Shown here one piece after another: positions 1 through 36,916 of a DNA stretch of 36,916 bases. Each line of letters starts with the position of its first letter. Positions within the stretch are counted from its first letter, which is position 1. The notes under the pieces were generated by a model that saw only the letters and a list, made by a program, of their open reading frames with translations, had not been told where the DNA came from and did no database searches. The stretch lies in IMG/VR virus record IMGVR_UViG_3300049893_002571, positions 1-36,916 of that record; one strand, 5' to 3'. This DNA comes from a virus (lineage: Duplodnaviria > Caudoviricetes). The translations under genes were made by a program, and so were the position numbers.

Positions 1-441
1 AGCCGCGATCAAGCTCTTGAGAGTTTGGCTGGTCAAGTAGACAAGATGATTCCGGATCTGGCTGCTGCGACGGGTAACCCAACCTCAAACTATCAGGCTG
101 CTCCTAACAACGTCGATATCAAGACGTTTGGAGACAATGTTGGTAGATTACAGAGATATCGACTGGTAACTGCTGCTACGACAGCTGTTGGACCAGTCGA
201 TCTCATTCTTGCAAATACATCTGGCGGCGCATGGACACTCACTCTTCCTGCGTCACCAAACGTTGGTGATAGGGTGTTAGTGGCTGATGCTGCTGGAACA
301 TTTGCTACATTTAATTTGACAATCGGCAGAAACGGAAATAACATCCTGAGTAACGCTGGTAACTACATTCTAAACGTAAACAATGCTTGGGTTGAGCTGG
401 TATACGCCAGCGCTTCTCGTGGCTGGATTGTGAGGGCATAA
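1..441 (+). CDS. Tail-fibre/virion protein, C-terminal part (5' truncated by the window edge)
   Basis: Frame is open from base 1. The C-terminal domain NTSGGAWTLTLPASPNVGDRVLVADAAGTFATFNLTIGRNG...VELVYASASRGW is a recurrent phage tail-fibre module. Stop overlaps the next ATG. Confidence 0.7.
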   Translation, partial: SRDQALESLAGQVDKMIPDLAAATGNPTSNYQAAPNNVDIKTFGDNVGRLQRYRLVTAATTAVGPVDLILANTSGGAWTLTLPASPNVGDRVLVADAAGTFATFNLTIGRNGNNILSNAGNYILNVNNAWVELVYASASRGWIVRA

Positions 442-1004
442 TGGCAGATATTCTACACAGTGTACAGTCTGGGCAGAATATTAATGATTCTGCGCAAACA
501 TTCGCCGGTGCCAAAACATTTAGTGGTGCCCTAACACCAAGCAGTGGAATTGTAGGTAGGACCGACGGGGGCGCGGTTGCTGCTGGATCTATTGGTGAGG
601 TTAAAACGGTACTTGGTAGTGAGTTTGCTGTTACTAACAACACAACTGTAACATTGGCTTCTTTAACTCTAACACCGGGTGTGTGGCGTGTAGATTACTA
701 TTGTTGGACAATCAATGGTGTTCCCACTAATGCTGCCTGTCGTTTTATAGCAAATATCAAATACGGAGATAGCACGTTTGCACCTACAACTGCGACAAAC
801 TCGGATAGCGCAGGTGTAATTATGATCATGCCAGATCCTATTAATGGAAGTTTTAGTAGTGGTGCAGCCAACTCATTACCAGGAGGCGCTGTTGTGGCAT
901 CGGGCGACGTAGATAAGAATGTCTACGTCCGAGGTGGATTAGACACGCGAACAACGGGTACTGGTGCTTTTAGAGCTAAGATCGTTGCAACTAGAATCGC
1001 TTAA
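441..1004 (+). CDS. Short tail-fibre/adhesin-like protein
   Basis: QTFAGAKTFSG fibre motif, GRTDGGAVAAGSIGE, and a beta-rich C-terminal head (LASLTLTPGVW...ATRIA); lies in the fibre cluster. Confidence 0.65.
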   Translation: MADILHSVQSGQNINDSAQTFAGAKTFSGALTPSSGIVGRTDGGAVAAGSIGEVKTVLGSEFAVTNNTTVTLASLTLTPGVWRVDYYCWTINGVPTNAACRFIANIKYGDSTFAPTTATNSDSAGVIMIMPDPINGSFSSGAANSLPGGAVVASGDVDKNVYVRGGLDTRTTGTGAFRAKIVATRIA

Positions 1005-1020
1005 AGAATAAGAGAGAAAT

Positions 1021-2205
1021 ATGGGCACTGAATTAGTAAGAAAACCAGCATCAGCAAGTAACGGCGGCGAACTCGATAGTAGCACTACACAGGTTATCCC
1101 TGGCGCTAAGACGTTCACCTCGCCACTTACTGGTTTCGTATCTGGTAATGATTATAGAAACCTAATAATCAACGGTAACTTCGATTTCTGGCAAAGAGGT
1201 ACTTCTTTTGCTAAAAACTTATATACAGCAGATAGATTCTTTACGAGTGTACAAGCTGCTTACACAACAACAATAACACGCTCTACAGATGTTCCAACAG
1301 TAGCACAATCTAAGTTTAATAGTCAATATAGTTGGCTTATCACAAACGGAACTTCACCTGGTGCACAAGGTGCTAGTGGATATGTGCAAATAGGATACAA
1401 ACTTGAGGGATATGACTATCAAGCTTTACACGGGAATACTGGAAGACTACAATTCTGGTGTAAGAGTAGTGTAGCGGGAACATATAGTATTTGTTTAATT
1501 AATAGTGCTACAAGTCGTAGCTATGTTTCAACTTTCACAATAGGTGCTGCAAACACTTGGGAAAAGAAAACTATAGATATCACTTTTGATAATACCGGTA
1601 CCTGGGTTTTTGATAACGGTATTGGATTATATATATATATAAACTTGTGTGCAGGAACCAGTCTTCAGACATCTACACTCAATACTTGGGTAAATGGCGC
1701 TGCTGGACAAGCCGTAAATACTCAAACTGACTGGGGTGCAACTACTGGAGCTACTTTCCAACTCGCACAAGTGGCTCTAATTCCTGGAAATTTCAATTCT
1801 GCTATAGATATATCCCATGCACGAGCTGGACGCACTATCGGTGATGAGCTGAGAATGTGCCAGAGATACTACAACAAGATGTTGGGAGCAGACGGCAATG
1901 GGAACTTTGCATCATATGTATCTGCCATAACAGCTTCCACAAGTACATTCACGATTTGGATTAATTTTCCAACCCCCATGAGAGCCATAGCGCCCACTCC
2001 TACTTTCAGCGGCACCAATAGATTTATGTATGGCAATACGTCGGTGGCGCTTACTGGTATTACTGCTAGCAATCAGCAATTTGGTATTCATGGTGGCTAT
2101 GGAGTATATAATACCTCAGCAACCCTGCCAGCAGCTGGAACAGCAGGAGCTGTTGGTGCTTCGGCCGATGTAAGTGCCTATCTAGCATTCGATGCAGAGC
2201 TATAA
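1021..2205 (+). CDS. Tail-fibre/receptor-binding protein with carbohydrate-binding-like domain
   Basis: GAKTFT motif, RNLIINGNFDFWQRGTSF, ELRMCQRYY and C-terminal FDAEL, all typical of this phage fibre family. Confidence 0.75.
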   Translation: MGTELVRKPASASNGGELDSSTTQVIPGAKTFTSPLTGFVSGNDYRNLIINGNFDFWQRGTSFAKNLYTADRFFTSVQAAYTTTITRSTDVPTVAQSKFNSQYSWLITNGTSPGAQGASGYVQIGYKLEGYDYQALHGNTGRLQFWCKSSVAGTYSICLINSATSRSYVSTFTIGAANTWEKKTIDITFDNTGTWVFDNGIGLYIYINLCAGTSLQTSTLNTWVNGAAGQAVNTQTDWGATTGATFQLAQVALIPGNFNSAIDISHARAGRTIGDELRMCQRYYNKMLGADGNGNFASYVSAITASTSTFTIWINFPTPMRAIAPTPTFSGTNRFMYGNTSVALTGITASNQQFGIHGGYGVYNTSATLPAAGTAGAVGASADVSAYLAFDAEL

Positions 2206-2283
2206 CAGTTTAGCTTTAGACAATGTATTCAAATAGACTGACGAAGAATAAGGTAGAATAAGTAAGAACTATAGGATATAAGA

Positions 2284-2946
2284 ATGACGACTGCACCCAA
2301 CAATACAATACTTATATACAGGGCGACTTCGCCTTCTGGTAAGTCATATGTTGGTATCACATCTACTTCCTTACACAGGCGCCAGTTAGCTCATAAGAGA
2401 TATGCGCTTGAAGTGAATAAGAATTTCACTTTCTATCATGCTATTAGAAAATACGGTTGGGATAATATGACCTGGGAAGTGCTTGAGAAAGCAGATAGTT
2501 GGGAAAAAGCGCAAGAGCTAGAGATGTTTTATATAGCAAAATTTGATACATATAAGAATGGCTACAATATGACCCTAGGCGGTGATGGTCATCTCGGCTT
2601 TAAGCAGTCTATCGAGACCATTGAGAAGCGTGCATTAGGAAATAGTAGGGCTCTTAAAGGTAAGAAACTATCTCCTGAGCATGTAGAGGCTATTCGTAAA
2701 GTACGATTTGGGAATACCAACAAGCGTGGCACCAAACTGAGCGATGAGCAAAAGAAGAGAATTAGCGAAGTTCAGAGACATAAGATGAAACCTGTAGTTT
2801 GTTTAGAAACTAAGCAAGAATTTGAGTCTATTAATGCTGCGGCAAAAGCTATGAATTTGCACAAAAGCGGTGTAATGAGATGTGTGAATAAAAAGGGGCA
2901 AACCACAACTGGTGGTTTTACCTTTGTATATAAGGGGGTCCAATAA
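2284..2946 (+). mobile_element. Free-standing GIY-YIG homing endonuclease with NUMOD3 repeats and NUMOD1/IENR1-like HTH
   Basis: LIYRATSPSGKSYVG, conserved R, E (LEMFYI) and GYN; three NUMOD3-like repeats (GFKQSIETIEKR, GKKLSPEHVEAIR, GTKLSDEQKKRISE); C-terminal PVVCLETKQEFESINAAAKAM. Confidence 0.9.
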
Positions 2947-5291
2947 TGACTACCGCACCGCGTATAGATTCGCTGGAGCTTAATCAATCAGGTCTCTCTG
3001 TCTCGCTGCAGACTCCTGTAGTCAACCTTACTTATAGAACTGCAACAACAACTACTGGAACACCAGCTTCTGGACTGTTCTACAGCAGCATTGTGGGTCG
3101 CGGCAAGATGGTTGACTTGAGCAATGACCTTCTTCCTCGGATGGGGGTTGAGCGGATTATGGTTCAGCAGGTTATAAAAGTTGATGGCGAAATTGGACCT
3201 AACGGTGAAGTTGTTTATAAGCCCGCTAATGATAAATTTGACCAGATTAGGTTTGTGGGACCGTGGGCCTCAGACAATGCCGCCAACGGACAACGCATAT
3301 ATGATAATGGGAATGCTGCTGGTCAATATATCGAAGTCACCTTCTATGGAACTGGTCTTAATTTATTAACGTATTTTAATGGTACAGCTCCAGGAACAGT
3401 TCAAGCTACGATAGATGGCACACTTGTTAATTCTAATGTTTTTAGTATTACTGGAAGTGGAATTTTAACTTCGCGAAATTATTCACAAAATACAGTAATT
3501 GCTGTTGCCTCAGGTCTCACTTTAGGAGTCCATACGGCTCAAATTAAAACAACTGTATTTAGCGGGTCTTTAGGCCTAACTATTTATGGATTTGAAATCC
3601 TAAACGAATCTACCACTATAAAAGTTCCTACTGGAACCTCATCTATAAATGGTAAGCTTCTTACCAATTCATCGCTACAATCCCTAGCTTATAACTCTGG
3701 ATTTGATTCTGGTACACTTGGTACTCGTGGCGGTCGTGTTGTTGTTTATCAAAAGACTGACGGAACGATTGGTAAATCCGTTACTCCAACAAACACCTCT
3801 GCAGCATATCTCACCAGCACAGATCACACCAACGAAGAAGTGATTCGCACTTATAATTTTAGAGAGTTCGGTGCTGGACGAAGTGATGATTTCAGTTCTC
3901 TAACGGGAACAGCATCTCAAAGAGCCTTTACTCTAGATGACGGGACAACCACTCTAGTCTGTGATTCAAATGTTAATGTGAATACAACCATTACACAAGC
4001 ATTATCGATGAATGCTGTAGGTTCGTTTATCACCATTACTTTTGTAGGAACGGGCATAGATATCATAGCGGGTTCAAGTACGACTACGATAGATGCGCAC
4101 TCATTCACGATAGATGGCGTAAACCAAGGAAGCATTAGCACTCTTATAAGTGCTAGCACTATGAACACTATAAAAGTTGCTTCTGGTCTTCCTTATGGGA
4201 CGCATACATTAAAAATAGCTAGAACAGTTGTATCGGTTAATAACATACAAATTAGTTCTTTTATAACTTACGGCCCTAAAAAGCCCACACTTCCTTCAGG
4301 TGCAGTAGAGCTAGCTGACTACAATATTATGGCCGATTATTCTGTTGCAGGCTCTTCGACGGTCGGATATGTCTCTCAAGGTGTTTTAAGAAAAACAGGG
4401 ATGAGAGAGTCTGTGTATTCGGGAACACTTTCAACGAATATTGATATAGCAAACTTTAATTCAGGTTGGGATATACATACCACTGCTTCTAGTTCTTATT
4501 ATGAATATACTTTTTTTGGAACTGGGTGCGATCTTCATGGGTATGCCAACAACACATTAGTTCATAATCAAACTTATACCATGGATGGACTAGCCCTAAA
4601 TACAGGCTCAAATACGGGTTCGACTATCTCACTTATTGCTACCACACCAACTGGTTTAAGTCTAAGTGCGGCCGGTGTTCTCACCGGAACAGCAACAGGT
4701 AGTGGTCCTATTTTCGTTAGAATATCTGGCTTGACCCTTGGAAAGCACACAGTAAGAGTTACTGCCAACAGTACAACTCCTATATACAATGCTAGCATCG
4801 ACATTATCACACCTATCCATGTTCACAAAAACAATGGTCCTTTTGTAGTACAAAATACTCTAGCAGTAGGTAGTACTGGAATAAATGACGGAAGAACACT
4901 TCCAAGCACTATCCTGGCTCAAAAGCAGTCTGCACAAGCTGTTGGGATTACAAATAACCCTAGCACTACATCCACATCACTTATTCCTGTTCTAGATATG
5001 GAGTGTGCAATTAAAACAACGGGCAACCCTATTCAAATAAGTTATTCTTTAAGTAACTCACAATCAGCAGTAACCGCTGCAAACAGGTTTCAGCTATATG
5101 TTGATGGTGTTGCAGTTGGAACTGTTAAGAGCTGGGATCAACCTGGGGGCAGCGGTAATGAGGTTGTCTCTGACAACCTGATTGTTCCGGTAGCAGCAGG
5201 TACTCACGTTGTTCAATTGTTTTGGTTGGTTTCATCTAACACAGGTACTTTGCAGAACACTTGGCGTAATTTAAATGTAAGGGAGATTTAA
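2946..5291 (+). CDS. Large tail-fibre/receptor-binding protein, paralogue A
   Basis: 781 aa, rich in T/S/G. Three repeated beta modules (TF[YVF]GTG...DG...SGL[TP][LY]G.HT) plus a C-terminal jelly-roll-like domain; followed by a fibre chaperone. Confidence 0.75.
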   Translation: MTTAPRIDSLELNQSGLSVSLQTPVVNLTYRTATTTTGTPASGLFYSSIVGRGKMVDLSNDLLPRMGVERIMVQQVIKVDGEIGPNGEVVYKPANDKFDQIRFVGPWASDNAANGQRIYDNGNAAGQYIEVTFYGTGLNLLTYFNGTAPGTVQATIDGTLVNSNVFSITGSGILTSRNYSQNTVIAVASGLTLGVHTAQIKTTVFSGSLGLTIYGFEILNESTTIKVPTGTSSINGKLLTNSSLQSLAYNSGFDSGTLGTRGGRVVVYQKTDGTIGKSVTPTNTSAAYLTSTDHTNEEVIRTYNFREFGAGRSDDFSSLTGTASQRAFTLDDGTTTLVCDSNVNVNTTITQALSMNAVGSFITITFVGTGIDIIAGSSTTTIDAHSFTIDGVNQGSISTLISASTMNTIKVASGLPYGTHTLKIARTVVSVNNIQISSFITYGPKKPTLPSGAVELADYNIMADYSVAGSSTVGYVSQGVLRKTGMRESVYSGTLSTNIDIANFNSGWDIHTTASSSYYEYTFFGTGCDLHGYANNTLVHNQTYTMDGLALNTGSNTGSTISLIATTPTGLSLSAAGVLTGTATGSGPIFVRISGLTLGKHTVRVTANSTTPIYNASIDIITPIHVHKNNGPFVVQNTLAVGSTGINDGRTLPSTILAQKQSAQAVGITNNPSTTSTSLIPVLDMECAIKTTGNPIQISYSLSNSQSAVTAANRFQLYVDGVAVGTVKSWDQPGGSGNEVVSDNLIVPVAAGTHVVQLFWLVSSNTGTLQNTWRNLNVREI

Positions 5292-7614
5292 TATATGGCT
5301 ATGCACTGGGTAGTAAATTCAGAAAAACTTATGATTGCCTGCTTCGATGACGCAGGTAAAGCTAGTTGCTCCATCGGACCAGATCAAATGTGGCTTGAAT
5401 GCCCAGAAGGTGTAGCAGCTGGCAATTGCAAGGTTGCAGGTGAATGGCCTGAACTTTCTCTAGTAGACGGATCTGCTGACAAAGCTGGTCCAAAATGGGA
5501 TGCAATGCGCGCTGAGCGAGATGCTCGTTTAGCAAAATGTGACTGGACTCAAGGAAGCGACAGTCCACTTGAAGCGCAGAAAAAAGCTGATTGGGCAGAC
5601 CACCGTCAAGCTCTACGTGATCTACCTGCAAATACAGAAGATCCAGAGCAAGTTGTTTGGCCAGTAGCACCGTAATTAAGAGGAATTAAATGAGCAAGAC
5701 TCCTGTACAAATTCAAGATTTACAGCTTGGCGAAGCGCTGCAGCAGTCTTTTGTCAACCTGACTTATAGAACAGCAACCACTACAACTGGAACACCTGCT
5801 TCTGGTGTATTCTATAGCAGTATTGTGGGTCGCGGCAAGATGGTTGATCTATCTAATGACCTTCTTCCTCGTATGGGTGTTGAGCGGATAATGACGCAAC
5901 AAATTGCGCAAGTCACTGGTGAACAGGGTCCTAATGGTGAGGCTATCTGGAAACCTGTTAATGATAAGTATGATCAAGTTAGACTTGTTGGTGGAAGTTG
6001 GACCAATTTTAATAATTCATATGGCCAAAGAGCGATGGCCACCACAACTAGTGATTATATTGAAATAACGTTTTACGGTACAGGATTAAACCTGCTTGCA
6101 CCCCTTACCATTAATACGACGACTGCTACCTATAGCATAAACGGTGGATCAGCGACAAGCTTTTGGCCAACTGGAACGGCCAATCCATTAGGGGGAAGAA
6201 ACTATGCTGCCAATATTGTGGTTCCAGTAGTTTCAGGACTAGCATTAGGTATATATACGTTAAAAATAATATTGATTGCCGGCGCCGAATTGCATTTACC
6301 CGGCTTTGAAATCCTAAACGAATCCACCTCTGTAAAAACTTCTGCAGGTTCTGCATTTGTAAATGGTCAAAAGAAAACACTCTCTGCATTAGATAGTAGC
6401 TCTTATAACTCAAGTTTTACGAATACGTATGGTACAGCTGGCACCCGCGGCGGACGAGTTCTTGTCTACATGAAGTCTGATGGAACTATCGCCAAAGATG
6501 TTCAATATGTAAATACTGCGTCAGCGTATCTCTCTTCTGCTGACCACACCAATGAAGAAGTAATTCGCACTTACACATATCGCGAATTTGCGGCAGGTAG
6601 AAGCGATGACTTTAGTGGCGTGATGTCTGCAGCTAGTAAGGCATTTACGCTTGATGACGGGACAACAACCTTATCAGGGGTTTCAATTGATTCTAGTCTA
6701 ATTACTGGTGCTGATGCTTTACGACTTGGTACTGGAAGTGGATTTTTTATTCTTACGTTTGTTGGGACAGGAATAGACGTGTTGACGGCAGAAGATCCGG
6801 CAACTACGACCCGAGATACTTTAGCTCTTACAGTCGATGGGGTTTCTCAAGGAAATCTTTCTTCAACAGTCAGCACGACTTTTCGTATAGAAAAGATTGT
6901 ATCCGGACTTCCATATGGAACGCATACGGTGAAAGTTCTTCTTAATACAGCAGGTAATGGTAGGACCAATTTTGGTCGTTTTATTGTCTACGGTCCTAAG
7001 AAGCCAGCACTTCCATCAGGGGCTATTGAGCTTGCTGACTATAATATTGTTGCTGACTATTCTTTAAACAGTAGCACGGCTCAATTTTTGGGAAAATCCG
7101 CAGGCACTATTTTTAAATCGGCTGTGAGAGAAGCAGTATATGTTGGTACATGGGGAATTGGTACATCTTTGTCGGCGGCTAACGCGGCCGGTTGGTATGT
7201 TGGATCAGGCACCCTAAATGACACTGTATCATATACTTTTTTAGGCACTGGTTTCGAATGGGATACGAGCGCAAACTCTGGATCACCGACTTGGCTAATC
7301 CAGATAGCATCTGGTGGCGGAGCTTTAACAAACCTAGGAACCACGGGTACTCAGAATGTTGCCTCAGGTTCATACAACTCAGGTACATCTACTCTTACAA
7401 ACACATCTGCAGGATACACAAGGTTTTCTGTTTCAGGTTTAGCCTTTGGCTTATATACGGTACAGTTTAAACTAAGCGCAATTGGTGGTGGTAACTGCGA
7501 CAACTGGGGATTCTCTGTAATTACGCCAATCCATGTCCATAAGAGTAATGGTCCTTTCGTAGTACAAAATACTCTAGCTGTTGGAAGTACTGGAATAAAT
7601 GACGGAAGAACACT
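4872..7614 (+). repeat. Exact 29-bp direct repeat between the fibre paralogues (4872-4900 and 7586-7614), one of several identical blocks
   Basis: AGTACTGGAATAAATGACGGAAGAACACT occurs in both genes; CAGTCTGCACAAGCTGTTGGGATTACA and GTAGTACAAAATACTCTAGC are also shared. Confidence 0.9.
5295..5675 (+). CDS. Phage tail-fibre assembly chaperone
   Basis: C-terminal MRAERDARLAKCDWTQGSDSPL...WADHRQALRDLP...VVWPVAP signature. Confidence 0.85.
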   Translation: MAMHWVVNSEKLMIACFDDAGKASCSIGPDQMWLECPEGVAAGNCKVAGEWPELSLVDGSADKAGPKWDAMRAERDARLAKCDWTQGSDSPLEAQKKADWADHRQALRDLPANTEDPEQVVWPVAP

Positions 7615-8011
7615 ATCCAGTGTTATCCCTGTTCAAAAACAGTCTGCACAAGCTGTTGGGATTACATCTGGTCCAACAACTACCAGCACAAGCTATGTAC
7701 CTGTTACAGATATGAGCGCAACAATAAAGACCACAGGCAACCCTATTGAGATCTCTACGGCTATAACCTGTATAAATGGATCAATCAATCAAGATATATA
7801 TACACAGATCTATGTTGACGGTAATCCAATAGCTGTCGAAACAATAGTGGGTAATACTCCTTCAACCATCAACCAAAACTTTACCGCTAATGATACAGCA
7901 ATAGTGCCGGTAACTGCTGGCTGGCATAAAATAGATGTGTTTACAAGAGTTAGCTCAGGAACTGTGACTCTTATGGGAGTCAGAAGAGTCTTAAAAGTAA
8001 GGGAGATTTAA
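5690..8011 (+). CDS. Large tail-fibre/receptor-binding protein, paralogue B
   Basis: 773 aa, colinear with 2946..5291; shares VNLTYRTATTTTGTPASG...LLPRMGVERIM, NGPFVVQNTLAVGSTGINDGRTL and the VREI terminus; RBS GAGG. Confidence 0.75.
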   Translation: MSKTPVQIQDLQLGEALQQSFVNLTYRTATTTTGTPASGVFYSSIVGRGKMVDLSNDLLPRMGVERIMTQQIAQVTGEQGPNGEAIWKPVNDKYDQVRLVGGSWTNFNNSYGQRAMATTTSDYIEITFYGTGLNLLAPLTINTTTATYSINGGSATSFWPTGTANPLGGRNYAANIVVPVVSGLALGIYTLKIILIAGAELHLPGFEILNESTSVKTSAGSAFVNGQKKTLSALDSSSYNSSFTNTYGTAGTRGGRVLVYMKSDGTIAKDVQYVNTASAYLSSADHTNEEVIRTYTYREFAAGRSDDFSGVMSAASKAFTLDDGTTTLSGVSIDSSLITGADALRLGTGSGFFILTFVGTGIDVLTAEDPATTTRDTLALTVDGVSQGNLSSTVSTTFRIEKIVSGLPYGTHTVKVLLNTAGNGRTNFGRFIVYGPKKPALPSGAIELADYNIVADYSLNSSTAQFLGKSAGTIFKSAVREAVYVGTWGIGTSLSAANAAGWYVGSGTLNDTVSYTFLGTGFEWDTSANSGSPTWLIQIASGGGALTNLGTTGTQNVASGSYNSGTSTLTNTSAGYTRFSVSGLAFGLYTVQFKLSAIGGGNCDNWGFSVITPIHVHKSNGPFVVQNTLAVGSTGINDGRTLSSVIPVQKQSAQAVGITSGPTTTSTSYVPVTDMSATIKTTGNPIEISTAITCINGSINQDIYTQIYVDGNPIAVETIVGNTPSTINQNFTANDTAIVPVTAGWHKIDVFTRVSSGTVTLMGVRRVLKVREI

Positions 8012-8020
8012 TCTCTTTAA

Positions 8021-8425
8021 TTAACTAAAATAACCCTCTAAGAAGAGATGGCCGATATCGACCGTCTCTTCCTTTACTCTTCCAGTCTTACCAACAAAAT
8101 GATCACTCCAAGTGATCACAACATGATCCACCTGAAGTTCATTCCATTTATCATCTAGATCTTCATCTTTATTCCAGGCGATCTTCACATGTGCGGTAGG
8201 GTCGAGTCTACATACGCCGGCATTCAATTTACGCGCAGCCTCATTTAGACAACCGTCGAAATCTATAAATGACTTAGATTCTTTTGTTGCTTTATCCATG
8301 TCTTTAACGAAGTCAACAACAGTATTATAGACGTCTTCTTGACGCACAATTCGACGTCGAGCATTGCGAATCTTGTCTCGCTTTGCCTGTATCATCTTGA
8401 GTACTTCATTGCGTGCATCAGACAC
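8021..8425 (-). CDS. Hypothetical protein, last gene of the primase-helicase operon
   Basis: 134-aa ORF whose start overlaps the primase stop by 8 nt; AGGAG lies upstream. Confidence 0.7.
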   Translation of the reverse strand: MSDARNEVLKMIQAKRDKIRNARRRIVRQEDVYNTVVDFVKDMDKATKESKSFIDFDGCLNEAARKLNAGVCRLDPTAHVKIAWNKDEDLDDKWNELQVDHVVITWSDHFVGKTGRVKEETVDIGHLFLEGYFS

Positions 8426-9308
8426 CTTTAACTCTCCTTAAAAACCACTTAGCCAAATTTTCCTTACCCTCTAATTTCAAAACATCATTCCAGTCTAGTT
8501 CATCATCTTCTGTTAGGGCATAGTGCGTGATTACGTCTGCAGTCTTAAGTTTTGCAAGCATTTTCATACCTGCCTCATCAGAATCTGGTGCCGCAATTAT
8601 ACGAAATCCCTGATCTTTTAGGTCTTTTAGTATCTCTAGATGGTGTTGAGATACACCAGATCCAGATAGAGCAATTGCCTTAAATGGATTGGTGAGTATT
8701 CCGCCATACATCGAGTTGAATGCCTGCTGTAAGCTAAGGGCATTGAACGCACCCTCGCAAACAATCACAGCCTTAATGTTTGTGCGGAAAGGGACCTGAT
8801 TGTAGTTGAATACTAGAAGTCCTAGACGTGTCCCAGGAATAGTATCAACTTTACGCTCGTCGCCATTCTCGTCGATCCACGGCTCAATCATTCGAACTTG
8901 TGCGCCGCAGAATATGCTGTCATAGTAGTAGGGAAAAACAATGCCCTCTCGCTGGGTATCGTAATACATGCCTTCATCAGGCTCTATGCCGCGCGACCTG
9001 ATGTACTCAATACCCTTTTGTGCACGAGGGTCGTAGAGGGGTATGAAGTTCTTTGGCCATGCCATCTTTTGAACTTCATTAGGTTTGCTTTCTTCGAACT
9101 CAAAATCTTGTTTTAGGAATTCGGTTAGAGACAATCCTGCCCGGGCACAGTACTCGTAGATTGAGTATCCGCGCTTACATTTGCCAACACAGTAAACCCA
9201 GATGTTTCCAACCTCATCATCGGACTGGTGCCAATGCAAACACGCGTTTTTGCGACCACCTTTACATATTAAACAGTGCTTAGTAGAAATAGCTAAATCT
9301 TCATGCAT
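8418..9308 (-). CDS. DNA primase (Zn-binding domain plus TOPRIM)
   Basis: N-terminal CLIC...CVGKC; TOPRIM motifs VCEGAFNA, APDSDEAG and DWND; downstream of a DnaB-like helicase. Confidence 0.85.
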   Translation of the reverse strand: MHEDLAISTKHCLICKGGRKNACLHWHQSDDEVGNIWVYCVGKCKRGYSIYEYCARAGLSLTEFLKQDFEFEESKPNEVQKMAWPKNFIPLYDPRAQKGIEYIRSRGIEPDEGMYYDTQREGIVFPYYYDSIFCGAQVRMIEPWIDENGDERKVDTIPGTRLGLLVFNYNQVPFRTNIKAVIVCEGAFNALSLQQAFNSMYGGILTNPFKAIALSGSGVSQHHLEILKDLKDQGFRIIAAPDSDEAGMKMLAKLKTADVITHYALTEDDELDWNDVLKLEGKENLAKWFLRRVKGV

Positions 9309-9843
9309 ATTTGCACCACTTTCTTAAGTTATCTGCTTCCCATAAAGGTTGCAGATTGCTAAAGTGATTTGCCTGCTTAAACTGCTCAGGATCTAATAGA
9401 TCGAACAAAGCGAGTGGTTTAATATGATCTATCTGCCAACCATTTTTCCCATAGTTTTCCCAGGTCATGCCTTCTTGAAATTTAGATTCTATATATTGAC
9501 GTAACTCAATATCATTACAGCCAATACTCTCTGTGAGTGAACGACTTTTTCCGCCCTTCATCACCGAATTAATGCGTGCGCGCATATGTCCTTTTATGCG
9601 AAAAATTGGATCATTTTTGCGACGTTCTCGCCAATAAACAACATCTTTATGTTGCCTACTTTTTCTATAATCAGAACAATGCTCTTTATTATTGTTTCTC
9701 CAATCTATTATTCTTTTACGAACTTTTTCTGGATTAGCTTTCTTATAGGCATTATGGTTGCAGTTTTTACTGCAGTACTTTGCCTTGCTAGATTTAAATA
9801 CAAACTCTATTCCACAAACAACACAGATCTTAGTATTACTCAT
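9301..9843 (-). mobile_element. Free-standing HNH homing endonuclease
   Basis: N-terminal CVVC...YCSKNC; GMTWENYG, WQIDHIKPL, NHFSNLQPLWEADNLRK; inserted between helicase and primase. Confidence 0.88.
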
Positions 9844-10858
9844 CTACTTCCTCCTTCGAGGAGGCTTCGCCGTCGATTAGATTCTTTAGATCACTCACTT
9901 TTTCATTCCGAAGTTTTGCTAATGCTTCTTCAGAGATGTTGACATAACGCCCCTTTTCAAAGGCACATGCAATACGTGTTCCAGCAAGTCCAAAGCGATC
10001 TTTATGAATGACAAAATCTGATGTTTTCTCTTCAAAGTTGGGAATCACTTCGATTACCACTGTCGATGGTTCATAGATGTCAGGACAGTGCTTGATCCTG
10101 TTATCAAGGTCTTTGTTATTGCGTTTACCTAGTGAGTGAAGCTGTGCAAACACCACAACAGGGATCTCAGCGCGCTTAATAAATTGACCCAACCAAATAC
10201 GGAAGTCATTCAATACCTCGTATGAGGCAGCATCTGGACGCTCAACAGATCTCTTTATCAGCTGATAGTAATCAAGCATTACGCAAGAGTAATCACTATT
10301 CTTGATAGAAGACATCAGTGCCTTAACGCCTTCCACTGTCGCTGTGGCGTTCTCTACAGTCTTGTATTCAAAGTTTACGTCCGCAACCTTTACGTATTGT
10401 GCGATCTTACCGATGAGCATTGCACACTCTCGTTGGCGAACTGCTGGCATCAAACCCTTTTTATAATCGTTGAAGTTATATCCAAGATGGAGACACGCGA
10501 TACGGAAGTATACGTCTTCTTTGGATTCTTCGTTTGTTATAACGAGAGACTTCTTGCCTTCTTGCCAGAGAGGATACGAGACATTTGCTGCAATTGTAGA
10601 CTTACCATTACCAGAATAACCACATATCAAATACAAGTTTTCCTTAGTAAAGGGAATTGCTGCGGTGATTGTCTGGTTGATAAAGGTAATACGCTCTTTT
10701 AACATCGCATTATAGCGAGCGATGTTGCGGATCATTGCATGGACGTCTTCTTTACCGCCCAGTCCATCAATGTCTTCGTAAGAGATATCCATCTTGGGGG
10801 ATTCTTTAGGAGAACCCTGCAAGATCTTATTTATCTTGTCGGGTGCTATCTTGGCCAT
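9836..10858 (-). CDS. DnaB-like (SF4) replicative helicase
   Basis: Walker A GYSGNGKS, ITNEES, Walker B MLDYYQLI, VVVFAQL, KDRFG; RBS AGGAG. Confidence 0.85.
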   Translation of the reverse strand: MAKIAPDKINKILQGSPKESPKMDISYEDIDGLGGKEDVHAMIRNIARYNAMLKERITFINQTITAAIPFTKENLYLICGYSGNGKSTIAANVSYPLWQEGKKSLVITNEESKEDVYFRIACLHLGYNFNDYKKGLMPAVRQRECAMLIGKIAQYVKVADVNFEYKTVENATATVEGVKALMSSIKNSDYSCVMLDYYQLIKRSVERPDAASYEVLNDFRIWLGQFIKRAEIPVVVFAQLHSLGKRNNKDLDNRIKHCPDIYEPSTVVIEVIPNFEEKTSDFVIHKDRFGLAGTRIACAFEKGRYVNISEEALAKLRNEKVSDLKNLIDGEASSKEEVDE

Positions 10859-11381
10859 TTAAATCTCCTAAAATGTCGTCAAATGAAACCGATTGTTCGC
10901 CCTGAACCTGTTTGTACAAATCCTCGATAACAGATAGGTCTAGTAAGGGAAACGATTTTGCGTGCTGGCGCTGTAAGACGTATTCTTTCTTAGACATACC
11001 CTTAGGCAACTGAATCTTCTCAGCTTCTGAGGCATTCTCTGATGCTTCTAAAGGATAGACATCGTAGAAAGCCTGAGTTGCCTTACTAAGGATCAGATTC
11101 TTCCATCCCTCGAAGAACTCTGATTCGCTCTGGCTTTTGTTCGCGATAGAGCTCTTATACGTTCTACTAACGATGTATTTGTCTGGCAGATGTTTAGTAA
11201 CTGCCGGCTTAATATACTCGTAAGCTAAATCATGGGAAATGAAATTCCGACTCATTTCAAAGAAAAGGTCGTTGAAATTGTTGTATATGTTGTCTTTATC
11301 TTTAGGACGATCAGAGAGACTGCTGCCCCATTTCTCAAACAGCCTATCTGCGCCCTTTTTATCAGGCGAGATCTTGGCCAT
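10827..11381 (-). CDS. Hypothetical protein in the replication operon
   Basis: 184 aa with RBS AGGAGG; starts MAKISPDK, like the downstream helicase (MAKIAPDK). Confidence 0.7.
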   Translation of the reverse strand: MAKISPDKKGADRLFEKWGSSLSDRPKDKDNIYNNFNDLFFEMSRNFISHDLAYEYIKPAVTKHLPDKYIVSRTYKSSIANKSQSESEFFEGWKNLILSKATQAFYDVYPLEASENASEAEKIQLPKGMSKKEYVLQRQHAKSFPLLDLSVIEDLYKQVQGEQSVSFDDILGDLNGQDSTRQDK

Positions 11382-11583
11382 CTAAGACCTCCTGATTAAC
11401 ATCATAGCTGTTTTGATTTTTTAGATTTGTAATGCGAATTTTGGCACTATTGTGTTCTCGATCAATGTAGAGAAGCTCAATCTTGTACTCTTCATTAATT
11501 ATGAAGGGTCGACGCTTCCCCAACCACCAAAACAAGCTGTCACGTAACTTACCGGCATAACTATGCTCTAATTCACTTTTCAT
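11362..11583 (-). CDS. Small hypothetical protein (start reassigned to ATG 11583)
   Basis: GGAGG lies 4 nt before ATG 11583. The ORF-track GTG at 11655 would leave only 3 bp between divergent genes and overlap the promoter region. Confidence 0.6.
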   Translation of the reverse strand: MKSELEHSYAGKLRDSLFWWLGKRRPFIINEEYKIELLYIDREHNSAKIRITNLKNQNSYDVNQEVLDGQDLA

Positions 11584-11597
11584 TTGACCTCCAAACG

Positions 11598-11639
11598 GTA
11601 GAATATCCATGATACGGATTCGTATCGGTTTTATTTTAC
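11598..11639. promoter_or_regulatory. Face-to-face -10 elements flanking a 16-bp palindrome
   Basis: Plus-strand gTAGAAT (hexamer 11599-11604), minus-strand gTAAAAT (11638-11633), and GATACG-GATT-CGTATC at 11611-11626. Confidence 0.6.
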
Positions 11640-11658
11640 GAAATAAACGGGACACAAT

Positions 11659-13029
11659 GTGGATATAGAAATTAACAACAGCGAGATAATAATAAAGAAT
11701 TATACTTCTGATTATTCGAAGAAGTTGCGCGAGTTGTTATCATATACTGATAAATCTAAAGAGTATCAGATCAGAAAGATGGCACGAAATCCATTCTCTC
11801 GTAACTCAGAATACTATAAGAAACTCGTTGCTAGTCAATACGGTACTCTAGTAGAAGAGCAAAGCGGTGTCATAACTATACCAGCTGGATTTTCGTATTT
11901 ATTCAAAAACGATCATTCTATAGATAATAGAAAAGATACGGGGATCTCAGTAGCTTTTCCTTGGAAGAACAAGCCTTTTGCTCCACGAGAATATCAGCAA
12001 GAAGCACTAGATCTTATGAGCGTTAATTATCGTGGACTTATTAATTTTGCCACTGGTTTAGGTAAGACTCTTACTGCTGTTTATGCCATCAGAGCCGTAG
12101 GCAAAAGAGCACTCATATTGTGTCCTAGCCAGAGTATCGCAGATAACTTCTATCAAGAACTCTGTAGTGCTTTTGGAGATAGTGCGGTTGGATACTTCGG
12201 CGGCGGCAAAAAACAACTGAAAGATATTACGGTTGGCATTGCTCAGTCTGTTAATAACCACATTGACAAGTTCGTCAAACATGGGCTTGGTCTGGTTATC
12301 GTAGATGAGGTTCACCATATTGCGGCGGATACATTCTTCACTATAGCTAAATCACTCTCTGGTGTAGGGCGCATGTTTGGTCTTACGGCCACAGATTTTC
12401 GATCTGATGGTAAGGACGTAATGATCCGGGCTGGTGTTGGTGAGGTATTGATAAAAAGAGATATTGTTTGGGGTATTCAGAATGGCTGGTTAGCATATCC
12501 CCATATAGTGATGCGAAATGTAGAGACTTCAGGGCGCGAGTATCCTGAAGATAAAATTAAGAATTATAAATCTCATGTATTGAACTCCCCGGAAATGAAT
12601 GAGCGGATCATTAAAGATATTCAGAAGTGCTTAGATGCTAAGAAGTCGGTACTGTGTCTCGTTGACGAGAAAGAGCATGGCAGAATTCTGGCAGAAGCCC
12701 TCGGTCTTCCGTTTGCAACGGGCGATGATAAACAATCTACCGAATACGTCAAGCAGCTTAATGCAGGCACTATTCCTGGACTTATTGGTACTGATAGCAA
12801 AGTCGGAGAAGGGACTGACACCAAGAACGTAGATGTTCTTGTGCTGGCCAACTTTGTTGCAAGCAAGGGGCCACTCTGGCAGAATCTGGGCCGCGGATTG
12901 CGCATTCATAATAGTAAAGAAGTGCTAGTACTAGATTATCGCCCCACAGGATCGAAAATGCTATCCCGTCATGCGGATCAGCGCCTTAAGCTATATAAGG
13001 CAATAACTACTAGTATTAAAGAGATTTGA
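11659..13029 (+). CDS. SF2 DExH DNA helicase (UvsW/ResIII-like)
   Basis: PREYQ, ATGLGKT, DEVHH, GLTAT, GEGTD, QNLGRGLR. Confidence 0.9.
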   Translation: MDIEINNSEIIIKNYTSDYSKKLRELLSYTDKSKEYQIRKMARNPFSRNSEYYKKLVASQYGTLVEEQSGVITIPAGFSYLFKNDHSIDNRKDTGISVAFPWKNKPFAPREYQQEALDLMSVNYRGLINFATGLGKTLTAVYAIRAVGKRALILCPSQSIADNFYQELCSAFGDSAVGYFGGGKKQLKDITVGIAQSVNNHIDKFVKHGLGLVIVDEVHHIAADTFFTIAKSLSGVGRMFGLTATDFRSDGKDVMIRAGVGEVLIKRDIVWGIQNGWLAYPHIVMRNVETSGREYPEDKIKNYKSHVLNSPEMNERIIKDIQKCLDAKKSVLCLVDEKEHGRILAEALGLPFATGDDKQSTEYVKQLNAGTIPGLIGTDSKVGEGTDTKNVDVLVLANFVASKGPLWQNLGRGLRIHNSKEVLVLDYRPTGSKMLSRHADQRLKLYKAITTSIKEI

Positions 13030-13031
13030 TG

Positions 13032-13060
13032 CTTCTCTAGGTTATAATAACCTGGAGGAG
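13032..13060 (+). promoter_or_regulatory. -10 box inside an RBS-sequestering hairpin upstream of the endolysin
   Basis: CTTCTCTAGGTTA-TAA-TAACCTGGAGGAG (13 bp, 2 G-U); TATAAT at 13043-13048. Confidence 0.7.
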
Positions 13061-13066
13061 TAAGTC

Positions 13067-13615
13067 ATGAAAATAAACCAAGACGGCCTAGATTTAATAA
13101 AAGGATTTGAGGGCGTTAGATTAGCACCCTATAAAGATCCTGTTGGTATCCCCACTATTGGGGTTGGCGCAACCTTCTATCAAGATGGTCGTAAGGTGAC
13201 AATGACCGATCCCCCTATGACAGAGGAGCAAGTTACTGAACTTCTTAAGTTTCACCTTGATAAGTTTGAAAAAGGGGTTTCTAGTCTAGTTAAAGTGCCC
13301 CTAAACTCCAATCAATTCTCTGCCCTAGTGTCTTTCGCATTCAATTGTGGAACAGGTAATCTACAAAGCAGCACTTTGCTTAAGAAACTCAATATGTTAG
13401 ACTATAAAGGTGCTGCAGACGAGTTTCTGAAATGGACCAAATCAAAGGGCCAAGAACTTCCTGGCCTAATACGTAGACGTAAGGCAGAACGAGAACTGTT
13501 CCTCAAACCTCAGACATTAACTGAGACAGCATCTGTTCAAGGAGGCATGCTTCCAGATGGTCCCTCAGAACAGGATATTAGTGACATCCTTAAGAACCTA
13601 GAAAAAGGTGTCTGA
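13067..13615 (+). CDS. Endolysin, GH24 phage lysozyme
   Basis: GLDLIKGFEG, YKDPVGIPTIGVG (E-x8-D-x5-T triad), QFSALVSFAFNCG, LPGLIRRRKAERELF; ~35-aa C-terminal extension. Confidence 0.95.
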   Translation: MKINQDGLDLIKGFEGVRLAPYKDPVGIPTIGVGATFYQDGRKVTMTDPPMTEEQVTELLKFHLDKFEKGVSSLVKVPLNSNQFSALVSFAFNCGTGNLQSSTLLKKLNMLDYKGAADEFLKWTKSKGQELPGLIRRRKAERELFLKPQTLTETASVQGGMLPDGPSEQDISDILKNLEKGV

Positions 13616-13643
13616 CCGCTCTAGTTTCTGGTAGAATTAGGTC

Positions 13644-13729
13644 TGCGGAATATACAAGTAGACAAAGTGAGCGGCCTCATAAGCCGTCGCCGAGAGGCTT
13701 CGCTGGTGCAAATCCAGCTTCCGCGTCCA
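13644..13729 (+). tRNA. tRNA with CAT anticodon (Met/fMet-like), long variable arm and encoded CCA
   Basis: Acceptor TGCGGAA/TTCCGCG + T + CCA; anticodon arm GCGGC-CTCATAA-GCCGT; variable arm C-GCC-GAGA-GGC-TTC; T arm GCTGG-TGCAAAT-CCAGC; TGgTAGAAT immediately upstream. Confidence 0.88.
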
Positions 13730-13766
13730 TTCCAGAGTATAACTCCCTAGTATAAAGGGAGTCCCC

Positions 13767-14492
13767 ATGAAAATCAATATAATCGGCGATATCGCTGGAC
13801 GCTACGATGAACTTCTACTTCTTCTCGCGAAGATGCCTGAGGCAGACCTAATTCTGTCCGTGGGAGATATGGTTGATCGTGGGCCAAAGTCTAAACAAGT
13901 TATTCAGTGGTTCATGAAGATGCAGAAAGCTGGCAAAGCCGAAGCGATCTATGGAAACCATGAAGACATGATGGTCGAGAGTCTAGTGACTGGTCGTTCT
14001 CGAGACTGGATGAATAATGGCGGTCACAAAACTCTAGAATCATATATGAAGAAGAGTGATAAAGACTTTCAGAGTGCTCTAGTCCCTAAAAGTCATATTG
14101 ACTGGCTGAAAAAACGTCCAATGTACTTTCAGACAGACGATCTGTTTGTAAGTCATGCTCCAGTTACTTCACTTAAAAATATTCCATCAGATCCATATAG
14201 TCGAGATTTCTATTTTATATGGAATCGCTACGAACCAAAAAAGCCACAAGATAAGTTTCTCATTAATGGTCACAATGGGCAGCTGCGAGAGTATAAGTGG
14301 GGCGACGGGCGTGTTATTGGCATGTGTATTGATGATAGTCACAGAGGTGTCTTAACTGGTCTTCATTGGCCAACAAAAGAGATCTTTCAACAAGAATTTC
14401 TTAAGACAGAAGAGAAACCAAAACCACCTGAGAAAGAGATGACAGAAGAAGAAAAGAAGGCACTAGATATGCTTATCTCTTGTATGTTTTAA
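13767..14492 (+). CDS. Metallophosphoesterase, PPP family (lambda NinI/ApaH-like)
   Basis: GDIAG, GDMVDRGPKS, GNHEDM, SHA, NGH. Confidence 0.85.
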   Translation: MKINIIGDIAGRYDELLLLLAKMPEADLILSVGDMVDRGPKSKQVIQWFMKMQKAGKAEAIYGNHEDMMVESLVTGRSRDWMNNGGHKTLESYMKKSDKDFQSALVPKSHIDWLKKRPMYFQTDDLFVSHAPVTSLKNIPSDPYSRDFYFIWNRYEPKKPQDKFLINGHNGQLREYKWGDGRVIGMCIDDSHRGVLTGLHWPTKEIFQQEFLKTEEKPKPPEKEMTEEEKKALDMLISCMF

Positions 14493-14497
14493 ACTAT

Positions 14498-14950
14498 ATG
14501 TCACAAACGGTTATCTACAAAGGATGGATTAATGTCCTCCCTCCGAGGAATGGGAGGGATGCAACAGTTGTCCTTACTCCGAGTAGATTCTTCTATCGTG
14601 CAAAGAAGCATGTGATAGCAGAAAAGATAGCCCAAGATAAAACCGAGCATGGACAATTTATAGGTATTCGAGTATGGGCTGCCTATTACAGGATGAGACC
14701 CGTACGCAGGCATAGAGTCTTATCGAGTATGGGTGTGATAGACGCCGAATATAGTGAGATAACCGGGGCAAATGATGACTATAGATACACCATACAATTT
14801 ATTAAGATAAATAGTGATTTCAATCTTTTAGAAGAATTAGCTCGTTTCTATCATCACTACTGTATTATCGAGATAACTTACTCATCTACAGAATACGATA
14901 TGATAGCTCACGAACTCGAGCGAATACTCCTCCTAAACCACGATGAGTAA
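14498..14950 (+). CDS. Hypothetical protein
   Basis: ORF fills the gap between phosphatase and sigma; ATG 14498 preferred over TTG 14480; no motif recognised. Confidence 0.55.
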   Translation: MSQTVIYKGWINVLPPRNGRDATVVLTPSRFFYRAKKHVIAEKIAQDKTEHGQFIGIRVWAAYYRMRPVRRHRVLSSMGVIDAEYSEITGANDDYRYTIQFIKINSDFNLLEELARFYHHYCIIEITYSSTEYDMIAHELERILLLNHDE

Positions 14951-14963
14951 GTAGAATAGCAAC

Positions 14964-15650
14964 ATGAGTGATACAGATATATTAAAACTTTATATGAAAG
15001 AAGCGTGTAAGACACCGCTTCTCACCTATGCTCAAGAAGTTGAGCTGGCTAAAGAAATTGCCGAGGGAAATCAGAGATCAAGAGAGAAGCTTATCAAAGC
15101 CAATCTTCGCCTAGTTATCTCGATAGCTAAAGCATACAGTAATCGAGGTATGGCTCTTGAAGACTTGATTCAAGAGGGAAATATAGGCCTCATGAAGGCC
15201 ATTGAAAAATATGAATATCAGCGTGGATACAAATTCTCCACATATGCCACATGGTGGATTCGTCAAGCTGTAACTCGAGCTATAGCTGACAAGAATCGTC
15301 TAATTCGTCTACCCGTGCATATGGTGGAAACTTATAACAAAGTATCTAAAGCTATTAGCTTATTTGTGGCTGAGTTCGGTAGATCCCCTACCCATGAAGA
15401 GATAGCTAAGAGAGCAGGCGTATCACTAGACAAAGTTAACGATGTTATCCACTATGGATCCCCAATAGCTAGTATAGATGATATTCTAGTAGAAGATAGC
15501 GATGTTCGTTTCAGTGATACTCTTACTGACAACAGTACCCCGGTATCTGCTGCGATGGAGAACTCTATGAACGACATCGTCATTACGTCATTAAAAGATC
15601 TCTCTAGCAGAGAAGAAAAAATTTTGAGACTAAAATATGGAATAAAATGA
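14964..15650 (+). CDS. Sigma70-family factor (RpoD-like regions 1.2 to 4.1), lacking region 4.2
   Basis: [67 protein letters not shown]; ends [16 protein letters not shown]. Confidence 0.92.
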
Positions 15651-15874
15651 AAATCTTAATACTTCTTGGCGACAACAACAAGTATCTCACTTACAAGACT
15701 TTCACGTCTGATAAAGACTTAGACCTATTCATCGATAAGATCCACCCACTAATGATGGCCAACATCCATGGCGTTCTTCCTCTAAAGAAGAGACTTGAGA
15801 TAGTTAGAGATGATTATTTCCCTCAAGCCGGGGCAGTATTCGACTTTGTCGTTATCGACACAGAAGAAACCTAA
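15647..15874 (+). CDS. Small hypothetical protein
   Basis: 75 aa; ATGA overlap with the sigma stop. Confidence 0.6.
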
Positions 15875-15905
15875 TTTTGGGTTTCTGATAGCTACTTCCT
15901 AAAAT

Positions 15906-16080
15906 TTAACCTTCTCTTCACTACTTTACATGAGTGCGCGAAGCGCACTCATACCGCACGCGCGAAGCGCGGGCGTGCATCTCTATAGAGAATAGTTAAG
16001 AATGGTAGTGTAGGGGATTGTTAATCTTATGATACCCGCGACGAGGCATTTTTCTAAGTTAAAGCAAAAATTTTTATTGT
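15906..16080. other. Structured non-coding region: candidate replication origin or ncRNA
   Basis: ATGAGTGCGC-GAA-GCGCACTCAT (15930-15952), a second CGCGC-GAA-GCGCG hairpin (15959-15971), palindrome TCTCTATAGAGA (15980-15991), closing pair CACTAC/GTAGTG, and an adjacent A/T tract. Confidence 0.5.
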
Positions 16081-16120
16081 GTGTATAATTCGCTGGTAAT
16101 TCTTTTTAATGGAGAAGAAC

Positions 16121-16726
16121 ATGACCAAAACAACTAAGCAAGCAATTCAAGACTCTCTTCAAGATCAACTAGCTCATGAAGAAGCCAATAAGCAAAAAGC
16201 TAAAGTTGAACAACATATGAAAGCTCTTCAGCAGATTCGTGAACAGGCTTTCAAGATTGAAGTTGAAGTTTTAGATGGCGGAAAATTACCTGCAAAAGCC
16301 AATCGAACTGATGCGGGTTTTGACGTATATGCCACAAGCGACGTCACGATTTTTCCAGGTCAAGTAATTAAACATCCACTGAATATCCGCATGAAGTTGC
16401 CTGCAGGTAGTTGGGCAGAGATTCAAACCAAGAGCGGTCTCGGTTCTAAAGGTATGCTAGTCTATGCCGGTGTTGTAGACGAAGGATATCGAGGAATGCC
16501 GCATGTAATCGCGACCAACCTTAATTTTTATGATAAAGCAATTGACGCTAGACCAGATGGATCTGGTGATCTTATGAGTGTGCCAATTATAATCAAGAAA
16601 CATGAGAAGCTTGCACAAATAACTATGCATCCCCACTCTAATGAATATTTTATGGTGCAAGTAGATAAGGTCGATACAGAAACTGATAGAGGACAGGGTG
16701 GTTTCGGCTCAACCGGAAAAGCATAA
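16121..16726 (+). CDS. dut: dUTPase (trimeric) with N-terminal helical extension
   Basis: DAGFDVY, KSGLG, GVVDEGYRG, KLAQI, RGQGGFGSTG; GGAG before ATG 16121; TATAAT at 16084-16089. Confidence 0.93.
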   Translation: MTKTTKQAIQDSLQDQLAHEEANKQKAKVEQHMKALQQIREQAFKIEVEVLDGGKLPAKANRTDAGFDVYATSDVTIFPGQVIKHPLNIRMKLPAGSWAEIQTKSGLGSKGMLVYAGVVDEGYRGMPHVIATNLNFYDKAIDARPDGSGDLMSVPIIIKKHEKLAQITMHPHSNEYFMVQVDKVDTETDRGQGGFGSTGKA

Positions 16727-16767
16727 GATTAAGTATAATCCTCGCATAGTATCTATGGAGGATATCA

Positions 16768-17460
16768 GTGAGCCACAATCTTGCCAAACTCTTCACTTCT
16801 AATATAAGGGTCTCAAATCTGGGACCCTTTCATGCCGATGCTATATGGCCTGCTAATATCGAACTCTGTATTACACGAGTACCCATCCGAAAGCGAGATG
16901 GATATGATGACAAGATGATGCAAGAGTTTGCAGTTAAACTCAAGAGCCAGATGGTTAAGAATGGTATCGTATTTCTTATCTGTTATGCTCCAGTTGAAGC
17001 TAAAGCTAGACCTTTTCAAGTCGCTCATTACATGAGTGAAGCTGGTTTCAATCATATCGACAATATCGTCATCCAGAAGACCTGGTATCCAGGAAAACGC
17101 TCTGAGATTAACCTGGTTAACTCTCATGAGTATGTTCTGTATTTCTGCAATGGCGATGTGTGGAATCTTGATCGACTACCTATTCGGCAATATCTAAATA
17201 CCAGCGCAGATATTTCCTGTCCAGGGAATACATGGAAAGTCGAGACCGGATCTCTCGACGAGTCTATTCCTGAGGATCTTGCCGAACTTCTACTTCGCAT
17301 GACAGACTCTCTTCCTGGATCTATAGTCTTTGACCCATTCATGGGAAATCAATCCACTATGCAAGCATCTATAAAGCTCGGTCACTCCTTCTATGGGTTT
17401 GAGACTGATCCCAAAAGAATGCAGCGTTATGAAAAACTTGTAAAAGAGGCTAAAAAATAA
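16768..17460 (+). CDS. N4/N6 DNA-methyltransferase-like protein (beta class) with degenerate catalytic motif
   Basis: HEYVLYF, IVFDPFMG, FYGFE; the motif IV position reads LCITRVPI instead of (D/S)PPY. Confidence 0.75.
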   Translation: MSHNLAKLFTSNIRVSNLGPFHADAIWPANIELCITRVPIRKRDGYDDKMMQEFAVKLKSQMVKNGIVFLICYAPVEAKARPFQVAHYMSEAGFNHIDNIVIQKTWYPGKRSEINLVNSHEYVLYFCNGDVWNLDRLPIRQYLNTSADISCPGNTWKVETGSLDESIPEDLAELLLRMTDSLPGSIVFDPFMGNQSTMQASIKLGHSFYGFETDPKRMQRYEKLVKEAKK

Positions 17461-19169
17461 TGTTTCAAAAAGTCAAAGCAAAGCAAATCTTAGCTAGTAA
17501 AGAAAAGATTCGGGATCTCGTTAATAAGACCATCGATGATATGGCAACAATTGTTGGAGCTACACTCGGCCCCGGTGGAAATCCAGTCCTTATCGAACGA
17601 GATGGCCTACCTCCGCTAGTCACTAAAGATGGGGTAACTGTAGCTAAGAACATTGGTGTCTCTGACGCTGCAGCTAATACTATTGTAGAGGCTGCGAAAG
17701 AGATCTGTATCAATACAGCAAAAGAAGCTGGCGATGGAACAACTACAGCTATCGTTCTTGCCGATGCTCTTGTCAAAGAAGGCCAGAAATTTCTGGCATC
17801 TAGGCCTAAATATAATCCACAGCGTATGATTAACGAGCTGAATGATGCCTACACCAGCGTTGTAGTGCCCTTTCTTCGTGATGTTGCTGTAAAAGTTAAC
17901 AGTGAAGAACAACTTAAATTCGTTGCAACAATCTCTGCCAATGGTGATAAGGAGATTGCTGCAGTCGTTGTTAAGGCTGTTATGGATGCTGGTGATGATG
18001 GTACGGTTCTTATCAATGAAAGCCAGGGTGGAAAGACTTATGTTGAAGTAAGTGAGGGATATATCGTAACTACCGGCCTAAAAGATCTAGGTCAAATCGG
18101 TCCTGCCTTTATCAATGATAAGGCAAATCAACAGGTCAAGATGGATAAGGGTTATATCGTGCTGTACGACGGCTCGATGAACGATCTCAAGGTTCCTGGC
18201 CTAATTCAGGATGCTGTGGCTGATGACGGTGGATTCTCCGATGGAACTCCCATCATTGTGTTTGCCCATAGTTTTGCAGACAGTGTATTAGATAAGTTTG
18301 CAAAAACGACTAAGGGCGGTCTAACGGTAGTACCTGTTAAATCACCTAGGTCTGGTCTACCAAATGGCGCCTCTATGTTTCTAGAGGATATGGCTGCATA
18401 TACCGGAGCAAAAGTCTTTGATCCAGGCAATGTTGAAGATCTTGACGAAGATGGGCTAGGTCACTTTGAGAGTGCTCGTGTAAATACGTACGAGACCTTC
18501 ATCACAGCCCTTCCTGACGGTGATGCTGTTACTAAGCGTGTTGGAGAGTTAAAAGCTATTATGGAATCAGCCATGGGCGAACTCGACCGCTCATTCCTTA
18601 GAGCTGCTATTGCTAAGTTGACAGGTGGAGTTTCTACCATACACGTAGGTGGAGCCTCTGATCTTGAAATACGTGAAAAGAAGGCTCGTGTAGAAGATGC
18701 TGTTGAAGCTGTTCGTTCAGCTATTGCTGAGGGTATTGTTACTGGCGGTTGTGGCGTTCATCTTGTTCTATCGAACATAATCCACAATCATCCAGATAAA
18801 ACAGAAGCATGGTCTATCTTAGCAGATGCTTTACAAGCACCATTTCGACTACTGCTAAAGAACTGTGGCGAGGATCTTGATGAGGTTATGGCTGAATTCG
18901 GTGAACACATTCAGCAAGGATCAAACTCCAAGCGCCTTCCTTCTAAGGTTTTCGACGCCAATAGGCACAAAATGGTTGATCCAATGAGTGCAGGCATTAT
19001 TGAACCTGCTAAGGTAATAAGAGTAAGTGTTGGCAACGCACTATCGGTGGCATCATTGCTTACAACATTGGGAGGAATCGTCGTGGTTCCCCGTGATGTA
19101 AACTTTGAAGCTCAAGCTGAACTTGCTCAAGCTGCATTTAAAAACATGATGGAGACGGCAAATGATTGA
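17460..19169 (+). CDS. groEL: Chaperonin GroEL (phage-encoded)
   Basis: TLGPGG, TKDGVTVAK, AGDGTTTA, ATISANGD, AKLTGGV, EKKARVEDAVEA, GIVTGGC, GIIEPAKV. Confidence 0.95.
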   Translation: MFQKVKAKQILASKEKIRDLVNKTIDDMATIVGATLGPGGNPVLIERDGLPPLVTKDGVTVAKNIGVSDAAANTIVEAAKEICINTAKEAGDGTTTAIVLADALVKEGQKFLASRPKYNPQRMINELNDAYTSVVVPFLRDVAVKVNSEEQLKFVATISANGDKEIAAVVVKAVMDAGDDGTVLINESQGGKTYVEVSEGYIVTTGLKDLGQIGPAFINDKANQQVKMDKGYIVLYDGSMNDLKVPGLIQDAVADDGGFSDGTPIIVFAHSFADSVLDKFAKTTKGGLTVVPVKSPRSGLPNGASMFLEDMAAYTGAKVFDPGNVEDLDEDGLGHFESARVNTYETFITALPDGDAVTKRVGELKAIMESAMGELDRSFLRAAIAKLTGGVSTIHVGGASDLEIREKKARVEDAVEAVRSAIAEGIVTGGCGVHLVLSNIIHNHPDKTEAWSILADALQAPFRLLLKNCGEDLDEVMAEFGEHIQQGSNSKRLPSKVFDANRHKMVDPMSAGIIEPAKVIRVSVGNALSVASLLTTLGGIVVVPRDVNFEAQAELAQAAFKNMMETAND

Positions 19170-19911
19170 TAAACTTAAACAACTATGGCAATATGACTGG
19201 TTTAAAATCAGTACATCCCTATTACTAGGGATAGTAGTGGGTGTGATCTTTTATCCCAGTAAGACAATCACTGAACGAGAGACGCTCAAGCTTAAAGAGA
19301 GCTATGAACTCAAAATAAGCGAAATACAAAAGACTCATACTGAAGAGACCAAGGCCCTTAGTGAAAAACTAATTGCTGAAGAGTCTGCCCGTAAATCTCT
19401 TGAGATGGAATCATCTAAGAAACTTGAGATGTTAACTCAAGAAAACAAGAGTTTGAAACAGTCAAGTAAAAAACAGAAGTTTAAACTGGTAAAACCAGAT
19501 GGAACCATTGTTGAAAAAGAAATGGAGCAATCCAACTCCGAAGAAGTATCCAACATCGTTTCCTCTATTAAGGAGGAGTTTAATCAAAAGGTTAAATCTA
19601 TCGAAGAGCGCTGGAAGAAGGTACACGAAGAACGCATTGCAGAACTTAAGAAGAAATTTGATAAAGATATAGAAAAAGCTAGAAGTGAGCAGAAAGTTAT
19701 AGAAAAGACTGTAGAAAAAGAGAAGATAGTAGAAGTTAATAAGAAAAAACTACGCCCAGAAGTAGGCGCATCATACGATGGAACAAAAGACGTAAAAGGA
19801 TACTTCCACCTTTCATATCCCGTTGCAGGTCCTGTATTTATCGGCGGTGGTGCTAGCGGTAGCAAAACTGGATTCGGGGATGTTAGACTAGGACTTGGTT
19901 TGGAGTTATAA
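19162..19911 (+). CDS. Membrane-anchored coiled-coil protein with C-terminal amphipathic beta strands (spanin-like candidate)
   Basis: N-terminal hydrophobic helix ISTSLLLGIVVGVIFY; long K/E-rich coiled coil; C-terminus PEVGASY...GYFHLSYP...VFIGGGAS...VRLGLGLEL. Confidence 0.6.
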   Translation: MIDKLKQLWQYDWFKISTSLLLGIVVGVIFYPSKTITERETLKLKESYELKISEIQKTHTEETKALSEKLIAEESARKSLEMESSKKLEMLTQENKSLKQSSKKQKFKLVKPDGTIVEKEMEQSNSEEVSNIVSSIKEEFNQKVKSIEERWKKVHEERIAELKKKFDKDIEKARSEQKVIEKTVEKEKIVEVNKKKLRPEVGASYDGTKDVKGYFHLSYPVAGPVFIGGGASGSKTGFGDVRLGLGLEL

Positions 19912-20270
19912 TGCCGAAATATAGCTTTCAATGCCCATCTTGTGGGGCGGAAACGCAGATGTATGTTCCGCCTCTTGTAAAACAGGTAGAGTGCAAAATC
20001 TGTAGCGGAACTATGGATCGCCAAATGCCTTCATTAAATGGTCCAGCTAATGTGCGCGAGGTGATAGATAAACACACCGGTATAACATGGACCGATGGTC
20101 AACAGGATATGGTTAAAGAACGTAGAGAAGAATATTACTGGACTATCGAAGTACCCAAGCTTGTATCCTCTGGCACCTATAGTTTAGAAACCATGCTTGA
20201 GAATGGTTGGATCTGGGTTGATGATGCCAATAAAATCCACATCCATGACAAGCCCCCTCATAGAAGGTAG
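19911..20270 (+). CDS. FmdB-family zinc-ribbon protein
   Basis: MPKYSFQCPSCG...VECKICSGTMDRQMPS. Confidence 0.75.
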   Translation: MPKYSFQCPSCGAETQMYVPPLVKQVECKICSGTMDRQMPSLNGPANVREVIDKHTGITWTDGQQDMVKERREEYYWTIEVPKLVSSGTYSLETMLENGWIWVDDANKIHIHDKPPHRR

Positions 20271-20273
20271 ACA

Positions 20274-21986
20274 ATGAGAGTTAAAGAATTAGAAGCCGAG
20301 AATATACTGAGTATCGGCCGTATCTCTATTTCTTTTGCTAACTCAGGTTTGGTTTTGTTAGATGGCTGGAATCACGATGATAATTCTCATAATGGAGCAG
20401 GAAAAAGCTCTATCTTTAATGCTCTAGCGTTCGCGATCTACAACAAACTCCCAAGAAAAGTGACAGCCTCTGAGATTCTGCGTAAGGGTTGTAAGACTGG
20501 TTTTTCTAGAGTAGTTGTTCAGATCGGTAAAGATGAATTTGACATTAAGCGCAGTAGACCAAATGGTCTTGTTGTACTTAAAAATGGACAAGCTTGCCCA
20601 GAGATGTCGCAAGAACAGCTCGAAGCACTGATTGGCCTAACATACGACCAGTTCTTGATTTGCATGTATTCTGCCCAAACAGAATCTATGAAGCTGATAT
20701 CCCTCAATGACTCCTCAAAGAAAGACTTCTTCCTAAGGCTTCTTAGTCTAGAGGATTTTGCCGAGCGAAGAAAATTAGTTGATTCCATAATAAAAACCAA
20801 AACCCTTGAGCTGTCGGAGATGGAGCTTTCGCTAGGAAAGGTAGAAGCTAAGATCTCTGCATATAGCGAGAGTCTTATAGATGAAGAGGACGTGCTAGCT
20901 AAAATCGCAGCTGCTGACCCGTCTCTCCTAGAAAAAGAGCTTGTTGAACTATCTCATGTTCAAAAACCAGATATGTCTAAGTTTGATAAACTTGAATCTA
21001 CACTCAATGCTAAACTTAGAAATATTGCTTCGATAGAAGCATCCATCGGCTCTTCTCGACTCATGGTTAAGAAACTAGATAATGCAATCATGAGCCTGGA
21101 TAGCGATAGCATAAAGTGTCCTCATTGCAGTGAGGCCTTTGTTTTAGGCAATGACGGTCCAATGACAAAGCAGCACTTGCTAGACGAACGCGCCTCAAAC
21201 GTCGAGATTATAAACAATCTATCTAATGCCGTTTTAGAAAAAACATCCATTATGGATAATTTGGTAAAGCTTAAGACCAAGAGATCGGAGTCACTATCTC
21301 GATATGCAGAGACGTCCTCTAGGACCTCTGAATTAAGGGGTTTGATTGAGATGCGTAAGAGGTCGATTGTCTCTCTGAATGAGAAACTAGAGAAGCAGGG
21401 CGAGATTCAGGGAAAAATATCTAGCGCTAAAAACCTAATCACAGTGTTAAAGACTAAGATCTCAGCTCTTCGAGAAGAGCTTCTTGTATACGAAGCAGTG
21501 TCGTCTGCCCTATCTCCAACAGGGGCGCCGGCATATGTTGTTGACTCTGTGATTGATAGATTTAATGAAAAGGTGTCACAATACGTTTCGCTAGTATGGC
21601 CTAACGCCTCATACTCACTGCAGTCCTATAAGGAAAGCAAGTCTGGCGATATAAAGGCAAAATTTGGCGACAAGTTGACAATACAGAGTGTAGACCGATC
21701 GATCGGTAGCCTGTCAGGCGGAGAGCTGCGATGTCTATCGCTGGCGATTGACTTTGCGGTTATCGATGTCGTAGAGACAACGTTTGGTATCTCCATTAAC
21801 CCAATTATCTTAGATGAGCCCTTCGAAGGACTAGATTCCTTAAATAGGGAGCGCGTCATCGAGATCCTTGAAACACTATCTGTAGATAGACAGATCTGGA
21901 TAGTTGATCATGCTTCGGAAGCCAAATCTATGTTTTCCACTATCGTTAGGGTGGAGAAGAAAGATGGTATTTCCCTCATCGTCTGA
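20274..21986 (+). CDS. SbcC/Rad50/gp46-like recombination ATPase
   Basis: NGAGKSS, coiled coil with CPHC zinc hook, LSGGE, IILDEPFEGLD, IVDH. Confidence 0.92.
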   Translation: MRVKELEAENILSIGRISISFANSGLVLLDGWNHDDNSHNGAGKSSIFNALAFAIYNKLPRKVTASEILRKGCKTGFSRVVVQIGKDEFDIKRSRPNGLVVLKNGQACPEMSQEQLEALIGLTYDQFLICMYSAQTESMKLISLNDSSKKDFFLRLLSLEDFAERRKLVDSIIKTKTLELSEMELSLGKVEAKISAYSESLIDEEDVLAKIAAADPSLLEKELVELSHVQKPDMSKFDKLESTLNAKLRNIASIEASIGSSRLMVKKLDNAIMSLDSDSIKCPHCSEAFVLGNDGPMTKQHLLDERASNVEIINNLSNAVLEKTSIMDNLVKLKTKRSESLSRYAETSSRTSELRGLIEMRKRSIVSLNEKLEKQGEIQGKISSAKNLITVLKTKISALREELLVYEAVSSALSPTGAPAYVVDSVIDRFNEKVSQYVSLVWPNASYSLQSYKESKSGDIKAKFGDKLTIQSVDRSIGSLSGGELRCLSLAIDFAVIDVVETTFGISINPIILDEPFEGLDSLNRERVIEILETLSVDRQIWIVDHASEAKSMFSTIVRVEKKDGISLIV

Positions 21987-21998
21987 TATGATATAGCT

Positions 21999-22268
21999 AT
22001 GGATAAAGCTACATCAAAACTTTTAGAGTTAAGAGAAGCCCTTGAAAAGGCCATCACTTTGCCGTCTCCTAAGATGCCTAAAATACCAGGCCCACCAAAA
22101 GTAGATGCACCAGCTGCCCCAAAACAGCCTAACTTAACCCCAACTTCTAAAAAAGACCCAACTAAAGTGGCCCAGCAAATGGAAGATCCAGATGCTAAGG
22201 CTAACGCCCTCAAGATGGCTAAACAGAAGCTAACCCTCGCCAAGAACGGTCAATGGTCATTAGTATAA
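21999..22268 (+). CDS. Proline-rich hypothetical protein, probably leaderless
   Basis: 89 aa; TGaTATGAT hexamer at -12..-7 of the ATG and no SD; ends KLTLAKNGQWSLV. Confidence 0.7.
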   Translation: MDKATSKLLELREALEKAITLPSPKMPKIPGPPKVDAPAAPKQPNLTPTSKKDPTKVAQQMEDPDAKANALKMAKQKLTLAKNGQWSLV

Positions 22269-22287
22269 TTCTCATATTGGAGAATAT

Positions 22288-22698
22288 ATGGCCACCAAGA
22301 AGAAGCGTCCCAAATATAATGCTCAATCAGCCATAAGATCTGCACTTCGCAGAACTTTTTCTCGTTCACCTATGGTGCGAGAAGTAATGATGAAAGTTCG
22401 CAGAGAGCGTCCCTGGTTTAAAACCGACGGCTCACAAGCTGCCAAGCCCCGCGTAGAGTACTTGTGCTCAGTGTGCGGCGAATGGTATATGGGTAAAGAT
22501 ATACAGGTCGACCACAAAGATCCCGTTGTTGATCCTGCAATAGGTTTTGTAAACTGGGATACCTTTATTTCACGCTTATTCTGCGATGTTAATAACTTAG
22601 CCGTAATCTGTAAAAATGACCATAAAGCTAAAACAGATAGTGAAAAAGCAGCCGCTGTAGAAAGACGTAAACGCCTTAAGGAATCCGAGAATAGGTAA
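22288..22698 (+). CDS. HNH endonuclease
   Basis: YLCSVCG, IQVDHKDPV, NNLAVICKNDHKAKT; RBS GGAG. Confidence 0.85.
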   Translation: MATKKKRPKYNAQSAIRSALRRTFSRSPMVREVMMKVRRERPWFKTDGSQAAKPRVEYLCSVCGEWYMGKDIQVDHKDPVVDPAIGFVNWDTFISRLFCDVNNLAVICKNDHKAKTDSEKAAAVERRKRLKESENR

Positions 22699-22741
22699 AA
22701 TCGTTTTGTTACGGTGTTATTAATTTTTAAGGAGACATATT

Positions 22742-23038
22742 ATGGCAGTCGATCTAGGAAAAGCAAAGAAAATTCTAAGTCAAGCGTTCTTGGAAAACAA
22801 TGACAACGTGAGCGAGGATGAGGCCGCAGCTATGGTGGTTAAATCCGAGATGCAGATTAAGGCTCTTCGAGAAGAGATGAGCGCTGATGAAAAACTAGCT
22901 GCAGCCATTCAGATCACCAAGGATCTGAAGACTGGTTACAATAATGCCATTAAGTATGAAGAGGCTAAGATCCAGTATTTGCTAGCTAAAATCGAAGAAA
23001 TTCAGAGCGGCGAAGTCAACCCCAATGCTTCTGTCTAA
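22742..23038 (+). CDS. Hypothetical coiled-coil protein
   Basis: 98 aa; RBS AAGGAG; gTAAAAT hexamer at 22696-22701. Confidence 0.75.
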   Translation: MAVDLGKAKKILSQAFLENNDNVSEDEAAAMVVKSEMQIKALREEMSADEKLAAAIQITKDLKTGYNNAIKYEEAKIQYLLAKIEEIQSGEVNPNASV

Positions 23039-23089
23039 GTCCAAAGGATGATACAATAGTTATGTATCATCCTAATTGGAGAATGACAT

Positions 23090-23422
23090 ATGTCACTTAG
23101 ACTTACATATACTGGGGCCCTTGATACCAAGTTGGCTCAGGCACGAACTGCTGGATCTGACTTTGTTGGAGTAGATAATCTAGCTGCAATAACTACCGGA
23201 CTCAGTGCAGCCGCAGCTAAAGGCCAAAAGAAGTTCACACTGAATTATCCAGTGTCCTATCAGCCTGCCGATCTTCGCCTCCTAGGACCTCTTTGGGAAG
23301 CCTTTAAATCAGGTGTTGAACAAGGTCTTGCTGCCCAAGACATCATGGGTAATGAGGTTGTTGTGAAACTAAACACAAGCGATCAATTGTCTACCAGTAT
23401 CGATCTATCCTTCTCGTTCTAA
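23090..23422 (+). CDS. Hypothetical protein, monocistronic (possibly an abundant or virion protein)
   Basis: 110 aa; own TGaTACAAT element, RBS GGAG and a downstream terminator. Confidence 0.75.
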   Translation: MSLRLTYTGALDTKLAQARTAGSDFVGVDNLAAITTGLSAAAAKGQKKFTLNYPVSYQPADLRLLGPLWEAFKSGVEQGLAAQDIMGNEVVVKLNTSDQLSTSIDLSFSF

Positions 23423-23441
23423 AGAATCTTCGCTCCGCGAT

Positions 23442-23475
23442 AAAAGACGCTCCACTGTGGGCGTCTTTTTATTTT
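23442..23475 (+). terminator. Rho-independent terminator, potentially bidirectional
   Basis: AAAAGACGC-T-CCA-CTG-TGG-GCGTCTTTTTATTTT. Confidence 0.85.
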
Positions 23476-23522
23476 CGCCGTATCTGTAGAATACAACAGA
23501 ATTGTATTCAGAGGAGATACGC

Positions 23523-26500
23523 ATGAATTTTTTATGGGTTGACGTAGAGACAACTGGATTATATCCAGAGAAAAATGATATAGTCCAACTTGCGTGTATA
23601 CCTATAACTTTGGGTAAAGAGCAATCTCCGTTTAATGAATTCTGTCAGCCGGTGAATTGGCAGAATATAGAAGAGGGTGCGGTTAAGGCTCATGGCATCA
23701 CGGTCGAGCGCATGAGGACCTTCCAAACCCCTGTAGTTATGTTAGATAGGTTTATTGCATATCTTCGATCATTTAATACTAAGTTTGTTATTGCGGGATA
23801 TAACGTAAACTTCGACAAAAGATTTCTAAGCTCATTCTTTACGCGTAATGGTAGGGCTAATGAGTTTTTTGAATTATTTGAGCTACAGGTTCACGATACA
23901 TATACAAGAGCTCAAAAAGTAAAAACACTTCTTAAAACAGAAAACCTAAAACTTGCAACTCTAGCAAAGCACTTCGATATAAGCATTAATGCCCATGAAG
24001 CTATGTCGGATATTTCTGCTACGATAGGTGTCGATAGAAAGATCGGAGAATTGTTAGGCGAAGAGGCATTCACTGAAGAGGTAGTCGAGACATTACCCAC
24101 TATTCATTTGACAACCGAATTTAAGGAACCTGCTCAACTCCACCTACATTCTATGTATGGCATGGCGGAATCTGTTCCTTCTATAGAAGAGTGGGTCGAA
24201 TGGTGTAAGAAAACAAAGACACCAGGATTTAGCATAGTTGACCATGGGCCTGCTGTATCCATGTACCACATGACGCGTCTAAATGACCCTAGCATAGTAG
24301 GCATTCCAGGTGTCGGAATCTATATGTATAGAGACCACGAGCCAGACACCCTATATCCTATGAATGTTTGGGCAGTAAATAATGATGGTTATTTCAATTT
24401 AATGAAACTAGCATCACTAGGATACGACGAACAAGTAGTTCTAGACGGAGTCACCTATCCTAAGCTAAAAGTCGAGGTTGTTCATCAATACAAGAAGGGC
24501 CTATTATTTGGAGTCGCGGACGTATATGGACCTGTGGGTCAAGCCATACTTGAAGGCAATAGGGAAAAAGCTGTTGAGCGTTTTAGTGTATATCTGAATA
24601 ATTTTAAGGATCAGATGTATGTAGAGTTTAATCCGGTTTCTATACGCGAAACTTTCTCTACTAAGAGTGGCTTTCAGAAGATAAAAAAGAACTCGCTAGT
24701 GGTAGACGGAGATTGGAATAAGACTTATAATAAATTCTTGTCTGAGCTCGTAGATGAGCATAGTCTATCATGTGTTCCAGTAAGCGGCGCACACTTTATT
24801 GAGCCTGGTGACAAACTTCTGCAAGAGTGTATATCTAGAAACTCTTTTACCAGTGGAAAGTGCTACATCGAGTCTTATCATGTTAAGACTGCTAGCCAGC
24901 TATTTAAAGAGCTAAAGGGTCAACTAGGGGAGTGGTTGGACGAAGACAAGTTTGCTTCTTGGATTAACAACACCCACAAGATAATGGATGCGGCTAAAGA
25001 TATAAAGATAGCTTTCAGCTACAATATGCCCACAATAGAAATCCCTGATAGCATAAAAGCTAAGACCGATGACTATAATAAGCAAACTTTAATGTATGCA
25101 ATAGAGTTGTGCAAGAAACACGGTCGCTGGAGCGATGATCCTGTATACGTTGCTCGCTTCAAAAAAGAGATCGATGTAATCGTTAAAAACGAGGCTACAA
25201 ACTTCCTTCCGTACTTCTTGATGTACGAAGATATCTGTACCTATGCCCGTTCTTTAGGTATTCTTCAGAACATTGGTCGTGGTTCAGCTGGTGGCTGTTT
25301 ATTGTCATATTATCTAAAGATCATCCATATTGACCCAATTAAGGCCGATCTTCCCTTCGAGCGATTCTTGTCTCACGCACGTATTCGTGCTAAGTCTTTT
25401 CCAGATATTGACTGCGACTTTGGCGATAGGACAGAGATTCTTCGATATCTAGAGAAGAAGTATGGTCTCGGTTTTGCCCAGATCTGTACGTTTCAGAAGA
25501 TGAAGACTAAAAACGCTATCAAAGATGCTATGTGGGCACTTTATGGTAGAAATCGCGAAGATTTCGAGATCAAACAGTTGTGCGAGCTTATCCCTGACTC
25601 ACCTCAAGGTGTAGATGAGTATGACTTTATCTATGGCTTCACTGATAAAGAAGGCGTTGTTCATCAAGGCGTGGTAGAAACTGTCCCAGAAATTGCTCGA
25701 TTTTTCGAACAGTATCGTCAGGTCGAAGAGATGATTAAGCGCCTTATTGGTATTCCTAGGGGTTGGGGACGACATGCTTCAGCATTCGTTGTCTCAACAG
25801 TAGATCTATCCTCTAGTCGTGTTCCTACTATGCGTATGTGGGATAAGAATACCAATGAGATGATTCAGGTAACGCAATATGAAGCCCCAATGGTAGAGGC
25901 ATCTGGTCTAGTAAAAGCAGATATTCTAGGTGTAACCACTATTAACATGGTTTCTGAATGTCTTAGGTTGGTTAAGGAGCGCACAGGAATTGACTATCTT
26001 GAAGAAGATGATAAAGGTGTGGCAAAGATATATCGTCTACCAGACGATCAGGATGTATATGTTGACTTCTATCAGAAGAAGACCGACTCATCTTTCCAAT
26101 TCAACACATCCCTGATTAAGGGATACATACAGCAGTTCTGTCCTACTAGTCGAGAACACTTATCTGCTCTTACAGCTCTTTGCCGACCGGGTACACTAGA
26201 TGCACCCATGGTTAATGACGAGATAAAGAAAGATGATGGTATTTCTGCTGCGCAATACTATATGGATGTTCGCGGCGGTAGACGAAACCTAAGCTATCTT
26301 CATAAAGATCTAGCATCATGTACCTCTAACGGCGTCTTCGTATACCAAGAAGAGGTTATGAAGTTTCTAGTTGATATTGCTGGTTATACTCTAGAAGAAG
26401 CCGACCAGATTCGTGGTGCTATCGCAAAGAAAAAGCGCGAAATCATGATGGCGACCTTTGATCGTATTAGGGAATCAACAGCGGTTAGGGGTTGGACAAA

Positions 26501-27545
26501 AGATCAGTCTAATACAATCTGTGAACAGGTCGAAGCATTCTCACGCTACTCCTTTAATAGGTCTCACTCAAGATGTTATGCAGAATTGGGATACATAACC
26601 ATGTATCTTAAGCACCACCATCGATTAGAGTGGTGGTCTGCTGTTCTTAATAACACAGACAAGGAAGATAAGCTGCGTAACTTTATGCATCTTCTCGGGA
26701 CAACCATTAATCCTCCATCTCTAGCTATTCCGACAGATAAGTTTGCAATTGTTGGAAGCAAGATTGTTGCACCACTCTCGGCTGTAAAAAAGGTTGGCCC
26801 ATCGTCTGTTCAGGAGTTGGTTACAAAAGGCCCATTCACCAACCTGCATGACTATGTAGAAAAGGTTGCCCATAATAAGGTGAATGTGGGACACTTTGTT
26901 GCACTTATTCATGCAAGAGCTGCAGATTCTTTCATGGACAAAGATATCCCTTATGGTGAAGCCAGGAAGAAGCTGTTTGCTGACTATGTGAAATTGCGTA
27001 AGATAAAGCGGGAATCTGCCGAACTCAACGAGACCAATCCAGTTTACATATTCCTGATGGAGCGAGAATATAATAAGTGCTTTAATAAGACGGTCATCGA
27101 AGATGAGGCTATCCAGGCACTTATTCAAAAAGCTATGCCAGGATTTGCACCTACGCATCGCACTGGTATTCCATTTTATATGGGTAGAAATCTTCCAATT
27201 CTTTCTGGCGCTAAAATCGCACACGGTTTAGCATCAAAGGAATACGACAAACAAGTAGGCATGATTCTCTTATATGAAGCATCGACACACAAAAGCGGAA
27301 TCTCCAAGAAAACCAAACGCAAGTATAATTTCGTCAAGGTAGATCTATCTGATGGAAGCACTACGATAGAGTGCACCTGGTGGGACCAAGAGAAAGCACT
27401 AAAGTGGCCTAAAAATAGTATAGTGTTTGTCAAAGGGAAGCTTTCTGAAGGTTGGAAAGGTTCTGTTAGACTCACTGTCGATGAAATGGAGAAACTAATC
27501 GATGTCAAAATTTCTAGTAGTCAAGAATCCTCCGCAGAATCTTGA
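23523..27545 (+). CDS. dnaE: DNA polymerase III alpha (family C) with N-terminal DnaQ-like 3'-5' exonuclease
   Basis: DEDDh motifs DVETTG, GYNVNFD and HEAMSD; PHP motif HLHSMY; GRGSAGG, FERFL, PDIDCDF, GRHASA, KADILG, VYQEEVM, YSFNRSH; C-terminal OB fold. GAGGAG precedes ATG 23523. Confidence 0.95.
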   Translation: MNFLWVDVETTGLYPEKNDIVQLACIPITLGKEQSPFNEFCQPVNWQNIEEGAVKAHGITVERMRTFQTPVVMLDRFIAYLRSFNTKFVIAGYNVNFDKRFLSSFFTRNGRANEFFELFELQVHDTYTRAQKVKTLLKTENLKLATLAKHFDISINAHEAMSDISATIGVDRKIGELLGEEAFTEEVVETLPTIHLTTEFKEPAQLHLHSMYGMAESVPSIEEWVEWCKKTKTPGFSIVDHGPAVSMYHMTRLNDPSIVGIPGVGIYMYRDHEPDTLYPMNVWAVNNDGYFNLMKLASLGYDEQVVLDGVTYPKLKVEVVHQYKKGLLFGVADVYGPVGQAILEGNREKAVERFSVYLNNFKDQMYVEFNPVSIRETFSTKSGFQKIKKNSLVVDGDWNKTYNKFLSELVDEHSLSCVPVSGAHFIEPGDKLLQECISRNSFTSGKCYIESYHVKTASQLFKELKGQLGEWLDEDKFASWINNTHKIMDAAKDIKIAFSYNMPTIEIPDSIKAKTDDYNKQTLMYAIELCKKHGRWSDDPVYVARFKKEIDVIVKNEATNFLPYFLMYEDICTYARSLGILQNIGRGSAGGCLLSYYLKIIHIDPIKADLPFERFLSHARIRAKSFPDIDCDFGDRTEILRYLEKKYGLGFAQICTFQKMKTKNAIKDAMWALYGRNREDFEIKQLCELIPDSPQGVDEYDFIYGFTDKEGVVHQGVVETVPEIARFFEQYRQVEEMIKRLIGIPRGWGRHASAFVVSTVDLSSSRVPTMRMWDKNTNEMIQVTQYEAPMVEASGLVKADILGVTTINMVSECLRLVKERTGIDYLEEDDKGVAKIYRLPDDQDVYVDFYQKKTDSSFQFNTSLIKGYIQQFCPTSREHLSALTALCRPGTLDAPMVNDEIKKDDGISAAQYYMDVRGGRRNLSYLHKDLASCTSNGVFVYQEEVMKFLVDIAGYTLEEADQIRGAIAKKKREIMMATFDRIRESTAVRGWTKDQSNTICEQVEAFSRYSFNRSHSRCYAELGYITMYLKHHHRLEWWSAVLNNTDKEDKLRNFMHLLGTTINPPSLAIPTDKFAIVGSKIVAPLSAVKKVGPSSVQELVTKGPFTNLHDYVEKVAHNKVNVGHFVALIHARAADSFMDKDIPYGEARKKLFADYVKLRKIKRESAELNETNPVYIFLMEREYNKCFNKTVIEDEAIQALIQKAMPGFAPTHRTGIPFYMGRNLPILSGAKIAHGLASKEYDKQVGMILLYEASTHKSGISKKTKRKYNFVKVDLSDGSTTIECTWWDQEKALKWPKNSIVFVKGKLSEGWKGSVRLTVDEMEKLIDVKISSSQESSAES

Positions 27546-28020
27546 GAAAAACGAGTATGTGATTGATGAGCCGGATTTTTATACAGAGATCCGGGCTACC
27601 AAATCTAAAAAACCTAAATCTAACCAACTCACTGTAAACTATTTAAGAGAATTGGTTGCAGCTGTTGGTCAAAAATATTTAGGTGAAACCTTTGATGCCC
27701 TACGCACTATCAATGTTAGTAAGTACGTTGGCATACCATGTAATTCAGAAGAGGAGGTCCATAATGTACTTATTAAAGCGTTTGAAACTCAGCATCCAGA
27801 GCTTTTATTGGCATACGTTGAGCACTGTTTCAGGCACCGTCCTAGCGGAACAAACTTTATTTATTATTCTGGTAATCCTAAGTATGCTACTAAGTTGGTA
27901 GAGTTGGGATATGAGCAGGTAGATGAGAAGGAACTTGATTCTTTAAAAACCGGTAAGCCTAAGAAAATAGTAGGAAAACCCGCTATAACTGCAGAACAAG
28001 CGGCCTCATTAAACGGATAA
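27502..28020 (+). CDS. Hypothetical protein
   Basis: 172 aa overlapping the dnaE end; GGAG upstream. Confidence 0.7.
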   Translation: MSKFLVVKNPPQNLEKNEYVIDEPDFYTEIRATKSKKPKSNQLTVNYLRELVAAVGQKYLGETFDALRTINVSKYVGIPCNSEEEVHNVLIKAFETQHPELLLAYVEHCFRHRPSGTNFIYYSGNPKYATKLVELGYEQVDEKELDSLKTGKPKKIVGKPAITAEQAASLNG

Positions 28021-28098
28021 TCTTGTATAATAGAAATGTCAAATAATTGACACGTCTTTCTAACTATTGCCTAATAGGCACAAACAAAGGAGAATTGT

Positions 28099-29202
28099 AT
28101 GGGTAAGATTACGATTAACATGGACTCTTTAAAGTCTAGTCGCGACTGGGTACGACACAAAGTCAATGATGGGGCTAATATCTTTAGGATTCTGCCTCCC
28201 TTCGGTGACCCAGATCAGCACAACAACTACCCCTATCGCCGCTGGTCTATCGCTTGGCTGCAAGATCCAAAATCTGGCAAGCGTCGTCCATTCGCCACAC
28301 CAATGACCGATGGCGAGACATGCCCTGTTCAAGAGTATTGTGATGCTCTTAATACATACATTGAAGACCGCAAAAGTCAGCTAAAATCAGAAGGATACTC
28401 TGATGGTGACACCAAAGCAGAGCTAGAAGGTCTGCGCAGTGTTCAGTGGAATATGCGCCTACAGCATGTATATGCTTACAATGCCTGCGACCAAGCTGGT
28501 ACCGTTGGTATTCTTGAGCTTAAGTCTACTGCTCACAAAGCAATGAAGAAAATGATGAACACCTATATCAAGGACTACGGACAAGATCCTACGTCTCTTG
28601 GTTCAGCAGATGACGATAGTGGTGTTTGGTTCAATATCTCAAAAGAGGGTAAAGGTAAAGACACAGAATATTCTGTTGCCTTCCACCAAACTCGTCAGAA
28701 AATGAATGGTCAACTCGTCAAGATCGATGACCGCACTGCTCTTCCTGAGCACGTGGTCTCTAATTACGAGAGTCTAGCATATGATTTGGGCAGCATCTAT
28801 CTGCGCAAAAACTATGACGAACTCTCTTCAATTCTGTTGTTCAACATCGCCCTTATCGCCCAAGAGGTTCCAGAGGCAACTCTAGGCACTTACGACATTT
28901 CTAATGTCGATGTAAAAACCGGCGCAACTGTTCTTAAGAAAACTTCTTCTACAACAGAAGAGGAAGAAGTTCAAGCAGCACCGGTTAAAAAGGCAGCTGC
29001 ACCTAAGGTTACTCTAAATCTCGGCGACGACGATGATTCCGATGATGAACCCACGCCTGCTCGTAAGTCAGCGCCAGTCGCAAAAGCTGCTCCAGCACCT
29101 GTTCGTACCGCCCCCGCACAACAGGTAAAGAAATCTGCGCCTGTTCAATCGTATGATGACGACGAACTTAGTGCTTTAACGGCAGAAATTTTGGGAGACT
29201 AA
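28099..29202 (+). CDS. Single-stranded DNA-binding protein (T4 gp32-like)
   Basis: FRILPP, CPVQE, DPT...G..F.ISKEGKGKDTEYSV; long A/P-rich linker and acidic tail; RBS AAGGAG; upstream of recA. Confidence 0.8.
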   Translation: MGKITINMDSLKSSRDWVRHKVNDGANIFRILPPFGDPDQHNNYPYRRWSIAWLQDPKSGKRRPFATPMTDGETCPVQEYCDALNTYIEDRKSQLKSEGYSDGDTKAELEGLRSVQWNMRLQHVYAYNACDQAGTVGILELKSTAHKAMKKMMNTYIKDYGQDPTSLGSADDDSGVWFNISKEGKGKDTEYSVAFHQTRQKMNGQLVKIDDRTALPEHVVSNYESLAYDLGSIYLRKNYDELSSILLFNIALIAQEVPEATLGTYDISNVDVKTGATVLKKTSSTTEEEEVQAAPVKKAAAPKVTLNLGDDDDSDDEPTPARKSAPVAKAAPAPVRTAPAQQVKKSAPVQSYDDDELSALTAEILGD

Positions 29203-29203
29203 T

Positions 29204-29680
29204 ATGTCTTCAGACCTTGTAAAGGTCGAGGAGAGCCTTCGGGCTCTCCGTCTCGATCGCTTAGCTGAATTCACAAAGAAGATCGAGGATATTTCTAAGG
29301 GGTTCAACACTATGTTGGCCCCTGTATATCTTCGAGATTTCATCATGGCATATGACTTCACGAACACTATGCTTGCCTCAGCAATGAGGTGTCATGGCAT
29401 CGCCGAATCTGCACAAAAGACCGCTGAGGCTATCGCTTATTTCGAGAACGCTCCTGATTACCTTCAAGAGAAGGGTGTTAAGGATAGCGATGCTGCTCGA
29501 AAACGCTATATCCCCATGGATCCTGCTGTGCAACAGGCCGATAAAGTCAAGGCTCAGGCAGAAGCAATGGTAACCTTCTTAAGGAATAAGTTGCAAGAGT
29601 TTCGCTTAGCTCACGACGATGTTAAAAAGATAGCATATGCAAATGAGTACAACAACGATTCACCGAATGAGGGTATGTAG
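29204..29680 (+). CDS. Helical protein, putative UvsY-like recombination mediator
   Basis: 158 aa, all-helical pattern, located between SSB and RecA; the call rests on position and size only. Confidence 0.45.
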   Translation: MSSDLVKVEESLRALRLDRLAEFTKKIEDISKGFNTMLAPVYLRDFIMAYDFTNTMLASAMRCHGIAESAQKTAEAIAYFENAPDYLQEKGVKDSDAARKRYIPMDPAVQQADKVKAQAEAMVTFLRNKLQEFRLAHDDVKKIAYANEYNNDSPNEGM

Positions 29681-29741
29681 TATACTCTCATAACAACCTG
29701 CGCTACGGCGCTTGTCTACGGACGTAAAAGGAGGAAATGTT

Positions 29742-30866
29742 ATGGCAAAGAATAAGTGGATGTCACAATTGACAAAGGGTGTAGCTCAGGCAGCAGCTGA
29801 TCTGCCGAGGCCATCAGATAATGTTGTTGCGCTGCCATCACCGTCACTTAATTGGGTGGTTGGTAATGGCGGTATTACCCTAGGTAAAGCAGTTTGCTTT
29901 TATGGACCTGAATCAGGTGGTAAGAGTTTTCTGGCTCAACTACTAATGATTCAACTTCAGAAAGACTTTCCAGAAGGTATCTGTATCTGGTTTGATGCAG
30001 AATTCTCCTTCAATCCTGAGTGGTTCGCTAAGCTCGGCGGTGATCCTGAGCGCCTTATCGTAAAGCAGACCAACGATCCTCTAGAAATCTTTGACTACAT
30101 TGAGAAGGATCTTCAGGTTCTATTGCAAGATGGTTGCCCAATTGTTGGTATGGCTATTGACTCAGTGAAGGCGATCCGGTATCCGAAAGATATCAAAGAG
30201 AAGTCAACCAAACAAACCATGGGTGGTGGCGGAGCTTCTTATCTGGGTTCTGCCCTCAAAGGTATTCTTCCTGTTATTCGTAAATATAGCATCACTACTG
30301 CACTTATCCAACAAGTGTATGAAGAGATGGACGAATACAAAAAGATGAACAACCCATATCTAGTGCCAGATGGTCGAGCATTAAAGCACTTCTGTGATTA
30401 CATGCTTGAGGTTGCTAGGATCGACACTAAAGACGGTCGCGTAGAGAAGGGCAAGAATATCTATGGTGGCGCTGCACAAATCGGCCACAAGGTTCGCGTC
30501 CGCGGTAAGAAGAATCGCGTAGGTGCTCCTTTCCGTGCTGCCGAGTTTACCCTAACCTACACAAAGGGTATCACCAATATTGGCGAAGAGGTCTATGAGT
30601 TGGCTAAGAGTCTTAAGGTTGTTAAACACCCAATCAATCCAGAGACCGGTAAAGAAAGCCCAATGATGTGGCAGCTTGGTGATGATGCCACAACACAGAT
30701 TAAGGGTGAAGATAACTTCAAAAAAATCTTTCTGTCTAAACCCGATATGTGGGATAAGGCAATGACCTTATGTAACAGCATTGAAGATGAGGACGAAGTT
30801 ATTCTTCTTCGTAATAAAGAACTTGGCTATATAGATGCAGAACTTGGGGCACCAGAGCTTGAGTAA
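29742..30866 (+). CDS. recA: RecA/UvsX recombinase
   Basis: YGPESGGKS, WFDAE, AIDSV, PDGRALKH, KKNRVGAPFR; AGGAGG precedes ATG 29742. Confidence 0.92.
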   Translation: MAKNKWMSQLTKGVAQAAADLPRPSDNVVALPSPSLNWVVGNGGITLGKAVCFYGPESGGKSFLAQLLMIQLQKDFPEGICIWFDAEFSFNPEWFAKLGGDPERLIVKQTNDPLEIFDYIEKDLQVLLQDGCPIVGMAIDSVKAIRYPKDIKEKSTKQTMGGGGASYLGSALKGILPVIRKYSITTALIQQVYEEMDEYKKMNNPYLVPDGRALKHFCDYMLEVARIDTKDGRVEKGKNIYGGAAQIGHKVRVRGKKNRVGAPFRAAEFTLTYTKGITNIGEEVYELAKSLKVVKHPINPETGKESPMMWQLGDDATTQIKGEDNFKKIFLSKPDMWDKAMTLCNSIEDEDEVILLRNKELGYIDAELGAPELE

Positions 30867-31191
30867 GATTAATGAAATGATGGAGAGAGTCGGCGAATTC
30901 GCCGACTCTTATCCTAATTTAGACTTTGGCTATGTAATAGTTTCACCAAAACTACTTGCAGAGATGCTTAAAGAGCTGCATAGTTCTTATCGCTATCAGC
31001 AGTCGCATGCCAATGGTTTTGAAAGCCTAGCCCTACAAACACACCATGGTCAACTGTATGTGAAAACAGAATCAGATTTAGAAGACGATGATTTTATTCT
31101 TTTAGATAGATCTGGCAACAGATACTCATATAAGCACTTCTTTATAAACCAGCAAATGGAAAAAATACTCCTAAAGGGAGAAACCCCATGA
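30835..31191 (+). CDS. Hypothetical protein (start uncertain, possibly TTG 30859)
   Basis: ORF fills the recA-sbcD gap; ATGA overlap with the next gene. Confidence 0.6.
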   Translation: MQNLGHQSLSKINEMMERVGEFADSYPNLDFGYVIVSPKLLAEMLKELHSSYRYQQSHANGFESLALQTHHGQLYVKTESDLEDDDFILLDRSGNRYSYKHFFINQQMEKILLKGETP

Positions 31192-32198
31192 GCAAAGTTT
31201 TACTAATAGGCGATCCTCATCTTAAAGTCTCTAACTTAGCCGCGGCGAAAACTTTCCTTTTCTGGCTAAATCAAGTAGTAGTTGAAACTAAGCCAGATTT
31301 TGTTATAAACCTGGGCGACACATTCGACACCCATGCTGTAGTCAGGTCTGAGCTCCTCTCCGAATTTAAGAACCATCTTCAATCGATAACGTCTCTTTGT
31401 CCCTATTTTTATGTGCTTGGTAACCACGATATGTTTAAACCCAACGATAGCACATATCATGCCCTTCAGGCGTTTTCGGGCGTCTATGATAATCTGATAG
31501 TAGTGGACAAAATTCTTCATAGAAATGATGTAGGAATAACATTCGTTCCATTCCAGCCAAACCATAGTAGCTTTCCAACAGAAACGCTACCAATATGTGT
31601 CGCACACCAGACTTTTGTCGGGTGCGATTTCGGTGGATATCGTCCAGACGACGGCGTCGATCCTGATACCGTATCTGCTGACCTAATAATCAGTGGTCAT
31701 ATCCATAAGAAACAGGCATTTGGCAAAGTGTTCTATCCCGGTAGCCCTTATTCTCAAAGCATGAAGGATATCGGGCAGATTAAAGGTGTGTCGATACTAG
31801 ATATGGATACCTATCAAATAGAATTCCTACAATCTCCACTACCATCTTGGCAAAGTCTCGAAGTAGCAGTGTCAGACGTAAAGTCTACGATAGCACATAT
31901 TCGAGATTCGATAAACGAAAATGATAATTGGGTAGTTGTTTTCACTGGTCCACGTAAAGAGATTGCGGCTATATTTGACTCTAAAGAGTGGAAAAAGTTA
32001 TGTGAAAAGTCAAGAATCTCTACTCGTACTAAGTACATAGATTCTAACCGGGTAGAAAGAATAAAGATTAAGGCTCATACTGTGACAGATGTGGTGGATG
32101 AATATATAGATCGGGTTTATTCTGGCGGGGTGGATAAGGCCGTAATAAAGAAGACAATGCGGCAACTATTCGATAATGTTGACAAAAATAGTGTTTAA
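31188..32198 (+). CDS. SbcD/Mre11/gp47-like nuclease
   Basis: GDPH, LGDTFD, GNHD, AHQ, SGHIH, YPGSP. Confidence 0.9.
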   Translation: MSKVLLIGDPHLKVSNLAAAKTFLFWLNQVVVETKPDFVINLGDTFDTHAVVRSELLSEFKNHLQSITSLCPYFYVLGNHDMFKPNDSTYHALQAFSGVYDNLIVVDKILHRNDVGITFVPFQPNHSSFPTETLPICVAHQTFVGCDFGGYRPDDGVDPDTVSADLIISGHIHKKQAFGKVFYPGSPYSQSMKDIGQIKGVSILDMDTYQIEFLQSPLPSWQSLEVAVSDVKSTIAHIRDSINENDNWVVVFTGPRKEIAAIFDSKEWKKLCEKSRISTRTKYIDSNRVERIKIKAHTVTDVVDEYIDRVYSGGVDKAVIKKTMRQLFDNVDKNSV

Positions 32199-32225
32199 CT
32201 GTCTACATATGATATTATAACATAA

Positions 32226-32687
32226 GTGAGAGATATGACTCTTCAGGTTGAAGAACATTTAGACCACCAGCGATGGCTCATGAATAATGGGTTGCTGAAC
32301 GATCTGCATAAGGATACGTTGTATCTATACGGTACTCTTGTCCACAGAGATGTAAAGGCTGTTGAGCTAAACATTCAACCTGAGAATAAGGCCTTAGAAT
32401 ATATAGTGTATATAGATTCTAATCTTTTTAAGAGTTATCAACTCTACAATGAGTTGCGTACGACTAGTAGTATAATTGGGCTATGGCGACTAAAACGTTT
32501 GCTTAAGAAGAAAGGAAATCTCAACTTTATGGCAATCTTAAGTGGCTTCGTGAAAACATATTGCGGCCCTAAGTGGAATGTAAAGTTAGAGGTTAAGGAT
32601 TTTAAAGAGTATGAGGAAGGTTTTAAAGGGATTGACACAGGATCAGGTAATGATCCACAGGCTAATCTCAGCACTAACGAAAAATAA
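32226..32687 (+). CDS. Hypothetical protein
   Basis: 153-aa ORF (GTG 32226 or ATG 32235). Confidence 0.65.
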   Translation: MRDMTLQVEEHLDHQRWLMNNGLLNDLHKDTLYLYGTLVHRDVKAVELNIQPENKALEYIVYIDSNLFKSYQLYNELRTTSSIIGLWRLKRLLKKKGNLNFMAILSGFVKTYCGPKWNVKLEVKDFKEYEEGFKGIDTGSGNDPQANLSTNEK

Positions 32688-33057
32688 AGACCTGCAGCAA
32701 GATCTGTGGGTTTCCTACCTATCTGGCGAAATAGATTCGACTTTCTCCAATAAACTTCAACAACTCTCCATCGCCGACGATATAGAAAAGAGAGCCTCCG
32801 CAAGTTTCCAAGACATCCTAGACCTAAATATCCCACAAGATCTATTAGACAACCTTTCAGACCTCCAGTGCACCATCCTACTCATGACAATTCTAGGTTA
32901 TAGCCTAGAACAAGTTGGTAGGTATAATGGTGTAGAACAGGTTATAATTGATAAAGAAATGGTTGATCTAACTAAAAATCAAGTGTGGGTAGACTATGGC
33001 TTTAAAGCGCCACCTAAGTCAAGACGAAAGATTCGGGCTAACCGAAGAAGAGATTAA
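32650..33057 (+). CDS. Small sigma-like protein with region-4-type HTH
   Basis: DLQQDLWVSYL resembles ECF region 2; LSDLQCTILLMTILGYSLEQVGRYNGV resembles region 4. Start uncertain (32611 or 32650). Confidence 0.5.
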   Translation: MIHRLISALTKNKDLQQDLWVSYLSGEIDSTFSNKLQQLSIADDIEKRASASFQDILDLNIPQDLLDNLSDLQCTILLMTILGYSLEQVGRYNGVEQVIIDKEMVDLTKNQVWVDYGFKAPPKSRRKIRANRRRD

Positions 33058-33613
33058 GATATCTGAAAAATATCTTAGGAAGAATAAAACTGCCGGTGCT
33101 GTAGCAGAGGCTGAGTCTATGAAGCTTTATGAGCTATTCATGCTCGGCTACTCATTCAACGATATCCAACAACAGTATCCGCAATACCCTGTCGCGCAGA
33201 TTATCTTAACGGCAGCTCTACGAGGCTGGTGTAAAGATAGAGAGAGGATGATGGGTTCTCTCAGAGACCGCATACAGGCCAAGGTTGTTAAGTCGGTTAT
33301 AGAGCAGGTAGATTTCTTGACCACCATGCTTTCAGTAACCAACGTCCAGCACATGGATGTTATGCGCAGATTCATTATGGATCCGACTAATAACCCTCTT
33401 CCATCTATATATGTCCAAAACATAAAAGAATACAAAGAGGTCGCAGAAGTCCTGCATAAGCTAGTTGCCGGTGTTTCACCAGGTACTGGTAAAAAGAGTG
33501 CCATGATGGATGCTTTGTCTACGCCAGTTAAAGTAGAAAAGCTAGATGAAAATAAGCAGCCACAGACTTTAGATATACGTCAACTTGCTGCTGATGCAGA
33601 AGACGATGACTAA
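32996..33613 (+). CDS. Putative terminase small subunit
   Basis: 205 aa; HTH-like LYELFMLGYSFNDIQQQY plus helical body; overlaps the terminase large subunit start. Confidence 0.6.
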   Translation: MALKRHLSQDERFGLTEEEIKISEKYLRKNKTAGAVAEAESMKLYELFMLGYSFNDIQQQYPQYPVAQIILTAALRGWCKDRERMMGSLRDRIQAKVVKSVIEQVDFLTTMLSVTNVQHMDVMRRFIMDPTNNPLPSIYVQNIKEYKEVAEVLHKLVAGVSPGTGKKSAMMDALSTPVKVEKLDENKQPQTLDIRQLAADAEDDD

Positions 33614-35582
33614 GAAGGCAACAAAGATAAAGCCCCCAAAGGGCAACATACTTAAAACTCTAACGCTAGAACAGCGTACTGAGTTATTTTTTCGTATCTG
33701 TAAAAATAAAGCAGAGTTAAAAGCCTGGATCAAATTGTTCCTAAATCTAGATCTACCGGATAAAACCGTGTCTCGCTATGCTGACACTAATCCGCTAGAT
33801 ATTGTCTGGCTTATATATGAGATTTGTGTTCTAGAAAGAAACGTCGAGGATATAGAAGAGTTGTTGTGTGTTGCTGGGCGAGGCAGCGGTAAAACTCTAG
33901 CCGTTGCTATTGCAGAGTTCATCTTGTTGTTCCACGATCAGCGCGACGTTGCTCATGTGGGTGCAATCTTATCTCAGGCTAAGCGCTGTTATCAGTATCA
34001 GCAAGGCTTCATGCTCAATGAGAGGGTGAAGCCCATACTGAATCAAAGCATAGACGGCTTTCCTGTAATGGAAAAAACAACACAGGAAAAAAGCTCATTT
34101 AATATACGCGACAGGAAGACAGGAGATCTGGTTAAAGTCGACCTAGAAGTACTCCCTTGTACTCTAAAGTCGGTCAACGGTTTTCACGGAGCCTTTGTGT
34201 CCGTGGATGAGATCGACACCGTTCAAGGTGAGGGTGTTAGAGCTTTCCAAGATATCTCCGGTATGTTGGACTCCAAGAGAGGCCGCAAATCTCTTAGGGT
34301 TGGTATATCCACACGCAAATCTAGATATGGCCTAATGAATCAGCAGATTGAAGATGCTGTTGCTCAAGGCCGTACTGTAAAGAAGTGGACGGTTCTAGAA
34401 TTTAGTGAGCGCTGCCCTGACGAGAGATCGGGAACAACACCCACGGTTGGATACTATCTTCAAGACACTATGGAAGTGATCGATGAAGAGCAGTGGAGTA
34501 AAAAAGACGGTAAGAAAAAAGAAGAATATATTAAGCATGAGTTTGCTGGTGAGGGTTGTCTAAAGTGCCCAATGGCCGCACTATGCTTGTCCGACGCCAA
34601 AAAGCAATCATCCAAATCCTCAATGTTGAAGCCAATATCTGACGCTATTAAAAAAACTAGAGAGAACGGCGCAGATTGGGCAATCTCTCAGCTTTATAAC
34701 CTAAAACCTTCTGTCGAAGGAATAGTTTATAAAGAGTTTGATGAGAAGGAACACGTGAAAAACTGGAATGAGATGTGGTATATCCTTACCAATCAAGAAT
34801 ATCCAGGTGAGTGTACACATGACATCTTTGTTAAAAAGTGTCACGCGATGGGTTTAACTTGTTATGCTGGTATTGACTGGGGCTGGTCAAACCCAAGCAC
34901 GGTGGTTTTCTTCTTTGTAGATAAGCGTGAAAATATCTATGTGGTTCGATGCGAGGGTCGCACATATACAAACAACCCTACTTGGGCACAGATAATCAGA
35001 AGTAAGTGGCACCATATGTACCGCTGCCAACTATACTTCCCTGACTTAGCAAACCCAGGCGACGCCCAAACAATGCGCACCGAAGGACTTCCTTGCCCCA
35101 GTGAAGTAGAAAAAAGCACAGAGAGTGGCATACAGGTTGTAAAGAAATGGCTGAAGAGTTTAGCCTCCGTTAATCCAAAAATTTTCTTCGCTAAAGACAC
35201 TTGCGGTCCAATAATTGTGGAGTTTGGTCTTTATCACTTTAAGACTGACGCGGCTGGCAAAATAACAGATGATGTAGAAAAAGAACACGATCACTGGTTG
35301 GATGCATTGAGGTATGCGCTGTACTCTCTCTTCGGCAAGAGCGCCGCAATAATAGCAGATCCTGATTATGAGAGCAAATCTAAGCTAGTTGATAGATTTG
35401 GTAGCTTTTCTAGAATGCCTTCTCCCGAAGAGTTTGCTGCTTCTAAGAATATACGCATTAATCCAGAGGCCGATCAGAGTAAGGCAAAACTAGGTCAAAT
35501 AGGTAAAAAGAGTGATTTAGATTCAGATGATGGCGGGGATTCAGGTATAGGCGGCGATGCATCGTTCTTATGGTCGTTCTGA
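33606..35582 (+). CDS. terL: Terminase large subunit
   Basis: Walker A AGRGSGKT, Walker B VSVDEID, motif III ISTR, nuclease motifs GIDWG and HDHWLDALRY; followed by the portal. Confidence 0.92.
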   Translation: MTKKATKIKPPKGNILKTLTLEQRTELFFRICKNKAELKAWIKLFLNLDLPDKTVSRYADTNPLDIVWLIYEICVLERNVEDIEELLCVAGRGSGKTLAVAIAEFILLFHDQRDVAHVGAILSQAKRCYQYQQGFMLNERVKPILNQSIDGFPVMEKTTQEKSSFNIRDRKTGDLVKVDLEVLPCTLKSVNGFHGAFVSVDEIDTVQGEGVRAFQDISGMLDSKRGRKSLRVGISTRKSRYGLMNQQIEDAVAQGRTVKKWTVLEFSERCPDERSGTTPTVGYYLQDTMEVIDEEQWSKKDGKKKEEYIKHEFAGEGCLKCPMAALCLSDAKKQSSKSSMLKPISDAIKKTRENGADWAISQLYNLKPSVEGIVYKEFDEKEHVKNWNEMWYILTNQEYPGECTHDIFVKKCHAMGLTCYAGIDWGWSNPSTVVFFFVDKRENIYVVRCEGRTYTNNPTWAQIIRSKWHHMYRCQLYFPDLANPGDAQTMRTEGLPCPSEVEKSTESGIQVVKKWLKSLASVNPKIFFAKDTCGPIIVEFGLYHFKTDAAGKITDDVEKEHDHWLDALRYALYSLFGKSAAIIADPDYESKSKLVDRFGSFSRMPSPEEFAASKNIRINPEADQSKAKLGQIGKKSDLDSDDGGDSGIGGDASFLWSF

Positions 35583-35620
35583 TGATGACTACTGTATAAT
35601 AGAAGTTAAGTGAGGACTAT

Positions 35621-36916
35621 ATGGGTTTGTTTGACGATCTAACTAAGGGCATTAAAAACGCTTTATTGAGCGATATTAACGAGTTGTCTAAAGGCGACGG
35701 CGATAATGTGCCCGATAAGCCCCAAGAATTGCCTCAAAACGATGGCTCGATTGGCCAGAAGGCCATAATTGATGACCCATTTTTTGATCAAGTTCATCAA
35801 CACTTTATATTCCGCAACAAAATGTCGCGGATCTCCAATAAGACCCTAAAAGATGTCTCAGTAAGAGACTGGGTTGTTTCTGCTGCTATTCAGGCCCGCT
35901 GCGACACCATGCTTCGCTTTGCTCGTCCGCAGCGCAAAATGTTTGATATGGGGTTCAAGCTTCAAAAGAAGAACCACCACGAAGATCTAACCCCCGAAGA
36001 TCGAAAAATTATTGCTGACTTAGAGGACTTCATCTATCATTGCGGTCGCAAGGATAAGGTCCCTCCAGGCGAAGAGATGACCTTCGGTGAGTTTCTTAAG
36101 CTGTGTACACGCGATGCTCTAACCTTTGGTCACGTGGCAGCTGAGAAGATTTTGACCCGTCGTGGTAGTCTGCACAGGTTTCGTCCTGTGCCATCTGAGT
36201 CTACGTACATTATTAATCCAAAAACCAACAAAGAAATCATTGTTAAAGAGATTGCGAGCGCTCGTAAGACATATAAGATGAAGCATGCGACTCAGGGCGG
36301 CATTGATCCTGAGGAAAATCAGCAGCTGAACGAGCCGTCTATCGAGTACTATAAGTACGTACAGATGTCCTACGATTCTAAGATCCTTGCTGCATTCGGC
36401 GATGAGGATATGATCTTCAAGTTGTTTAACCCACAGAATTTTGCAGATTCTATGGGATATTGTTATTCGCCGTTAGAGTTGGCCATCATCAATGTAACAA
36501 ACCATCTCAACGTTGAAAACTATAACTCCAACTTCTTTACGCATGGCTACGCTGCGCGCGGCATCCTTCATCTAAAGGGAACAGTAACCCAAGCACAGCT
36601 AGCCTCTTTCCGTAGGCAGTTCTATAACACCATCTCTGGTACACAGAATGCATGGCGGACTCCAATCGTTGCAGGTATGGACGACGTACAGTGGGTACCA
36701 ATGTCTGGTAGTGCTAAAGAGATGGAATACCTTAATTACAACAACCATATTATTAGAGCAATTTGTACTCAGTTTCAGATCGACCCGGTCGAATTGGGCC
36801 TAGATTATCTTATTAGTGGTACTGGTCGCTCATCTACGCAGCAGGCAAACAACGAATATAAGATTAACTACTCCCGCGAGCGCGGCTTAATTCCTATCCT
36901 CATGTTGTTCGAAGAC
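35621..36916 (+). CDS. Portal protein (3' truncated by the window edge; absent from the ORF track)
   Basis: gTATAAT, GAGG and ATG 35621; open frame MGLFDDLTKG...RDALTFG...YSPLELA...NFFTHG..ARGIL...KEMEY...FQIDPVELG, an HK97-family portal pattern. Confidence 0.9.
   Translation, partial: MGLFDDLTKGIKNALLSDINELSKGDGDNVPDKPQELPQNDGSIGQKAIIDDPFFDQVHQHFIFRNKMSRISNKTLKDVSVRDWVVSAAIQARCDTMLRFARPQRKMFDMGFKLQKKNHHEDLTPEDRKIIADLEDFIYHCGRKDKVPPGEEMTFGEFLKLCTRDALTFGHVAAEKILTRRGSLHRFRPVPSESTYIINPKTNKEIIVKEIASARKTYKMKHATQGGIDPEENQQLNEPSIEYYKYVQMSYDSKILAAFGDEDMIFKLFNPQNFADSMGYCYSPLELAIINVTNHLNVENYNSNFFTHGYAARGILHLKGTVTQAQLASFRRQFYNTISGTQNAWRTPIVAGMDDVQWVPMSGSAKEMEYLNYNNHIIRAICTQFQIDPVELGLDYLISGTGRSSTQQANNEYKINYSRERGLIPILMLFED

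Follow-up and report, generated by a model that had tools for sequence, protein, structure and literature searches.

We report that a 36.9-kb fragment of a large phage (the window, meaning the whole stretch of DNA analysed, 36,916 nt; relatives span 147–175 kb) encodes a tRNA that joins a CAU anticodon and an initiator-type acceptor stem to a long, tyrosine-type variable arm. The tRNA gene is an intact phage gene under selection, and it belongs to a family of long-armed, initiator-type CAU tRNAs that is mostly phage-borne and common in uncultured phages. Few known RNAs are as uniform as bacterial initiator tRNAs and, to our knowledge, long arms are taught as restricted to Leu, Ser, Tyr and Sec tRNAs. 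Our preferred reading, to which we give a probability of roughly 0.55, is that this tRNA would be charged with methionine, formylated and used as a backup initiator that host nucleases directed against initiator tRNA may fail to recognise. The narrower proposition that it is a Met-charged initiator is rather likely, while defence evasion as the reason for a long-armed initiator has slightly less than an even chance.

The tRNA gene and its fold

ARAGORN called a single tRNA on the window, tRNA(CAT), 86 nt long with an encoded CCA, at 13644–13729 (+), exactly where the sequence-only reading had placed it (Table 1). Every structural element listed in that reading, from the length and the CAU anticodon to each pair and loop, was confirmed by reading the sequence. 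The acceptor pairs are U1·G72, G2-C71, C3-G70, G4-C69, G5-C68, A6-U67 and A7-U66; the D stem is formed by U10·G25, A11-U24 and C12-G23, with A18 and G19 in its loop; and the variable region comprises one unpaired base, three pairs, a GAGA loop and three unpaired bases.

Table 1 Features of the tRNA gene and its surroundings in the window
Feature	Position	Strand	Basis or remark
Upstream neighbour: phage lysozyme	13067..13615	+	PF00959, phrog_7
Likely -10-type phage promoter GTAGAAT; 6 nt separate its end from the tRNA	13631..13637	+	inferred
tRNA gene, anticodon CAU, long variable arm, encoded CCA	13644..13729	+	ARAGORN, Rfam, sequence
Acceptor stem, 5' strand U1 G2 C3 G4 G5 A6 A7, initiator-type	13644..13650	+	partner 13719–13725
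D region: 3-bp stem with A11-U24, 11-nt Tyr-type loop with A18	13651..13670	+	
Anticodon arm: G29-C41, G30-C40, C31-G39, loop CUCAUAA	13671..13687	+	
14-nt variable region: 3-bp stem, GNRA tetraloop, 3 unpaired 3' bases as in tRNA-Tyr	13688..13701	+	
T arm, loop UGCAAAU; G55 is the partner of A18	13702..13718	+	
Discriminator base U73	13726	+	
Downstream neighbour: NinI-like metallophosphatase	13767..14492	+	PF00149, phrog_246
Phage sigma-70-like factor, 228 aa, regions 1.2, 2 and 3, without a region-4 match	14964..15650	+	

A local scan with Rfam model RF00005 scored the tRNA at 36.9 bits (E 3.9e-6), and an Rfam gathering scan over the whole window did not detect the gene. ARAGORN at default settings overlooked long-armed members in L002, L006 and L007. 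This matters for annotation, as both procedures can overlook long-armed CAU tRNAs. In members at L006:1469–1555, L179:1386–1472, L383 and L295, one additional base separates the T and acceptor stems; the L006 member with this base is the one that ARAGORN overlooked there. The minimum-energy fold of the window tRNA still contains the acceptor, anticodon, variable and T stems and is not significant on its own (z -1.39), so that the case against chance is a comparative one. The single covering contig (word depth 57.6), which may be the window's own source, shows no differences from the window tRNA.

A family of long-armed CAU tRNAs

We searched viral, metagenome and genome collections by pattern and applied a cloverleaf parser to 386 loci plus the window, obtaining 189 long-armed CAU tRNAs, 159 of them distinct. 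An initiator-type acceptor stem, defined by G2-C71, Y3-R70 and R4 and excluding G1-C72, is found in 109 of the 159 (110 under a slightly different rule) and not in the 50 others. The widest viral scan had an initiator-type member in 47 of 121 sampled loci, with about 990 matching stretches estimated overall, which suggests several hundred redundant contigs. The metagenome scan had one in 66 of 120 loci, and a stricter pattern applied to 185,579 GTDB genomes returned 27 loci, two of them initiator-type and both of these on MAG contigs. A D-loop pattern scan gave 77 loci with eight real tRNAs, all of which the earlier pattern scan had found too.

When compared by blastn with cultured phages and plasmids, the window tRNA gave no match; with family members as queries, the matches in cultured phages were mainly to short-armed tRNA-Met or to tRNAs for Leu, Ser, Tyr and Lys. 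Among 12 retrieved cultured-phage matches there is one long-armed initiator type, annotated simply as tRNA-Met, in the cultured cyanophage Lbo-JY46 of Leptolyngbya (PP438436.1), and the family is testable because this phage carries a member. A literature search, mostly outside subscription journals and supplements, returned no paper describing phage initiators with a long arm, or the A18/G55 change. The sequence-only reading had considered that the tRNA might prove to be a common and already described phage elongator: the form is indeed common, no description of it was found in the literature searched, and this is no ordinary elongator tRNA-Met.

A different kind of long-armed CAU tRNA, whose acceptor stem is A/U-rich and not of initiator type, is found in filamentous cyanobacteria (Calothrix, Okeania, Dapis, Aerosakkonema, Argonema) and in one further bacterium, at loci L244, L245, L247, L248, L251, L254, L257 and L263. 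A second long-armed CAU family has an elongator-Met-like acceptor stem (L127, L163, L197, L231, L235, L237, L434), and L197 has three long-armed CAU tRNAs.

Selection on the structure was assessed in an alignment of 19 sequences, namely the 18 members whose variable and D regions measure 14 and 20 nt, plus the tRNA of the relative L020; arm pairing was not a criterion for entry. Across these homologues 94.5% of 437 stem cells pair, a level reached by none of 500 shuffles and by slid controls only up to 49%. In the extra arm, 56 of 57 cells are paired, 17 of them with both sides changed (0/500 shuffles match; slid controls 19–61%). G2-C71 and C3-G70 are invariant in 19/19, both pairs having belonged to the selection rule. 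This covariation of all stems largely excludes a pseudo-tRNA, one of the outcomes that the sequence-only reading had said would overturn it.

Probable initiator identity

The window tRNA shares with E. coli tRNA-fMet (metZ) the CAU anticodon in a CUCAUAA loop, G2-C71, C3-G70, G4-C69, G5-C68, A11-U24, G29-C41, G30-C40 and six of seven T-loop bases. A weak 1:72 pair is one of the initiator determinants, as are G2-C71, C3-G70, G4-C69 and A11-U24 (PMC9976931, PMC7949028), and the CAU anticodon alone confers full Met acceptance on tRNA-Val (PMC9976931). The window tRNA differs from metZ in having U1·G72 for C1:A72, U73 for A73, C31-G39 for G31-C39 (so that the third anticodon-stem G-C pair is absent), a 14-nt arm for the 5-nt class I variable loop, a 3-bp Tyr-type D arm, and A18/G55 in place of the G18·U55 elbow. 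It departs from three textbook features of tRNA-fMet but most likely works as an initiator.

Several of these departures have parallels. The 1:72 position, a wobble in the window tRNA, is a true mismatch in 83 of 109 members. The member in L007 has every textbook initiator mark. A73, a determinant for MetRS and for formylation (PMC9976931), is present in about 80% of the family. A pyrimidine at 73 accompanies a pairable 1:72 in 13 of 26 members and is found in 9 of 83 without one (p 6e-5, relatedness ignored); the window tRNA and the Lbo-JY46 tRNA both have this combination. A pyrimidine at this position makes for a looser end pair and favours formylation. In E. coli, an initiator engineered to have U73 is functional (PMC11822699). 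As for the anticodon stem, the '3rd CG' mutant of tRNA-fMet, which has C31-G39, sustains E. coli lacking all four initiator genes and is not among the cold-sensitive mutants listed in the available text (PMC5389676). The anticodon-stem patterns of 46/109 members fall outside the viable mutants listed there, most of these patterns never having been assayed in that study.

Two features that played no part in the classification are enriched in the initiator type: R11-Y24 occurs in 79/109 members vs 9/50 others (p 1e-10), and G30-C40 in 104/109 vs 33/50 (p 2e-6), relatedness being ignored in both tests. Together with the acceptor- and D-stem match and the mutant data of PMC5389676, this bears out the earlier claim of initiator-like determinants. 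The window tRNA has none of the IleRS determinants A73, C4-G69, U12-A23 and C29-G41, and it also lacks the elongator tRNA-Met features (a firm 1-72 pair, U4-A69, A5-U68, A73) and those of tRNA-Ser (G73, C72, C11-G24, a long Ser-oriented arm). With Ile, Tyr, Ser and Cys determinants absent, a charging that does not match the anticodon, the other option raised at the outset, is unlikely.

Other CAU tRNAs in the same genomes were inspected in 15 large carrier records, 12 of them at least 90% complete. The long-armed form is the sole initiator type found in six of the 12 (G011, G013, G015, G018, G020, G023), a count that may be too high because the tRNA pattern is incomplete and overlooks some tRNAs, as it did one in G006. 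In G015 and G020 it occurs beside separate elongator-Met-type and Ile2-type CAU tRNAs, and ileX-like short CAU tRNAs are separate in G008, G015, G016, G017, G019 and G020. The other six complete genomes also have a short-armed initiator type, and therefore the long-armed form need not be the initiating tRNA; two or more divergent initiator types are present in 6/12. Among 37 loci with at least eight tRNAs, a script flagged a short-armed initiator in six, two of which resemble elongators, while a further one went unparsed. Three or four divergent initiator-type tRNAs per large phage were seen in G014 (L444, L449), G012 (L440), G022 and G016. The short-armed initiators of phi92, phiEa21-4 and Arthrobacter phage Racecar likewise have a weak 1:72, G2-C71, C3-G70 and G30-C40 with variable pairs 29-41 and 31-39, but they have no long arm and keep G18/U55.

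A tyrosine-type scaffold and an altered elbow

The proposal that the scaffold is of tRNA-Tyr type was upheld by both D-region identity and model scores. The window tRNA has the 3-bp D stem, the long D loop and the short arm with three unpaired 3' bases of tRNA-Tyr, and the likeness covers the 20-nt D region and a 3-bp variable stem ending CUUC. Its D region is identical to that of E. coli tyrU at 12/20 positions and to that of metZ at 6/20; identity to tRNA-Tyr of Xanthomonas phage Xoo-sp13 is 13/20, rising to 18/20 in the family member L154. A covariance model built from the 19 aligned members scored held-out relatives at 78–93 bits, tyrU at 74, Xoo-sp13 Tyr at 67, metZ at 59.6, ileX at 50.6, metU at 48.2 and leuW at 44.8. 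As tyrU is the best non-family score on this subfamily model, ahead of tRNA-fMet (60), the Tyr-type scaffold holds. The window tRNA differs from tRNA-Tyr in its CAU anticodon, initiator-type acceptor stem and absence of the determinants G34, U35 and A73, in place of which it has C34, A35 and U73. Of the 18 Tyr arms that could be resolved, 14 have 3 bp with three unpaired 3' bases, which makes this the commonest Tyr geometry; in Ser and Leu arms a single unpaired 3' base predominates (36/51 and 25/32). The Tyr geometry is also the commonest in the initiator-type family, where it is not universal (38/109; the rest have other arms). The likeness may have arisen by recombination or by convergence.

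The paired change at A18 and G55, first noted from the window tRNA by itself, proved real. D-loop GG is absent in 21 of 22 long-armed CAU tRNAs with G55 and present in 134 of 137 with U55; among 1006 distinct tRNAs from all loci it is absent in 37/45 with G55 vs 6/961 with U55. G55 is found on many tRNA types, and two orthologous Gln tRNAs (L398, L400) differ by both elbow changes together, so that A18/G55 appears as a real but general phage change. The swap was seen in L131, L141, L155, L398 and L400, on at least five tRNAs in L131.

In the loci examined, other phage tRNAs can have long arms too (Asn 10/47, Thr 8/39, Lys 6/48). Neither the long arm nor A18/G55 is therefore specific to initiators, and the long-armed initiator is part of a broader phage habit, and an optional one. 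The arm may be a response to some general pressure, or may reflect drift within the tolerance of the synthetases. Individual cases are both tRNA-Lys genes of Caulobacter phage phiCbK (L499:272–455), the tRNA-Asn of phi92 (L387:2391–2475) and a tRNA-Ile(UAU) in a relative of the window phage (L398:600–691).

Proposed function and alternative explanations

In the mechanism that we propose, the cloverleaf, extra arm and A18/G55 elbow, kept by compensatory change across many phages, would belong to a tRNA transcribed from the -10-type phage promoter just upstream. Following established identity rules, host MetRS would read the CAU anticodon, and host formyltransferase would accept the weak U1·G72 together with G2-C71, C3-G70, G4-C69 and A11-U24, with U73 holding the acceptor end open. 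G29-C41, G30-C40 and C31-G39 would pass the P-site check, as they do in E. coli tRNA-fMet. The short Tyr-oriented arm would be tolerated because SerRS and LeuRS refuse Tyr-shaped tRNAs and TyrRS needs G34/U35. In the least certain step, the altered anticodon stem, elbow and arm would have been selected for hiding from VapC-type nucleases.

An elongator or dual-use tRNA-Met, poorly formylated and carried by EF-Tu to internal AUG codons, is an unlikely alternative whose appeal lies in the pairable U1·G72, in U73 and C31-G39, which depart from the initiator consensus, and in the entry of unformylated tRNA-fMet into elongation (PMC7949028). The acceptor stem, however, is identical to that of E. 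coli metU at only 2/7 positions, the family favours a true 1:72 mismatch (83/109, and C1:A72 in L020), elongator-type CAU tRNAs are encoded separately in the same genomes, and the model scores metZ (59.6) above metU (48.2). Less likely again would be a decoy or structural RNA that takes no part in translation and sequesters toxins or enzymes directed at initiators. Its stand-alone, optional gene in a swappable slot and the several divergent copies per genome would suit such a role, and some allo-tRNAs are translation-inactive and linked to toxin–antitoxin loci (PMC5389517); yet the anticodon arm of a decoy would be expected to mimic that of the host, and only 3/109 members match E. coli in this arm, and here the formyltransferase and P-site determinants are kept while positions next to the anticodon loop change.

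Charging with Ser, Leu, Tyr or Cys, leading to misread AUG or to a non-Met protein start, is very unlikely. Overlap does exist with the Ser set (long arm, G2-C71, R4-Y69, G30-C40) and the Cys set (U73, G2-C71, C3-G70) in Table 1 of PMC9976931, and allo-tRNAs with U73 take Ser (PMC5389517). The arm geometry, with 3 bp and three unpaired 3' bases, is nevertheless the commonest Tyr type and not that of Ser or Leu; the tRNA is without G73, C72 and C11-G24 for Ser, G34/U35 for Tyr, and the GCA anticodon and G15:G48 for Cys; about 80% of the family has A73; and CAU by itself suffices for Met acceptance in tRNA-Val (PMC9976931). Allo-tRNAs resemble the window tRNA in having a long arm on an unexpected anticodon, in metagenomes and phages, but their acceptor/T stems are 8/4 or 9/3 and their identity is mostly Ser (PMC5389517), the window tRNA being 7/5; the available text of that paper has no matches for 'initiator' or 'fMet'. 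A tRNA-Ile2, in which TilS would make lysidine at C34 so that AUA is read, seems highly improbable: AUA is frequent in the window genes (233 of 757 Ile codons), against which stand the complete absence of A73, C4-G69, U12-A23 and C29-G41, the separate ileX-like tRNAs of six carrier genomes and the ileX model score of 50.6. That the gene is a decaying pseudo-tRNA or a chance fold, as the Rfam score of 36.9 bits and the weak fold z-score might suggest, is scarcely plausible when all stems covary, the CCA is intact and a compensated orthologue lies at the same site with conserved flanks.

Possible evasion of nucleases

VapC toxins, among them VapC1 of Bosea sp. (PMC8522696), cut tRNA-fMet in the anticodon stem-loop (PMC7180214, PMC4705866), and swapping the anticodon stem shields the tRNA-Lys of T5 from PARIS (PMC11464382). 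In the long-armed family all three anticodon G-C pairs are intact in only 32/109 members, and the 109 members have 66 distinct anticodon arms, three of the members being identical to E. coli in this arm. This diversity fits an escape from nucleases that cut the initiator anticodon arm. Short-armed phage initiators vary similarly (canonical anticodon stem in 3/27). The T5 tRNA-Lys and the cases surveyed in PMC10264068 are alike in that the phage copy departs from that of the host near the anticodon; they differ in being elongators with tested resistance. Enterobacterial phages are reported to avoid, in general, encoding tRNA-fMet (PMC10264068), and the available text of that survey has no match for 'variable' and no mention of variable arms.

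AtaT recognises acceptor pairs 4–6, G4G5G6 (PMC7595197). These pairs are fully retained in 44/109 members, and two of the three are in the window tRNA. Escape from AtaT as the purpose of the arm is unsupported, since AtaT binds the acceptor stem (PMC7595197).

The broadest picture, of a widespread chimeric phage initiator with fMet identity on a Tyr core and a swapped elbow that would escape the enzymes destroying tRNA-fMet, is tentative and stands clearly below an even chance. If it were true, attack on initiator tRNA would be a major and poorly charted anti-phage defence, and the bacterial initiation machinery would accept a class II tRNA. Such a family would reveal the real needs of MetRS, formyltransferase, IF2 and the P site, its 109 variants amounting to a natural mutational scan in which G30-C40 is kept, 31-39 varies and 73 tracks 1:72. 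It would also supply initiator scaffolds that are orthogonal or resist toxins, and would direct attention to phage defences that cut initiators.

Genomic setting

Besides lysozyme and the sigma factor, the window encodes tail genes, primase, helicases, GroEL, SbcCD, DNA polymerase III alpha, RecA, terminase and portal. The sole run containing the full window is a freshwater sediment metagenome, possibly its source, and no RNA dataset containing the window was among the matches listed. Host assignment by protein matches failed (polymerase matches about 25% identical, named sigma-factor matches about 48%). Stop-codon recoding was ruled out for the window phage, as code 11 gives intact genes and 2 of 40 ORFs end in TAG.

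The tRNA gene stands alone between the lysozyme and phosphatase genes. An orthologous long-armed CAU tRNA occupies the same site in only one of 26 relative loci (L020), where it has C1:A72, A73, A18/G55, a compensatory arm change and conserved flanks. A CUA tRNA lies nearby in 10/26 relative loci, some of which share a contig; elsewhere in the relatives the same slot is occupied by a PTH2 gene together with a CUA tRNA, or by other genes. G001 (167.5 kb), the closest complete relative, lacks tRNA genes altogether, and because relatives fill the slot differently the tRNA gene is best seen as an optional cassette. The post-lysozyme slot looks like a swappable translation cassette. In close relatives (L016:3255–3965, L021) it holds a small ORF, a PTH2 peptidyl-tRNA hydrolase, for which a Pfam match in L016 gives support, and a short-armed CUA tRNA; the PTH2/CUA-tRNA slot recurs in L028–L031, L035, L037 and L040. 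TAG still ends genes in most loci with the amber (CUA) tRNA.

A sigma-70 consensus scan found no promoter on the + strand. The phage sigma-70-like factor is a candidate reader of the -10-only motif before the tRNA. Nine of 16 GTAKAAT sites in the window lie at most 45 nt upstream of a same-strand gene start (about 2.6% expected), an enrichment that is only suggestive because the motif was picked after the data had been seen. The motif also precedes the tRNA by 5–6 nt in L020, L002 and L123, and a -10-like hexamer at that spacing is found in only 12/109 of the family, in several cases within AT-rich sequence. GTAGAAT ends only 6 nt before the start codon of the sigma-factor gene (window 14951–14964) and 9 nt before the polymerase ORF (window 23486–23502), placements that would yield leaderless or nearly leaderless mRNAs.

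Hairpins are predicted over the ribosome-binding sites of the lysozyme (13022–13069), phosphatase (13742–13762) and methylase (16740–16770) genes, with a TATAAT-like motif in or beside their loops, and are reminiscent of T4 late-gene control; the phosphatase hairpin is retained in L020 with compensatory changes. The terminase large subunit is long (665 aa; window 33585–35582), and an insert at residues ~300–380 contains cysteines and gives a weak, below-cutoff Pfam match.

Follow-up and report, generated by a model that had tools for sequence, protein, structure and literature searches.

A phage RpoD-derived sigma factor with a conserved cut between regions 4.1 and 4.2, in a family whose predicted -10-only promoters are independent of it

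In sigma factors, regions 2.3-2.4 read and melt the -10 element and region 3.0 reads positions -14/-13. Appropriation of sigma by the T4 proteins AsiA and MotA yields a sigma70-type holoenzyme that is unable to use -35 elements. According to the part of PMC6237814 available to us, which cites Minakhin and Severinov 2003, a laboratory version of E. coli sigma70 that ends at residue 565, sigma70(1-565), transcribes from the extended -10 promoter galP1 but not from T7 A1. Other sigma factors consist of two subunits: the accessible part of bioRxiv 10.64898/2026.10.01.756105 lists T4 gp55 with gp33, SPO1 gp33 with gp34, SigO-RsoA of B. subtilis and Sig7-Sig8 of Tn916, with both subunits required in T4 and SPO1, and none of the split sigmas listed there uses a cut between 4.1 and 4.2. 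In the literature that we covered (mostly open papers) we found no description of a phage RpoD cut after region 4.1.

The DNA analysed here (36.9 kb, referred to as the window) is a piece of a large tailed phage genome and encodes GroEL, DnaE, RecA, an SbcC-like protein, terminase and portal. It also carries a sigma gene whose parts are given below by window position; identities are mean pairwise values among 14 representatives that are <70% identical.

14964 to 15650, plus strand: RpoD-derived sigma factor of 228 aa with regions 1.2, 2, 3 and 4.1, without region 1.1, the non-conserved region and region 4.2
15216 to 15299, plus strand: regions 2.3-2.4 (aa 85-112), the RpoD-type segment for -10 reading and melting and the most conserved part (identity 0.84)
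15300 to 15341, plus strand: region 3.0 (aa 113-126, RLPVHMVE; identity 0.73)
15579 to 15647, plus strand: region 4.1 stump (aa 206-228), where a separately encoded helix-turn-helix (HTH) protein is predicted to dock (model interface 212-228)
15647 to 15874, plus strand: 75-aa ORF overlapping the sigma stop, not HTH-like and without a Pfam match

Pfam recognized region 1.2 (aa 5-37), region 2 (aa 43-112) and region 3 (aa 122-191) in this protein and did not recognize region 4. Residue 227 aligned with residue 565 of E. coli sigma70, and the end point is equivalent to 565-566. The chain begins at region 1.2, and of the features of a group 1 RpoD it has regions 1.2, 2.1-2.4 and 3.0, while the HTH of region 4.2 is not in the same chain. 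RpoD was the best NCBIfam family, but below all cut-offs. An earlier note, made from the sequence alone, had described the protein as an RpoD-derived sigma that keeps regions 1.2, 2 and 3.0 and stops after 4.1; the Pfam matches and the sigma70 alignment agree with this, as do the near-canonical regions 1.2, 2 and 3.0 and the ∼48% identity to RpoD. The note had also found the HTH missing in three frames, and indeed the TLEEVG/RERIRQ helix was absent from the three forward frames over 15590-16110; a frameshifted or read-through region 4.2 was ruled out, as nothing was found in the three frames. We likewise rejected the 75-aa ORF at the sigma stop as the missing HTH: it is not HTH-like, it is present in five close relatives only, and it is missing behind the sigma gene in the related contig G005 and in the second subclade. 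Residue E122, the counterpart of sigma70 E458, which reads -14/-13, is almost invariant in A3. The closest full-length RpoD proteins end in RMRFGIGEKSDHTLEEVGQDF, an ending that we assume to be deltaproteobacterial, and the look-up for a host or donor returned a single, weak match to a prokaryote genome (34%).

Could the short protein simply be a damaged gene? The best 27 clusters (65-100% identical) contained proteins of 218-236 aa without Pfam region 4. We aligned 48 truncated homologues, 44-94% identical to the copy in the complete relative G001: 47 had 0-4 residues beyond the column of residue 227 and one had eight, a count that gives the common end point and not the proportion of truncated proteins, since the homologues had been preselected by length and by the lack of region 4. 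The truncated sigmas formed a single branch apart from full-length RpoD, both in a quick tree of 56 rows (SH-aLRT 88) and in a tree of 21 rows (support 0.99). In all six sigma pairs compared pN was 0.09-0.15 versus a pS of 0.71-0.86. Identity in the region 4.1 stump was 0.52 versus 0.17 in the linker ahead of it, and it was 0.74 in the core-binding regions 2.1-2.2. Residues L213, R216, E218 and K219 of the stump were present in 14/14 representatives, and the hydrophobic character of positions 213, 220, 221, 223 and 225 was retained in 14/14, although the part that covers them is gone. The cut within domain 4 is conserved and under purifying selection. Because of the shared end in 47/48 homologues, which bears out the conserved stop, and because of this selection, the sigma gene is not a pseudogene. 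For a pseudogene or an assembly error nothing speaks except the missing domain, and with the common end point and a pN far under pS this explanation is refuted, its chance being practically nil. The read support is consistent with this in part: an identical sigma sequence is present in a contig of depth 57.6, but this contig may be the source run itself.

The earlier note had further proposed that 16 TAnnnT hexamers at gene boundaries are -10-only promoters that match the sigma. All 16 were reproduced, 13 of them with G at -13 and three with TG at -15/-14, and they are listed here in window order.

2253 to 2259, plus strand: GTAGAAT, predicted promoter of the GIY-YIG and tail genes
11598 to 11604, plus strand: GTAGAAT, predicted promoter of the DEAD helicase gene
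11633 to 11639, minus strand: GTAAAAT, predicted promoter of the DnaB/primase operon
13043 to 13048, plus strand: TATAAT before the lysozyme gene (T at -13, no TG; GGT)
13631 to 13637, plus strand: TGGTAGAAT, predicted promoter of the metallophosphoesterase gene
14951 to 14957, plus strand: GTAGAAT, predicted -10-only promoter of the sigma gene, 6 nt ahead of its ATG; predicted leaderless mRNA
16083 to 16089, plus strand: GTATAAT, predicted promoter of the dUTPase gene
16733 to 16739, plus strand: GTATAAT, predicted promoter of the methylase and GroEL genes
21987 to 21992, plus strand: TGA-TATGAT, weaker extended -10-type site
22263 to 22269, plus strand: GTATAAT, predicted promoter
22695 to 22701, plus strand: GTAAAAT, predicted promoter
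23052 to 23057, plus strand: TGA-TACAAT, extended -10-type site
23486 to 23492, plus strand: GTAGAAT, predicted promoter of the DnaE gene
28025 to 28031, plus strand: GTATAAT, predicted promoter of the gp32-like SSB gene
29680 to 29686, plus strand: GTATACT, predicted promoter of the RecA gene
35594 to 35600, plus strand: GTATAAT, predicted promoter of the portal gene

A properly spaced TTGACA, which the note had not seen either, was not found: at spacers of 16-18 the best match was at most 4/6 (2/16 sites). The expected enrichment held for GTAnAAT, which occurred 12 times in 38 upstream regions, where 300 dinucleotide shuffles gave 2.6 on average and never more than 7, but not for bare TAnnnT (118 versus 114; 103 of the 300 shuffles reached 118), and the bare hexamer was therefore dropped as a promoter signal. 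Thus, the signal exceeds chance only when the -13 G is included. Thirteen of the 18 GTAnAAT in the window lie at most 150 nt from a start on the same strand, where 8% of positions would be expected to do so.

Two further observations concern the window. At 15930-15978 there are two adjoining DNA hairpins with GAA loops, a 10-bp perfect stem and a GCGAAGC core, and an ACCCGCG block lies downstream of them, ahead of the dUTPase gene. Hairpins with altered stems stand at the same place in G002-G005, G007, G008 and G015, and the element is a candidate origin or packaging signal. Several large genes have the following window positions.

17460 to 19169: GroEL
23502 to 27545: DnaE with an N-terminal exonuclease
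28099 to 30866: gp32-like SSB and RecA

The RecA of G001 is nearer to the RecA of G007, G008, G011 and G012 than to that of the window, suggesting exchange.

Do the promoters belong to the sigma? We compared eight complete relatives of 166-177 kb, G001 collected through its sigma (83% identical) and the other seven through the HTH gene described below. In six-frame HMM searches the trimmed RpoD was present in three of them (G001, G013 and G015), and no RpoD-like sigma was found in the six frames of G006, G007, G008, G011 and G012; in G006-G009 other genes stand between lysozyme and dUTPase. GTATAAT stood before genes in 18/49, 28/44 and 31/64 cases in the three sigma-bearing genomes and in 38/76, 25/35, 22/43, 26/41 and 12/25 cases in the sigma-less G006, G007, G008, G011 and G012, respectively, where 6-8% would be expected; the enrichment was significant in 8/8 complete relatives (p 1e-7 to 1e-22). 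The GTAnAAT promoter class is therefore family-wide and independent of the trimmed sigma, because five of the eight relatives keep the promoters without it. There was no -35 information in 75 sites of sigma-bearing contigs or in 157 sites of four others: from -38 to -27 no 4-mer stood out (lowest uncorrected p about 0.007; information no higher than 0.16 bit per position), and in 11 contigs -35 matches of at least 4/6 did not rise above chance. Having detected none in either group of genomes, we rejected a -35 or activator box for these sites, and promoter shape was not clearly different in genomes that have the sigma and in genomes that lack it. In G006, G007, G008 and G011, GTAKAAT lies 12-14 nt ahead of the start in 15/67, 10/30, 9/29 and 11/45 cases, respectively, a spacing pointing to leaderless mRNAs as probably common in these genomes.

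The sigma-bearing genomes form one clade (support 0.993, eight concatenated genes), in which the sigma was present in 5/5 examined members, its gene in at least two slots. GTAGAAT-N6-ATG precedes the sigma gene in six contigs (the window, G001, G003, G004, G005 and G015), and in G013 the gene stands behind GTATAAT. As the sigma gene lies behind its own GTAGAAT site, the sigma cannot start the GTAnAAT programme. Thus, the trimmed sigma is a clade-specific addition, expressed by a programme that it could amplify, and only its RpoD-type region 2.4 connects it to GTAnAAT sites. The strong form of the earlier proposal, in which the trimmed sigma is the dedicated and required reader of the -10-only promoters, is very improbable: an RpoD-type region 2.4 does suit TAnAAT and the gene is fixed in the examined members of its own clade, but with the promoters kept in five sigma-less relatives, and with a sigma gene that needs a GTAnAAT-type promoter itself, this form is largely refuted at family level. 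What remains of the idea of a redirecting sigma is that the protein is RpoD-derived, that its cut is conserved and selected and that the promoters are without a -35 consensus; its pairing with a matched promoter set did not survive, as the same promoters are equally enriched without it.

The earlier note had missed three genes that lie beyond the window in relatives: two that encode sigma domain 2 only and one for a separate HTH protein that resembles sigma region 4.2. In G001 the HTH gene (60343-60783) is located between portal and prohead protease and encodes a Cys-rich protein of 146 aa that resembles region 4.2 in its C-terminal half (Pfam Sigma70_r4 E 2.4e-4, below cut-off). The protein falls into region-4 clusters of the ESM Atlas (0.91-0.96), and its family comprises 232 clusters. 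It is present in 8/8 complete relatives, including 3/3 sigma-bearing ones, a count that is biased as seven of the eight (two of the three sigma-bearing) were collected through the HTH itself. The window genome is a 37-kb fragment, and its HTH gene is inferred from G001, which has the 83% identical sigma. The complex model of G001 sigma 160-228 with G001 HTH 12-135 reached 0.74 compared to 0.00 for the best of three controls; the mark applied is passed by 116/157 solved and 2/215 mismatched pairs. At least 78% of contacts agreed between runs, the partner pLDDT was at least 75, and the modelled interface packs stump residues 212-228 on HTH helices 86-113. The pass may reflect a memory of intact domain 4, as tends to occur with the halves of split domains. 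Other findings speak against a plain split. With hhalign the HTH fell on the related HTH of region 3.1 instead of 4.2 (probability 45% and 43%). Foldseek with the HTH model gave nothing at E 0.001, with sigma chains at the top ranks, and VIA reached Z 4.1 at best. The predicted interface residues were less conserved (0.61) than the remaining HTH protein (0.77). The HTH gene is kept in five complete genomes that have no stump sigma, and no other gene with regions 3-4.1 was found among the 65 clusters shared by the sigma-less genomes, so that such a gene was rejected as the source of a stump there. Therefore the main partner of the HTH is something else.

The recognition helix of the HTH is conserved (S98 invariant, D/E100, K103, K104, K107). 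This would suit a full two-element sigma made of the trimmed sigma and the HTH, reading an upstream box at a few promoters that are hidden in the pooled counts. With no 4-mer standing out at -38 to -27 and at most 0.16 bit per position there, we regard this as distinctly improbable.

Among cultured phages, Myxococcus phage Mx1 has the closest terminase (28%), and 27 of its 243 called genes match G001. Its sigma WNM70309 ('putative RNA polymerase sigma factor') aligns to A3 26-224 and ends four residues on (probability 94%); compared to the trimmed RpoD its region 2.4 is highly diverged, and Mx1 has its own upstream motif, GATCAAC (16/29 near starts), and no GTATAAT. A tblastn search with the HTH against cultured phages gave no match, and none in Mx1 on the first search. 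An unannotated 80-aa HTH-like ORF lies before DnaE in Mx1 (OR576727.2 157455-157697, minus strand; L379:17455-17697) and is a weak hhalign match (E 0.002, probability 13%) to the HTH protein of the family. The sigma is left undiscussed in the part of the Mx1 genome announcement available to us (PMC10720576), and the accessible part of the myxovirus preprint contains no discussion of such a sigma. With a sigma ending at the same stump in a cultured phage, the system becomes testable. A larger and separate group of phage sigmas (L009 and most of L014-L080; 35-42% identical) also has no region 4.2; its members carry an acidic tail of 23-29 aa and RLPAHA in region 3.0, and in L009, L014, L015 and L020 the next gene encodes an HTH-like protein of 90-107 aa. 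Because this group is a separate branch, its loss of 4.2 is likely to have been independent.

The family encodes other sigma parts. A FliA-type sigma domain 2 is found in 8/8 complete relatives behind GTAnAAT sites; it is a free protein where the trimmed RpoD occurs (three genomes), and in the remaining five it is joined to the C-terminal end of a head-region protein. It is a candidate for an early sigma carried in the particle. A 129-aa core protein with the sigma domain 2 fold is likewise present in 8/8 complete relatives (315 clusters). Its model had a pLDDT of 84 and its top 12 VIA rows were all sigma chains (Z 6.3-8.0). When its family was compared with the sigma alignment by hhalign, the probability was 1.7%. 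The protein is a candidate gp55-like reader of GTAnAAT. A further small core protein (G001:100501-100770, minus strand) weakly matches the RNAP-binding domain of SutA (E 5e-4, below cut-off) and is possibly another polymerase-binding factor.

G015 L332:1396-1767, minus strand: FliA-type domain 2
G001:112083-112517: FliA-type domain 2
G013:129112-129591: FliA-type domain 2
G006:114234-115733: FliA-type domain 2
G001:87545-87934, minus strand: 129-aa sigma-domain-2 protein
L090:7548-7934: 129-aa sigma-domain-2 protein
Window 11620 to 11631, minus strand: AAACCGATACGA, belonging to a second promoter class that resembles the FliA -10 and is predicted to be early

This second class, (A/G)A-CCGA(T/A)NCGA, lies 28-60 nt ahead of starts and keeps to one strand in the small-gene region (G001 85-143 kb, minus strand). 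Of its occurrences, 23/25 in G001, 15/22 in G006, 12/22 in G015 and 10/10 in G009 are so placed; it is weak in G007, G008, G011, G012 and G013. The 129-aa gene of G001 lies 44 nt downstream of a site of this class. In the accessible part of PMC3627812, a CCGATA FliA -10 box heads 92/140 attack-phase promoters of Bdellovibrio; the CCGA class resembles that box but is without a -35 box, and TTAAG/TAAAG was rejected as its -35 box since it was not enriched.

How might the trimmed sigma act? We give an even chance to the reading that it is an optional booster of GTAnAAT promoters whose domain 4 is completed in trans by the separate HTH protein. Host RpoD or the core protein consisting of sigma domain 2 only would open the GTAnAAT programme first, and the sigma gene would be transcribed as part of this programme through the GTAGAAT site ahead of it, creating positive feedback. 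The sigma would load on the host core via regions 2.1-2.2 and 3, read TAnAAT with 2.3-2.4 and the -13 G with 3.0, and be unable to use the -35 promoters of the host. The HTH protein would cover the 4.1 stump and rebuild a domain-4-like unit, which, because no -35 box is conserved, would serve the contact with the polymerase flap rather than the reading of a -35 box.

Alternatively, the sigma may be a stand-alone, -10-only accessory factor without a partner, its stump serving for flap contact only and the HTH belonging to another complex. This is rather unlikely. Sigma70(1-565) is active alone on galP1 in the available part of PMC6237814, the HTH is kept without the trimmed sigma in 5/8 complete genomes, its interface residues are not especially conserved and there is no -35 box for it to read; against these points stand the sigma-HTH model well above its controls, the stump hydrophobics kept in 14/14 representatives with their cover gone, and Mx1, where a small HTH ORF likewise, if weakly, accompanies a stump sigma. 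It is quite unlikely that the sigma is instead a competitor for the core, stripping it from host sigmas and silencing -35-dependent host genes late while other factors perform phage transcription. Its conserved regions 2.1-2.2, its predicted expression from a middle/late-type site, its dispensability for the GTAnAAT class and the failure of the 1-565 holoenzyme on -10/-35 promoters (PMC6237814, in the part available) would all fit, but a pure decoy needs neither regions 2.3-2.4 nor region 3.0, and these are as conserved as the core-binding regions or more so (0.84 and 0.73 versus 0.74).

The optional booster may also be one item in a kit of loose sigma parts. A late-made, particle-carried FliA-type domain 2 would open the CCGAT-NCGA early promoters, the gp55-like protein or RpoD would open GTAnAAT, and the free HTH would snap onto region 4.1 of the trimmed RpoD or, displacing host 4.2, of host RpoD, giving a -35-blind housekeeping holoenzyme. 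We consider this scheme unlikely; if it were true, an early motif of the FliA type would fit a host that is infectable when driven by FliA, for example attack-phase predators of the Bdellovibrio type.

The comparison with the relatives warns against taking a phage sigma for the required reader of a motif simply because the two match and lie together. New are the independence of promoters and HTH from the trimmed sigma, the two additional sigma parts and a test system in culture. The locus suggests that domain 4 can be divided between 4.1 and 4.2. It makes testable the role of region 4.1 when 4.2 is missing, and whether a phage can exchange the helix with which a housekeeping sigma reads -35. 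For orthogonal expression, a sigma that ignores -35 elements and takes up a separate HTH would offer a tool.

Compared with group 1 RpoD and with full-length RpoD-like sigmas of phages (Microcystis phage MaAM05), the phage sigma has near-canonical regions 1.2, 2 and 3.0 but neither region 1.1 nor region 4.2. It shares the C-terminal cut of E. coli sigma70(1-565) and is predicted to be active on -10-only and not on -10/-35 promoters, making it a natural, long-selected counterpart of that laboratory mutant; it differs in being natural, selected and old, in having also no region 1.1 and no non-conserved region, and in promoters that mostly have -13G, with TG in only 3/16. With T4 AsiA/MotA it shares a like outcome, except that here the loss of -35 use is encoded in the phage's sigma copy and no MotA-box-like element was detected. 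T4 gp55 is highly diverged and has essentially domain 2 only, all members need it for their late genes, and it is activated via a sliding clamp, whereas the trimmed sigma is ∼48% identical to RpoD with domains 2, 3 and 4.1 and is absent from 5/8 complete relatives; the -10-only promoters are alike at the level of the motif only, and the 129-aa core protein of the family fits the gp55 type better. As in the two-subunit sigmas, insofar as these are covered by the available part of bioRxiv 10.64898/2026.10.01.756105, functions would be distributed over separate genes, and the predicted late-type promoters are -10-only as in T4. In contrast to those pairs, the cut separates 4.1 from 4.2 within domain 4, the large piece remains close to RpoD, the sigma and HTH genes lie ∼25 kb apart in G001, and the large piece is dispensable at family level, with the HTH alone in five of the eight complete relatives, so that the two do not behave as an obligate pair.
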